DNA of 64,000 bases from NCBI GenBank assembly GCA_963808625.1, contig CAWEHK010000024.1, forward strand, positions 1-64,000, given 5' to 3'. A program made the translations under genes and the position numbers. The notes beneath the pieces are model-generated. The model did not search any database. It saw only the letters and a program-made list of their open reading frames with translations, and had not been told where the DNA came from. Each line of letters begins with the position of its first letter. The stretch's first letter is position 1. This document shows, piece by piece, positions 1-64,000 of the stretch. Source of the stretch: an uncultured delta proteobacterium. GTDB taxonomy: Bacteria; Desulfobacterota; Syntrophobacteria; Syntrophobacterales; Syntrophobacteraceae.

Positions 1-2
1 GG

Positions 3-1466
3 CAGGATAGGAATCTTTTCTATCTTCTCTTTGGCCATATTGGATCGAATATTGCGCTCCATAAGGGTTATGATCATCAGAGCCACAAAATACAAAAACA
101 TGATAGCTTCGATCCGGTGCGTTTTTTTCAGATAGACCGGAGCAATCTCCAAGACGGACTTCTGAGTGTAGATACGCTTCTCAAGAAAAGGTTGCCGTTT
201 ATAGACATCTAATACATCTGAAGTTGTCAGGGAGGTATTGGTAATAAGAGGAAATATTCCATCGGTCTTTGAAACAGCTTCTACCGCCTGCTGATTGACT
301 CTCCATTCAAGTCTGTGTCGGAACTCCCATTTGTATTCGTATCTAGTGCGGACTCCCGGTCTTCCAGGAGATAGCTTTAGTTTCACTTGCTTGCGATCCG
401 TCACTATCTTCACATGGATTAAATTTTTAACATCCTGATAAATCTTCTCTGCTGCAGCTTTGATTTCGTTTTTCGTTTTGAGATGGTACCGGTTGAGCTT
501 TCCAGATAGCTCTTCAAGACCACTGAGGACCTTTGCTATCTTCTTCTCCCTCCTTGTTCTGTCATCTTTTTCTTTACCACTGCTGTGGACCCAAATAATA
601 CGGTAACCCTCTTTTGTTCTCTTGTCTTCGTAGGTTCTGTACGCAATAAATCGACCTTTCTTGCGAGAGTCCTCCACCTCAAAGGCTCTCTCCCACGGGA
701 TTGGTTCGCTTTTCACACGATCATAAAACTTCTTCACTTCCTTTCGATCTTTGGGAACCAGAGTGATGAAGTATCCGTTGTTTCTGTCAATATGAACCAA
801 GTTGTCTTTGCTGCACAGTTTACAGTCCGCCACATAGATGAAGTCTTCCCGCTGGAGTAGTGAACGCAGTGCGCTCCAGTTGGGTTTATGTGTGACATCA
901 TCATTGGTGTTGCCATCGAAAAGATTGAAACTCAACGGAACATGACCATCAGCGGTTATGTTCAACCCAAAGACGATTTGCAAGCAATCCGGACGGTGGT
1001 CCTTGTTGTGTCCGAGTTTGGGCTGCACCGCATCCGGATCGTTTTTCTCGTATGCGCCCATGAAGGTGATCGAGGTGCTGTCGTTGTGAATTTCTTCCGT
1101 CATAAGCTCATGGGCCTTGATGGCGTTCAGCGATAGTTCCGTCATCAATGAATGCCGGTCCGCTCCAAAAAGGGCCGAAAGATTTCTTGCCAACCGATCG
1201 TCATTGAAGACCGCCCCATGGATTGGGCTTTCAACAAAGCCGTCAGAATACCCCGATATCCATTGTTCAACCTTATACAATGGTTTGCTGCTACATATGA
1301 TATTCTCAACCAGCACACAGAGGCCTTGAGCGTGCTCAACCAGACATTTGCTCGATGTGGGGACGTATTTGTTGAACACGTTGTATAGGTCAATGGATCC
1401 CATATAATGTTTGACTATTGGTAGCACATTAACCTGTTTGAAGTGCGCTTGGATCAGTTCAGTCAT
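3..1466 (-). mobile_element. IS1634-family DDE transposase (3' end runs off the window; absent from the ORF track)
   Basis: Manual translation from ATG at 1466 gives MTELIQAHF..FNDDRLAR..IHNDSTSITFMGAY..GHNKDHRPDCLQIVFGL..DGHVPL..FDGNTNDD..IYVADCKL..DGIFPLITN..YKRQPFLEKR..KSVLEIAPVYLKKTHRIEA. These are typical IS1634-family motifs, and the DNA is visibly AT-richer than the core genes. Confidence 0.9.
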
Positions 1467-1666
1467 GCCTTAAGATTCCATCATGCGAGGACATTACTGA
1501 ACATAGCGACAGGTTCATCCGATGAGGACAATCTGGAAAAGCAGACCAGACTTCGCGTTGCTGAAAATCAATTTTAAGCTTCAGGACATGGTTTTCGCGG
1601 TCGCCTGGGGGCCATCTGCCAACCATGGGCTCGTTGCCGAAACCATAAACGCATTGGCCCTCTTTC

Positions 1667-2545
1667 TTAAGCATGACACAACTTCAGACCGAAGGTGCGA
1701 CAGAGAGCATAGCCCCAGACGGTCTTAAGGGATCGATTGGGCCTGTGGGTGTGGTCGTTTTTGCCCCTCCCGGTGGTCGTGCCCAGACAGACCCAATTGG
1801 CAGCCCGATAGCAAGTCCCCTTGAAGTGCTCGGTATCGACAAAGGTCTCAAGCCAATAGACAGGATGGCTGTAGAGAGCCTGCCAGTCGCGGGAAATGAT
1901 CCTGGAGCATTGTGCCAGCAGGTAAGAGGCCAGATGTGGGACCCTCACCCAGGGGAGAATAAGAAAACGGCTGTTGTAGGCGAGAAGATGCAAGTTCCTT
2001 AAACGTTGCTCGACACTCCATCCGATAAAGCGGTCCCTGCATCCGATATGTCTGGGAGCCGAAGACCATGTGAGGCAGGCAATGGGGCGCTCATGGGCAA
2101 AAACGACGTACTTGAGATGCTCTCCCACCGGCTGCACGTAGCCCAGGTAATGAAACTGGGCAAGCAGTCCGTCATGCAGTCTTTCCAGTTCGGTGCGCCT
2201 CACCTGGCGAAAGACGAGAGGCCCAAGGACCCTCAAGTCGGTTTGGAGTAATGTCTGATCGACTTCGACAGGCGCCGGCTGCTTGCGATATGAATCGAGT
2301 CTCCTGGGAACTCCCTGTCTTGGGGGCAGCGCGATATAGCCTTCAGACTCCAGCCGTACAAGGAGTCCCCGACAAATCATATCCTTGAGATATCCGTTGG
2401 GTTGCACCCAAGCCCAGGCTCTGCATATCCGGCGGGAAAGGGCAGTCCTGTTGTCATCCGGATTGGCTTCGATCAGTCCGCGGATGAAAGAGATATCTTC
2501 CCGGGTAATTGATCGGCTTCTGTACCTTAAAATCGTTTCCATCAC
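1667..2545 (-). CDS. DUF4338 domain protein (Druantia DruA-like, often IS-associated)
   Basis: Motifs RTALSRRIC..W.QPNG.LKDM.CR, HYLGY..VGEHLKY, RDRFIGW, NSRFLILPWVRVPHLAS, LETFVD..F.GTCYRAANW..G.TTGRGK. Confidence 0.85.
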   Translation of the reverse strand: MMETILRYRSRSITREDISFIRGLIEANPDDNRTALSRRICRAWAWVQPNGYLKDMICRGLLVRLESEGYIALPPRQGVPRRLDSYRKQPAPVEVDQTLLQTDLRVLGPLVFRQVRRTELERLHDGLLAQFHYLGYVQPVGEHLKYVVFAHERPIACLTWSSAPRHIGCRDRFIGWSVEQRLRNLHLLAYNSRFLILPWVRVPHLASYLLAQCSRIISRDWQALYSHPVYWLETFVDTEHFKGTCYRAANWVCLGTTTGRGKNDHTHRPNRSLKTVWGYALCRTFGLKLCHA

Positions 2546-2803
2546 CCATTGGATACACTACCCAGATGCTGAACGCAAGCAAAAAGTTAGACCATATCCA
2601 TCTGCAGCGGTGGATAATTGCGCAACCTATTCAAAGTTTGCACTGTCTTCAGGTTCCCTTGACTGAAAGACACCCCTACCCTCTGCCAACCCCCCATCTC
2701 AACTAAATTAAAAAATTGCTGCCGGGATGTGCGAAATGTAAGGTTTAAGCCCAAAATTGGCCCTGATTTCTGAGCATTTCATAAGCCAATCCATATGATG
2801 GCT

Positions 2804-2856
2804 TGGTCCGACCCCGCCCGGTCCGACCCCGCCCGCCGCGACCCCGGTCGCCGCCC
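2804..2856. repeat. Short GC-rich tandem repeat (GGTCCGACCCCGCCC twice, then degenerate copies)
   Basis: Seen directly. Confidence 0.6.
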
Positions 2857-3098
2857 GCTATCCTTCTTACAGACATTCATCTAATTTCACCATATCATCC
2901 GACCCTAGCCCTTAACGGGGGAGGATTCCCCGAGGGGTTCTCCTGTCACCATTTGAACCCGATTCGGTACATTGTCCGCAGGGCTTCGCACCCCGTCATC
3001 AGCGCGACGGTAGCACGCCTGCGTAGGGTCCGGCAGGAACATGCCGGGTACTCCAGGTAACTACCTGAGTACACTCAACTATGCGACATCGTGTCGCA

Positions 3099-3209
3099 AG
3101 CCAACACTGAGATGAGCAGCGGCGCCGAAGCACCAGGGCGCACGAAAAGTACGCAACCGACTATCACGCGCCCACGGATTGCGCCGTCTGCTTGAATCTT
3201 TGGTTAGGA
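3099..3209 (-). other. attC-like recombination site (top strand is the minus strand)
   Basis: Minus strand reads TCCTAAC-caaag-ATTCAAGCAGACGGCGC...GCGCCGCTGCTCAT-ctcagt-GTTGGCT. This gives R''/L''/L'/R' boxes in an imperfect 111 bp palindrome with extrahelical bases. Confidence 0.75.
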
Positions 3210-3384
3210 CATGGGTTAACTGCCAATATTTCAATCCCCGAAGTTCATGGGTGCTCTTCTTGGGAACCCCTGCATGGCAAAGTGAGCAATGAAGCTCATA
3301 AAGCCGGCTTCCAAGCCACCCCATTCCGCTCTTCTTGGCTGTCGGGGCCAAGGATGAAGCTGTGTATTGTTTACATATTTCTTG

Positions 3385-3413
3385 TTGCAAAGCGACTGCT
3401 GATTGTTTATAAA
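3385..3413 (+). promoter_or_regulatory. Sigma70-type promoter upstream of the NYN gene leader RNA
   Basis: TTGCAA (3385-3390), 17 bp spacer, TATAAA (3408-3413). Confidence 0.65.
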
Positions 3414-3419
3414 TGCCAT

Positions 3420-3498
3420 GAAAGCTTGCTGAGATTGTAGCCCCCCCCAGGGTTTCGACCCTGGGCCGCGGAGCCCCTTCGGGGGCTCCTGCTTTTTT
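3420..3498 (+). ncRNA. Putative ~75-80 nt structured leader or antitoxin RNA with two UUCG hairpins, the second an intrinsic terminator
   Basis: CCCAGGGT-TTCG-ACCCTGGG (3446-3465), then GGAGCCCC-TTCG-GGGGCTCC followed by T6 (3493-3498), ending 12 nt before the ATG. Confidence 0.55.
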
Positions 3499-3510
3499 GT
3501 GGGAAAGGTG

Positions 3511-4137
3511 ATGAGAACAGCCATTTACGTCGATGGGTTCAATCTTTATTACAGAGCCATACGAGGCACACCGCACAAATGGTTGGACCTGAAGACGCTC
3601 TTCGGCAAGGTCCTCAAGGCCTCGCATGTGATCACCAGCATAAACTATTTCACCGCCCTGGTTTCCTCTACCCCTCAAGATCCTGACAAAGCGCTGAGGC
3701 AAAAGACTTATCTCCGTGCACTGCGGGCTCACATTCCTGAGATAGCCATCCACTACGGACACTTCTTGAGCCGCGAAGTTAGAGCACCTCTGGCCCAACC
3801 CGCACAAGGCAGGACCTTCGAAACGGTGATCAAGACAGAGGAGAAAGGCTCCGATGTCAACCTTGCGGTGCATCTGCTGAATGACGCATGGCTTGATGCT
3901 TACGACTGCGCCGTGGTGGTCTCCAATGACAGTGACCTGGCTGAAGCTATGCGATTGGTCAGATTTCATCATCCATCCAAGATCATTGGTTTAATCTCGC
4001 CGGAAGAAGGGCGAACATCCAAGCAGCTCAAGATTCATGCGAATTTCGTAAGACATATCCGGAAAAGCGCCCTCGCCGCATCACTGCTTCCATCCCCAAT
4101 TCTTGGAACTTCAATCCACAAGCCCGCCGCTTGGTAG
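3511..4137 (+). CDS. NYN domain (LabA/DUF88, PIN-like fold) ribonuclease
   Basis: YVDGFNLYY, EEKGSDVNLA and VVVSNDSDL acidic active-site motifs; RBS GGAAAGG. Confidence 0.9.
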   Translation: MRTAIYVDGFNLYYRAIRGTPHKWLDLKTLFGKVLKASHVITSINYFTALVSSTPQDPDKALRQKTYLRALRAHIPEIAIHYGHFLSREVRAPLAQPAQGRTFETVIKTEEKGSDVNLAVHLLNDAWLDAYDCAVVVSNDSDLAEAMRLVRFHHPSKIIGLISPEEGRTSKQLKIHANFVRHIRKSALAASLLPSPILGTSIHKPAAW

Positions 4138-4155
4138 GCTGTGCCGGGTTGCGCG

Positions 4156-4266
4156 TTCTAAAAGCTAAAATCTAATCGACCCGCGCGGACCGGTATGAAC
4201 TTCCAGCCTGCACTACGAACTCTGTGAGAACAAGTGGTTACGGGTCCGCTTGAGCGAAAGTTAGGT
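4156..4266 (-). other. Degenerate attC-like site
   Basis: Minus strand: ACCTAAC (contains the cassette stop codon)-tttcg-CTCAAGCGGACCCG...CGGGTCGATTAG...TTTAGAA. The R' GTT appears mutated to TTT. Confidence 0.55.
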
Positions 4267-4761
4267 CCTTCCAACAAAAGGTTCTCGACGGTATTCTGTT
4301 GTGAATTGTATTGCTCTAAGACCTGGGAACTGTTCAGGAACCTGTTTTTTGATCATCCGAAAACCCGAGAAGTGATCGACAGTCTGTCGGAGAAGATCGG
4401 AGACGTGCAACACCTTTCCTCCCCCTAAGGTTTGACATCCACTCTTGGGAGAGAAGACTAAGAGAGCAATTTGCTCGATCGATTCGTCTCCGCTCAGCAG
4501 ACCCGCAAAGAGTCCTGGAATGTATGTAATTCCAGCACGGAATTTCTTTTGAAACCTTTTTTCCCGTTCCTCCCATTTCGTGGCGTCCATGGATGCTTCG
4601 ATATGCACCAGATGCCTCGTCTCAGGGTGGAACCCTACAACATCCAGTTCACACTCGTGGCCACCAGCCAGTCTTTTCCCGACCAGGACATTTCGTCGAA
4701 TGAAATAGCCTTTGTATTCGTACCATTCTGCTGCCAGTTCTTCCAAGAAATTCATTGACAT
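4261..4761 (-). CDS. PD-(D/E)XK restriction-endonuclease-like protein (gene cassette)
   Basis: FLEELAAEWYEYKGY..ECELDVVGF..LVHIEAS pattern; RBS AGGAG; the stop codon lies inside the attC R'' box. Confidence 0.65.
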   Translation of the reverse strand: MSMNFLEELAAEWYEYKGYFIRRNVLVGKRLAGGHECELDVVGFHPETRHLVHIEASMDATKWEEREKRFQKKFRAGITYIPGLFAGLLSGDESIEQIALLVFSPKSGCQTLGGGKVLHVSDLLRQTVDHFSGFRMIKKQVPEQFPGLRAIQFTTEYRREPFVGRT

Positions 4762-4776
4762 GCTTGCTGATTCTCC

Positions 4777-4800
4777 TGACGTAATGCCGAGCTGAGCCGA
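4777..4800 (-). other. attC half site (L'-spacer-R'), degenerate
   Basis: Minus strand CGGCTCAGCTCGGC-ATTACGT, immediately followed by the cassette RBS; resembles GCTCAGCTCGGCGTTAGG. Confidence 0.4.
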
Positions 4801-4995
4801 TGGCACGAGGTTGCGGGCTAGTGGTCGCTCGCGCGCAAGCCTTGCTTGTTCAAGTAAGCCGCTACGCGGCAGATTTGCGCCTCCTGGCAAACCATAGGTT
4901 CACCAAGGGCTATTCCTCTCCTGTCCTTTCGCACTCATAGAATACCATACCTCTCCGAGAACAATTCAACTCTTTACCCCAAAGAAAGGAGAGGT

Positions 4996-5860
4996 ATGGT
5001 CATGAAAGACTGGTATGAGAACTTGGTTAAGACCCTTCAACTGAATGGCAAAGGCGAGCGCACTCAGCAATCCTATACCCGTGCGGTGCGAATGCTCACC
5101 GAATTCTACGGCAAAACCCCCGATCTCATCAGCGAGGAGGAACTTCAAGAGTATTTCCTCCACCGCAGGAACGTCAACAAATGGTCACCCAATACCATGC
5201 AGATCTGCTATTGTGGCGTCCGCTTCTTCTTTGAGAACGTCCTCAAGCGCAACTGGCATATCCTGGGCATCCTGCGAGCGCAAAATGAACGACGATTGCC
5301 GGCAGTGCTCAGCGTCGAAGAGGTCCGAAGCCTCCTTGCTCACGTAAGGACTCCTCAAAACTACGCTTTCCTGACTACGGTTTATTCCTGCGGCCTCAGG
5401 CTGCAGGAAGGGTTGCATCTGGAAGTCTCAGATATCGACAGTGACCGCTGTTGATGATTCAGTGCACCGGGGCAAGGGCGCCAAGGATCGCTATGTTCCT
5501 CTGCCTCATGCCACCCTTGGTCTTTTGCGCCGCTATTGGGTTACTCATCGAAACGCCCATCTCCTGTTCCCGGCACTTGGCCGCAACGGGAAGGGAGCAA
5601 AAGAGGGCATGACACCCATGGCAAAGAGCATTGTTCAGGGTGCCTTTCGCAAGGCCAAGTCTGAGGCCGGTATCCGCAAAAAGAGTGTTTCCGTCCATAC
5701 CTTCCGGCATTCGTATGCCACCCACCTCCTCGAAGCCGGTGTCAACTTGCGAGTCATCCAAAGATACATGGGCCACACCCAGCTTGAGACGACCATGGTT
5801 TACACTCATGTCCTGAGAGAAATGGGAGTGCAGAGGATAAAAAGCCCTTTGACATTCTGA
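4996..5860 (+). CDS. Tyrosine recombinase/integrase (frameshift near 5450)
   Basis: SAM-like N-terminal domain, RLPAVLSVEEV, YSCGLRLQE (R), GKGAKDR (K), HTFRHSYATHLLEAG (H-x-x-R), MGH..TTMVYTHV (H, Y). The IntI-specific insertion is absent. Confidence 0.9.
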
Positions 5861-5907
5861 TGACGGGTGTTCATCATGAAGAGCACTCAAACCAGACGGG
5901 ACGCATT

Positions 5908-6607
5908 ATGAGTGTCATTGCTGGAAACCTCTTGAAAATCAACGAACAGATCCGAACCGCATGTTTGCGTTCAGGGCGCGATGCGGATCGAGTGAGCGTC
6001 ATTGGCGTGACGAAAACGGTACCGGTGGAGCCGCATCCGTGAGGGCATCGAGGCGGGGTTAAGGATCCTCGGGGAGAATTATGTCCAGGAAGCCGCGCAG
6101 AAGGTGCGAGCGTTGTCCGATTTGGCGGTTTCGTGGCATTTCATCGGGCATCTGCAGTCCAATAAGGCCAAGGTGGCCCTGGAATCGTTCGCCTGGATTC
6201 ATACCCTGGATCGGGAAAGCCTGGCTCGCGAACTGAACCGTGCGGCGCAGAAACTCGGGAAAAGAATTCCCGTGCTGATCCAGGTGAACACGGGTTATGA
6301 AGAGAGCAAGAGCGGGCTGGCCCCGGAAGCGCTCTTTCCGTTGTTTGAGTTGGCGTCGTCGTTGGATGGATTGGAGATTCGCGGTTTGATGGCGTTGCCG
6401 CCTTACTACGATGATCCCGAGGAGGTTCGGCCCCATTTCCGTGCGTTGCGGGTATGGCTTGAGCGGTTGCGGGATCGAAGTCGTTCACCCGAGATGTTAT
6501 CCGAGTTGTCCATGGGGATGAGCCACGACTTTGAAGTGGCCATCGAGGAAGGGGCGACCATGGTGAGGATTGGGACGGCGCTTTTTGGGACGAGAACTGC
6601 GGTCTAG
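5908..6607 (+). CDS. yggS: PLP homeostasis protein YggS (frameshift near 6030)
   Basis: IGVTKT, GENYVQEA, WHFIGHLQSNK, LSMGMSHDFEVAIEEGATMVRIGTALFG. Confidence 0.93.
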
Positions 6608-6668
6608 TGGCTAGTGGCTAGTGAATAGTGGCTAGAAACTGGCCACTAGCCACTAATCACTAGCCACT
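6604..6668. repeat. Inverted heptamer arrays (TAGTGGC)n / (CCACTAG)n between convergent genes
   Basis: Seen directly. Confidence 0.8.
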
Positions 6669-7413
6669 TTTTGTCAGGCGCTGGCGCTGGACCTCGGCCA
6701 GGGCAATGGCGCCGGCGGTGGCGGCGTTGAGGGACTGGAGCGGGCCGCCGGCGGGGATGTGGACCAGGAAGTCGCAGTGTTTTCGAGTCAGAGGGCGGAG
6801 GCCTTTCTGTTCGTTTCCCACCACCAGCCCCAGGGGCACGGATAGGTCCACCTCGTAGAGCGACTGCTCGGCCTCAACATCCAGGCCCGCAATCCAGAGC
6901 CCGCTTCCTTTCAGGTGGTCCAGGGCCTGGGCCAGATTGACTACCTGGATAACCGGAAGATAGACGGTGGCCCCGGATGCGACCTTGATAACGGTGCTGG
7001 TGATTTTTGCGGAGCGGTCTTTGGGAAGGATGATTCCCCTGGCTCCCAGGAAACAGGCGCTCCGGATGAGCGCTCCCAGGTTTTGAGGGTCCTGGATCGA
7101 GTCCAGGATGAGCACCGGCTGACGGTCTTCGAGGGGGCGCTCCAAGAAGAGCTTCCAGCGCGGTGTAGCGGAATTCCTCGGCGCGCAAGGCCAGTCCCTG
7201 GTGGTGGGGATGACCGGACAAGGCCGAAAGGACTTCGGCAGGTTCGTGGCGCACGGGGATTCCCCGCGCTTCGGCCATGGCCTCGAGCGCAGTGGCCCGC
7301 TGGTCCCGGCGGGCTACAACCAATTCCTTGATTGCCACGTCCTGGCTGGAAAGGGCCTCTTTTACCGGATTGTAACCCGAGATCCAGCAGTCGCGTTCGG
7401 CCCGTTCCTCCAT
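6660..7413 (-). CDS. rlmB: 23S rRNA (Gm2251) 2'-O-methyltransferase (frameshift near 7140)
   Basis: GYNPVKEAL, HQGLAL, DPQNLGALIRSA, VGNEQKGLR, SLNAATAG. Confidence 0.9.
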
Positions 7414-7441
7414 TCGCCCCGCTCTTGGCGGGACCTTGTCT

Positions 7442-8080
7442 TCATGACGGCGACGGCGGTGCAGGGAAATAGAGGAGTGCTCGCAGGCGCTCTCCCTGGA
7501 CCATCCGCTGGCACCGGGCGGCGCGAATGATGGCAACGAGATCAGCGACGGCGGTCTCGAGCAGGTCGTTCACCACGATAAAGTCGTACCACGGTGCCTC
7601 CTGGACCTCCCGATGCGCGGCGCTCAGGCGCGCGGCAATCTGTTCCTGAGCTTCCGTGCCCCGCGCCTGCAGTCTCTGCTCGAGGACCTCCCAGGAGGGC
7701 GGCAGGATAAAAAGGGTGTGCGCCAGCGGGAAAAGGCAGCGAACCTGGCGCGCTCCCTGAACATCGATGTCGAGGAGGACATCTTTCCCTGCTTCGAGCC
7801 AGGCCTCCAGGATCAGCCTGTCGGTCCCGTAGTATTCGCCGTGGACTTGTGCCCATTCGAGGAAGCGACCCTCCTGGATACCCGCGAGGAAGGCTGCCCT
7901 GTCCAGGAAATGGTAGTCTTTGCCGTCCGTTTCCCCGGGCCGCGGCGGCCGCGTCGTGCAGGAGACGGAAAAGCGCAGCTCGGGCAGTTCCTGCAAAAGC
8001 AACCGCACCAGCGTGGTTTTCCCAACCCCTGAAGGGGCCGAGATCACGAAGAGCTGTCCCGTGCGACTGAGGATGGGCAT
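7442..8080 (-). CDS. gmk: Guanylate kinase
   Basis: SAPSGVGKTT, TTRPPRPGETDGKDYHF, DIDVQGA. Confidence 0.97.
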   Translation of the reverse strand: MPILSRTGQLFVISAPSGVGKTTLVRLLLQELPELRFSVSCTTRPPRPGETDGKDYHFLDRAAFLAGIQEGRFLEWAQVHGEYYGTDRLILEAWLEAGKDVLLDIDVQGARQVRCLFPLAHTLFILPPSWEVLEQRLQARGTEAQEQIAARLSAAHREVQEAPWYDFIVVNDLLETAVADLVAIIRAARCQRMVQGERLRALLYFPAPPSPS

Positions 8081-8085
8081 CGAGG

Positions 8086-8370
8086 CTATTCTTTTTCGTG
8101 CTTGGCGGGATTCCCGTCTTTGGGATGATTGTCGGAGAGCAGCCGTTGCGCAATGGTTTCGGCCTGGACTCCGGAGAGGATCACATGATCGCTGTCGGTG
8201 ATAATAATGGACCGGGTGCGCCGGCCCATGGTGGCATCAATGAGTTTATTGGCCTGTTTGGCATCTTCCTTGAGGCGTTTCATTGGCGCCGAAGCAGGCG
8301 ACACAATGGCCACAATGCGGTTGATCACAACCGTATTTCCAAACCCGATGTTGAGTAGTCTCGGTTCCAT
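8086..8370 (-). CDS. remA: DUF370 / RemA-family regulator
   Basis: [27 protein letters not shown]; canonical yicC-remA-gmk gene order. Confidence 0.9.
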
Positions 8371-8810
8371 GCATGACCTCGCTGTGCTATCGATGCGGCT
8401 GGCGGCCCCAGGGACCAACCCCCTTAGCTGGCTCTGAGAAAGCAATCTGACAGAGGAGCAAAATACTCGTGCGACCTTTGTGTTTCGGTAGGCTTTAAGC
8501 ACCTCTGGTGCTGGGGCTTCATTTCAAAAAGAAACCGTAAACCTTAAAGCGGAGCAATTATCCCTTGAAGAAGGTCACCAATGCAAGAATTTTTCCTCGT
8601 TAATCCCATTTCCTTTTCAGGGCGGGAGAAAAGAGATACTCATTAGAGCTTGAAGTCTTTATTTTTCACCGCGGAGATCGCTGAGAGCGAAGAAAATTTT
8701 GAGAGCCTTATTCTCTCGCGTTCCCGGCGGGCCCTGCGGTAAGGGATGAAGTTTTTTGAAAACGAAGATTCTTGACCTTAACAAGCAAAAAATCACTGGC
8801 GCCTGCACCC

Positions 8811-9693
8811 TCATTCCACATTCTGAAACTGCTCTTTCAGCTTGCCGATCTCGGTTTTCATCGCGATCACCGAGCGGATGGTCCCCAGGTCACCGGTCTT
8901 GCTGCCGATCGTGTTGACCTCCCGGTGCATCTCCTGGGTAAGGAAATCAAGCCTTCTGCCATCAGCCGGGGCGGCGTCGGCGAGGAGTTCCTGCATCTGG
9001 TCGAGATGGCTGCCAAGCCTTACCATTTCTTCGTTGATGTCGGATCGATCGGCAACCAGGGCCACCTCCATGAGGAGACGGTTTTCGTCCATTTGGGTCT
9101 CCCCGAGCAGTTCCTGCGATACGATCATGGAGCCGCTGCCGGTAGCTGGCAAGGATGGCTTCCTGTTCACTTTCGATGGCGGAAAGCTCGCGGCGCACAC
9201 TGGCGACCCGGGTCAGACAGTCGTCGAGGAGGGCCTTGCCCTCCTGGATCTTCATTTGCTGGATTTGTTGGATGGCCTCGAGGAGGGCTTCGGTCAAGAC
9301 GGTCTTGAGGGCATCGCGATCGACCGTGGTTTCGCAGGGCTCGAAAAGATAAGGGATGCGCAGCAGGTGATCCAGGCTTGGCGGATCGCTTTGCGGCAGC
9401 CGGCGGTGCAGTTCCTCGAGCTGTTCCCAGTAGCTCCCGGCGAGGCTCAAGTTGAGTTGCGGAGCTTTCGCCTGGGCCGCTTTCAGGTCGATTTGCACGG
9501 CGACTTCGAGGCGCCCGCGCCTCACCGATTGCGCAATCACCTTGCGGCAGTGGTCTTCGAATTCCACATAGTTCTTGGGCAGCCGCAGCACCACATCCAG
9601 GTTGCGACTGTTCAGGGCCCTGATTTCAACCGTTATCGAAAATTCCGATGCTTCCCTCTGACTGCGACCGAATGCGGTCATGCTAAGGATCAA
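8811..9693 (-). CDS. yicC: YicC/YloC endoribonuclease (frameshift near 9120)
   Basis: MILSMTAFGR, RRGRLE, DINEEMVRL, GRRLDFLTQEMHREVNTIGSK, EQFQNVE. Confidence 0.93.
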
Positions 9694-9748
9694 GATCGAC
9701 CTCCCCGTTCATGTATGCTTGTTTGGATTGAGAATTCCGTTCTCGAAC

Positions 9749-9963
9749 TCACCGCAGAGACGCAGAGAACGCAGAGAAAAGCGATTGCTTTGAATCTCCG
9801 GGGCCAGACGCGTTGATGCAAAAGGCTCGTCCGAAAATAATTTGCTCTCATTTCAATCCTGTTTCAAACCACGAAGAACACGAAGGACAGAAGCACGAAG
9901 AGCACGAAGAAATCACTTCGGGTCTGTTTAGCATTTTCCGTGTATTCCGTGTATTCCGTGGTG
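9749..9963. repeat. 9-mer-period palindromic intergenic repeats (CACCGCAGAGACGCAGAG and ACCACGAAGAACACGAAG types)
   Basis: Related copies at ~8667-8740, 16164-16244 and 47067-47150. Confidence 0.7.
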
Positions 9964-9975
9964 AAAGATGATCTC

Positions 9976-10575
9976 TCACTCCCGCATGACCCCTAAGCGA
10001 TCAAGAGCAACCTCCCGATTTTTTGGTTCACGCAGGTCTTTTGCCTGGGGCCATCCCTGGTGCTGCAGGCGCAGTTTGTGGCGGAGCACCTTAAGGAAAT
10101 GGAGCAATGAGGCTTCCTGATAATCGGGATAGGTCCATGGCAGCTTCTGGTAGGCCCCGTCTTGATAGAGCAGGGTGAGATCGGCGTAAATGCCGTCCCG
10201 CAAATAAATCCGGTGCGTGTAGTTCTTTCCCGTTGCGAGAACGAGGCGTTCTTCGCTGAGAATTCCCGGGTCGATATTGATCCGCCTCTTGCCGTCGCGG
10301 GATAGTTGGATTTCGAGTTGATTGGTGAAGACCTTGAGGTCAGCAAGATTTTCCGGCCGCACCAGGTTTAGAAAACTGCACACCTGGCGCTTTATGGAGC
10401 GTCCCATTTCCCGCTCGTAGTAGGCGGTATAGGTGAAAGGCCGGGCTTCGGTGAGAAAATCCGGAGGGCCGAACTGCTCAACAAGCATTCCCAGCGCCCG
10501 ATCGCGGATTTCAAGGTCGGTAAAAAGCAGCCCCATGATGAGCTTTGCCGGCAGGGGTTCTTTGGGAACACTCAT
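9976..10575 (-). CDS. DUF4416 family protein
   Basis: YYEREMG..RRINIDPG..LATGKNYTHRIYLRDGIYADLTL..PWTYPDY. Confidence 0.85.
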   Translation of the reverse strand: MSVPKEPLPAKLIMGLLFTDLEIRDRALGMLVEQFGPPDFLTEARPFTYTAYYEREMGRSIKRQVCSFLNLVRPENLADLKVFTNQLEIQLSRDGKRRINIDPGILSEERLVLATGKNYTHRIYLRDGIYADLTLLYQDGAYQKLPWTYPDYQEASLLHFLKVLRHKLRLQHQGWPQAKDLREPKNREVALDRLGVMRE

Positions 10576-10582
10576 GAAGCGA

Positions 10583-11591
10583 TCAGCAGTTCTGGAGGAT
10601 GGCGCGCAGTTGCTCGGACGAAACCGCAGCCGTGCCGACTTCCCCGACGACAATGCCGGCGGCGAGGTTGGCCAGAAGGGCGGCCTCTTCTCGTGACAAC
10701 CCCGCGACAATCCCGAGCGTCACGGCGGCAATGACGGTATCCCCGGCGCCGGTCACATCGAACACGCGCTGGGCCACCGTCGGGATATGAACAATCTGCC
10801 CGTCATGATGGAAGAGGCTCATCCCGTCTTTGCCCCGGGTGATGAGAACGCTTTCGCAGGCGAGTTGCTCGAGCAGCAGCTTTCCGGCACGAATCAGGGT
10901 TTCTTCGTTGCGAATGTCGATCCCGGACATCTGCGATGCCTCGAGGTTGTTCGGGCGTGACCATGGTGAAGGAGCGGTATAGATCGGCATGCTGCACCTT
11001 CGGATCAACCACCACCGGTACCGACGAGCTGGACACGAGGAGTCGCAGGGCATCCAGGAACTCGCGCGTTACCACCCCCTTGGCATAGTCGGACACAATG
11101 ATGCCCCCGAGCTGGGGAAGATTATCGGCGATGAACGCGAGGATGCGCTCCCCGGTTTCCGGCTTCAGGGGGGTGCGGTGTTCCCGGTCAAATCGAACCA
11201 CCTGCTGATGTCGCGCGATGATCCTGGTCTTCACCGAGGTGGGGCGGCCATCCTCCGTGATCAGACCGGCGGTGGGTACGGAAATATCTTCGAAGAGCCG
11301 CAACAGTTCCCGGCCGGCAAGGTCATTTCCGATGGCGCCGGCGACCATGGTTTTACCCCCAAGGCTCGCCACATTGTGGGCAACATTAGCGGAACCGCCA
11401 AGGAGGTGAGATTCTTCGCGGACTTCCACCACCGGCACGGGGGCTTCGGGGGAGATGCGGCTGACTTCCCCCCAGATGAAGCTGTCCAGCATGAGGTCGC
11501 CCACGACCAGGACGCGACAGTCCGGAAACCGGGAAATGGCCTGAAGCAGGCGATGCTTCTGTTCCGGGGAGAGTTTTATGCCGACTTGCAT
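10583..11591 (-). CDS. rfaE1: D-glycero-beta-D-manno-heptose-7-phosphate kinase (RfaE domain I; frameshift near 10955)
   Basis: VGDLMLD..RISPEAPVPVV, SDYAKG, VFDVTGAGDTV. Confidence 0.92.
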
Positions 11592-11603
11592 GGCGGGCTG
11601 CCG

Positions 11604-11777
11604 CTAGTCTTCAATCGGTTTGGCTTCGTCAATCAGCATGATGGGAATCCCGTCCCGAATCTCATAGAGGAGTTTGCACTGCCGGCAAATTAAGCCGTCT
11701 TGCGATTCATTCAAGAAAATGGAGCCCTTGCATTTTGGGCAGGCCAGGATGTCGAGCAGTTCTTTATTTATGGTCAT
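11604..11777 (-). CDS. Trm112/YcaR family protein
   Basis: LLDILACPKCKG..YEIRDGIPIML. Confidence 0.9.
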   Translation of the reverse strand: MTINKELLDILACPKCKGSIFLNESQDGLICRQCKLLYEIRDGIPIMLIDEAKPIED

Positions 11778-11805
11778 GTCTTCATACCCCGATGTCAATC
11801 TTGAG

Positions 11806-11952
11806 TGCACGTCGGCATAAGTCCCTGCGCAGTTTCGGTGGGCACAAAAAGACGTGCCCACCCCACACACTGTCTCTGAGCTTCAAACATCGTAGGGTGG
11901 GCACAGCTTTACCCTGCCCACCAACACTCCACGAATTTTCACCCAGATGCAC
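11806..11952. repeat. REP doublet (GTAGGGTGGGCAC..GTGCCCACC type), possibly within a MITE
   Basis: Two palindromic units; related doublet at ~40368-40445. Confidence 0.65.
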
Positions 11953-11986
11953 CAGGGACCTCTCTAAGCAGTCAGTTGGTTTTTTC

Positions 11987-12046
11987 AATCCGCAATCCGC
12001 AATCCGCCATCATCCATCCGCAATCCGCAATCCGAGATCCGAAATT
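11987..12046. repeat. Heptamer tandem repeat (AATCCGC)n
   Basis: Seen directly; overlaps the divIVA 3' end. Confidence 0.8.
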
Positions 12047-12516
12047 CTTCGTGGCTCGCTTTCCCCCTCGTCTTCCTGGTCCGCGTTCAACAGCCGCTGA
12101 TAGGTCTCGATCGTGGAGCGCAGTTTTGATTCAAGGAGAATGCGCTGCCGTTTCATTTCTTCGATATCGTCGTGGATGCGGGCGAGCCGCTGGTGAGCGC
12201 CCTGCAACAGCCTTTCGGCCTCAAGCTCAGCCTCGGCGACAATCAGCTTTGCTTCCTTTTCTGCATTTGTTTTTACCTGCTCCGCCGTTTTGTGGGCATT
12301 GACCAGTACCGTGCGAATGGTCTTCTCGCGTTCCTTGTACTCATGGAGCTCTTTTTCCCGGTCCTGCAGATCCTTGCGAAGACCCGCATTCTCAACCTTC
12401 AAGCGGCGGCTTTCCTCGTTCAATTGCTGACAGAAGCGTTCCACCTCTTTTGGGTCAAGGCCCAGCAGTCGCGTGCGAAAACGCCTCTGCTCCAGCTCAA
12501 CCGAGGTCCAGGTCAT
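12010..12516 (-). CDS. divIVA: DivIVA domain protein
   Basis: FRTRLLGLDPKEVERF followed by a coiled coil; adjacent to yggT. Confidence 0.8.
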   Translation of the reverse strand: MTWTSVELEQRRFRTRLLGLDPKEVERFCQQLNEESRRLKVENAGLRKDLQDREKELHEYKEREKTIRTVLVNAHKTAEQVKTNAEKEAKLIVAEAELEAERLLQGAHQRLARIHDDIEEMKRQRILLESKLRSTIETYQRLLNADQEDEGESEPRRISDLGLRIADG

Positions 12517-12539
12517 GGGAACTCCACCCTCTGAGGTAT

Positions 12540-12843
12540 TTACGTGCCCATCCGGACGGCCATTCCTGCCAGGGTGGGGACGAGAAAGCTATCGAGGAAA
12601 TAGATGCCCAGGATGACAACCATCGGGGAGAAATCAACGCCCCCCAAAAAACATGGGCACACGCCTGCGGATGGCATAGAGGACCGGTTCCGTGACGTTG
12701 TAGAGAAACCGGACGATGGGGTTGTGCGGGTCCGGATTGACCCAGGAGAGAAGCGCGCGAGCGATGACGATCCACATGTAGAGGTTGAGGACAATGTGGA
12801 GAATGTTAGCCAGAGCGAAAATGAGATTGCTGAAAACGAACAT
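12540..12843 (-). CDS. yggT: YggT family membrane protein (frameshift near 12650)
   Basis: LLSWVNPDPHNPIVRFLYNVTEPVL..GGVDFSPMVVI. Confidence 0.9.
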
Positions 12844-12933
12844 CTTTCACCTGTGCTGATATCTGGAGGAATCCCAAAACTACCCGGTGCTGCCTGCGAC
12901 AAAAATTGAAATTACTTATTTTCTTTGAGGCTG

Positions 12934-13878
12934 TCAACTTCTACGCAAGGGGCTCAGGATTTCATTTGGTGTCGTTGTCGTCTGAGCAGGGGGTGAGGTC
13001 CTCGCACTCAGGACAATTCCCGTGCCGAGGATGACAAGCCCCAGGGCTTTTGTGGCCGTCACCTTTTCTCCGAGCAGCCAATAGGCGAGGAGGGTTGCGC
13101 CGAGGGGTTCGCCCAGGATCAATACCGCCACCGTCGTTGGGGAGAGAAATTTCAAGGTCCAGTTAAAGGTGGTATGGCCGATCAACTGCGGGATGACTGC
13201 CAGAAGAACGAGCATCAGGTAGGTTTTGCCGGTGAATCCGGAGAGCGGGGTTGCCGTGAAGGCGCTGAAGGCGAGCAGGAACAGGGCCGCGCTCCCGTAT
13301 GCGCCGAGCGTGTACGCGGTCACCTCGAGATGAGGCCGGACCGAACGTCCGGCCAGGAGATAGCCGGAGACCGCGAGGGCTCCTGCCAGGGCCAGGAGAT
13401 CCCCGACCAGGGCTTCCGTGGAGAAGTGGAAGTCATTCCCGGCGATGAGGCCGCTGCCTGCCAGGACCAGGAAGATGCCGAGCCAGGCGAACCTGGAGAG
13501 CCGTTCATCGAAGCGGAAGTACGCGAAAAGGGCAACGAAGAGGGGTGTCGTGCTGACCAGCGTAGCGGAACTGGCAACGGAGGTCATTTGCAGGGAGCGG
13601 ATCCAGAAGGCGAAGTGGAGCGCCAGGAAAAATCCGGCAAGGCAAGTGAGGCCGAGCAGTCGGGCATTCCACCGCCGCCAGGTTGCGGGCAACCTCAAGG
13701 AAAAATAGGGAGTCAGGATGAGGGAAGCGAGACCGACACGATAGGTGGCTATGGCCAGGGAGGGGGCATCGGCGAGCCGGACCAGAATGGAAGCGAACGA
13801 AATTGCGGTGATGGCGGCACCGACAAGGGACCACAATAGATAGGGATGGGGTCGGGTAGATGGGGAAGCATGGTGCAT
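12934..13878 (-). CDS. DMT/EamA family transporter
   Basis: About ten hydrophobic segments, SVASSATLV, GEPLGATLLA. Confidence 0.88.
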   Translation of the reverse strand: MHHASPSTRPHPYLLWSLVGAAITAISFASILVRLADAPSLAIATYRVGLASLILTPYFSLRLPATWRRWNARLLGLTCLAGFFLALHFAFWIRSLQMTSVASSATLVSTTPLFVALFAYFRFDERLSRFAWLGIFLVLAGSGLIAGNDFHFSTEALVGDLLALAGALAVSGYLLAGRSVRPHLEVTAYTLGAYGSAALFLLAFSAFTATPLSGFTGKTYLMLVLLAVIPQLIGHTTFNWTLKFLSPTTVAVLILGEPLGATLLAYWLLGEKVTATKALGLVILGTGIVLSARTSPPAQTTTTPNEILSPLRRS

Positions 13879-13996
13879 AGGTGCCGCAGTTCGATGAAAC
13901 GTTGCTCGGTAAACCTCCGCTAAAAATTTCTTGACAACATGGGTAGCGTCAAGTAGTAATAACCGTTCAAAACTTTTTCAGAGAGGAGCAGTTATC

Positions 13997-14125
13997 ATGG
14001 TAAAGAGCCCATGCATCAATTGTGAAAGAGCATCCGAAGACAAGAACAAATGCCTGGAGAACTGTGAGAAACTCCGAGAGTATCAGGAATTGATTCTAAA
14101 GCAAGGAATTTATGCAACCATGTAA
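13997..14125 (+). CDS. Small Cys-rich protein (42 aa; CxxC..CxxxC)
   Basis: RBS GAGAGGAG, TTGACA promoter at 13931, downstream terminator. Confidence 0.6.
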   Translation: MVKSPCINCERASEDKNKCLENCEKLREYQELILKQGIYATM

Positions 14126-14152
14126 GCAGGGGCGCTGCTGCCTCGCCTCCTT

Positions 14153-14175
14153 GCGGCCCCGGCGGCCGCTTTTTT
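14153..14175 (+). terminator. Intrinsic terminator
   Basis: GCGGCC-N5-GGCCGC-T6. Confidence 0.55.
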
Positions 14176-14248
14176 CTCATCAATAACGATTGCGATAACG
14201 ATCAGGAAGGGGACTGCCCGCGAGCGGCGAACCTGGAGGATATGTACA

Positions 14249-14590
14249 ATGTATGCGGTATTTCAGTCCGGTGGCAAACAGTATCAGGCCGAACCCGGGA
14301 CCGTGCTCAAGCTCGAGAGACTTCCAGGGGAGGTCGGTGGCGAAGTCACCCTGGATCAAGTGGTCCTTCTCGGTGAAGGTGATGAGGTGCAGGTCGGGCA
14401 GCCGCTGCTGAAGGATGTATCCGTCCGGGGGCGCATCGTGGAACAGGGGCGTCACCGCAAGATCATTGTCTTCAAGCACAAAAGGCGCAAAGATTATCGC
14501 AAGAAGCAGGGGCACAGGCAGTATTACACGGCCGTCCTGATTCAGAGCATTGAAAAGGGCGTCGAGGCGGGACCTCAGGCCGATTCCTAA
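14249..14590 (+). CDS. rplU: 50S ribosomal protein L21
   Basis: MYAVFQSGGKQY..GHRQYYT. Confidence 0.97.
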   Translation: MYAVFQSGGKQYQAEPGTVLKLERLPGEVGGEVTLDQVVLLGEGDEVQVGQPLLKDVSVRGRIVEQGRHRKIIVFKHKRRKDYRKKQGHRQYYTAVLIQSIEKGVEAGPQADS

Positions 14591-14636
14591 GCTCTCATCA
14601 TAGTATCGGAAGCATCCGGAATTGGAGGAATGATCC

Positions 14637-14903
14637 ATGGCACATAAAAAGGCTGGAGGAAGCTCCAGGAATGGTCGGGACAGCGCCGGCCAGCGTCGCG
14701 GAGTAAAGCGCTATGGCGGCGAGACGGTCAGGGCGGGCAACATTCTGGTTCGGCAGTTGGGGACCAAATTCCACCCGGGCAAGAACGTCGGCATGGGTAG
14801 AGACTATACCCTCTTTGCTCTGATCGACGGCACGGTCACCTTCGAATACAAGGACAAGATGCGCCAGAAAATCAGCGTCTATCCGGTCCCAGTCCCATCA
14901 TAG
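14637..14903 (+). CDS. rpmA: 50S ribosomal protein L27
   Basis: [16 protein letters not shown]. Confidence 0.98.
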
Positions 14904-14990
14904 AGCTTTTTCCCTTCCTTGAATCCCCAGGTAATCCGGTGCAGACTCCGTTGATCGGAATCTGCACCTTATGCACCTCCCGGAATTTAA

Positions 14991-16041
<1,051 letters not shown>

Positions 16042-16297
16042 AAATATAGCGGGGATTCGATCAGTTCAGGGTATAATGGCCTGACTTTTTGCTATTGTGG
16101 GGGCTGTTGTTACGCGCGTGCTTTGGCGGGCGAAGGGGTCATTTAACCATGAGGTTGAAATTCCTCTGCGGTACCGAGAGACGCAGAGGACGCAGAGATT
16201 TGTAACCAGCGGTCTTTCTCTGCGCTTCTGCGCCTCTGCGGTGAGGTTTTAGTCCATCAAAGCGAGGGATTATAGCTGGTAAAGGAAAACGTTGCTT

Positions 16298-17452
16298 ATG
16301 GAGGAAGTTAAGGATCGAGCGGCATTTTTCAGGGGCTGCCGGCGGCTGGTGATCAAGGTTGGAAGCGCCGTATTGACCGATTCCCGAGGATTGAACCGGG
16401 TGATGATCCATCGTCTGAGCGATCAGATTGCGGAGCTCCGGCAAAGTGATCCGGACCGCAAGATGGCCATCGTGTCTTCGGGTGCGGTGGCTTCGGGTTT
16501 GCGCAAGGCGGGTTTTACCGAGCGGCCCCGCACCATCCCCCACAAACAGGCCATGGCAGCGGTCGGGCAGGGTGTGCTGATGGAGGCCTGGGAGGCCGCT
16601 TTCGACAAGTACGATCTGCTCGTGGCGCAGGTGCTCCTTACCAGCGAGGACCTTAGCCATCGTCATCGTTACCTGAATGCGCGCAATACGCTCGAAACCC
16701 TTCTCGATTGGGGTATTCTGCCCATCATCAATGAAAACGATACGGTGGTGGTCGAGGAAATCAGATTTGGCGACAATGATCACCTCTCGGCCATGATCGC
16801 CGGGCTGATCGGCGCTGATCTGGTAATCATTCTGACCGACACCGCAGGATTATACGACTGCGATCCCCGGTTCCATGAGGAAGCCCGCCTCATTCCCTTT
16901 GTGCACCGGATTGATTCCAAGATTGCGGCGTGCGCCACCCCGGTGCCCGGTTCCGTCGGCACCGGTGGGATGTTGAGCAAGATCAATGCCGCAAAAAAAT
17001 GCCTGGCTTCAGGCATTCCCATGATCATTGCCCCGGGCAGGGAGCGGGATGTGCTGCTGCGGATCTTTGCCGGCGAAGCGTTTGGCACACTTTTCCTTCC
17101 CCGGAAACGCATTTATCATGGTAAAAAACTGTGGCTGGCAAACCTTCCCAAGCCTGTCGGGGAACTGGTGCTCGACGAAGGTGCGGTGACGGCCCTCCAA
17201 AAACGCGGAAAGTCGCTCCTGCCCATCGGCATTCGCCAGGTTCGCGGGACCTTTGGCGTTGGCGCTCCGGTGAGATGCCTGAATGAGGCGGGCGAGGTCA
17301 TCGGCGTCGGATTGTGCAATTACAAGTCATCGGAAGTCGACCTCATCAAAGGCCGCCACACCGAGGAGATTGAAAATCTCGTTGGTTACAAGCATTCGGA
17401 CGAAGTGATCCACCGCAATAATTTTGTGTTAACCGGCGAAATCGAGGAATAG
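16298..17452 (+). CDS. proB: Glutamate 5-kinase
   Basis: KVGSAVL, INENDTV, FGDND, GTGGMLSK, C-terminal PUA domain. Confidence 0.97.
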   Translation: MEEVKDRAAFFRGCRRLVIKVGSAVLTDSRGLNRVMIHRLSDQIAELRQSDPDRKMAIVSSGAVASGLRKAGFTERPRTIPHKQAMAAVGQGVLMEAWEAAFDKYDLLVAQVLLTSEDLSHRHRYLNARNTLETLLDWGILPIINENDTVVVEEIRFGDNDHLSAMIAGLIGADLVIILTDTAGLYDCDPRFHEEARLIPFVHRIDSKIAACATPVPGSVGTGGMLSKINAAKKCLASGIPMIIAPGRERDVLLRIFAGEAFGTLFLPRKRIYHGKKLWLANLPKPVGELVLDEGAVTALQKRGKSLLPIGIRQVRGTFGVGAPVRCLNEAGEVIGVGLCNYKSSEVDLIKGRHTEEIENLVGYKHSDEVIHRNNFVLTGEIEE

Positions 17453-17472
17453 GATGAGCAAAGGGGATACTG

Positions 17473-18723
17473 ATGCGTGAAGAAATCCTGCGCATGGGCA
17501 AGGAAGCTCGCACGGCGGCCCATGAGATGGCAAAAGCCGGCAGTGTTCGCAAAACGGAAGCGCTCCAACACCTTGCCGGTGCCCTGGAACAAGAGCGGGA
17601 AAATATCGCCCGGGCCAACCAGAAAGATATTGAAGACGCTCTGCGCAAAGGACTGTCGGCGCCCAAGGTGGAGCGCCTTCGCCTGAATGAAAAAGGACTC
17701 GGCGAAATGATAAGCGGGCTCCATGAGGTTGCTCTGCTGAACGATCCCATCGGTGAAATCACTCGCATGTGGACGCGTCCGAATGGGCTCAGGGTGGGGC
17801 GGATGAGAATTCCAATCGGGGTTGTCGGCATTGTCTACGAGTCCCGGCCGAACGTCACCATCGATGCGGCTGCCCTCTGTATCAAGGCCGGAAATGCCGT
17901 CGTCCTTCGGGGTGGTTCCGAAGCCTTTAACTCGAACCAGTGCCTGGCCGCGGTCCTCCAGGCATCGCTCGCGGCTTCCGGGCTCCCGGCAGCGGCGGTG
18001 CAGCTGGTTGGCACCACGGATCGGGGTGCGGTGCTCGACCTGCTTAAGTTGGAAGAATATATTGATGTCATGATTCCCCGCGGCGGTGAGGACCTTATCA
18101 GGTTCGTCGCGGAGCATGCCCGCATGCCGGTCCTCAAGCATTACAAAGGCGTCTGCCATGTTTATGTCGATGCCGAAGCGGACCTGGAGATGGCTGAAAA
18201 CATCTGCCTCAATGCAAAAATCCAGCGGCCCGCGACCTGCAACGCGATGGAGACCCTGCTCGTGCACCGGGACGTTGCGGGGGCCTTTCTCCCGACCATG
18301 GCCGCTGCGTTTCGCAGGGGAGGCGTGGAACTGCGCGGCTGCGGGAAGACGCGGGCCATCGTCCCCGATTGCCTCGCGGCGACCGAGGAAGACTGGTATG
18401 CCGAATACCTTGATCTTATCCTTGCCGTGAAAGTGGTGGATAACATGGAAGAGGCCATCGGTCACATTACGGCCTATGGTTCGCAACACACCGAAGCGAT
18501 TGTCACGCGAAACTTTGCTCAGGCCCATCGTTTTCTCGAGGAGGTCCAATCCTCGCTGGTGCTCGTCAATGCCTCGACGCGGTTCAATGACGGATTTCAA
18601 CTGGGTTTGGGCGCCGAGATCGGTATTTCCACGTCGCGCCTGCACGCTTTTGGCCCAATGGGAGTTGAGGAATTGACCACCACCAAATTCATCGCTTTAG
18701 GGAATGGTCAGCTGCGCACCTGA
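17473..18723 (+). CDS. proA: Gamma-glutamyl phosphate reductase
   Basis: [33 protein letters not shown]. Confidence 0.97.
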
Positions 18724-18740
18724 TAAAGCAGTAGTGAGCG

Positions 18741-19475
18741 ATGACTATGACAGAGCGCGTGGGAGTTATGGGGGGGACGTTCGATCCCGTTCATCTGGGA
18801 CACCTGAGGGTGGCGGAAGAGGCGGTTGAAGCCCTGGGGCTTGACACGCTTCTGTTCGTTCCGGCGGCCATTCCGCCGCACAAATTGGGGAAGAAAATCC
18901 TTGCCTTCGAACACCGCTGGCAGATGTTACGGTTGGCGACGGACCCGCACCCCAGGTTTAAGGCCTCGGACGTCGAGATGCGGCTGCCGGGCAAATCCTA
19001 CACGGTGATCACCCTCCGGAAGCTGTCCGAATTGTACGCCGGCACGGCCCAGCTTTTTTTTATCGCAGGGCTGGACGCCTTTCTGGAGATGGATACCTGG
19101 TGGCATTTCCAGGAGTTGTTTGCATTGGCCAATATGGTCATCCTGCGACGCCCGGGATACAATGAAGAGCATATGTCCGGGTTTCTAAGGGAGCGGGTTT
19201 CCTCTCTCTACACCTATGCTGCCGGTGAAGCCTGCTATCGGCACCCTCATCTCTTGCCCGTGCATTACCTGAATAATACCTGGCTGGATATCTCTTCGAC
19301 CCGCATCCGGCAGTTGATAAAGGAAGGAAAATCTATCCGCTATCTGGTTCTCCCCGAGGTTATGCACTATATTCATGCGAACCGGCTTTATCGAGGGGAT
19401 GAACCCTTCGAAACCGAACCGCATGGAGCGCAGAGGACCTGGGATGACAGACAGAGTGAGGGGTATGGCGGCTAG
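18741..19475 (+). CDS. nadD: Nicotinate-nucleotide adenylyltransferase
   Basis: GGTFDPVHLGH, ISSTRIR. Confidence 0.95.
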   Translation: MTMTERVGVMGGTFDPVHLGHLRVAEEAVEALGLDTLLFVPAAIPPHKLGKKILAFEHRWQMLRLATDPHPRFKASDVEMRLPGKSYTVITLRKLSELYAGTAQLFFIAGLDAFLEMDTWWHFQELFALANMVILRRPGYNEEHMSGFLRERVSSLYTYAAGEACYRHPHLLPVHYLNNTWLDISSTRIRQLIKEGKSIRYLVLPEVMHYIHANRLYRGDEPFETEPHGAQRTWDDRQSEGYGG

Positions 19476-19887
19476 TGAGGACAGGAAACGGGAACCACCC
19501 ATGAACACCAGGGACAAGGCTCTGCTTTGTGCCCGCGAGGCGTCTCAATGCAAAGCGCTTGATCTGGTGTTACTCGAGGTGACCGGACTGACTTCCTTTA
19601 CGGATTTTTTTCTCATTTGCAGCGGCAAATCCAGTCGGCAGGTGCAGGGCATCGCGAGTAATCTGGAAGCGAGCCTCGCTGATCTGGGAATCAAACCGCT
19701 TGGTATTGAAGGCCGGAATGAAGGGCATTGGGTCCTCATGGATTACGCCGATGTCGTCATTCATATTTTCTACGAACCCGTGCGGTATTTCTATGACCTG
19801 GAGAGCCTCTGGTCCGACGCCACGCGGGTGGTTTGGTCGGGAGCTGCTTTGATGGGTGAACAGGGTCCGAACGAGGAGGCTTTATGA
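19465..19887 (+). CDS. rsfS: Ribosome silencing factor
   Basis: WVLMDYADVVIHIF..RYFYDLESLW; start may be 19501. Confidence 0.93.
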   Translation: MAASEDRKREPPMNTRDKALLCAREASQCKALDLVLLEVTGLTSFTDFFLICSGKSSRQVQGIASNLEASLADLGIKPLGIEGRNEGHWVLMDYADVVIHIFYEPVRYFYDLESLWSDATRVVWSGAALMGEQGPNEEAL

Positions 19888-21335
19888 AAGGGTCTGGCCT
19901 TTGCGGGAAATCCACCCGGTTTGTGTTCCTGGTCTGGCTGATCGTTTCTTTCGTGGGGGTGAACCTGTTCACACCCGGAACGACGAGGGCCCTCACCCTG
20001 AGTGATGAGAAGAAACTCGGGAAAGAGACGCTTGACCTGATCAAACGGCACCTGCCGCTGGTCGAGGATGGTGAAGTTCAGAGCTATGTTCAGGCGGTTG
20101 GCAACCGCATCGTCAAACAACTGGGAAGCACAACCTACGACTACCAGTTCTTTGTCATCAACGAGCCCGTCCCCAACGCCTTTGCCGTCCCGGGCGGCTA
20201 TATCTTCATCTACCGCGGCCTCATCGAGATGATGACCAGTGAGGGTGAACTGGCCGGGATTCTCAGCCATGAATTGGGGCACATCCAGGCTCATCACTAT
20301 CAGCGGCGGATGGAAGAAGGCACGATGCTCAATATCGCCACCATCGCGGGGGTTATCGCGGCCGCCTTGATCGGCGCCAAAGGGGGCGGGGCGGGGTCGC
20401 AGGCGCTGGCCATGGGTACCATGGCCGGAGCCCAAACGGCGCAATTGAAGTATAGCCGCGAAAATGAAGAAGAAGCGGACCAACTCGGGTTGCGCTACCT
20501 TTGTGCTGCAGGATACCCGGCAAAAGATATGGCAAGCGTTATGCAGCGCTTGAGTCAGGCTCAATGGATGGCAAATTCCAGCATCCCTTCCTATCTCTTG
20601 ACCCATCCCGCCTTGACCGAGCGCATTCAATATCTGCATGACCTGGCGAAGAAGCCGGAATATCAGTCAAAATCGGCGAATTCAAACATCCTGGGCGATT
20701 TCCCCATGATGCAGGCATCCCTGATTTCGGAATACTCTGACTCCCGTGCTGCTGAGGAACGCTTCCAGGCTGGAGCGCGCAAGGGTGACGTCACCGCCAC
20801 CTACGGTCTGGGACGCTTATACCTGCGGCAGGGAAAGGTCGCCGAGGCCTTTCCTTATCTGCAGGACGCCGCTCGGCAAGATGCGACGAGCCCCTTTGTC
20901 CTGAGCACTCTGGGGGATGCTTATCTCAAAATGGGAAAACTGAGTGACGCGCAGAGGGTTTTGCAGAGCGCGCTGCTCTTGGACCCTTCCGCTCCCGTCG
21001 TCCACTTTCGGCTGGCTCTGGTGTTGAAAGAGATGGGGCAAAAGGAGGAGGCCATCCGGCATCTTCAGGTTATCGAGCCCTGGGCCCCCGCCTATCCGGA
21101 TATTGACAACAATATGGGGATTATTTATGGGCAGATGAATCAAATGGGTCTGGCTCACTTTCATCTTGGCCGTTACTACTTTCACCGGCATAAGTGGGAC
21201 GTTGCCGTCTTCCATTATCGAAAAGCCAGGGCGCTCATTATGGATTCACCGCAAAAGTTCGAAGAAATCGACCAGGGACTGAAAGAGGCAGAAAAGCATT
21301 TGAAAGAGAAGGCATTGCGCGGAACGAGGAAGTGA
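19884..21335 (+). CDS. M48 metalloprotease with TPR repeats (BepA-like)
   Basis: NAFAVPGG, HELGH, YSRENEEEAD, THP, TPR-like C-terminus. Confidence 0.9.
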   Translation: MKGSGLCGKSTRFVFLVWLIVSFVGVNLFTPGTTRALTLSDEKKLGKETLDLIKRHLPLVEDGEVQSYVQAVGNRIVKQLGSTTYDYQFFVINEPVPNAFAVPGGYIFIYRGLIEMMTSEGELAGILSHELGHIQAHHYQRRMEEGTMLNIATIAGVIAAALIGAKGGGAGSQALAMGTMAGAQTAQLKYSRENEEEADQLGLRYLCAAGYPAKDMASVMQRLSQAQWMANSSIPSYLLTHPALTERIQYLHDLAKKPEYQSKSANSNILGDFPMMQASLISEYSDSRAAEERFQAGARKGDVTATYGLGRLYLRQGKVAEAFPYLQDAARQDATSPFVLSTLGDAYLKMGKLSDAQRVLQSALLLDPSAPVVHFRLALVLKEMGQKEEAIRHLQVIEPWAPAYPDIDNNMGIIYGQMNQMGLAHFHLGRYYFHRHKWDVAVFHYRKARALIMDSPQKFEEIDQGLKEAEKHLKEKALRGTRK

Positions 21336-21380
21336 TGCGAGATGGTGCCTTTGAACTAACCGAGCCTTCAGGAGGGGTAA

Positions 21381-22961
21381 ATGAAGATTTTGATCAGTGA
21401 TGATCTGGCCGAGCCGGGTATCCAAAAGCTCATGAGCGTGCCTGAGTTCCAGGTGGAGGTGAGGACGAAGCTCGCTCCTGAGGAGCTCTGCCGGATTATC
21501 GGGGACTATGATGCATTGGTGATTCGCAGCGCCACGAAGGTGACCGCGGAGGTCATTGATGCTGGAGATAATTTGAAAGTTGTTGCCCGAGCGGGGATTG
21601 GACTTGATAATGTGGACATCGATGCTGCCAGCCGCCGCGGGATAGTGGTCATGAATACGCCGGAAGGGAATGTCATCACCACTGCCGAGCATGTCATTGC
21701 GATGATGCTTGCCTTGAGTCGCAACATTCCCCAGGCAAATAGTTCAGTGAAAGCTGGAAAATGGGAGAAATCGCGATTCAGCGGCCGGGAGGTGTTTCAC
21801 AAAGTACTGGGGATTATTGGCATTGGCAGGATTGGGCGGATCGTTGCCGACCGGGCCAAGGGCCTGAAGATGAACGTCATTGCCTATGATCCTTATATCA
21901 GTCCCGAGGTGGTTGAAAAACTGGGGATCAAGGGGGTGAGCCTCGACGAGCTTTATGCGCAATCGGATTACATCACGATCCACACACCCATGACCAAAGA
22001 AACCCGCAACCTGCTCAATGCGGACGCTTTCAAGAAGATGAAAAAGGGAGTTTTCATCATCAATTGTGCGCGTGGCGGGATTGTCAACGAACTGGACCTT
22101 GCTGATGCCATCCATTCGGGAAGGGTCGCGGGAGCCTCCCTGGACGTCTTTACGCAGGAGCCGCCCAGGGATAGTCCCCTCTTGCGCCTGGACCCGGTGG
22201 TGGTTACTCCCCATTTGGGGGCATCAACGGACGAGGCTCAGGAAAACGTTGCCATCGCGGTGGCCGAACAGGTGACGGAATACTTGAAGCGAGGCACGAT
22301 ACGCAACGCGGTGAATGCCCCGAGCATCGACGGGGCAACGTTGGCGGTCCTGCGCCCTTACCTCGTTCTCGCGGAAAGGCTGGGAATGCTTCAGGCCCAG
22401 ATTACCGGGGGGGCCATCCAGGAGGTCAATGTTGTCTACATCGGAGAAGTTGCCACGGTGGACACCAAACCTTTGACCTATTCGATCCTCAAGGGGATAT
22501 TGACCCCGATTCTTGGAGATATGGTCAACTTCGTCAATGTGCCCGTGGTGGTCAGAGAAAGAAACATCAAAGTGACGACATCATCGCGGGATGAGGCCGA
22601 AGATTTCACCAACCTTATCAGCGTCCATGTGAAAACCGCCGAGGATGAAAACCTCGTGGCAGGGACCATGTTTGGAAAGAAAGACCCGCGCCTGGTGCGA
22701 ATCAATGACTTCCGCCTCGAAGCGGCGATGGAGGGTCATAGCCTCTTGATCTACAACATTGATACCCCGGGAACGATCGGGGCCATAGGGACCTGCCTGG
22801 GACGCCACCAGGTCAATATCTCCATGATGGGCGTGGGCCAGGTGCTGGAACGAGGTGAAAACATCATCTTCCTGCGGACGGACACGCCTGTCCCGCAACA
22901 CGTGATTCAGGAATTGCTGTCTCTGGATAACGTGAATGTCGTGCAAGCGATCAAATTCTGA
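21381..22961 (+). CDS. serA: D-3-phosphoglycerate dehydrogenase
   Basis: RAGIGLDNVD, GIGRIG, TPHLGAST, C-terminal ACT domain. Confidence 0.96.
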   Translation: MKILISDDLAEPGIQKLMSVPEFQVEVRTKLAPEELCRIIGDYDALVIRSATKVTAEVIDAGDNLKVVARAGIGLDNVDIDAASRRGIVVMNTPEGNVITTAEHVIAMMLALSRNIPQANSSVKAGKWEKSRFSGREVFHKVLGIIGIGRIGRIVADRAKGLKMNVIAYDPYISPEVVEKLGIKGVSLDELYAQSDYITIHTPMTKETRNLLNADAFKKMKKGVFIINCARGGIVNELDLADAIHSGRVAGASLDVFTQEPPRDSPLLRLDPVVVTPHLGASTDEAQENVAIAVAEQVTEYLKRGTIRNAVNAPSIDGATLAVLRPYLVLAERLGMLQAQITGGAIQEVNVVYIGEVATVDTKPLTYSILKGILTPILGDMVNFVNVPVVVRERNIKVTTSSRDEAEDFTNLISVHVKTAEDENLVAGTMFGKKDPRLVRINDFRLEAAMEGHSLLIYNIDTPGTIGAIGTCLGRHQVNISMMGVGQVLERGENIIFLRTDTPVPQHVIQELLSLDNVNVVQAIKF

Positions 22962-22983
22962 TGCTAAGGGGAGAATGTGGGGT

Positions 22984-23412
22984 ATGGAAGAGAAGGAAGA
23001 AAAAGGCTTCGTCGTGAAAGATCGCCGAAAGTTTTCCCTGGATGATGCGGAGCGAGAGACGGCTGCCGAGCAGGTCCAGGAACAGACGAAGGCCGAGCGG
23101 GAGGAGACGCAAGCCGGTCCCGCGGAGTCTTCACGAGAAGATCAGGAAAGAGGGAGCATTCCGCTGCCGGAGGTAACTCTGGCGACTTTTGTTTTTTCGC
23201 TCAGTTCTTCAGCATTGCTGCATCTGGGTGAAATCCCGGACCCTGAAACGAACACGGTTCAGGTTCATTTGCCTCTGGCGAAACAAATCATCGATACCCT
23301 GGGGATGCTCCAGGAAAAGACCAAAGGCAACCTGGAGCCAGACGAGGATAATCTTTTGAAGTCGGTACTCTACGATTTACGCTTGCGATACGTTCAGAAG
23401 AGCAGCAAGTGA
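22984..23412 (+). CDS. DUF1844 domain protein
   Basis: GFVVKDRR..LGEIPDP..AKQIIDTLGMLQEKTKGNL. Confidence 0.85.
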   Translation: MEEKEEKGFVVKDRRKFSLDDAERETAAEQVQEQTKAEREETQAGPAESSREDQERGSIPLPEVTLATFVFSLSSSALLHLGEIPDPETNTVQVHLPLAKQIIDTLGMLQEKTKGNLEPDEDNLLKSVLYDLRLRYVQKSSK

Positions 23413-23453
23413 TGCGGTGGGAGCCGCTGGTCGTCAAGAGGAGGTCAGACTGA

Positions 23454-24319
23454 TTGCGCCTTGAAGTGAGCGTGCCGGCCAAGATTAATCTCTGGCTGGA
23501 GGTCATCCGGAAACGGGATGATGGCTACCATGACCTATCCAGCCTCATGTTGCCGGTGGCGATTTATGATTGCCTGGAGCTGGAAGCTCGCGAGGGGAGC
23601 GGTATCAGTCTCGAGTGCGACGAACCGGGGTGCCCTCCGATGCCGGCAATCTTGCGTGGCGGGCCGCTGAGGCGTTTTTCGGCGCGGTTCGGTCGAAAAT
23701 CGGGGTGGCTATTCGCCTTACCAAGAGGATCCCGGTAGCCGCCGGTCTCGGCGGCGGGAGTGCGGATGCGGCAGCGGTGCTCCTGGCGTTGAACCGGATG
23801 GTTGGGGACCGCCTTGCCATGCCCCGGCTCGAGAGCCTGGGGCAGAAGCTGGGGGCCGATGTGCCCTTTTTCCTCCACCAGCGGCCGTCATTGGCGACCG
23901 GAATCGGGGAGAAGCTCAATCGGGTGGATGGGCTGCCGGACTATCCCCTGGTCCTGATCAAACCGCCGTTAAACGTCTCCACACGCTGGGTTTACCAAAG
24001 TTTGAAGTTGACAAGAGGCGAGAGCCGCATTAAACTTGCTCGCTTTATGGAACGCCCCTGGCAGCTTCGCGAGGTCATGGAAAACGACCTGGAAACGGTC
24101 ACGCTAAGTGCCTATCCTGTCTTGGCTCAAATTAAGGAGTGGTTGCTCCAGGAGGGAGCTATCGGGGCGCTTATGAGTGGCAGTGGTCCCACGGTCTACG
24201 GGGTATTTCGCGACGGCAGCCAGGCCGCAGCGCTTGCTGCGCAGGCAAAGTGCACATGGGAAGGATGCTGGGTGGCCGCCACTCGAGTCTGCGGGAATGC
24301 TGCTGTCAACATAAGGTAA
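23454..24319 (+). CDS. ispE: 4-diphosphocytidyl-2-C-methyl-D-erythritol kinase (frameshift near 23630)
   Basis: [39 protein letters not shown]. Confidence 0.94.
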
Positions 24320-24332
24320 GAATGTTTGTGTT

Positions 24333-24407
24333 TGGGGTGTCGCCAAGCGGTAAGGCACGGGTCTTTGGAACCCGCACTCGGAGGTTCGAATCCTCCCACC
24401 CCAGCCA
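24333..24407 (+). tRNA. tRNA-Gln (TTG)
   Basis: Acceptor stem TGGGGTG/CACCCCA, anticodon loop CTTTGGA, GTTCGAATC, encoded CCA. Confidence 0.97.
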
Positions 24408-24480
24408 GTTTTTTTGGGGCCAAAAGTCAAGCCTGCAGAATTCCAGCCCCCGCGAGGAGAGGGTTAAGGTCAAAGGGACC

Positions 24481-25422
24481 ATGAAAGACAGGCTCCTGAT
24501 ATTCTCCGGCAATTCCAACCCGCAGCTTGCCCGGGACGTGTGCAACCACTGCGCGGTGGTGCCGGGACGGCTGCTGGTCGGGCGTTTCAGTGACGGCGAG
24601 GTCCGAGTTGAGATCGCGGACAGCGTGAGAGGGAAGGATGTGTTTGTCCTGCAATCCACCAGTCCGCCGGTAAATGAACATCTTATGGAACTCCTGGTGG
24701 TGATCGATGCCTTGAAACGCGCCTCAGCGCGCCGGATCAACGCGGTCACGCCCTACTACGGATACGGACGCCAGGATGAAAAAGAAAAACCACGGGTCCC
24801 CATCGCGGCCAAGATGATGGCTGATCTGATAACGGTCGCCGGCGCCGACCGGCTGGTCGCCATCGACCTCCATGCAGACCAGATCGAAGGGTTCTTCGAA
24901 ATCCCGGTGGATCATATCTCGGGGACGGAGATCCTGTTGGAGGATGTCAAGAAGGCCTTACGGGGAGATGAAATCGTGGTGGCTCCGGATGCGGCCGGGG
25001 TCGGGAGGGCCAGGAGGTTTGCCAGACGTTTGGGAGTGGATCTGGCAATCATGGATCACCGGGGGACGGACGATCTGCCCTACTCACGGATTGTCGGCGA
25101 CGTCAGGGGCCGCCGTGTCATCATCCTTGATGATATGGTGGATACCGGCAATACCCTGATTCGAGCCTGCGAGGGGGCAACCGCGGCGGGAGCGGCCATT
25201 GTTGACGCTTATTGCGTCCATGGTATTTTTTCAGGGACTGCTCTGGAAAAGCTGGACGCTTGTCCGCTGCGATCGGTGACGGTCACCGATACCATTCCAC
25301 TCTGCGAGAAAGCCCAATATTCGAAGAAGATCCGAACGGTGAGTATTGCTCCGATGCTCGCCAAGGTTATCCAGTGTGTACACAGTGAGGAATCGGTCAG
25401 CGCTCTTTTCGCGAGTGCATGA
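24481..25422 (+). CDS. prs: Ribose-phosphate pyrophosphokinase (divergent catalytic loop)
   Basis: FSDGE, VRGKDVF, PYYGYGRQD, DLHADQI, DDMVDTG; canonical locus. Confidence 0.9.
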   Translation: MKDRLLIFSGNSNPQLARDVCNHCAVVPGRLLVGRFSDGEVRVEIADSVRGKDVFVLQSTSPPVNEHLMELLVVIDALKRASARRINAVTPYYGYGRQDEKEKPRVPIAAKMMADLITVAGADRLVAIDLHADQIEGFFEIPVDHISGTEILLEDVKKALRGDEIVVAPDAAGVGRARRFARRLGVDLAIMDHRGTDDLPYSRIVGDVRGRRVIILDDMVDTGNTLIRACEGATAAGAAIVDAYCVHGIFSGTALEKLDACPLRSVTVTDTIPLCEKAQYSKKIRTVSIAPMLAKVIQCVHSEESVSALFASA

Positions 25423-25454
25423 CCCCCTCGAGATCTTTTAGGAGGCGAATTGCC

Positions 25455-26060
25455 ATGGATGTTGAAATGAATGTTCAGTTGCGAACCAAGACCGGGAAGG
25501 GTGCGGCGCGACGGCTGCGCAGGCGGGATGCGGTGCCGGCTGTCCTCTATGGTCCGAAGACGGCACCGGTGCTGCTTGCGGTGCCGGCACTCCGACTGTT
25601 GAAGCTCCTGCGGGAAATGGGAGAAGAGAGCAAGCTGATTCGCCTTGTCATCGAAGATGGCAACGATCGGCAGGTCAGGCAAGCGTTAATTCGCGAAGTT
25701 CAAACCCATCCGGTTCGCCGCCGCTTTGTGCATGTGGATTTTTATGAAGTGCCGCTGGATCAGCCCATTGTTGTCGAGGTGCCGGTGGAGCTCGATGGCG
25801 AATCGATCGGGGAGAAGAAAGGTGGCGTGCTCGACCTCATCCGCCGCACCCTTGCCGTGCGTTGCCTTCCCGGGGAAATTCCGGAAAGGGTCCACATTGA
25901 TATCAGCAACCTGGACCTGGGTTCGTCCGTCCGCGTTGGCGATCTGGTCGATCGCGTGCCCTTCGAACTGGTGGATGACAGAAGTGTTGGGGTCTTGACT
26001 GTTTCCGCTCTCGAGGAGGCGGCTAAGGCCGCGGAAGGTTCGGAAGAGGAACAGGTCTAG
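25455..26060 (+). CDS. rplY: 50S ribosomal protein L25 / CTC
   Basis: GKGAARRLRR..VPAVLYG, HVDFYEV. Confidence 0.95.
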   Translation: MDVEMNVQLRTKTGKGAARRLRRRDAVPAVLYGPKTAPVLLAVPALRLLKLLREMGEESKLIRLVIEDGNDRQVRQALIREVQTHPVRRRFVHVDFYEVPLDQPIVVEVPVELDGESIGEKKGGVLDLIRRTLAVRCLPGEIPERVHIDISNLDLGSSVRVGDLVDRVPFELVDDRSVGVLTVSALEEAAKAAEGSEEEQV

Positions 26061-26108
26061 CCCCCGCTGTCGTGGAAACCGGCGGGGCCCGCGGCGAATG
26101 GACAAGCA

Positions 26109-26734
26109 ATGGGCGAGCAACTCGAACGGGTGGATCAAATTGTTGCCGTTGTTGGCTTGGGGAATCCAGGAAAACAATATGAAACTACCCGCCACAATGC
26201 TGGTTTCAGGGTGCTGGATCGACTGGCTCAATTGCTCTCGGTAAGGTTGGAAGAGCGAAAATTCCCGGCCAGCTGGGGCACTTGCACGATTGAACGGCAA
26301 AAGGTCCTTCTTTTCAAACCGCTCACCTATATGAACCGCAGTGGTGAGGCCGTCAGCCAGGTGCTGCGGTATTTCAAGGTCCTGCCAAAACAAATGCTTG
26401 TCATCCATGATGACCTAGACCTAGACCCGGGGCGCATCCGTCTGGCCCAGAGGGGCGGTGCAGGTGGACACCGGGGGTGACGTCCATTATAGAACACCTG
26501 GGAGACCAGGATTTCGCCAGGTTGAAATTGGGCATTGGACGGCCGCTGCACGCTGAGACGGTGGAAGGATATGTGCTCCATTCGCCCTACCCGGAGCAGG
26601 AAGGAGTTTTTGAGGGAATGATAAAGCGCGGCGCAGAAGCCGCACAGACAGTTTTACTGTCGGGCATGGTGACAGCCATGAACATTTTCAACAGGAGTGA
26701 TGTCCGCATCGAAGCTTCTTCGCGTGCCTCATAG
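26109..26734 (+). CDS. pth: Peptidyl-tRNA hydrolase (frameshift near 26476)
   Basis: VGLGNPG, TRHNAGF, KPLTYMNRSG, GGHRG, RLKLGIGRP. Confidence 0.95.
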
Positions 26735-26898
26735 TCGGCACCCGCCCAACCCGTCTCCTTTCCGTGGTGCAGCATGCGATTGTCCGGAACAAAATCCGGA
26801 TCTTCTTTTGGGCCTTTAAATGACTATTGAGTAGTGGTACAATAAGAAGCCGCTTTCCAAGCGGGGAAAACCTTTAGAAATCCACGAGCAGGGAGGAA

Positions 26899-27456
26899 AT
26901 GATGTTTAAAATCGGAGATTTAGCAGTTTATCCCGCTCATGGGGTTGGCAAGATCGAGTCCATCGAGAATCGAAATATGGCGGGAAAGAGACAAGATTTT
27001 TACATCATGCGCATTTTGGAAAATGAGATGAAAATCATGATTCCTATCCCCAATGCCACGCCGTGGGATTGCGGGGACTTATTGACTCCGACCGATATCC
27101 CCAGGGTATACGAGATCCTAAGGACACGGGAGATTTCGATCAATGGCGGCACCTGGAATCGGCGCTACCGGGGTTACATGGAAAAAATCAAAACCGGTTC
27201 CATTTATGAACTGGCCGAAGTGTTGAGGGATTTGACTGTTCTCAAGGGTGACAAAGAGCTTTCTTTCGGTGAAAGAAAAATGTTGGATACGGCCAGAGGC
27301 CTTCTTCTGAAGGAGCTTTCCATTGTTCGCGAGGTAAGCGAGAACGAACTCGAGGAAGAAATTCGTCGAAATCCTGAAATAAGTCGGATCAGAGTCCGGT
27401 TTGTGTCCATCCCAATCCCAGAGATCGCGGGGTCCTTTATGCCGGGATGCGGGTAA
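26899..27456 (+). CDS. carD: CarD family transcriptional regulator (probable small indels; true end may be ~27382)
   Basis: VYPAHGVG, WNRRYR, LSFGERKML. Confidence 0.92.
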   Translation: MMFKIGDLAVYPAHGVGKIESIENRNMAGKRQDFYIMRILENEMKIMIPIPNATPWDCGDLLTPTDIPRVYEILRTREISINGGTWNRRYRGYMEKIKTGSIYELAEVLRDLTVLKGDKELSFGERKMLDTARGLLLKELSIVREVSENELEEEIRRNPEISRIRVRFVSIPIPEIAGSFMPGCG

Positions 27457-27708
27457 GACGGAGGAGCGGTTGGGCGAGGGCCTGTCACACAGAGGAACCA
27501 CCTCAGAAAATCACGCCTGCAATCGGGTTGTCTTATTTTTTTTCACGACAGAGCTTGGCTTAAGCGAATCATGCGAAAGGTTCCCCGGAAGTATTCAGCA
27601 GTGGGCGCATGATGCCGAGAGTCCCGGGGAATTGAAAGGCCTTTGTTTGACTCTCGCGGTTTCAGTGAGAAAGCGACGCTAACTCACGAAAGAAAGGAGG
27701 TGATCGAA

Positions 27709-28744
27709 TTGAGCTGGGCCTGGCTTGTGTCTAAAAGTGCTCTTGCTTATCATCTGTAGCGTGGGGGGTTACTTCATTGCGGCCAAGACCGAAGCTCTTG
27801 CGGAGTATCAATGGGCTCCCTGGGCTGGCTCGCTGGTGGGGATCATCGCTGCCCTGCTGGCGCTTTCAGTTGAGAAATTCATCAAACAGATGCCTCTTAA
27901 GGGGCTTTTTGGTGGCACCATCGGTCTCGTCATCGGACTTTCCATTGCGAAGACTCATTGGCTATGGTTTTATCGGCCTGGATAATGATGCCATCCGCGT
28001 TACGATTTATGTCGTACTGTCATGCATTCTTGGCTACATAGGAATGGTTCTAGGAAGTATCAGGGTTGAAGAAATACGGATGCCCAACTGGCCTGGTCGA
28101 TGCGGGGCGGAGCGTATCGAGGTGGCCAGGTGGCAAAGATTCTCGATACCAGCGTCATCATTGACGGTCGCGTTGCGGACATTGTTGAGACGGGCTTTCT
28201 GGGCGGCGTCCTGGTGATTCCCGAGTTTGTCCTGCAGGAGCTCCAGCATATCGCCGACAGTCCTGATCCTACCCGAAAGGTTCGCGGTCGACGCGGTCTG
28301 GATATAATCAAACGTCTTCAGCAGGAGAAATTGGTTGAAATTCGAATTGATCGACAGGATTTCGACAACCTTAATGATGTGGATGCTAAGCTGGTGGCCC
28401 TGGCGTTGAAAATTAACGGCAAGATCATCACCAACGATTACAACCTGGCGAAAGTTGCTGAAGTTCAGGGTATCCGCGTGTTGAATATCAACCAGCTCGC
28501 CAATGCGTTAAAGCCAGTCGTGTTGCCGGGCGAGGTGTTGCGTCTGCAAATCTTGAAAGAGGGCAAGGAGCAAGGGCAGGGAATAGCCTATCTGGAAGAT
28601 GGAACCATGGTGGTTGTGGAAAATGCCTCCAGATTGTTGGGCAAGGAAGTTGACGTTGCCGTTACCAGTATTTTGCAGACGACCGCCGGTCGCTTGATTT
28701 TTACCATCCTCAAGGATTTTGAACATACGCGTCAGCAGCACTGA
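27709..28744 (+). CDS. PIN/TRAM domain membrane protein (YacL-like; several frameshifts in the 5' half)
   Basis: [43 protein letters not shown]. Confidence 0.9.
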
Positions 28745-28757
28745 ACTTGTTGTCACA

Positions 28758-29807
28758 ATGGCTGAGAACTACGAAGAGGCGACGGGAGGAGAAGGGGCTT
28801 CAAGCCTTGCCGGCGGTCCCTTTCCGCCTCCCGAGATGGTGTTCGTAATCGATGATTCAGACACCGGTCAACGACTCGACGTTTTCCTCAGCCGTCACGT
28901 AAAAGGGTGTTCCCGCAGTCATCTCCAGAGCTTGATAAAGTGTGGCGAGGTCCTGATCAACGGTCTGTGCGGAAAACCCCGTTATGAACTTCGCACCATG
29001 GATCGCATCTCGGTGCGCCTTCCCCGCCCGGAGCATGCGGCTCGTTTAACTCCTCAGACGATGCCCCTCGATATTCTCTATGAAGACGAGGACATTGTGG
29101 TGATCAATAAGGCCCCGGGAACGGTGGTCCATCCCGGTGCCGGACATGCTGAAGGCACGCTGGTGCATGGACTCCTGGCCCACTGCCCGCGCCTGGCGAC
29201 TCAGGGCGCTCCCTTGCGGCCGGGGATTGTGCACCGGCTGGATCAGCATACATCCGGGGCCATCGTGGTGGCGAAAAGTGATGCGGCCTATCTGGACCTG
29301 ATCCATCAGTTCAAGGAGCACACGGTAGGGAAGCAGTACCTGGCATTGGTGTATGGGAGTTTCTCGCAATCCACCGGTGAGGTCAGGACCTCACTGGGGC
29401 GCCACCCCGTAGATCGCAAGAAGATCGCCGTTCTGGAAGGGAAGGGGCGGGAGGCGGTCACCCACTGGCAGGTGGAAAAGGCGTGGGAGGAGGTCACGCT
29501 CCTGCGCGTGACCATCGAAACCGGTCGCACTCATCAGATTCGAGTCCATTTGAGCCACCTGCACCATCCCGTCGTCGGCGATGCGACCTACGGCGGGGGC
29601 AAACGCAAAGCCCACCTGCTAAAGTCCGAGGAGTTGCGGGAGATATTGGTGAAAGTGGAGCGGCAGCAGCTGCATGCTGAGGTCCTGGCCTTCCGCCATC
29701 CGGGAACACATGAACCGCTTGTCTTCAAGGCTCCTCTGGCTGATGATTTTGCCCTGCTTCTGCAGCAGCTTGCGGCGCATTTTCCGTGGCAGCTTCGCCG
29801 AAAGTAA
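28758..29807 (+). CDS. rluD: RluA/RluD-family pseudouridine synthase
   Basis: S4 domain, VVHPGAG, RPGIVHRLD, TGRTHQIRVH. Confidence 0.9.
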   Translation: MAENYEEATGGEGASSLAGGPFPPPEMVFVIDDSDTGQRLDVFLSRHVKGCSRSHLQSLIKCGEVLINGLCGKPRYELRTMDRISVRLPRPEHAARLTPQTMPLDILYEDEDIVVINKAPGTVVHPGAGHAEGTLVHGLLAHCPRLATQGAPLRPGIVHRLDQHTSGAIVVAKSDAAYLDLIHQFKEHTVGKQYLALVYGSFSQSTGEVRTSLGRHPVDRKKIAVLEGKGREAVTHWQVEKAWEEVTLLRVTIETGRTHQIRVHLSHLHHPVVGDATYGGGKRKAHLLKSEELREILVKVERQQLHAEVLAFRHPGTHEPLVFKAPLADDFALLLQQLAAHFPWQLRRK

Positions 29808-29818
29808 TCTCGCTCCCG

Positions 29819-32287
29819 CTATTTTTCAATCCTCGCTTTCAGGTCGCGAAGTCTTTCCAGGAATTCCCTTGTAGCCTCGCTTTCCCGATGCTCAACGACA
29901 TGGGGAGTGACGGCGACAATCAGTTCGGTTTTGGCTATGTTCTTAGTCTTTCTAGATGTGAAAAGCGGGCCCAGGATGGGCATATTCTTCAAATAAGGGA
30001 TTCCACCGTGCGTGTCTTTCTGTATCGTCTGGATAATGCCTCCAATGACTACGGTTGACCCGTCCTGGGCGAGAAGCGACGTCGTCACATTGCGTTCTTC
30101 GAAGGAGGGGGCGGTGGTCCCTCCAACGGTTCGGTCCGGACCCAGCCGGCGAATGGTCTGCTCCACTTCGAGCCGCACCAGCCCACCGGCATTGATATGG
30201 GGGATCAGGTTGAGAATGATGCCGGTATCTTCATAGTTGAGTGGTGCTCAGGACGCCTGCGCCAATGGTCCCGCTTGCATAGGAGCCCGTCGGAACGGGT
30301 TCGCGGCCTCCTACCATGATCGACGCTTCCTTGTTATCGACGGCGAGCAATGTGGGAGTAGAGAGGACATTGACATCAGTGTATTCGGAAAGCAGTCGCA
30401 GCAGGATCCCTATTTTTTGATTGTCGGTAGCCCAGAGCATTCCCAGTCCCGATGTTGATAGGGCTGGGAGGGCAGCCTGAGCGAGAGTGTCTATATTCAG
30501 ACCGCCTCTCACTATTCCCGCAAGAGAGGCAGGCGTCGCTCCGACTTGAGCGTTGATGTTCCTAAAAAAGTATTCCAATCCATACTGGAGGTCATCAGTC
30601 AGGGCGATCTCGGCGATGACGACATCAATGAGCACCGCCCTGGGGAGAATATCAAGGGTTTCGATGGTCCTCTTTATTTTCGCATAATCTGCTGCATTCG
30701 CCCGGATTACGAGCGCATTGTTGACCTCATCGGGAATGATAACGACCTCACCGGTAAGGGACATTGCGGGTCGTTGCGTGCCTCCTGCCGCTCCGCCGCC
30801 AAAGCGGCTGGTCGTTCCACCCCCGCCTCGCTGGGTTGTACTCGAACCGAAGGAGGACAGCCCCGTCGATGAGCCCCCAAGACCCATCCCGGAGGACCCA
30901 AAGGAGGAAGATGCGGTACCGGATGATCCAAGACTCGAAGAGTCCTAAACCGGAAGATCCAAAACCGGAAGAGCCAGAGCCTGAAGATCCGAGGCCTGAG
31001 GATCCGTAACTGGAGGAGCCAAATCTCGAAGAGCCCGAGCGGGAGGAGGAACCAAACCCCGAAGAGCCAAAGCCCGACCGACCGCCAGCTCCGACTCCCC
31101 CCTGCCGGGTCGATTGCACGACTCTTTGCCCCATGCCCCCGCCCGACGGTCCGGAAAGCCCATAGGCCTGGGTGAGGACATTACTGATATCAGCGGCCAG
31201 GCTGTTTTGGGCAAAGTACACATAGATTTGCTCGCCGGTTTCCTTCCCTTGAGTATCCAGAGCAGTGAGCCACGATCTGGCATTGCGCAGGACCTCGGGG
31301 TCCTGCGCAAGGATGAGAACGCCGCCAAAATTTGGCAACGGGATGAAGGCGAGGTTATTTTTCAGAGAGCTCTCCTTGAAGACGGCCAGTTTTCCCACGA
31401 GGGCTTCCATCCCCTGGGCTGCATCCTGGGGAGTGATGGACTGCACGGGCACGATCTCCATGCTCAATTCTCGAAATACATTAATGTCCAATGCCTTCAA
31501 GACACCGAGAATGGTGCGGGCGTTGTCGGAATTTTCAACGAAAATGATGCTGTTCGTAAGGACGTCGGCAACAATCGGTCTGCCGGGCGAGAGGAAGGAT
31601 TTTACGATGTTGGTCGCTTTATTCGCGTCCATGTAATGCATGCGGTAAATGATGATAAGCGGTCTTGCGCCGGCCTTGTCGTCCTGCAGCGTGGCGGCGT
31701 CTGCGACCGGCAGGCTGCTGCTCGAACTTCTTTGCACCGGCTGGATGTAATAGATGCCGTTTCGAGGCGACGATGGCGATATTGTTGGCCTCATATACCC
31801 TGGTGACCATTTGCAATAGCTCATCTTTGGTAAAATCGCCTTCGAGATAGACGCTGATTCGACCCTGCAGCGCGGGGTCCGCCACATAGTTTAGCTTGAG
31901 ATAGTCCCCAAAAATCTGATTGGTGACCTCGGCGACGTCAGCTTTCTCGAAATTGAGCACAATCTTTTGTTTTTCCTTATCCGACCAGGCAGGTCCCTGG
32001 GGCTTGCCCAGGGAAGACGCCCCGAGAAGGCCGTAATTGGAAGCTCCGGTTCTACTCGGGAGAGTGGTTCCTTTGCCTTTCTCATCGGCCGCCGTATCAG
32101 CGGTTTTAGGACTGGGTGTCAGTTCTACGACCCATTCCTTGCTCGGGGCCTGGTCAGAGGTGAGGGGCGGCTGCGGAGGAGGACGAAGTCCGGCATCGTG
32201 CTTGCCGGGACTCGGTTTGGAAGCGGTGGCACAAGCTTGGACAACAATCATTAGCATAAGTGATAGAAGCACCATGCGTATTTTCAT
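29819..32287 (-). CDS. gspD: Type II secretion secretin (several frameshifts)
   Basis: LNFEKADV, DEVNNALVIRA, LDILPRAVLIDV, NVLSTPTL, GIPYLKNMPILGPLF; lipoprotein-like signal (VQAC). Confidence 0.88.
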
Positions 32288-32381
32288 GAAACTGCCCTTT
32301 CCTGTTCTGTTTTTCCGGCATCACTCATAAGAAAGAAAGTCAAAATTCGACGTAAACGGCATTTAATAGTCATCTTCCATC

Positions 32382-32969
32382 CTAGGTCTTTTCCCCCTTC
32401 TCCATCAATGCCGCCAGGATGACATTGATGACGAGGTCCGGGCCGGACTTGCGTTGTACCTTCTGGATATTGATTTCCTGGACCAGGATCGCGGTCTCAA
32501 AAGTCCGCAGGCGTTTCAGAAAGTAATTAAGTCCTTCAATGGTTGTCATAAAATTAAATCTAAGGTGCACCTCTTGGTAAAGACCATACTCTTTACTGGC
32601 AAGCACCTGGTAGGTCTTGATATCCAGCAGTTTCTTCTGCTCACCTTTGGGCGAGAGCAAATCTCCCAGGGAAGCTGCGAGCTGATACGGGTCGTTGCCC
32701 CGGAAGAGACGTTTTTGCATCGCTTTCAATTCGCTTTCCTGCTTGATGAGATTTTCTTTAATGCTTTGAGCTTGAGTCAACTTCTCCTGATATTTGTGGA
32801 CGAGCTCGCCCTGTTGCTTAACTTTCAGCTCCAAATCCTCATTTTCCGAGGTCGTCGAAGCGACCCAAAGAAAGTGAGCCGTCAGCAGGGTCAGCAACAC
32901 TGCGAGTGCCATGATTAAGGAAGATCGCTGCTTCTTGATTTCATGCAGCGAGAGTTTTGGAAGAATCAT
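32382..32969 (-). CDS. T2SS GspM/PilO-like protein
   Basis: N-terminal TM segment, coiled coil, position in the cluster. Confidence 0.65.
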   Translation of the reverse strand: MILPKLSLHEIKKQRSSLIMALAVLLTLLTAHFLWVASTTSENEDLELKVKQQGELVHKYQEKLTQAQSIKENLIKQESELKAMQKRLFRGNDPYQLAASLGDLLSPKGEQKKLLDIKTYQVLASKEYGLYQEVHLRFNFMTTIEGLNYFLKRLRTFETAILVQEINIQKVQRKSGPDLVINVILAALMEKGEKT

Positions 32970-33043
32970 CTTAATTTTCTCTATCTCTTCTGCGTTGCTG
33001 CCGTAAAGGCCTCATTCATTTGCAGTACAGGCCGCGCTATGAC

Positions 33044-34588
33044 TCACTCGTCGACTTCCGCATCATCGCTCGAGGCTTCTCCTTCCAGATCCATTTCGTC
33101 CGTTGCTCCCGGAGGGTTGGTTTTCTTCAGCTTAGGGGCCGTTGAAGATGTGGCATTTTGGTCCGAAGCGGCGGCTTCGATGCTCTCTTCTGTCTTGTTG
33201 AGGCCCATCGCCTCGATCGTCTTTCGCAGTTTTTCCTGATCAACCTGCAACTGCACGTTAAATCGCTCGTCCTCAGACGTAGGGCTTCGAGTCACCGGCG
33301 AGGCAAAGCGCACATCACTGAAACCTTCGACCTTGGAGAGTTCGGAAAGGAACTTGATCGCGGATTTACTATCCCCGCGGAGAATGATCTGCCCCTTTCT
33401 AATCGAGAAATAATTCAGCCAGGTATCATCAGGGGTGGTCTGGGAGAGCAGGTCCAGGATTTCGAGCATGGGATATCCTTCAAGGTTGAACTCGGAGAGC
33501 GTCTTCTGGTCTTCCTGGAACTTGGAGATACGAGACTGCAGTTCCTCGATGGGTTTCCACTGTGTTTCCAGTTGGGCGATCTCCTTCTTCAGACGGCGGC
33601 TTGCCTCCTGGATCTGACTATGGGTGTGCAACTCGTAAAGGGCAAAGATTGAGTACAGCCCCACCAGGGCGAGGAGCGGCCAGACGATCCTCGGGACTTT
33701 CCAGGGTTTGAGCAGCAGTGGTGCGTCAAAAGTCTCGATTTTGTCCTGTTCCAGGAGGTATGCTACCCAGTAGCCAACGAGGGGACCTTGAAGCGGTTCG
33801 ATTTCGAAGGGGATTTCATCATGGCGCAGGCGTCGGCAGTCTTCAGCCTTGAGTGCTTCACCGTTGGTGCAAATCAGGTGGATGGGTGAAATCCGCGTGT
33901 CGTCGAGCCCGTTCTCGCTGAACCGTAAATGCTCGAGCAAAATCCGCAAGTTATCTCGATTCTCACCAATCAGCATCGAATCCAGGAACTGGCCTTTGTA
34001 AAAGCGATGCAGCTCAAGGTGAGTAGGATCGATCCACCGCGCATAAACCTTGACTTCGGGTGTATCCGTTTGCACCTCGGGGGCAGCAAGGAAAGCCCGA
34101 TATGCCAGGGAAGTGGGGATGACGCGAAAATTCAGGAAATTTGCCGCGCCGAGAACTTGATGAAATTTATCAAAAACATCGCGCTGTAATGAAAAAATGG
34201 GCACCGACAAGTTGTGGTTCACAGCAACGGCCGGACCAGAAAAGTGCAGGGTGCGTTCATGCTCGAGAAATAGGTTCTCCTGCCAGTCAAAATTGAGGGC
34301 CTCCTGCAATTGATCCTGAAGCCCTGTGGGGTAGTGTTCCCGATGGAAAGCGTAGAAGCTGAGCGGAAGGAAAAGAACCAGGGTGGTTGCCTTCCTGTCT
34401 CTGGGCCGGAGGTTCAGGCGCTGGAGATAATCGTAGATCGGCTCTGATTCAGGTACATCAAAGTTTTCCACGGAATCGATCTGCCAGGATCGCCACTGAC
34501 GATGAGCGCGAAGGATTTCCACCCGCCGCTGCTCAACATATACCGCTAGCAGCTGCTTGGGGCGATGTTCGGTGGTGAATCTCAACAT
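33044..34588 (-). CDS. T2SS GspL / PilN-domain protein
   Basis: Cytoplasmic domain, TM segment, PilN-like region (PDDTWL..FSDVRFASPV..ERF). Confidence 0.7.
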   Translation of the reverse strand: MLRFTTEHRPKQLLAVYVEQRRVEILRAHRQWRSWQIDSVENFDVPESEPIYDYLQRLNLRPRDRKATTLVLFLPLSFYAFHREHYPTGLQDQLQEALNFDWQENLFLEHERTLHFSGPAVAVNHNLSVPIFSLQRDVFDKFHQVLGAANFLNFRVIPTSLAYRAFLAAPEVQTDTPEVKVYARWIDPTHLELHRFYKGQFLDSMLIGENRDNLRILLEHLRFSENGLDDTRISPIHLICTNGEALKAEDCRRLRHDEIPFEIEPLQGPLVGYWVAYLLEQDKIETFDAPLLLKPWKVPRIVWPLLALVGLYSIFALYELHTHSQIQEASRRLKKEIAQLETQWKPIEELQSRISKFQEDQKTLSEFNLEGYPMLEILDLLSQTTPDDTWLNYFSIRKGQIILRGDSKSAIKFLSELSKVEGFSDVRFASPVTRSPTSEDERFNVQLQVDQEKLRKTIEAMGLNKTEESIEAAASDQNATSSTAPKLKKTNPPGATDEMDLEGEASSDDAEVDE

Positions 34589-34618
34589 CCGGTAATCCTT
34601 CTTGACGTCCAGCTCCCG

Positions 34619-35524
34619 CTACATAATCTTCCGGGATAGGACCTCGTAGCCATGTTTCGTTTCAGGAGCAAAACGAACAAACAGACAAATCGTCACCGCT
34701 GGGGGACCATTGTAAGCCATTCCCGTGGAATAAATGCGATAAATCCCTCCATTCTGCCAGGAGATTATTCTTCTCTCGATTTCCTGTTCAAGATCAGGGT
34801 TGGGCAAAGCCGTGTTTGTACCATAAACGCTCAACATCTCAAATAAAGAATCTTTCCTGGGTAGCGTCGGGTTGGAAGTGGCTTCCGAGCCGCTCTCCTC
34901 CGAGGTTTCGCCTCCCCCCATGTAACCGTACAAGAGTTCTTCCGAGATCCCGGGGATGAGCAGCATTTGATCGAGAGTCAACAACGGTCCGTTAAAAGGG
35001 CCATAGGGCAGGCCTCGCCTCTTGTAATCCGATGCTTCCATACCGTGCAACCGCTTGAGATCATCCGGGTCCACAAAATCAGCAATGACATCAGCCAGTT
35101 CTTCGGCTGCGTATTCATGCATCCCCGCACCGATCATAACTTCCCTCATTTGCTCAGGACTGCTGAGGTTGACATTCACTTTGGTCATCTCCGATTCGAT
35201 ACTGACCACAGCCTCCCCGGTCTGATACTTCAGCACATGTTCAGCACCATCAGGCTGCCAGCTCAAATCCGGCCCTCTCTCCAGGCCTGAAGGCGGCGGC
35301 TGGCCCATCCGCGCCAGTGCTTCATAACAGCCCCCAATGGCGAGATAATGGGCTTGTGCCCGCCGAAACAGATGGATCTGGTCTTCCCCCTGTAATCGGG
35401 TCAACGCTCCGACCTGGAGCGTGAACCACATTACGAGAGCGCAGATCCACAGGACCGCAATCAGCACGACCCCTTGTTCTTGCTGCATCAGCTTCAGATG
35501 ATCGGACACCCGCGGCATTGCCAT
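34619..35524 (-). CDS. gspK: T2SS minor pseudopilin GspK
   Basis: QQEQGVVLIAVLW, KVNVN, IADFVDPDD..G.E..Y. Confidence 0.85.
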   Translation of the reverse strand: MAMPRVSDHLKLMQQEQGVVLIAVLWICALVMWFTLQVGALTRLQGEDQIHLFRRAQAHYLAIGGCYEALARMGQPPPSGLERGPDLSWQPDGAEHVLKYQTGEAVVSIESEMTKVNVNLSSPEQMREVMIGAGMHEYAAEELADVIADFVDPDDLKRLHGMEASDYKRRGLPYGPFNGPLLTLDQMLLIPGISEELLYGYMGGGETSEESGSEATSNPTLPRKDSLFEMLSVYGTNTALPNPDLEQEIERRIISWQNGGIYRIYSTGMAYNGPPAVTICLFVRFAPETKHGYEVLSRKIM

Positions 35525-35555
35525 CCCTTTCCTCAGCTTCTCGAGTCCCTTTCCC

Positions 35556-36269
35556 TCAAAGCTTTCCCCTCTTCTTGGGTGTGACCTTTTTCAGACCTGA
35601 TTTCTCCGCGTCGCTGTCCACGATCTCCTTGGCAAAAGGAGCGTTAATGAACATGACTGCGGAGAACACGGGGGAACCCTCCCCAGCGGTGCATTTAGCG
35701 ACTACGGCAGAGGGTATGCCGAGCTCCTCGTCCACCGCCGAAGCCATTTCATCGCCTTTGCCACTGGCATAAGAGAGGGAGCAGACCCCAACCTCCATAG
35801 CGTAAAAACGTGGCCAGGAATTCGTCTCCCCCGTACCCATCTGGAGGAATCGCTGAATCGGTTCCGGGTGATACGGATCGAGCGGCATTTCAGCATAGAA
35901 GACCGTTCCTTCCGAGGTGAAAACATACCGCGCAACCACCGGCAACCCCTTTGAAATAGCCCTGACTGAATACTGGGTGGCAAAGGCAAGGGATTGCTCG
36001 TTTCCCTGGAAAATGGCCCGCTGCTTCCCGTCATGATTGATCAAAACCGGCTCAAAGTCGGCCAGTTGCCATTTGAGCAGTTCAAGGAGACTCGGGATGT
36101 CACTGGGTTCGCGATTCTGCTGGCGCTCCCATACGCGGAGCGAGAGCGAGAGTGCAACCGAGAATATGCCAATAACCATGGCAGAAATCGTGGTGGCCAG
36201 GACCAGTTCCACCAGGGTAAAGCCGGAGGATTGTGCCAAAAGCCGCTTCCCTTTTAGCGGGTTCACCAT
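35556..36269 (-). CDS. gspJ: T2SS pseudopilin, GspJ-like
   Basis: GFTLVEL prepilin motif; gene order H-I-J-K. Confidence 0.7.
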   Translation of the reverse strand: MVNPLKGKRLLAQSSGFTLVELVLATTISAMVIGIFSVALSLSLRVWERQQNREPSDIPSLLELLKWQLADFEPVLINHDGKQRAIFQGNEQSLAFATQYSVRAISKGLPVVARYVFTSEGTVFYAEMPLDPYHPEPIQRFLQMGTGETNSWPRFYAMEVGVCSLSYASGKGDEMASAVDEELGIPSAVVAKCTAGEGSPVFSAVMFINAPFAKEIVDSDAEKSGLKKVTPKKRGKL

Positions 36270-36270
36270 T

Positions 36271-36702
36271 CTAATCCAACACCCCGTCGGCTGCTTTCCC
36301 TCCCTCTGAGGGAGTAACGTAAAGACTGAATTCCAGCATTTGCCCACGGCATTCCAACACAACCCGATAGAGCTCTCCGGGGCGGCTTGGGACCCTTTTC
36401 CGCTCCGGCAGTTCCTCTTTTTCAAACAGGATATTGATGCGGGGTGCGCCGGGTTCGCTGCCAATGGCTAAGTCGCCGGTGACGGCCTTTTCCGGGTTCG
36501 CGAGAATTTCCTGGGCAGCAGACTCCAATAGCGGTTGGATTTGGCTTCTTTCCTTCAAGCGCTGGCTATATTGAAGAGATACCGAGATCAATCCCATAAG
36601 GCCGCCCAGAATCAGTGCCCCCAAGACGAGACTGACCATGACTTCCAAGAGGGTGAAGCCCCCCTTGGTCGAGTAACACCCGCGTTCAAAGCTTCCCTTC
36701 AT
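36271..36702 (-). CDS. gspI: T2SS pseudopilin, GspI-like
   Basis: GFTLLEVMV prepilin motif. Confidence 0.7.
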   Translation of the reverse strand: MKGSFERGCYSTKGGFTLLEVMVSLVLGALILGGLMGLISVSLQYSQRLKERSQIQPLLESAAQEILANPEKAVTGDLAIGSEPGAPRINILFEKEELPERKRVPSRPGELYRVVLECRGQMLEFSLYVTPSEGGKAADGVLD

Positions 36703-37163
36703 CGCGATTCAACTTTGTACACATGCACCGTACCGAAAAGAGGATTGATGGCAAGGTGAAAGGTGCGATCCTGATCAAAAGTGAGCTCCAGGTCACTCCC
36801 AGAAATGCTCCCGTCAGGAAAAAAGAGGATGAGGCTGTCCTTGGTTTCCGGGTCCGTTTCGAGAAAATTCGCATCAATGTCCACGTTGTCAGGTATCGGT
36901 TTCCGAGGAGGAAGCGCGAGGTCATAGACCCGTTCGGAACCGCGAATCCGGAAAGCCACGATGGTCCCTGAATTCATCGCACGCAAGCGGGCACGCTTGA
37001 GCGTTTGCACGAATTCCTGCAGGAATTCACGATCTTCCATCTTCCTCCAGCTTGCTCCCACGCGCGGCAGCACAAGGCCAATCGTAAGACCCAGAATAAC
37101 CAGGACGACAACGAGCTCGATGAGAGTAAACCCGGGGGAACTCCGCTGATAGAAATCGCGCAT
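36699..37163 (-). CDS. gspH: T2SS pseudopilin, GspH-like
   Basis: GFTLIELVVVL, FFPDGSISG. Confidence 0.75.
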   Translation of the reverse strand: MRDFYQRSSPGFTLIELVVVLVILGLTIGLVLPRVGASWRKMEDREFLQEFVQTLKRARLRAMNSGTIVAFRIRGSERVYDLALPPRKPIPDNVDIDANFLETDPETKDSLILFFPDGSISGSDLELTFDQDRTFHLAINPLFGTVHVYKVESR

Positions 37164-37245
37164 AAAGACGGCCTTCACTCTCTCTTCTCGCCGCGAGGGA
37201 TACCAAGCAGCAAACAACGGAAAAATACCGTATCCCCCGGGAGCC

Positions 37246-38433
37246 CTAAAACTTGATTTCATTAATGCCAAAAATGGCCGTGAACATGCTCAAGACCATG
37301 GTGCCTATCATCAGGGCGGTCACGATAATGACTGCCGGTTCCAGCAAGATCATCAATCTTTGAATCCGCCGCTGCAATTCCCCCTCGAAGTGGTCACCCA
37401 GCGCCAGCAGACCTTCACCGAGGTTACCTTGTTCTTCGGCAATGCGAAGCATGGTCCCCAAGCGGCTCGGGAACGGTTGATGGGTCCGGAAGAAATTACT
37501 CATCGAATGGCCTGCCTTGATCTCCCGATGCACAGGGGCGATTGCCTCCTTGAGCACGCTGTTGATAAGCAGCTCCTGTCCGAGACTGAGGGCGCGCAGC
37601 AACGGCACTCCCGCCTGAATCATCGTGCCGAGGGTCCGGCAAAACCGGGCGAGTTCACTGTAAAGGATCAAGTATTGGGTAAAGGGAATGCGAAAGAGAA
37701 GGCGGTCCAGAACCCGCCGGGCTTTGGGTTGCCGGTAAAGATAGCGTCCGCCCCAAAAGCCGGCAGCCAGGAGCAGCGGAAAAATCCAGCCGTATTCCTT
37801 AACTATGATTCCTGTCTGAAGCATGATCTGTGTCAGGAAGGGCACCTTCTGATTCAAATCTTGGAAGATCTGCGCAAACTTAGGGATAACGTATACGAGT
37901 AGAATAACCATCGATACGGCACTGGTGCCAAGAAGAATGCACGGATAGATCATCGAGGAAACCAGACTCTGCCGGAATGCCCGGCGCTGTTCGAGGTATT
38001 GGGCCAGGCGTTTCGTGATGGGACCGAGGGTGGCGCTGGCTTCTCCCGCCCTCACCATGTGGTCTGAAAGCTCCCCAAAAACGTCGCGATATTTGCCGAT
38101 GGCGCCCGAGAGGTCCGCCCCCCCCTGGACTTCGCCGAGGAGGTCCTGCACGACATTCTGGAAAACCTTGTGCGTCTGATTGGTGCTGATCAGCGCCAGC
38201 GCCCGGTCCACGGGCAAGCCTGCAGTGAGCAGATCAGACAGATCGTAGAAAAAACGGATGATGTGTTCTTCGGGGACGCGTCGCGGTTTCCGGCTCTTGA
38301 TCGCTTTGATCTTGACGGGATAGAGCCTGCTGGATTTCAGTTTGCGCGCGGCCTCCGGTTCGGATAATGCCTCCAAGACCCCTTTGTGAACCGTGCCCTG
38401 CAGGTCGCGGGCCTGATACTGATAGTATCCCAT
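37246..38433 (-). CDS. gspF: T2SS inner membrane platform protein
   Basis: AGLPVDRAL, MVRAGE, YP, AGVPLL, LLEP. Confidence 0.92.
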   Translation of the reverse strand: MGYYQYQARDLQGTVHKGVLEALSEPEAARKLKSSRLYPVKIKAIKSRKPRRVPEEHIIRFFYDLSDLLTAGLPVDRALALISTNQTHKVFQNVVQDLLGEVQGGADLSGAIGKYRDVFGELSDHMVRAGEASATLGPITKRLAQYLEQRRAFRQSLVSSMIYPCILLGTSAVSMVILLVYVIPKFAQIFQDLNQKVPFLTQIMLQTGIIVKEYGWIFPLLLAAGFWGGRYLYRQPKARRVLDRLLFRIPFTQYLILYSELARFCRTLGTMIQAGVPLLRALSLGQELLINSVLKEAIAPVHREIKAGHSMSNFFRTHQPFPSRLGTMLRIAEEQGNLGEGLLALGDHFEGELQRRIQRLMILLEPAVIIVTALMIGTMVLSMFTAIFGINEIKF

Positions 38434-38479
38434 GGTGGTGTCAACTACCCTCTACAAATTGAAATCCCATCACAAGCGA

Positions 38480-40189
38480 TTATCCCGACAAGGAAAGACT
38501 GGTCACCCTGAGCACCTCCGACAGGGTGGTCACACCATCCACGACTTTGCGGAAGCCGTGATGAATCAGCGGGCGATAAGTCTCATGAAAGGCAGCCTGG
38601 GAAATGGTTCCGGCATCTTTTCCCGCGACAATTAAAGAACGAATGGCGTCGCTCACCGGCAGCACTTCAAAGATGGCCTGACGACCCCGAAAGCCGGTGT
38701 AACCGCACTTCTCGCAACCCTTATTATGGTACAGGGTAAGCGGCGAGGGGACTTCGGACAGGACTTCCCTGATGCGCATCTGGTCAACGTCGCGCGCCTC
38801 GTAAGGCTCTTTACAGAGCGGACATAGCAGGCGTACCAGGCGTTGCGCCAGAATGGCAAGGAGTGAGTCAGCCATGAGAAAAGACTCGATACCGATGTCC
38901 CGGAGCCGCGTAATGGCCCCCGGGGCGTCGTTGGTGTGCAGTGTGGAGAGCACCAGATGACCGGTCAGCGCCGATTCTATGGCAATATCAGCGGTCTCCT
39001 TGTCACGAATTTCCCCGATGAGGAGCACATCGGGGTCCTGGCGCACCAGGGACCGCAACGCATTGGCGAAGGTCAGATCAATCTGGGGCTTTACCTGCAC
39101 CTGGTTGATCCCGCTGATCTGGTACTCGACGGGGTCTTCGACCGTGATGATCTTCCTGGTTATCGAGTTCAATTTTCTGAGGACGCCATAGAGAGTGGTG
39201 GTTTTTCCGGATCCGGTCGGCCCGGTGACGAGGATCATCCCAAAAGGTCGCTCAATCAGATTTTCGATATATTCCAGGTGCTGGGAGTCCATTCCCAGGC
39301 TGTTCAGGCTGTAGTCCACTGATTCCTGAGCGAGCAGTCTCAGAACAACACTTTCACCGTATATGGTCGGCACACAGGAGACACGGATATCGACCTCGCG
39401 ATTGCCGAATTTCAATTTGATTTTTCCGTCCTGAGGCAGACGCCTTTCCGCGATATTGAGATTGGCCATGAGTTTCAAGCGGCTGATAATTGCCGCCTGC
39501 ATGGTTTTGGGAGGTTGATCCAGATCATAGAGGACCCCGTCGACACGGCTGCGGACTTGAAAAGTTCGCTCGAAGGGCTCAAAGTGAATGTCCGAAGCGC
39601 GCATGTCCAATGCCCGCGAGATCAAGACATTCACCAGACGCACGATCGGTGCCTCCTGGGCTAACCCCCGGAGGTGCTCCAGGTCCTCTTCAAAGGAGTC
39701 CGGATTGAAACCGCCTCCCTCCCCGTCGCGCGAAAGGGCTTCGGCTTCGCGCGCTGCCGTGCCGTAGAGGCGGTCAATTGACGTCCGGATTTCCTCGCGC
39801 TGCCCGAGACACAGATTGAGCTCCATACCCGCGAAGTAACTGCCCAGAATATTCAAAATCGGCAGGTTCAGAGGGTTATTCACCACCACCCGCACGCTGC
39901 CGCTCTCCACCTGGATCGGAAGCACCGCGTGCTTTCTCAAAAAGAACATGGAGACGCCCTCAAGGAGTACGGGCTTTTCGGGATAGTCGTCACGTTCCAG
40001 CAGAGGCAACTGCAGGTAGTCTGAGAGCACGTGAAGGACTCGTCTTTCGTCGGTGAATCCAATCCCTTCAAAGGCTTCCATCAAGGGAATTCCCTCGACA
40101 AAGCAAGACGCCTGAAGCTGCCTCAGTTGATCGTCCAACAGATTAAATTCTTTCTGAAATGCATTCAGAAGAGATGGCGGTTGGGACAT
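38480..40189 (-). CDS. gspE: T2SS ATPase
   Basis: ASDIHFEP, TGPTGSGKTTTLY, RQDPDVLLIGEIRD, CxxC..CxxC. Confidence 0.94.
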   Translation of the reverse strand: MSQPPSLLNAFQKEFNLLDDQLRQLQASCFVEGIPLMEAFEGIGFTDERRVLHVLSDYLQLPLLERDDYPEKPVLLEGVSMFFLRKHAVLPIQVESGSVRVVVNNPLNLPILNILGSYFAGMELNLCLGQREEIRTSIDRLYGTAAREAEALSRDGEGGGFNPDSFEEDLEHLRGLAQEAPIVRLVNVLISRALDMRASDIHFEPFERTFQVRSRVDGVLYDLDQPPKTMQAAIISRLKLMANLNIAERRLPQDGKIKLKFGNREVDIRVSCVPTIYGESVVLRLLAQESVDYSLNSLGMDSQHLEYIENLIERPFGMILVTGPTGSGKTTTLYGVLRKLNSITRKIITVEDPVEYQISGINQVQVKPQIDLTFANALRSLVRQDPDVLLIGEIRDKETADIAIESALTGHLVLSTLHTNDAPGAITRLRDIGIESFLMADSLLAILAQRLVRLLCPLCKEPYEARDVDQMRIREVLSEVPSPLTLYHNKGCEKCGYTGFRGRQAIFEVLPVSDAIRSLIVAGKDAGTISQAAFHETYRPLIHHGFRKVVDGVTTLSEVLRVTSLSLSG

Positions 40190-40610
40190 ATAAACTCCTG
40201 AATAAAGAACAATTCTTTTTGCACCGTCACTTAACAGATCCATTTTGAAAAGTAAATGTCATTGCCTTTACGGAAGGCGAACGAAAAAAACAAGGAAATT
40301 CAGCTGATGACGATGGGTGTGAACAGAAGTGGGAGTTGGAAATTACTGAAAGGCAGGGTCTTCTGTCCTGGTGGGCACGGTAAAGCTGTGCCCACCCTAC
40401 AATTGGGCCACGGCGTAGGGTGGGCGCGTCTTTTTGCTCCCACCGAAACCATGCAGGCTCATTCGCAATCAGGTAATGGTCACATGAGGCCACGGCGAAC
40501 TCCCACTTCTGACTACACCCGATGACGATAGATTGCTTTGCAGATATGGGCAAAAGGAGTATAGTAGAAAATCAGGCAATTAGGGTTTCACACCGGGCAA
40601 GGAGTGGAGG

Positions 40611-41325
40611 ATGCAGTTCAGAAGGGTTGTGACCTTTTGGTTGGCCGTATCGGCGGTTTGGTTATGGTGCTTGGCCTCTGATGGCGCTTGCACCTCGGTG
40701 ATGGTGGAGAAGAACCTCTTCGCTCAGGATCGGAAGCCGCCCTCGCCTGAATCAGCCGCGCAAGCCCCGCAACCAAGCAAACCTGGCCTCTCTGTGAAAG
40801 CGTTCCAACTCGATGGGGTTTTCATCCGAGGTGACATCAAGAAGGCCATCGTGCGGGTAAAGGGGCAGCTCCCCGGGGCCGACAAAACCAAGCCGCAAAA
40901 TCCCTACATTACGGTGGGTGAGGGTGAAAAGCTTGGTGATTTCCAGGTGGTCAAAATTGAGCCGCGCAGCATCTCGTTGGAAAAAGATGGGCAGACCGAG
41001 GTGGTGAATCTCTTCGCCGAGGGCAAGGTGGTAGTCCCCGCTCCACCGGTACCCTCATCCCCGATGCCTGTTGTTGCTCCTCCCGCACCCCCTCAGCCGG
41101 TACAGGTGCCGCCGGCGGGAATGCCGCCTCCGATGGCTGGACAACCGCCCCAACCGCCTATGCAGCAGGGCCAGGCGGGGGGACACATGCCCGGGGTTGC
41201 CCAGCCTCCGCCATGTTGCGAACCAACCCGGTGGCCGCCGTGTTGCCCCACCGCCGGATCAGAATCAGCCCGATCTTGAGCCTGAAGACGAGGGCGACGT
41301 CGAAGAAGAAGAGCCCGGCACCTAG
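40611..41325 (+). CDS. Pro-rich exported protein, GspC/PilP-like (frameshift near 41215)
   Basis: Signal peptide, NLFAQDR, GEGEKLGDFQVVKIEP; divergent from gspE. Confidence 0.55.
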
Positions 41326-41430
41326 TACTGCAACGACGTTTCCGCAGGGGACCTCAATGTGTGGGCCCAGGCTCCCCAGCCTGCCATGACGAACGGGCCA
41401 GAGGGCAGGCTCGAAAGCCTTACCAGCCGG
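41322..41430. repeat. MITE/REP element of the GGCAGGCTTTCCAGCCTGCC family
   Basis: Related copies at 57376-57401, 59606-59710 and 63765-63907. Confidence 0.65.
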
Positions 41431-41508
41431 TGCTCTGCCCATCTGAAGACGGCATAAGGGGAGAGGGGCGCTTGCGCAGCAGGCCCTTCGGAACCGGAAC
41501 GCTTCTGC

Positions 41509-41943
41509 TCACAGGAATTGCTTGTAGTACAGAGAACTGCTTAGCACAAGACCCGTACCAATGGTCAAATAGATCGCGGCAAGCAAGAGTCGCGAGAGGT
41601 GTGAATGGCGAAGCGTTATGCCCAGGATGACCATTACGAGAATCAGAAGGTAGCTGCGCCAGGCCTGGAAGGCAAAAAAGCATACGCGCTCAGGCTGTTG
41701 GGCAATGCGCCTGATATTCCTCTGCGCAATTGCCGAAAAACCCAGGCGATAGGCCAAAATTCCGAGGCCGACTCCCACTGCGGCAGTCACCATGCTCTGA
41801 GGCCATTCGCAATGAGAGAGCCAGTAACAGGCAGCGAGGCAGAGTGCGATTCCCACTCCGGACCAGAGCAATCCGGCAATGAGCAGCAGCCAATATCGAG
41901 CAACTGCGGGAGTATACTTTCTCTCCACTGATCTTTTTGACAA
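41509..41943 (-). CDS. Hypothetical membrane protein
   Basis: Four hydrophobic segments; RBS GGAGGAG. Confidence 0.7.
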   Translation of the reverse strand: MSKRSVERKYTPAVARYWLLLIAGLLWSGVGIALCLAACYWLSHCEWPQSMVTAAVGVGLGILAYRLGFSAIAQRNIRRIAQQPERVCFFAFQAWRSYLLILVMVILGITLRHSHLSRLLLAAIYLTIGTGLVLSSSLYYKQFL

Positions 41944-42008
41944 AAACTCCTCCGTTCACGAAAACCGTTCAAGGTATTCATCCCAACGCTCTCCAGATCA
42001 AAGCCCCT

Positions 42009-42147
42009 TAGTACCGCTCAACAGAAGAAAGTGACCGATGTCCTTTTCGTCATTCCGGGGGCAGCCGGAATCCAGAAAGGTACTGGATGCGGGTGTTCAC
42101 CGGCACGACGGTGTGGCTATTGGACACTTATCTCAGTGCTGCTGTAA
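42009..42147. repeat. Palindromic repeat / MITE-like element (CGTCATTCCGG..CCGGAATCCAG..CTGGAT..GAC type)
   Basis: Internal palindromes and imperfect inverted flanks. Confidence 0.5.
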
Positions 42148-43356
42148 TCAGTTCTCGAGCTGTCCCGACATGTTGGCCACCAGATATTCGGCGATGGCAA
42201 GAGAGGACGTAGCAGCAGGAGACGGGGCATTGAGAACATGCAGCATGCGCTCTTTTTGCACGATGGCAAAATCGTCAAGAAGTGCGCCGTCGTTTCCCAG
42301 GGCCTGTGCCCGGACCCCCGAACCGCTCGGCAAGAGGTCTTCTCGACGAATTTCCGGGATGAGCCGCTGCAAGGCTTGCGCAAAGCGGGCCTTGGAAAAG
42401 GAACGTACCATCTCCATCCATCCCGGTCCCCAATACCGCGACACCAAACGCCAGAAGCCCCGGTACTGGAGGACCTCGACCAGTTCACGCCAGGCAATGT
42501 CGCTTTTCCGGTAACCCTCCCTGGCCCATGCCAGAACGGCATTGGGGCCGGCTTCAACCTTGCCGTCGATCATTCGTGTAAAGTGGACGCCCAGAAAAGG
42601 AAACCGCGGATCAGGAACGGGATAGATAAGCCCGTTGACCAAGTGGCTCCTCTCGGGCCTGATCTGATAGTACTCTCCGCGAAATGGAACAATCCGGCAG
42701 GAAATGGATCCTCCCGCCATCACCGCCACACGATCAGCGTAAAGACCGGCACAGTTGATGATAAACCGCGATCGGAACTTGCCCCGACTGGTGCTGAGGC
42801 GAACGGCGTGGGGACCAGCCGCGATGGCCTCGAGGCGATGGCCTAAAAAAATCTGTCCTCCTGCAGCGGTAAAGTTTCGCGCATAAGCTTGAGCGACCTG
42901 TTGAAAACTGACGATACCCGTGGCCGGAACATGCAGAGCTTGCAGACAGTGCGTGTGAGGCTCGAAAGCTCTGGCTTCAGCGGGGTCCAAGAGACGTAAT
43001 CCCGTTACGCCATTGGCGTTTCCTCTCCGGTGAAGTTCCTGCAGCCCGGGTATTTCGTTCGGATCTGTGGCTATCACCAGCTTGCCGCAGCGTTCGAAAG
43101 GCACGGCGTTTTCCTGGCAAAACCGCACGAGATGTTGTGCTCCGCGTACACATAAGGTGGCTTTGAGGGACCCCGGTCGATAGTAAATCCCGGAGTGAAT
43201 GACCCCGCTGTTGTGACCCGTCTGATGCTGCGCCAGTTCAAGCTCCTTTTCCACAACGGCCAACTTGAGATGGGGATGCGTTTTCGCCAGCGTCATGGCC
43301 GTGGCCAATCCAATAATACCGCCGCCGATAACAATCACGTCGAACGTTTCATTCAT
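42148..43356 (-). CDS. lhgO: L-2-hydroxyglutarate oxidase
   Basis: GGGIIG, HQTGHNSGVIHSGIYY, YPVPDPRFPFLGVHFT, NAPSPAATSS. Confidence 0.93.
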   Translation of the reverse strand: MNETFDVIVIGGGIIGLATAMTLAKTHPHLKLAVVEKELELAQHQTGHNSGVIHSGIYYRPGSLKATLCVRGAQHLVRFCQENAVPFERCGKLVIATDPNEIPGLQELHRRGNANGVTGLRLLDPAEARAFEPHTHCLQALHVPATGIVSFQQVAQAYARNFTAAGGQIFLGHRLEAIAAGPHAVRLSTSRGKFRSRFIINCAGLYADRVAVMAGGSISCRIVPFRGEYYQIRPERSHLVNGLIYPVPDPRFPFLGVHFTRMIDGKVEAGPNAVLAWAREGYRKSDIAWRELVEVLQYRGFWRLVSRYWGPGWMEMVRSFSKARFAQALQRLIPEIRREDLLPSGSGVRAQALGNDGALLDDFAIVQKERMLHVLNAPSPAATSSLAIAEYLVANMSGQLEN

Positions 43357-43371
43357 TCCCTCTCCTATCTC

Positions 43372-43463
43372 AGTGGCGAGTGGCTAGTGGTTAGTGACTA
43401 GCGAGTAGCCACACTGGTTGTCAGCCACCAGCCACTAATCACTAGCCACTGATCACTGACCAC
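43372..43463. repeat. Inverted heptamer arrays (TAGTGGC / CCACTAG type)
   Basis: Same unit as at 6604-6668. Confidence 0.75.
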
Positions 43464-44739
43464 TGCTATCCAGGCAGGGATTGAAATAGCCGAAGCGGAG
43501 GTCGGGGAAACGATCCTGCAAACGCTTCATCCACTGCCGGATACCCATGGCTTTCCTGATTTTGGGGACCTCCAAAGTCTTCAGATACCATTCCGGATCA
43601 ATGTTCAGGTTACGCATCTGAATAAGGTCGGCCCGCGTTTCTTCAAGAAAACGGCACAGGGCCTGCCATTCTTCCTCCTGATCGGTAAAACCGGGCAAAA
43701 CAAAGTAGTTGATGGAGGCGAACCCGCCATGAGCTTTGACGACCTGAAGGGATGTCTTGAGGGCTTCAAAGGTGTAGCCTCGAGGTCTGAAGTAGGCCGT
43801 ATAATACCTGGGACGGCAACTGTTCAGGCTCACGCGGATGCTGTCCAGTCCGGCCTGGCAAAGCTTCTTCACGGCTTCGGGCAGGCTGCCGTTGGAGTTG
43901 AGATTGATCGTGCCGCGCACACAGGTCTGCCGCATCATGCGCAAGGCTTCCCCGATGACTTCGGCCTGCAGCAGCGGTTCCCCCTCACAGCCCTGGCCGA
44001 AGCTTACCACCGCCCTCGGGGCTCCCTCGAGGTGAGGGATGGCGACCCCGGCAATTTCCTCAGGGGTGGGCACGAAGCTTATCCGTTCCTGCGTCGCGCA
44101 GAGCTCCGTACCTTCCTGAAGACTGATGCATCCGAGGCATTGAGCGTTGCACACCGGGGAAGTAGGTAAGGGCGCTTCCCAGCGATTCATGAAAAGGTTT
44201 CTTGCGGCAGGGCAACCGTAGGCGAGAGCGCATTTCCCCAGATGACGGATGAGCCTGTTGCGTTGTTCCTTCCTGATGCGGGCATGGGCTCTTCGTCTGA
44301 TCTCTTCGGGGTCGAAATGATGGAAGTCCTGACGTTCATCAGGGTCGACGCGCACCCCTGCGGCGACAAAATGCCCATCCTTCCAGCCGACCGCAGTATA
44401 GGCAAAAAGAGGCAGGAGCGGAGCTTCAGGAAGGGTCTTGTACGCGGCCGAGTAAATCTGGGTATAAGCGGGTGCCATAAACGCTGCAACCGCCTGGACC
44501 GGTTTCGACGGGTCATAAGGGTCGTGGGCAAGGACTTCACCGCACCTTTTTGTCTTATTGTAGCCTACGGGGAGCCGTTGTGGGAGGAGAAAGAGCTCAC
44601 TGCCGGGAGGAAGAGGGACCCACTCGCCGGGCCCTACGCGTTCATATTGACCGCCGCTGGCGCCCAGCATTTCCAACTTTGGCCATTCAAAAATTCTGCC
44701 TTCCGCATCCGCATAAACGAGGAAAGGCCTATTTGTCAT
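43453..44739 (-). CDS. Radical SAM protein
   Basis: CNAQCLGC motif, SFGQGCEGEP. Confidence 0.88.
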   Translation of the reverse strand: MTNRPFLVYADAEGRIFEWPKLEMLGASGGQYERVGPGEWVPLPPGSELFLLPQRLPVGYNKTKRCGEVLAHDPYDPSKPVQAVAAFMAPAYTQIYSAAYKTLPEAPLLPLFAYTAVGWKDGHFVAAGVRVDPDERQDFHHFDPEEIRRRAHARIRKEQRNRLIRHLGKCALAYGCPAARNLFMNRWEAPLPTSPVCNAQCLGCISLQEGTELCATQERISFVPTPEEIAGVAIPHLEGAPRAVVSFGQGCEGEPLLQAEVIGEALRMMRQTCVRGTINLNSNGSLPEAVKKLCQAGLDSIRVSLNSCRPRYYTAYFRPRGYTFEALKTSLQVVKAHGGFASINYFVLPGFTDQEEEWQALCRFLEETRADLIQMRNLNIDPEWYLKTLEVPKIRKAMGIRQWMKRLQDRFPDLRFGYFNPCLDSSGQ

Positions 44740-45649
44740 CCGCATTTTCCAGGAGCTCTGCAAAGCTCAATAACCGGGCTCTAACTGTATGTTTCAAAAG
44801 ATGCAGCAATTCGTTGAGGAACTCGAAAGCAAAAAGGGTCATCCGCTGGTGGTGAAGCATGATCCCGACCGGCTCCTTCTTCGTCAAAATATTGCTTAAC
44901 TCATCCAGCAGCGTAAGGAAATCGGCGCGGCTATCTTTTGCTTTTCGCGTGTGGAGGTCAAGCTGAATCCTTAAATTCCTGAGACTAATGCCGGGTCTAA
45001 GGCTGCTCGGAAAGGGCCTGGTCATCGAGACTGCCTTAAAATCCAATTCCTGGAGGATTTTCAGCGTGGCGAGCGGGAGCCTGTTCCAAGGTGGAGTAAA
45101 GACAGGGACAAGGCGCTCCCCAAAAATCTGGGTCATCTTTTTTAAGCCCAGGCAGATATCATGCCATTGTTTTTCGGCAGGTCTCTGTTCTCCGAATTCC
45201 GACTTCTCCCCTGCCGGCTGACAGTTGATATGGCGCCAGCCATGCTGGTGCCAGCCCCAGAGTGGCTCCTCAAGAGGGGCCGCAGCAAACAGTTGATCGG
45301 CTCTGGTGCCGGTCAACCAGGCGGGGACGACGGCCAGCGCCAGCGGGACATGATGATACCGAAACAGCCGGCAAAGGGCCAGGAACGCCTGTCCCCCGGC
45401 CCCGATATCGTCAGCTCGAAAGAACAGGCTCGGAGGATGACTCCCAAGGTCGCATTCGAGAGCGGACGCCAGTTCCTGGCGCCACTCCCGGAACGGCCGT
45501 TCCCAGAGTGCCGAGCACTGACGGGGCCGGTAGTGAAGCGGCAGGCCGAAATCCTGAGGGGTCGGGAGGCGTTCATCGATCAAAGAATATATCCTTCCGT
45601 TATCAAGAGTCTGGTAGAATTGCCGATGCCCAGTTCTCACTCGAATCAT
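44729..45649 (-). CDS. Polysaccharide deacetylase-like protein (start uncertain)
   Basis: FRADD, HQHGWRH, FTPPWN, MLHH. Confidence 0.75.
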   Translation of the reverse strand: MIRVRTGHRQFYQTLDNGRIYSLIDERLPTPQDFGLPLHYRPRQCSALWERPFREWRQELASALECDLGSHPPSLFFRADDIGAGGQAFLALCRLFRYHHVPLALAVVPAWLTGTRADQLFAAAPLEEPLWGWHQHGWRHINCQPAGEKSEFGEQRPAEKQWHDICLGLKKMTQIFGERLVPVFTPPWNRLPLATLKILQELDFKAVSMTRPFPSSLRPGISLRNLRIQLDLHTRKAKDSRADFLTLLDELSNILTKKEPVGIMLHHQRMTLFAFEFLNELLHLLKHTVRARLLSFAELLENADDK

Positions 45650-45797
45650 GGGAAAATAAAACAGCTGACGGACTGATCCGCACGACTCCTGTGGGGTGAT
45701 CAGACTATAGGAGACCTGGCCATTCGTCAAGATTATCAAACTTGCATTGAAAACGGTGGTTGGTGGACAGCGGTCAGTAAGGAAGGAGAATTGCGTA

Positions 45798-47032
45798 TTG
45801 GAGGAAGAACGGATCGATGCTCAGGGGCATCACGCTTACCTGCGGCATATGAAACAATACGTGCAGGCGCCGGTTCATCGCTTTGCCGCGATCGTACCCC
45901 CGGAATTGGCGAGGATTTGTTGTGGGGAGTTGGTCTCTTTGGGGTTTTCCGAGGCGACCGTGACCGATGCCGGAGTGGAGTTTTTCGGCAAACTCAGATC
46001 GTGCTATTTGCCCAACCTGTGCTCTGCGCACCGCGAGTCGCATCCTTTGCCGCTTTCCTCCCTTCCGTGCGGGCGCGGTCGAGGAATTGTTCCGGAGGGC
46101 CTCGAATTGCCGTTGGGAGTTGTGGTTGAATGCGGAAGTCCCCTTAGAGGTGAGGGCTTTCGTTCAAAACTCACGCATCGCGCATGAAACCCTGGTGGTG
46201 CAAACCGTCATAGACGCAGTGGAAAGGCGCTTTCACGCACAGCATCGCACTCCTCCTGCGTGCCTGTCTTCAGCCGTCGCGGATGAAGGCGACAGAGCCT
46301 CGACACCTTCATTGAGGCAACGGGTGCTGGTTCATCTCCGGGAGAACCACTGTGAAATCAGCCTGGATACCACGGGAGACCACCTCCATCGGCGCGGCTA
46401 TCGGGTGGAACACACCGGAGCGCCTCTGCGCGAAACCCTGGCTGCCGCCATCCTGTTGCGCTTGAAATGGGACGGTGAGGTGCCTCTGGTCGATGGGATG
46501 TGCGGGGCCGGCACCGTTGCCATCGAAGCGTCCCTGCTTGCCCGTCGGCTGCCGCCCGGCGGCCGAAGATCATTCCTGTTCGAAAGGTGGCCGAGGCTTT
46601 CAGGAGAAGAGCTGGGGCCATCTGCGAAGCAAGCTGGCCGAGCAAGCCCTCACCCGGCCGCATTGTCCGATTCTGGCCCTGGACAGCGACCCAAAGGCGC
46701 TCAGCATTGCCCGAAAAAACGCCGAGCGTGCGGGAGTTGAGCAGGACATCCAATGGCTAGACATGGATTTTTTCACCTTCAGGCCGCAGGATTATCGTTT
46801 GCCCCCCGGTCTCCTGGTCTTGGACCCTCCTTACGGCCGACGCCTGGAAGGCGGCGGGAAGGCCTCCTACGAAGAGCTTGGTCGTCATCTCCGCCGCTTT
46901 TTCGGCGGGTGGCAAACGGCGATCCTGAGTCCAAGCAAGGCGCTGGCCCTGAGTCTGAAAATACCTTCCCTGCGTTTCTGGCAGATCACCCACGGAGGCA
47001 TACCGATCATCGTTGCCCTGGGCCGGGTGTGA
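45798..47032 (+). CDS. THUMP-domain RNA methyltransferase, RlmL-like (two frameshifts)
   Basis: LHRRGYR, APLRETLAAA, DGMCGAGT, DPPYG. Confidence 0.85.
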
Positions 47033-47178
47033 AGGAAGAGGCGCGTGGAGGATGAGATGTTTCTTTTACCGCGGAGAGCGCAGAGTGCACAGAGAGATTT
47101 CGCTCTGAGATCATTGATCTTCTCTGCGATCTCAGTGGTCTCTGCGGTAATTTGCGGAGCCTATGAAAATGAACGTTC

Positions 47179-48186
47179 TCAGCCGGAACCAGGATACTCA
47201 TGTATCTCCGGGGGTGACATGAATTCAGGACCGACCGGGGTCTTGATGTGAGTTTTAAGAATATTCTCCACGGCCTCGAGGTCTTCCGGTTGAATCTGCC
47301 AGCCGGACACTCCCACGTTGTCCTCAACCTGTGCCGCCGTGCGTGCTCCCGCAAGGACCGTGGTGATGCCGGGCTGCTGCAGCACCCAACGCAGGGCAAA
47401 CTGGGCTGCGCTCTTGCCGTATTTTTGCGCCACCTTTTTCACTCTATCTACGGCTTTGACGTACTGCTTGAACCGATCCGGCTTGAATTTTGGGTCGGCG
47501 CGCCGCAAATCACCTCGCGGAAACGTTTCATCGCCCCCGAATTTCCCGGTGAGGAGTCCCCGGCACAGGCCTCCGTATGCCATAGTGGCAATGCCATGGG
47601 CCTGGCAGAAGGGCAACAGATCGTTCTCTGCCTCCCGTTCGAAGAGATTGTACGGTGGCTGCAAACTGTCAATGCGGCCGACACTCTGGCAGGCCATGAG
47701 CTGTTGCCGGTTGAAATTGCTGACTCCAAGATAACGGACCTTGCCGGCATCCTGGAGTTTCAACATCGCCTCCATTGACGTCTCCAAGTGAATTTTGCTG
47801 TCCGGCCAGTGCATCTGGTAGAGGTCGATACGTTCCACACCCAGGCGTTTCAGGCTCTGGTCCACTTCTTGTCGTATTCTTTCCGGGCTGGCATTCCTCC
47901 GGATTCTCTCCTTATCATCCCATTCCAAGCCGCATTTCGTCGCGATTACGACGGGGTCGCGCGCTCCCCATTCCTTCAGGGCTTGCCCGACTATTCTTTC
48001 TGATCTGCCGAAACCATATACCGGGGCCGTATCGATAAAATTAACGCCCAGTTCCAGCGCTCGTCGGATGGCGGTGAGCGACTGTTCGTCGTCGGCGCCT
48101 CCCCATGCCCAGCCCCCTGTGACCCATGTCCCCAGCACAAGGACAGAAACTTCCAGATCAGTTTGTCCGAATCGAACCTTTTCCAT
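47179..48186 (-). CDS. Aldo/keto reductase
   Basis: IDTAPVYG, ATKCG, IDLYQMHWPD, GVSNF. Confidence 0.93.
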   Translation of the reverse strand: MEKVRFGQTDLEVSVLVLGTWVTGGWAWGGADDEQSLTAIRRALELGVNFIDTAPVYGFGRSERIVGQALKEWGARDPVVIATKCGLEWDDKERIRRNASPERIRQEVDQSLKRLGVERIDLYQMHWPDSKIHLETSMEAMLKLQDAGKVRYLGVSNFNRQQLMACQSVGRIDSLQPPYNLFEREAENDLLPFCQAHGIATMAYGGLCRGLLTGKFGGDETFPRGDLRRADPKFKPDRFKQYVKAVDRVKKVAQKYGKSAAQFALRWVLQQPGITTVLAGARTAAQVEDNVGVSGWQIQPEDLEAVENILKTHIKTPVGPEFMSPPEIHEYPGSG

Positions 48187-48348
48187 GGTTGCAGCACCTC
48201 CGTGCGGTTTGTTGGGATGAACCACCAGCAGTCCTCGATCACTCTCCATCTATTGCGAAATTTTGGCATTGTCAAATCCGGTTTCGAGCCTGTATGCTCA
48301 GACGGCTATTTTAAAACAAGGTGAACCTTTAGCATAGAGGAAGGTACG

Positions 48349-48849
48349 ATGAACCTTGACAGCGAATACATGCATGAAAGCGATGACGCAGCGCTTCTGC
48401 CCTGGGCCGAGGCGGGGGGGAAGACGGCGCTCATTTGCATTGCTGATCAGGCCCTCTCGGACAGCATCGCACAGAGCGTCGCAGGGCTGGATTACCATGT
48501 TATCGTTGCCCAGGAGCCCTCATCGGCCCTGACTTGGCTCGAATACGGTCAGTGCGAACTGATCGTTCTGGATGAAAATTATGGCGGAACCGGCTGGTCA
48601 GAGAATCCCGTGCTGCTTAACCTGCAGCGCCAGCCAACGCGAACGCGAAGGAAGTCATTTGTATGTCTTCTTAGTGAACAAACCCCAACGCTCGACCACA
48701 TGGCAGCTTTCCGCTGCGGGGCAAATATGATTCTCAACTTTCGTAATATATTGAAAATGCAGGTGATTCTTCAACGGGCGATAAAGGATCACGAGGCCTT
48801 CTACGCGGTTTTCAAGGACGAGCTCGCCAAAAGGGCATCTTCGGTCTAG
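48349..48849 (+). CDS. Hypothetical protein (degenerate receiver-like fold)
   Basis: RBS GAGGAAGG; alpha/beta pattern resembling a REC domain. Confidence 0.55.
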   Translation: MNLDSEYMHESDDAALLPWAEAGGKTALICIADQALSDSIAQSVAGLDYHVIVAQEPSSALTWLEYGQCELIVLDENYGGTGWSENPVLLNLQRQPTRTRRKSFVCLLSEQTPTLDHMAAFRCGANMILNFRNILKMQVILQRAIKDHEAFYAVFKDELAKRASSV

Positions 48850-48862
48850 AGAAAGGCTCACC

Positions 48863-49159
48863 ATGCTGAAGCGAGGTCCGCAAAAGAAACCAGGTTCGAG
48901 GCATTCTCGGCTGCGCGTGGAAAATTGTGTTGACACCATTTTACAGTTGGACAAGAGTCTCGGCAAAGGCAAGATTAGGCCGGATGTCATAGCGAAATTC
49001 GAGCGGCTGAAAGAGTCTCTGAGGGATGCTGTTGAAGAAAGGATCGATGAACAAGACATTTCAAGAATTGAAGAAGCAACCAATCAGCTGCTCTCGGAAA
49101 TCCGTGTTTCTCTGGGAACGACGGGTGCGCATCCTTGCCATGATGGTCAGACGCACTGA
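48863..49159 (+). CDS. Hypothetical protein
   Basis: RBS, co-oriented ORF with helical composition. Confidence 0.55.
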   Translation: MLKRGPQKKPGSRHSRLRVENCVDTILQLDKSLGKGKIRPDVIAKFERLKESLRDAVEERIDEQDISRIEEATNQLLSEIRVSLGTTGAHPCHDGQTH

Positions 49160-49245
49160 TCTCCGGCGGCGCTTGTGCTGGCATGATTTAATTTGAACCA
49201 TTCCAACGCCGGGTTTGCACAGTTCATTGAGAGGGGGATCGAACG

Positions 49246-49764
49246 GTGGATGTCTTTGTATTTTCAAAAAAGGGAGACCGCGGAGAGACCAGTCTTCTGA
49301 CGGGCGAACGGGTTTCAAAAGCGAGCCTTCGTCCCGAGGCTTATGGGACTTTGGATGAAGCCAGTTCAGCTCTCGGCCTGGCGAGGGCCTTTGCCCAGAA
49401 TCGTGCGATCAAAGACCAGATTTTGACGATCCAGGAGGATTTGCTCGCCCTGGGGGCGGAGTTGGCATGTGAAGGGGAGACGCAGACGGACTATCGGATC
49501 GGGACGGATCGTACCCTCAGATTGGAGCAATGGGTCCGGGAATTGCAGGGAGAGGTGCCGTTGCCGCGTCAGTTTGTTTTTCCGGGGGCGAATGCCGTCA
49601 GTGCTGCGGTGGATCTTGCCCGCACCATCATCCGTCGCGCGGAGCGCCGATGCATCGCCCTCAAGGAATCAGGCCAGCTGGACAACCCCGAGGTCCACGC
49701 CTACTTGAATCGTCTCGCGGACTTCCTCTTCACCCTCGCTCGCTATGCCGAAGAGAAAGGCTAG
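49246..49764 (+). CDS. Cob(I)alamin adenosyltransferase, PduO type
   Basis: KKGDRGETSL, EAYGTLDE, RRAERR, YLNRLADFLF. Confidence 0.9.
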   Translation: MDVFVFSKKGDRGETSLLTGERVSKASLRPEAYGTLDEASSALGLARAFAQNRAIKDQILTIQEDLLALGAELACEGETQTDYRIGTDRTLRLEQWVRELQGEVPLPRQFVFPGANAVSAAVDLARTIIRRAERRCIALKESGQLDNPEVHAYLNRLADFLFTLARYAEEKG

Positions 49765-49928
49765 GAGGCTGTCTGAAAATTGGTCGAAGGTTATGGGGCG
49801 GCGGCGATCAAACCTTGTAGGAGTCGGCTTCCAGCCGCGACCGGACAGGCTAAATCGCGGCTAAATCGCGGCAAGATGCCGCTCCTACAGATGGACTGAC
49901 CAGTTGCATGTCATTTTCAGACAGGCTC
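49765..49928. mobile_element. MITE with 16 bp terminal inverted repeats and a CTAG target duplication, carrying an internal REP doublet
   Basis: CTAG|GAGGCTGTCTGAAAAT ... ATTTTCAGACAGGCTC|CTAG (one mismatch between the ends). Confidence 0.8.
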
Positions 49929-50182
49929 CTAGGCCCGCCTGCCCGCAATTACCATTGCCATTCTGTGCGAAATTGTTTTATAAAACCCAGCTTGCGGTCA
50001 GCATTTTGGGGTGGGGATTTCCGTGAAAGGGCCGTAGAGCTCTGCCGGTGGCTACGGCGAACACCGCGATGGTGCTCATGGTTGGATACAATAGAGGGAC
50101 ATGGGAAGCTGCCGACGCTTAAACTCGAGGATGGCGTCAGAATACTTGCCGAATACTTAAAAGGTCGTGAGGAGGAGCCGAT

Positions 50183-50533
50183 ATGGCTCGGGTAACCATC
50201 GAGGATTGTTTGGACAGGGTTGATAGTCGGTTTGCTCTGGTGCACCTGGCGGTGCGCAGGGTGCTGCAATTGCGCAGTGGGGTCCCGTTGTTGATGGATC
50301 GCCCCAAAAACAAAGAAGTAGTTCTGGCCCTGCGTGAGATTGCAGCCGGCGGGGTGACTCCCGAGAACATTCGCGAGCTCGAGGAAATGAGACTTTTGCC
50401 TGAAGTCAGCTCCCCGGAGAAAGAGGAGGTGAGCCGGACGGAGGTACGGGAAATTCTTGAGGCCGAGACCAGGTACGATGCATCGCTTGAGTATGAGGAT
50501 CAGGCCCAGTTTCCCGAACCGGACGAGGAGTAA
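50183..50533 (+). CDS. rpoZ: RNA polymerase omega subunit
   Basis: [33 protein letters not shown]. Confidence 0.93.
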
Positions 50534-50545
50534 GGGGGCGGTTTT

Positions 50546-50590
50546 TAGCTCTTGGCTCTTTGGCTCTTAGCTCTTGGCTTATCGCTCTTG
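50546..50590. repeat. Heptamer-like tandem repeat (TTGGCTC/TTAGCTC)
   Basis: Seen directly. Confidence 0.6.
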
Positions 50591-50709
50591 GCGGGTGCGT
50601 TGGGAACGGCAAGCACACGCCTCGGGGATGGGGCCTCCGGTTTTGACGCGCTGGCGGCGTTCGGAAACTGGAGCGGGGCATTTACTTTGGGCAATCGAGG
50701 AAGGTTCTG

Positions 50710-51075
50710 ATGGCAAAAAAGTATGACCTGAGCTGCCTGGAGAAACGGGACATCTTGAATGAAGCCGCTGTCTCTCTGGAAACGCTGCGTTCCTGGGGCG
50801 AACATTATGAGGAGGTCGGGTCGCTTTATGAGGCGGTTGACTTCTATGAAAAAGGCGGTTTCAGGGATGCCCTTGCCGGGGTGCTCCCGAAAGCTCGGGA
50901 CGCCGGCAATAGCTTTCTCTTCCGCCGCATCTGTCGCATCCTTGGGTACGAGCCCGGTCGTGAGGAGTGGCTTGCTCTCGCGAAACGGGCCGAAGAGCTC
51001 GGGAAACTTACCTTTGCTGCCGAAGCATACCGCCTTGGCGGGGTCGTGGAGCCACCCAGCGAGGCGACCCACTGA
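50710..51075 (+). CDS. Hypothetical helical-repeat protein
   Basis: RBS GAGGAAGG; lies between rpoZ and dnaJ. Confidence 0.65.
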   Translation: MAKKYDLSCLEKRDILNEAAVSLETLRSWGEHYEEVGSLYEAVDFYEKGGFRDALAGVLPKARDAGNSFLFRRICRILGYEPGREEWLALAKRAEELGKLTFAAEAYRLGGVVEPPSEATH

Positions 51076-51213
51076 CGACGACAGGGAAAATTCAACCGAA
51101 CACGCTTTGCGCATTTCCCCATCTTGACAAGCCCGGAAAACGTGTTTACGGGTTTTTAAGCAAGGGAATCGTTCATCCTCAATTCGACGCAGCCACGGAG
51201 GAATGGTAGTACG

Positions 51214-52389
51214 ATGGGTAAACAAGACTATTATGAAGTCCTCGGCGTATCGCGCCAGGCAGATGAAGAAGAAATAAAAAAGGCCTACCGAAAACTGGCT
51301 CTCAAATATCATCCCGACCGAAATCCGGGAAATAAAGAAGCGGAGGAATGCTTCAAGGAGGCTGCGGAAGCCTACGAGGTCCTTCACGACCCCCAAAAAC
51401 GTCGCATTTACGATACCTATGGATATGAAGGATTGCAGGGTTCAGGATTCAGAGGCTTCCGGGGATTTGATGATATCTTCAGTTCCTTCGGCGATATCTT
51501 TCAGGATTTCTTCTTTGGTTTTGGCGGTTCATCGCGACCCCAAAGCGCCTCCCGAGCCGGTGATGATCTTCTCTACGACATGACTCTGGACTTCGATGAA
51601 GCGGTTTTTGGGGTGGAGAAGCAAATTCAGGTCCAGACCTTTGTCGAATGTGATCATTGCAGAGGCAGTGGTGCTGAAGCCGGCACCAAAGAGGCGACCT
51701 GTCCCATGTGTCAAGGCAGCGGTCAGGTGGTGCAATCGCAGGGGTTTTTTCGCATCAGCACGACGTGCTCCCGGTGTCACGGCACGGGAAGGGTGCTCGT
51801 TTCACCGTGTGGTCACTGCCGCGGTCAGGGCCGCGTAAAAAAGCCGAAGCGGGTTGAGGTGAAGGTCCCCGCAGGGGTGGACACGGGAACGCGCCTGAGG
51901 CTTCGAGGGGAAGGGGAGAGTGGTTATCGGGGCGGACTTTCGGGCGATCTTTACGTCAGATTGAATGTCAAGCCTCACGAATTCTTCGAGAGAGATGGCG
52001 ACAATCTCTATGGAAAGGTTTCCATCTCCTTTGTCCAGGCTGCTTTGGGAGACCAGATCGAGGTTTCCACCCTGGAGGGCAAAAAGACCATTCACATTCA
52101 GCCCGGCACGCAGCCGGGTTCGGTGATTCGCTTTCCGGGTGATGGCGTGCCGCGCCTGCGCGGCAATGGGCGCGGTGATCTTTTCTTCGAGGTGCAGGTG
52201 AAGATTCCGGTGCGCCTGACGGCCCGGCAGGAAGAGTTGCTGCGAGAGTTGATGGAAATTGAAAAGGAGCGAGGCGAGGAAAAGGTCAAGAAATGGCCTT
52301 GGCCGCGCCGCAAGGATCGCGAGAAGGGTGCTGTCTTCAAGCCAGTCGCGAGAAGCAATTTCCTGAAGATGCCTTTTATGATCGAGTGA
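51214..52389 (+). CDS. dnaJ: Chaperone DnaJ
   Basis: HPD motif, four CxxCxGxG repeats. Confidence 0.97.
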
Positions 52390-52613
52390 GGAGTCGAGTC
52401 GTGCGGAAAAGGGCAGCTTCCGGTCAATTCGGAGACTTCAAAGCATCTGCACTTTATTGTCCCCGCTGTAAACAAGCCATGCCGGTGCGAAGCCGGCTGT
52501 TGTTGTTCCTGCCTGATGGGGAATTGCACGAATATCTTTGCCAGGCGTGTGCTTCTTCCCTTGGGACCAAGACCGTCAGGCAGGCCCGCGAAGCGCAGCT
52601 TTACATGCCGTGA
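52386..52613 (+). CDS. Small zinc-ribbon protein
   Basis: CPRC..CQAC; GTGA overlap with the dnaJ stop codon. Confidence 0.65.
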
Positions 52614-52692
52614 TGATCGCTGACGTCCTTTGACTTTGCCGATGAGCGTCCTGCAAAACCTCCAGACAATGAGTTGAAACGAGGGGTGGGTT

Positions 52693-53643
52693 ATGATTGA
52701 AGCGGAAGGCTTGACGAAATACTACGGTCCGCTGCCGGCCATCCGAGATGTAAATTTCACCGTCGAACGGGGTGAAGTGGTCGGTTTCCTGGGACCGAAC
52801 GGTGCCGGCAAGTCGACAACGATGCGGATTTTGACCTGTTATATGCCACCCACCATCGGCGTGGCGCGGATCGACGGCTTGGATTGCTTTGCCCGGTCGC
52901 TGGAGGTTCGCAGGAGGGTAGGCTACCTGCCGGAGAGCGTGCCTCTCTATGGCGAACTCACGGTAAAGGGCTTCCTACGTTTCGCGGCCGGGGCCAAAGA
53001 AGTCGAGGGGCGAAAGGTGGAGGGAGAAATCCGGCGGGTTGTCGCTATTTGCGGCCTGGAAAAAGCCGCCCATCGCATTATCAGCCACTTGTCCAAGGGC
53101 TTCAGGCAGCGTGTCGGCCTCGCCCAGGCCCTCCTGAACAACCCCCCGGTATTGGTCCTCGATGAACCGACCATCGGCCTGGATCCCGCGCAAATCATTG
53201 AAATTCGCCGCCTGATTCAGGACCTGCGGGCGGAGCACACCATTCTTCTAAGCAGCCATATCCTCCCGGAAGTGGCCCAGATCTGCCAGCGGGTGCTGAT
53301 TATCAATAAAGGCCAAATCGTGGCCACCGATACTCCTGCCAACTTGACCAGCCAGTTGCAGAAGTCCGCCCGGATCCAACTGCGAATTCGGGGGCAGGCC
53401 AACGAATTGGCTCCGGCTCTCGAAAATTTGGGAGCGGTTCAGAAAGTATCGCTGGTCGAGGCGGAGCCCGAGAGGTTGCTCGTCGAAACCGATCGCTCCC
53501 GGGACCTCAGGCCGGAGATCGCACGTCTGGTGGTCGGCAAGGGTATTGATCTCCTGGAGCTTAGACTTGTGGACCTGAGTCTTGAAGACATCTTCATGCA
53601 GTTGGTGACGGAAGAACCGTCTCAGGAGGAAACCCAATCATGA
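52693..53643 (+). CDS. ABC transporter ATP-binding protein (GldA-like)
   Basis: GPNGAGKST, LSKGFRQR, LDEPT. Confidence 0.93.
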   Translation: MIEAEGLTKYYGPLPAIRDVNFTVERGEVVGFLGPNGAGKSTTMRILTCYMPPTIGVARIDGLDCFARSLEVRRRVGYLPESVPLYGELTVKGFLRFAAGAKEVEGRKVEGEIRRVVAICGLEKAAHRIISHLSKGFRQRVGLAQALLNNPPVLVLDEPTIGLDPAQIIEIRRLIQDLRAEHTILLSSHILPEVAQICQRVLIINKGQIVATDTPANLTSQLQKSARIQLRIRGQANELAPALENLGAVQKVSLVEAEPERLLVETDRSRDLRPEIARLVVGKGIDLLELRLVDLSLEDIFMQLVTEEPSQEETQS

Positions 53644-54410
53644 AAGGCTTTCTCGCGGTTTATCGAAAAGAGCTTTACAGTTTTTTTGCACTCCCCGTCT
53701 TCTATGCCGTCGCTTTCACCTTCCTGCTTCTTTCCGGCTACTTCTTTTACAGTGCTATGGTCTACTACAACCTGCTCAGCTTTCAGGCCATCCAGAACCC
53801 CATGATGGCCAAGCAGATGAATCTCATGGAAATGGTCCTGCGGCCCTTCTTCTTTGACCTCAGCATTGTCCTTCTGCTGATTTCTCCGCTCCTGACCATG
53901 CGCCTCTTCGCCGAGGAGCGGAAAACAGGGACCATGGAACTGCTGCTCACCTATCCCCTGCCGGACCGGTCGATCATTCTTGCAAAATTTGCGGCGGTGG
54001 CAAGCGCCTTTGCGGTCATCATGGCAGGCACCCTCCCCGGTATGTTCCTTCTGAGTTACCTCGGCACCCCGGCCTGGAAGCCCATTTTCTGTGGTTACCT
54101 GGGAGTTTTGTTGCTCGGATGCGCATTCATGTCGCTGGGTATTTTCACCTCCTCGTTGACCCAGAATCAGATCATCGCGGCCGTGCTCTCTTTTGGGGCC
54201 CTTCTCATGCTCTGGGTGATCGGTTGGGCCAAGTCCTATGTCGGATCAGCCATGAGCGAGGTTATTGACTACCTTTCCGTCATCAAGCATTTCGATACCT
54301 TCGCAAAAGGGATAATCGACTCGAGAGATCTCCTCTATTACCTGATCTTCATCGTGTTTTTCCTCTTTCTTACGATGCGGCAGATGGCAACATACCGGTG
54401 GCGAGGCTAA
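53640..54410 (+). CDS. ABC-2 permease (GldF-like)
   Basis: PLLTMRLFAEERKTGTMELLLT, NQIIAA. Confidence 0.9.
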   Translation: MKGFLAVYRKELYSFFALPVFYAVAFTFLLLSGYFFYSAMVYYNLLSFQAIQNPMMAKQMNLMEMVLRPFFFDLSIVLLLISPLLTMRLFAEERKTGTMELLLTYPLPDRSIILAKFAAVASAFAVIMAGTLPGMFLLSYLGTPAWKPIFCGYLGVLLLGCAFMSLGIFTSSLTQNQIIAAVLSFGALLMLWVIGWAKSYVGSAMSEVIDYLSVIKHFDTFAKGIIDSRDLLYYLIFIVFFLFLTMRQMATYRWRG

Positions 54411-54424
54411 AGGAAAGGAACACC

Positions 54425-55868
54425 ATGGCAGGCATGAGCAAGTACAGTCGCATATGGAGCTACGGTTCGAGCACGGTGCTCGCAACGCTCTTCTTCGTGG
54501 GCATCCTGGTTTTTCTTGTGTTGATTGCAGAACGCCATCCATGGCGTGTCGATATGACGGAATCGGGAGCGTTCACGCTTTCCGAGCAGACCCGCAACAT
54601 TCTCAACGCCCTGGAACAACCGATCGAAATCAAAGCATTTTATGCAACCGCAGCGCCCGAAGAGGCGAAAGCAAAGGACGTCCTCGAAACCTATCGTTAC
54701 GCCGGCAGCAGGATCACTTATGAATTCATTGACCCCGACCGGCAGCCCGATATGGCTCGCCGGTTCGAGGTTCGCTCCTACGGGACCCTGGTGCTGGAAG
54801 GGTACGGCAAGAAGCAGTCCATCCAAAATGCCGATGAAGAAAGTATCACCAATGCCATCCTTAAGCTCAGCAGCAACGAACAGAAGAAGCTCTATTTCAC
54901 GATAGGCCACGGCGAACACTCGCTCGAGAAGAGCGATAAGGAAGGGTATTCGGGGTTGCGCGAGGCCTTGGAGAAAGAGAATCTGGTCGTGTCCGACCTG
55001 AATCTCTTCCAGCAGGCGCAGGTCCCTGCCGATGCGGCAGCGGTGATCATTGCCGGACCACAGAAGCCGTTCTTTCCCCAGGAGCTCGCGAGCCTGAAAG
55101 CATACCTCGAGGCGGGCGGCAAAATTGATGGCCCTCCTCGATCCCTACCAGGATGGGGGTCTCAGGCAATTCTTGAAAGACTACGGCATCGACCTGAATG
55201 ATGATGTCGTGATTGATAAACTCAGCCGGGTCTTTGGCGGCGACTATCTCATGCCGGTCGTGATGCAGTATGGTCATCACCGGATCACGGAGAACTTCGA
55301 TGTGGCGACATTCTATCCGGAAGCTCGGGCGGTGATTCCCGCCCAGGGACCCCCTGATGGTGTCCAGGTCGAGGTCCTTGCCTCAACCTCGGAAAACGCC
55401 TGGGCGGAGCGGGACCTGGAGATGCTCAAGGGCGGTGAGGCCGGATTTGACGAGAAAGAGGACATACTGGGGCCAATATCTTTGATTGTTCTCGCCGAAA
55501 TCGAACGCAAGCAAACGAGCCCGGCTGAATCCGGGGAGGTTCCGGGCAAAACGGGGAATGAACCGGCCGCCGACGACAACGAGACCAAACCAAATCCGGC
55601 GTTCCTGATTGTCGCGGGTGATTCGGATTTTGCCTCGAATACCTATTTCGGACTTTCCGGAAATGGGGACCTTTTCCTGAATATGGTTAACTTCCTTGTC
55701 GAGGAGAAGAACCTCATCACCATCAAGCCGCGCGGGAAGTCTCAACAGCCGATGCTGATGACGCAGACCCAGGCCTGGGGGGCGTTTCTGGTGGTGCTGG
55801 TGGCGGTGCCGCTGCTGGTTCTTGGCTCCGGTTTGGCGGTTTACCGGGTGCGGAGGTCCCAGCGATGA
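54425..55868 (+). CDS. GldG-family ABC auxiliary protein (frameshift near 55125)
   Basis: DMTESGAFTLSEQT, YFTIGHGE, IIAGP, GDSDF. Confidence 0.85.
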
Positions 55869-57245
55869 AGTGGCGAAGCTCCCTCGTCTATCTCTTGGTG
55901 CTCGTGCTGGTAGGTGGCTATTATTATTACTTTGAGGTCATTCAGAAAGAAAAGCAAGAAAAGGCGGCCAGCGAGGCCAGAAAGGTATTCCGGTTTCAGG
56001 CGGAGCAGGTGAGCACCCTTGCGATTAAATCCGGGGACCAGGAGACGGTTCAGTTAATTAAGGAAGGGCAATGGAGAATCGTTGAGCCGATCAAGGCAGA
56101 TGCGGATAAATCCTCCGTTGACGAATTTCTCGGCGCCTTATCGAAACTCGAAGCCGAGCGTGAAGTGGCTGCCGCTCCTGACGATCTGAAACCCTTTGGG
56201 CTTCTGAGCCCATCGCTCACCATCAGCTTTCAGGTCGGAGACCAAAAACTGGCCATGCTGGTTGGCGATAAAAACCCGGTGGGAGATGGTTCCTACGCCA
56301 AGACATCGGACCTGACAAGGGTGTTTCTGATCGCCGAGGGAAATCGCTCTGCTCTCAACAAGGGCCTCACCGAACTGAGAAAGAGGCAACTCTTCAGCTT
56401 TCAGCTGCCTGACGTGGCCGGCATGCAGGTGGCGTGGCGCGAAGGCAACGTGATAACCGTGGAACTGGCTCCGGATGAAAAGGGATGGAAAGCATCCGGG
56501 GACCCCGGGACGAAACTCAAGAAAAGCAAAGTGGACAACATCATAGAACAAATCCATTGGCTAAGGGCTCAGAATTTCTTGGAGAATGAACCTTTGAACC
56601 GGCCGGTTCATGGGTTGGGACCTCCTTTTGTGACGGTCACCCTGCGGCTCAAGTCGGGTGAGAACGCAGAGCTACGCCTGGGAAAGAAGGAGAACGATGC
56701 AAAGCAAATCGTCGCCCTGAGCTCGCAACTGCCGGCCGTAGTCCAGGTGGCCGGCAACATCCTGGACGACCTTCCAAAGGACCTTCCGGCTTTGGAGGAT
56801 CGTTCTCTGCTGGGACTTCAACACGGATGCGGTTAAGCAGGTTGAATGGCACGTGGCCGACTCCCAAGGCCATGTGGTCCAGTTGGACGAAAGCCGGTGG
56901 GGCCTAAAGAAGGGAGATGAAGAACCGCAGCCCATCGAGGACTCATGGCATGTCAGGTCGCTCCTGTGGGACCTTGGCGATGCTGAATATCTGAAGAAAC
57001 TCGACCCGGCGCCGCCTGTTCCGCTCCCACCCCATGGCAGGATTGAACTCAGGGATGCCGAAAAGAGCCTGCTGACCCTGAGCTGGGAGAAACCTCCCCA
57101 GGAAGGCCGCGATCCCGTCCCGGTCTGGATCCGGAAGGAAGGCGAACCGGCGGTCTGTGCAAATGTCGATGCAGCACTCCTCCGGCGGGTCGAAGCGGAC
57201 CTTGAGCGCCTCCTCCATCCTGAAAGAGCAGAGAGTAAGAAGTAG
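55865..57245 (+). CDS. DUF4340 domain protein (frameshift near 56815)
   Basis: WRIVEP..AD, FGL..P, GDKNP; follows the gldG-like gene. Confidence 0.8.
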
Positions 57246-57343
57246 GAAGTAAGGAGTAGGAAGCAGGAAGTAAGGAGTAAGAAGTAAGCAGTAGGGAGAA
57301 GGGAGTGAAGGGTGAAGGGAGAAGGGAGTGAAGGGTGAAGGGT
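57234..57343. repeat. Purine-rich heptamer tandem repeats (AGTAAGG / GGGTGAA)
   Basis: Seen directly between convergent operons. Confidence 0.7.
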
Positions 57344-57404
57344 GGGGCCCAGGGCGTTGGAATGTGGCAGCGAGATGTGGGGCAGGCTTTCCAGCCTGCC
57401 AAAC

Positions 57405-58208
57405 TTATATGCAAGCTAAAACAGCAGCGAAGGCATCCTGAATGAAATCAGAGGCCGGAGGGGAACACACTACCACGGAAAGGCCCACCGGAATCAACGC
57501 CAGCAAATGACTCACCGGAATCCGCGGCAGAGTCACCGGCCGGTCTTCACGATAGCCCCTGGCTGCTAAAGCCAGTGCCAGTTCATCGGCGCGGAGCAAA
57601 GACCGGCGAAAAAGCGGCAGCACCAGAAACTTGGCTTTGTGCAGGATGTTTCTACGCTGATTGCCCAAACGTGATCGGTTGGCCAGTGCCACTTCCTCGC
57701 GCTGATCCATGATCAGGGGGAGGAGCCTGAGGGTGAGGGTGACCATCAGAGCGATCCTCTGCGCCGGCAGGAACGGAAAGGGCTTCAGGAACCAGATCAG
57801 AGCATTTTGCAAGTCACGAGGTTTCGTGACCAGCGTGAACAGTACCCCGTAGCAAAGCATCAACGCCAGCCTCCAGCAGGTCAGCCCAGCAGCAAGCACA
57901 CTTGACTCGCTCACCGGAAGCCAGGAGAAGAAGGTCCTCTCCGCATCGGGAGAGCCCAGCACCTGCACCAGAAAAATGAAAAGCAAAAATATGGCCCAGG
58001 CCTTGAGGTCCTGCGCCATGGCTTTCACGGGCAGGCGGCAGGAGGCTGCAATACCCACCAGCAGAAGGGAAAAGAGCACGAGTGCCGGTTCGTTCATGTG
58101 AAGCAGGCCGAAGGTTGCCAGCACGAGGCCAAGAAACCGGCAGCGGGCATCCCAGCGATGCAGCAGCGAATTCCCTGGAAAATAGTGAAAAACTAATCCA
58201 GAAGCCAC
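57405..58208 (-). CDS. ECF transporter T component (BioN-like)
   Basis: SLLHRWDAR, LRLLP, ALAARGY. Confidence 0.88.
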   Translation of the reverse strand: MASGLVFHYFPGNSLLHRWDARCRFLGLVLATFGLLHMNEPALVLFSLLLVGIAASCRLPVKAMAQDLKAWAIFLLFIFLVQVLGSPDAERTFFSWLPVSESSVLAAGLTCWRLALMLCYGVLFTLVTKPRDLQNALIWFLKPFPFLPAQRIALMVTLTLRLLPLIMDQREEVALANRSRLGNQRRNILHKAKFLVLPLFRRSLLRADELALALAARGYREDRPVTLPRIPVSHLLALIPVGLSVVVCSPPASDFIQDAFAAVLACI

Positions 58209-58939
58209 GACACCGGTCTTTCTCCAAACAGGCTGTAGCAGGGTGGTCGAATGTTGTAGCGCCGCAGTTCGGGGATGATCGATTGCGGCGGGGCCAGGGC
58301 CTTCAATTCGCCGTTGGCGATCACGGCCACCCGATCAGCGTGGATAATCACTTTTTCCACATCATGAGTGGCCACAATAACCGTGTGGCCGTTCCCGTGC
58401 AGTTGCAGAATTTGTTCAAGCACCTGACGCACGCCACCGTAGTCCAGGTTGGCAAAGGGTTCATCGAAGACGAGGATGCGCGACTGCATGGCCAGGACCC
58501 CCGCAATGGCAACGCGGCGTTTTTCGCCGCCCGACAAAAGATGGCAGGGTCTGTGATGGAGACTTGCCAGACCAACCATGCTCAGCGCCGAGGCCACGCG
58601 ATCGCTCACCTCATCGGGGGCAAGTCCGAGGTTCTCCGGTCCAAAAGCAACGTCTTCCGCCACCGTTTCGCCGACAATTTGGCTGTCGGCGTCCTGAAAA
58701 ACCATACCCACGCGCTGCATCACCTGCCTTTCGGCTTTGACCGGATCCAGACCATCCACCCGTAGAATACCGGAAGAAGGTTTCAAGAGGCCGTTCAGGT
58801 GACGGATGAGCGTCGTCTTGCCGCTGCCGTTCGGACCGCAGACAAGCAAGAACTCCCCGTCGTGGATGTCGAGGGTGATGCCCTTCAGGGCAGGAGTTCC
58901 ATCCGGATATGAATAGGTAAGGTCCTGAATGCTGATCAT
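58193..58939 (-). CDS. ECF transporter ATPase (BioM-like)
   Basis: GPNGSGKTT, DVAFGPENLG, LSGGEKRRVAIAG. Confidence 0.92.
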   Translation of the reverse strand: MISIQDLTYSYPDGTPALKGITLDIHDGEFLLVCGPNGSGKTTLIRHLNGLLKPSSGILRVDGLDPVKAERQVMQRVGMVFQDADSQIVGETVAEDVAFGPENLGLAPDEVSDRVASALSMVGLASLHHRPCHLLSGGEKRRVAIAGVLAMQSRILVFDEPFANLDYGGVRQVLEQILQLHGNGHTVIVATHDVEKVIIHADRVAVIANGELKALAPPQSIIPELRRYNIRPPCYSLFGERPVSWLLD

Positions 58940-58943
58940 TTCA

Positions 58944-59021
58944 CCAACTATCAACCACCAACCACCAACCACCAACCATCAACCATCAACCATCAACCAC
59001 CAACCATCAACCATGAACCAT
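58944..59021. repeat. Heptamer tandem repeat (AACCACC/AACCATC)n
   Basis: About ten units inside the bio operon. Confidence 0.8.
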
Positions 59022-59571
59022 CAGTCACCGCTGCCAGTTGGTGTTTGACCACAGGCCGAATGGCCCGCGCCAGAAGAACTGCCGCCGCCGCTTTGAGCGC
59101 ATCGCCGGGAAGGAACGGAAGCATTCCCACCATTACCGCCTTTTCCCAGGACATACCCGTGACCAATTTAAGCCAGGGCACGCCAAGGAGATAAATCATC
59201 AGCGACCCGAGGAGAACCGCGAGGACGTCTCCCACCGTCGGATTCCGCAGGTTTTCGACCAGGAAACCAGTGACCAGGGCGCAAGCAGCAAACCCCAGGA
59301 GGTAACCCCCCGTCGGCCCCAGGAAGTGAGCCAGCCCGCCCTTGCCGCCGACGAAGACCGGCAGGCCGATGGCTCCGACCAGCAGATAGATCCCGACACT
59401 TGCCAGACCCCACCGGCTCCCAAGGAGCAGGCCGGCCAGGAGGACGAAGAGGTTCTGCAGCACCAGGGGCACGGGTCCCACGGGAAGAGGGATCTGGAGA
59501 TAGGCTCCGACCGCTATGAGTGCGGCCATGAGCGAGGCATATACAACGAGCTGCAATTGTTTCCGGTCCAC
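58993..59571 (-). CDS. bioY: Biotin transporter S component
   Basis: PVPLVLQ, GLPVF, GPTGGYLLGF, PFLPGD. Confidence 0.94.
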   Translation of the reverse strand: MDRKQLQLVVYASLMAALIAVGAYLQIPLPVGPVPLVLQNLFVLLAGLLLGSRWGLASVGIYLLVGAIGLPVFVGGKGGLAHFLGPTGGYLLGFAACALVTGFLVENLRNPTVGDVLAVLLGSLMIYLLGVPWLKLVTGMSWEKAVMVGMLPFLPGDALKAAAAVLLARAIRPVVKHQLAAVTDGSWLMVGG

Positions 59572-59745
59572 AGAACGTAACCTCCAGATCGAGTGTCTCT
59601 TCAGCGTACTGCATGGCAGGCTTTCCAGCCTGCCATGCCGAACCGGCCAAAAAGCGGGCTGGAAAGCCTGCCCCACAAATTAAGGCTCTCTGCGGGAAAC
59701 TTGTCGCACACGGAGAACAACTCTCTCGGCTGATAAAAATGGGAT

Positions 59746-59798
59746 GTTGGTTAACCTGTTTCGAAGCACAGGTTAACCAACTCTGAGAATGGTGTCAA
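59746..59798 (-). promoter_or_regulatory. BirA-type operator overlapping the sigma70 promoter of the bioY operon
   Basis: GTTGGTTAACC-N14-GGTTAACCAAC; on the minus strand TTGACA (59798-59793), 17 bp, TAACCT. Confidence 0.75.
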
Positions 59799-61562
59799 GA
59801 GGAGAGGGTTATTGTTGTTTGGTGGTTGTTTTTGCCGGGCGCGCTGCTCAGGGTATAGCTGAAAATGGTGCTTTTTGATTGCCAGAACTTCATGTAGTCT
59901 TTTGCCAGCACAAGGCTCACCACAAGCTGGGCCGTCCCGTCGTTGTTCAAGTCACCAATCCTGATGGCGGTCACCATGCCGTTGATTTCCCGGGTCTTCC
60001 AGTTTTCCACGAGCCCGAGTTGGTCCCAGGAGAGGGAGACAATTTCACTGCGGTCGTAAAATTTGAGCCCCTGCGCCAGGAACGATGCCATGATATCCAG
60101 GGTCCGGTTCGCCACGATCTCGGGAATGTCATCATGGTTCAAATCGGTAATCAGGACGGGGGAAGGGATAGAATAATAGTCGATATCGTTGAAGCGCAAG
60201 TCATTGACCTTGGCTTCAAAAGCGTTGGTCGTGCAGGCGAATTTCCGATCGCTTCTCCACATCTGGTCACCCGCTGAATTGAGGATGAGCAAATTGTTGG
60301 AACTGTCGATCAGGATTGTCTCTTCAGAACCGTCCTTCTTGATGTCGGCTTTGGCAAAGTTAAAGACATTGCAGCGGCTCGGGAGGTGCACCTGCACCAG
60401 GGGGGCAAGGCTGTCGCCCCGGAGTTGCATCTCATTGATTTCAGGCTGGAAGGCGCCCCTCGTCGAGTCGCCTTTCTGCTGTCCCAGAAGAACCTTACCG
60501 CGCTTTGGGAACTCAACCGTGTTGAGAAAGTAAGGCAGCCTGTCGCACACGACCTCCAGTTTGGAGCCTGCCATGCTGAGCACGAAGGAAGAAAGAAACT
60601 CTCTGCCATAGTCGGGCTGATTCTGTTGGATTTCGCTGGGCGTGGGTCGTGCACCGGTGCCTGTGCGCAGATTGGTAACGAAGATCTCCACCTTGCCATC
60701 GCGATTGATGTCAAACACTGATACCCAGAGGTAGCGATCCGTACTCAAACCGTTGAAGGTGGCAAGGGATCTCAGTCCTGCGCCTTCTTTCCGGTAAACC
60801 ATTATCTTATTCTGCGTGACCATAACCATTTCGGTGCGGCCATCGCCATCCAGATCCCCAATATCCATCCCGACAATGCCGCCCGGAAAGTCCTGGCTCC
60901 TCCAAAGCCCGGGCTGCCGGAGCGAGCCTTCGGGGGTTATTTCGATGAAATTGGGGTTAAGGTAGGAGATCTTGTCGCCGGGCAGCATCGTGGTGGGAAT
61001 GAGCAGTTCCGGATTGCGAGTGGAATAGGTTTCCTGCTCCGATGGGCGCGGCTTGACCCTTGTCCCCAGGTCGTGCAAAGACTTTCTGGTTGATTTCCTG
61101 GGCGAACTGATTGACCTGGGGGATCACATCGTCGAGAGACTTGGTCTGAGAGGAAAAGGTGAGGGGGTCGCCTTTCCCGGAGAGCGGGAGCATCTTGGCG
61201 TCGATGCTGACGGCCTGACCGGCACCCGTCAGACTGCCGAAGACCACGTAGTCGGCTTTTAGGGTCCGGCCGATCCGCTGCGCATCCTCCGAAGAAATGT
61301 CGGATTTCATCCCCCGAGTCGCCTGGTCAACTGCCGCCCGGTCCAGCACCTGGACTTTCCCTTCCCAACCCAGGCGGGATGTCAACATGTCCCTGATCCC
61401 GTCCTGCAGGTACATGAGTTGGGCGGGTGTGTGCATACTGAAAGGGAGAATCGCCAGCTTTACCGGTGTGCCGGCCGGTTCGGCTGCGGCCGAGGTCGTT
61501 GCGGTAAAGATGGACATAAGAAACATTACCACCAAAATCGTCGAAAGCCTTTTTACCACCAT
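59795..61562 (-). CDS. Exported FG-GAP/VCBS repeat protein with a TolB/CsgG-like N-terminal domain (frameshift near 61050)
   Basis: Signal peptide, LAILPF..ADYVVFGSLT, repeats GDLDGDG, DINRDG, DLNHDD, GDLNNDG. Confidence 0.8.
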
Positions 61563-62002
61563 GTTTCATTCCTCTGTGTTTAAGCTCACGATTGCCGGTT
61601 GATCCGAGTCCCTGAATGCTTACAGGCCCGTTTTTCAACGTAGGTCATTGCCATATACTCGATTGCCGCGATTTTGGAAATGGCAAAATGTGAGAGCATC
61701 GAGCCCTGAGGGTTTCAGAGAGAACACGCGAGGCATGATTTGAAAGGTTTCCTCTTGCCATGGTTTCCGGGCGCTCTGGGCGTGGCAATTGAAAATTGAA
61801 CAGCAATGTGAAAATTGTTTTTAATTCTTCTTGACATTTTATTTCTATACGTATATCAGAATTTCTTAAATTGTGTCAAAGGGGCTATTATTAACCTTCT
61901 TGAAAACGAAAGGGGGTGAGAGGCAAAAGATCGCGAGTTGGTGTTCTTTTGGGGCTAGTATTGTGGTGAACAAGAATCGATTAGTTTTTGAGGAGGAAGG
62001 AA

Positions 62003-63689
62003 ATGAGAAAGTTTCTCGTTCCGTCATTGGTTATCGCTTTAGCGCTGCTTATCGCAGTGCCGTCGTTCGCCCTTGAGGTCAAGTGGGGCGGCCTGTTCCG
62101 TGCCCGTGTGATCTCTCAGTCAGTTTTCGAGGGGAATCTGGTGGGATTATGGCTATGGCAATCCGCTCACGGGAGCGGGGCGATTGACCCCACTGCGATG
62201 AGTGCAAGGACATTTGATCTTTCACAGTCGACCAATCTCGACCTGACGCAACTTACCAAAACTCCCGCCAGGGAGCATCTTTCAACCCAAGCCCAATTAT
62301 CCCAACGCCGGCTACGCAAGGGGTGTACCCTATACGCAGCACCACAACCGTTTCGATCAGCGCCTGAGGATGTACATCGATTTCATCTCCAGCGAAAATC
62401 TGAAGGTCGTCACCAAATTTGAGACCCAATCCATCTGGGGTAGAAGCCACTACCTCAGAATAGCAATGGCGGCAAGCCAACACCGGTAGCGGTAATGTCG
62501 GCGCGGACTCCGGAATCCCTTAACGTGAAAAACGTCTACGCTGAATTTAAGATCCCCAACACGCCCCTTGCGGCGAGAGTGGGTGTGCAGGGTGTTGCCC
62601 TGTTAGACTCCTGGATTATTGACACGGATGTCTCCGGTGGGTTGATCATTGCGGACCTCAAGCCGGTCACGTTGATCCTCGGTTATGTCGCGGGTCAGAA
62701 TTATATCACCACGACCGAAGACGAGAACATCGATGACCTGGCAGGGGCCGTGATCTACAAGCAAGGGGGCTTCACCGCAGGTCTGGTCGGGTTGTGGCAG
62801 GATGCTCACAACACGCCTGCCAGCGTTTTCCCGACGCTGGCAGCAGCCTTCGATGATCCGCTGCAGGTCAGTGTTCCCGCTTCTACGGCGATTCCCAACC
62901 CCTACCAGTACATGGTGGTCAATGGTGCTGTTGCGAATGTGCCGCAGGTCCTTGCGCAGCAGAACGATCTCATCGATGTCGGTCTGCAATTGGGTTACAA
63001 GAACGATTTCTTGAGCGTTTACCTGAACGCCGTCAAGAACTTTGGTAGCGTACAGCTTGGCCCCAATGTGAACACGCTGTTCAATGCCGATTACAAAGGC
63101 TGGATGGTTGACGCGGGCGCGAACTGGTTCTGCGGGCCGTTTACCCTCAACGGCGGCGGTTTCTACACCTCCGGATCGGAGCTCACCCTGGTCACGAAGA
63201 ATGGCGGACTTCCGTCGAGTACCAATCCGCAAATCATTGCCAGTAACCTGGATATCGATGGCTTCACCTATCCGCTGACGCACCTCGAAGTACTTCTCGG
63301 AAATCATCGGTGGCGGTATCTTGGATAACATTGCTCCGAATGGTGGTTATTGGAGAGGCTATCCGAACCCGACCAACCTTTGGACCGTGACTGCCGGTGG
63401 TGCCTACCAGTTCCCCACGACCAAAGTGGCCCTGTCTTACTGGTATTTCGCAACGTCAAATGCGGTACCGTCCGAGTTTGACCCCACATTTGGGACGTGG
63501 AGTACGAGCACCAACCTCGGCCACGAAATCGACCTGAACATTACCCAGAACATCGTCGACAAGTTGAACCTTGACCTGGTCGGCGCTTATCTGTTCCAGG
63601 GCGATGCGTACCGGACCAAGACCCTTGGCGTCGATTACAACGATGACAATACCTATGAACTCGGCGCTCGCTTGCAGTGGGCCTGGTAA
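62003..63689 (+). CDS. Outer membrane porin-like beta-barrel (several frameshifts)
   Basis: Signal peptide, amphipathic strands, LGHEIDL, C-terminal YELGARLQWAW. Confidence 0.75.
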
Positions 63690-63719
63690 ATTCTGCGGCT
63701 AGTTTCTGCCATTAACCTT

Positions 63720-63754
63720 GAGACCGGGTGGTTCGCCATCCGGTCTCTTTTTTT
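63720..63754 (+). terminator. Intrinsic terminator
   Basis: GAGACCGGGTGG-TTCG-CCATCCGGTCTC-T7. Confidence 0.85.
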
Positions 63755-64000
63755 GCGTTTCCTCTTGTTCTACAACGAGGTTTCGGGAGGGAGCCTCAAT
63801 TCGTGGGGCAGGCTTTCCAGCCTGCCCTGCCGAACTGGCCAAAGGGCAGGCTGGAAAGCCTGCCCCACAGGGCTTGGACCCTCATCAAGGTCCCGTTGTA
63901 GTAATAGTTATTCCTCCTTTACTCTCCTCAGCGAGTCCTTTGCGCGTTCCTTTATCAAGTGGGTGCGTTGCCGAACCACAATCTCCCGGTTAACATGCCT

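Follow-up and report, generated by a model that had tools for sequence, protein, structure and literature searches.

Type III toxin-antitoxin loci have been defined by their layout of tandem RNA repeats, a terminator and a toxin gene (excerpt of PMC5086642). Systems of this type (ToxIN, AbiQ, CptIN, TenpIN) share with the locus reported here a short RNA with an intrinsic terminator and a predicted endoribonuclease gene downstream, and with the wider family of that locus the tandem RNA repeats found in some members and the location on plasmids, prophages and integrons; mimicry of a type III antitoxin by a phage RNA is represented by the pseudo-ToxI of PhiTE (same excerpt). The closest functional model is AbiF, where a structured upstream RNA acts on an RNase-type toxin: RCd22 binds AbiF directly and acts in cis and in trans, whereas AbiF differs from the proteins studied here in being linked to Cas13 ancestors and in having a different RNA motif (bioRxiv 2025.04.15.648962, in part).

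The protein family itself has been described as HEC-09, a single-gene candidate with a MARF1-like NYN fold and conserved aspartates, from a set of families selected for being embedded within Hma defence systems (Payne et al., bioRxiv 2024.01.29.577857, main text). The clone of one HEC-09 included about 150 bp of preceding sequence and an IPTG-inducible promoter; in that text this HEC-09 gave no protection against any coliphage tested and is not among the candidates with toxicity noted, and the terms 'ncRNA' and 'non-coding' do not occur. The LabA/DUF88 NYN proteins (PF01936, 2qip, MARF1 NYN) share the core fold and the acidic active site, and the available part of PMC5499597 lists their function as unknown and mentions no RNA partner. 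The sequence-only reading of this DNA was aware of no leader-RNA control described for LabA/DUF88 NYN proteins, and no RNA partner of bacterial NYN proteins was found in the literature searched, which covered few subscription papers and, for Weinberg 2017 and the HEC study, the main text. The word 'NYN' is likewise absent from the accessible text of the Minerva preprint and of the main article of Weinberg 2017 (PMC5737381).

The comparison presented here makes it probable that the locus encodes a type III-like toxin-antitoxin pair, in which an NYN toxin would be countered by a trans-acting RNA antitoxin that phages mimic.

The NYN locus in the window

The window, i.e., the whole 64-kb stretch of DNA that was analysed, contains the following features in the region of interest.

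2908..3048 (context 2908-3098), minus strand: 5' fragment of a group II intron, directly past the left attC-like site, context only (Rfam RF02012, 78.6 bits)
3099..3209, minus strand: attC-like site closing the cassette, intact, with core and inverse core (folding z -2.3)
3385..3413, plus strand: candidate sigma-70 promoter TTGCAA-17-TATAAA, with the -35 at 3385-3390 and an imperfect -10 at 3408-3413
3436..3499, plus strand: conserved small RNA, candidate antitoxin, made of a single-stranded C-rich head, P1, P2 and a U tail
3441-3448, plus strand: C8 run, read from the sequence
3446..3465, plus strand: hairpin P1, 8 bp with a UUCG loop, from sequence and folding
3468..3498, plus strand: hairpin P2 with T6, forming the 3' half of the RNA and its intrinsic terminator, terminator-like in the scan
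3511..4137, plus strand: NYN-domain predicted ribonuclease of the HEC-09 family, 208 aa, candidate toxin, from profiles and model
4170..4266, minus strand: attC-like site of the neighbouring cassette, degenerate, from the sequence (folding z -0.4)
4261-4749, minus strand: ORF of the neighbouring cassette, with no Pfam or NCBIfam match
4996-5860, plus strand: frameshifted tyrosine recombinase, under the integron-integrase cut-off

The C8 run, the two perfect UUCG-capped hairpins and the T6 placed 12 nt before the ATG were all found where the sequence-only reading had put them. The core of P2 spans 3470-3489 (8 bp, UUCG loop) and is extended by two basal G-C pairs and a bulged U at 3490, T6 occupies 3493-3498, and the gap to the ATG at 3511 is 12 nt. 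The leader folds with a z of -2.4, with one of 200 shuffles equally good. The promoter had been called good, which did not hold: its -10 lacks the final T, and the promoter scanner did not report 3385..3413. The same -35 and spacing are kept in a relative with 80% identity (L157), which has TTGCAA-17-TATAGA at the same position. The distance from the end of the -10 to the RNA is about 22 nt in the window versus 4-5 nt in most relatives. The window's own promoter is weak.

The attC-like sites were identified by the attC box layout. Both lie on the minus strand, and the NYN gene therefore runs opposite to the array, as had been proposed; of the two flanking sites also claimed, the left one is intact and the right one is degenerate. 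Both marks of an integron cassette are present, namely the flanking attC sites, with the right one in this degenerate state, and an IntI in the genome, where two matches above the TIGR02249 cut-off lie on other contigs. The recombinase in the window was ruled out as IntI by its score. In the upstream region of L157, too, an attC-like site is interrupted by a group II intron 5' end, similar to that of the window. By eye, the ORF at 4261-4749 resembles a PD-(D/E)XK-type nuclease, and so does an ORF beside an orphan copy of the RNA (L242).

The protein matches PF01936 (E 2.9e-10; 41.3 bits against a cut-off of 24.2) and, over residues 2-208, PADLOC HEC-09 (E 1.7e-43, 146.6 bits), while sequence searches of NCBIfam and PDB gave no match. 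Its AlphaFold2 model has a pLDDT of 96.5, and the best folds found by Foldseek are 2qip (E 3.5e-8) and the NYN domain of MARF1; the fold-search matches listed are NYN structures, and ToxN is absent among them. The acidic motifs had been described as intact, and D8, D115, D140 and D142 are indeed conserved at 99-100% among 169 relatives, where basic and aromatic residues (R63, K108, K112, R181, K204, W24, W208) are conserved too. By profile and fold, the ORF is an NYN nuclease of the HEC-09 family with predicted activity. The AlphaFold2 model differs from LabA/DUF88 by a long beta-hairpin (residues 84-112), and the family by a conserved KPxxW tail. The family is large: among 8,000 scored candidates 7,907 are members, and clustering at 50% identity gives 5,962 clusters. 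Some members (L291 and the plasmid matches H83, H89, H93 and H102) carry the annotation 6-hydroxy-3-succinoylpyridine hydroxylase (HspA); this conflicts with the nuclease fold and seems to have been propagated between records.

A conserved two-hairpin RNA linked to the NYN gene

A total of 236 loci from relatives were fetched, and covariation was evaluated on a seed of 40 leaders, picked for clean hairpins and aligned with MAFFT blind to structure. The RNA has a median length of 66 nt and consists of an A-Y-C-C-C head, P1, P2 with a bulged U, and a U tail. In the 40-leader alignment 95.6% of 750 cells are paired, against 37-53% in controls with slid partners, and double changes occur in 18 of 19 pairs; none of 500 shuffles was as high. 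For P1, both sides have changed in all nine model pairs. Pairing was 95.0% in a model-fitted alignment of 101 matches. The basal GC/GC columns of P2 are conserved at 86-95%, and the U tail (at least five T within 8 nt) follows P2 in 113 of 138 cases. Two nested hairpins suffice for the covariation observed. The comparison of homologues that the sequence-only reading had proposed as its check thus found leader hairpins that, from these alignments, are maintained in many phyla by compensatory changes, and not the lack of conservation that it had named as refutation.

These observations bear on the view that the RNA is a generic promoter-terminator unit hitch-hiking with a mobile NYN gene, with convergent copies explained by termination or antisense interference and orphan copies as deletion scars. 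P2 is terminator-like, and generic terminators score 23-35 bits with the models used here; however, P1 and the head are dispensable for termination and yet covary and keep a constant length across relatives. This view is very unlikely, also in the light of the genomic distribution given below.

The window leader had no match in Rfam 15 at E<=1, and nine related loci gave only tRNA, RNAI and sub-threshold matches. BjrC68 (RF02353) resembles the family RNA in its two hairpins and U tail; it did not match the window and matched a single phage copy weakly over the full length, at 26 bits against a cut-off of 39. It was rejected as the same RNA, since 151 genomes held only one true BjrC68 match and NYN genes are absent from the 1.5 kb around it; the likeness stems from a common terminator shape.

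The RNA model R1, whose seed included the window, scores the window RNA at 72.5 bits. This is the sole R1 match in the window and among 150 candidates scored across the genome, which places the motif above chance. After removal of duplicates and of loci short of upstream sequence, R1 was run on 208 loci and the window; one frameshifted locus (L233) was scored by hand. A match lies beside 178 of the 186 NYN loci with at least 40% identity (138 of 146 outside the seed): 165 are upstream in the sense direction, with the terminator between RNA and gene, 11 are convergent past the stop codon and two are divergent. The eight loci lacking a match comprise five with a second RNA subtype, one with a two-hairpin variant recognised by eye (L036) and two broken genes, so that none of the 186 has an intact gene without the RNA or a variant leader. 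Promoters are enriched as well: a sigma-70 match of at least 9 of 12 positions directly precedes the RNA in 88 of the 164 sense copies, where shuffling gives a mean of 7, and this puts the start of the family RNA immediately ahead of the conserved A in its head.

The RNA tends to remain where the gene decays. Of 16 short or broken NYN genes, some of which may reflect assembly errors, 14 retain it, and in 920 kb of NYN flanks the only four non-adjacent R1 matches all precede decayed NYN starts, which is not what a hitch-hiking terminator would show. Tandem duplications of promoter, RNA and NYN gene, in which the extra NYN is decayed and the RNAs are kept, were seen at L118:2144-3624, L144:3673-3738 and L083:5704-5758. 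Among related Delftia contigs some carry the promoter-RNA-NYN module (L006:1330-2140) and others lack all of it, the difference being a block of about 800 bp; for a Delftia relative, the 23 RNA-seq runs listed all consist of assembled contigs, and the four examined are flat in depth and look like DNA.

The near-obligate linkage could also be read as that of a cofactor or sensor RNA, forming with NYN an active or primed particle that cuts a specific target, with the phage copies as dominant-negative sponges. The conserved basic and aromatic residues of the protein and the clade-specific RNA heads agree with this. Nonetheless, no variable guide-like segment is seen, the variable part of the RNA being the paired distal P2; the RNA outlives the protein more often than expected of a cofactor; and an intact activating RNA would bring little gain to a phage. 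A cofactor role is, for these reasons, quite unlikely.

Below 40% identity, R1 matched none of 23 loci at E<=0.01 and the second model, R2, none of 22. Most of these loci have a two-hairpin leader according to a simple script, the exceptions being L041, L052, L059 and L072. A clade at 27-34% identity on gut-type viral contigs (L042-L069) carries a distinct two-hairpin leader whose loop has six bases and which neither R1 nor R2 matches. Plasmid-borne NYN genes at 30-33% identity (L294, L295, L296, L297, L299, L300), among them a form widespread on IncN plasmids, are preceded, about 230 nt upstream, by longer structured leaders, some with two repeated units, that are closed by a terminator. Very distant paralogues (L283, L284, L285) have a promoter, a structured leader and a U tail about 120 nt upstream, and L284 and L285 have a different conserved RNA in common.

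RNA copies on the opposite strand, in repeats and in phages

The 13 opposite-strand copies, found also in Actinomycetota and Chloroflexota, retain the head, P1, P2 and the U tail, and their RNAs terminate at or slightly past the NYN stop codon. The motif is thus independent of orientation. In all ten convergent copies that were scored the best promoter site ends 2-6 nt before the RNA, with only three reaching 9 of 12 positions. Given these copies and the promoter-like sites of the convergent ones, the RNA is not merely a leader. As to several independent origins of the convergent layout, the FastTree tree needs five changes, but a single clade is not rejected (p-AU 0.43), and the arrangement may be a single event.

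Repeated forms also occur. Small mobilisable plasmids of E. coli and Klebsiella (loci L288, L292, L293 and L301) carry four tandem P1 repeats of about 33 nt, a terminator and the NYN gene, and two RNA units are present in L001/L003, L154 and L287, whereas the window and most loci have a single unit.

The leaders of ribonuclease genes such as rne and rnc are known to be targets of autoregulation by their own enzyme, and a cis-acting leader of this kind, whose hairpins NYN would recognise or cut, tuning termination or mRNA decay with the short RNA as a by-product, would fit the direct upstream sense position in 165 of 186 loci and the frequent U tail of P2. It does not account for full-featured copies on the opposite strand, for the tandem repeats or for the NYN-free phage copies of several subtypes. 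Sequestration of the ribosome-binding site by the C-rich head is unsupported, given that the head pairs no better with the ribosome-binding region of its own gene than with swapped ones (-4.3 versus -4.4 kcal/mol). We consider purely cis-acting control unlikely; cis control can, by analogy, be compatible with an RNA antitoxin, as for AbiF and RCd22 (bioRxiv 2025.04.15.648962, in part).

Copies of the RNA away from any NYN gene were sought in genomes and viruses. R1 matched 13 times in 151 genomes from the phylum of the window, with seven of the matches adjoining NYN; the other six are three strong orphans in one genome, one match by an assembly gap and two weak ones. The genome with the strong orphans (G081, 99% complete, no NYN match) has promoter and RNA at C57:20761-20826, C131:2821-2886 and C17:20381-20446. 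The match at L269 was rejected as a chance pattern match, and those at L259 and L260 are probably terminator noise.

Searches of viral contigs with three patterns gave 12, 1 and 16 loci, with an intact NYN gene near only two, both already known, and 22 virus records searched in full for NYN yielded one remnant of 20 residues. Seven of the viral loci belong to related phages, in which the RNA lies mostly upstream of terminase genes. A scan for the phage P2 found 46 loci, and R1 gave 41 matches in the 45 that were searched. In the 45 viral loci, R2, which was built only from 12 NYN-adjacent RNAs of subtype B, gave 13 matches of 49-56 bits. Both subtypes occur together in four loci (L304, L337, L339, L347), where P2 is shared and the heads differ. 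No NYN gene was found in any of the 39 phage records carrying the RNA, nine of which are at least 90% complete. Most phage loci form one related group, with at least one member, a complete one, being temperate. A BLASTN search of cultured phages with the RNA returned 45 matches, all of them partial and each short of 80% coverage.

NYN remnants lie near two viral loci (L245, L267); some orphan RNAs can therefore arise by NYN deletion, which fits a hitch-hiking unit. The phage P2 also resembles common alphaproteobacterial terminators. In 151 alphaproteobacterial genomes, with only about 33 candidates scored per genome, generic terminators reached 23-35 bits and two probable orphans 38 and 47 bits. 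R2 matches above 60 bits in these genomes number three, one of them a seed member, and all abut NYN, which again argues against a generic unit.

Several phage loci have further features. L268:2473-3348 (minus strand), seen also in L314, is a non-coding cluster with three model matches and one copy with P2 only, and genes for tRNA-Lys(UUU) and tRNA-Arg(UCU) lie between its RNA copies; it looks like an RNA-based counter-defence island. In L302-L347, more recurring heads or hairpins outside both models are found 5' of the shared P2 (L308, L312, L316, L318, L341), and these unmatched heads may mimic the RNAs of other NYN clades or of other systems. Orphan RNAs also lie in a phage head-gene region 3' of the scaffold gene (L248:1498-1561) and between portal and minor head genes (L237:1498-1568).

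Taken as comparative evidence, the opposite-strand copies, the repeats, the RNA outliving its gene and the NYN-free phage copies favour a trans-acting RNA antitoxin.

Candidate mechanism and significance

For a trans-acting antitoxin paired with an NYN toxin, we infer expression, binding, toxicity, activation and defence as follows. The promoter would drive a short RNA in abundance, of about 66 nt in family members and up to about 80 nt in the window, that stops at the P2 terminator, with rarer read-through giving the mRNA of the NYN ribonuclease. The RNA would bind the nuclease directly, probably through contacts of the C-rich head, of P1 and of the junction between P1 and P2, thereby keeping it inactive. 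Loss of transcription, e.g., by phage takeover, or loss of the element would deplete the RNA and free the nuclease, which would then cut cellular RNA, leading to abortive infection, maintenance of the element or both. NYN-free phage copies of several RNA subtypes would act as decoys in the manner of the PhiTE pseudo-ToxI. The proposal that the NYN RNase is neutralised or regulated by its own leader RNA is in this way supported on comparative grounds. Speaking against the mechanism are the lack of phage protection in the one published test of HEC-09, the single RNA unit of most loci and the NYN remnants near some phage copies.

The system differs from type III loci in the fold of its toxin, which is NYN (PIN-like) and not ToxN, and for this reason falls outside ToxIN, CptIN and TenpIN. 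Its RNA differs as well, being modelled as two hairpins without a pseudoknot, mostly present as a single unit, with the terminator stem conserved within the motif and able to lie on the opposite strand. By analogy, it probably works like these systems. AbiF has yet another fold, HEPN. A broader reading is put forward tentatively, at slightly less than even confidence: a widespread and hitherto undescribed RNA-antitoxin defence family built on an NYN (PIN-like) nuclease, with clade-specific RNAs and phage decoy arrays directed against several subtypes. The arrays would, in that case, be modular, with one shared P2 and swapped P1 heads, silencing several subtypes at once.

Given that small E. 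coli plasmids carry the four-repeat form of the RNA, the system is directly testable. The published HEC-09 construct probably contained the RNA, and the proposed pairing, if true, could explain the inactivity of HEC-09 when assayed with its upstream region. It would also assign a function and a regulator to a large, still uncharacterised group of NYN proteins in bacteria, and the PIN-like nuclease would join the folds controlled by RNA antitoxins. The phage arrays would then represent natural, multi-specific RNA counter-defence.
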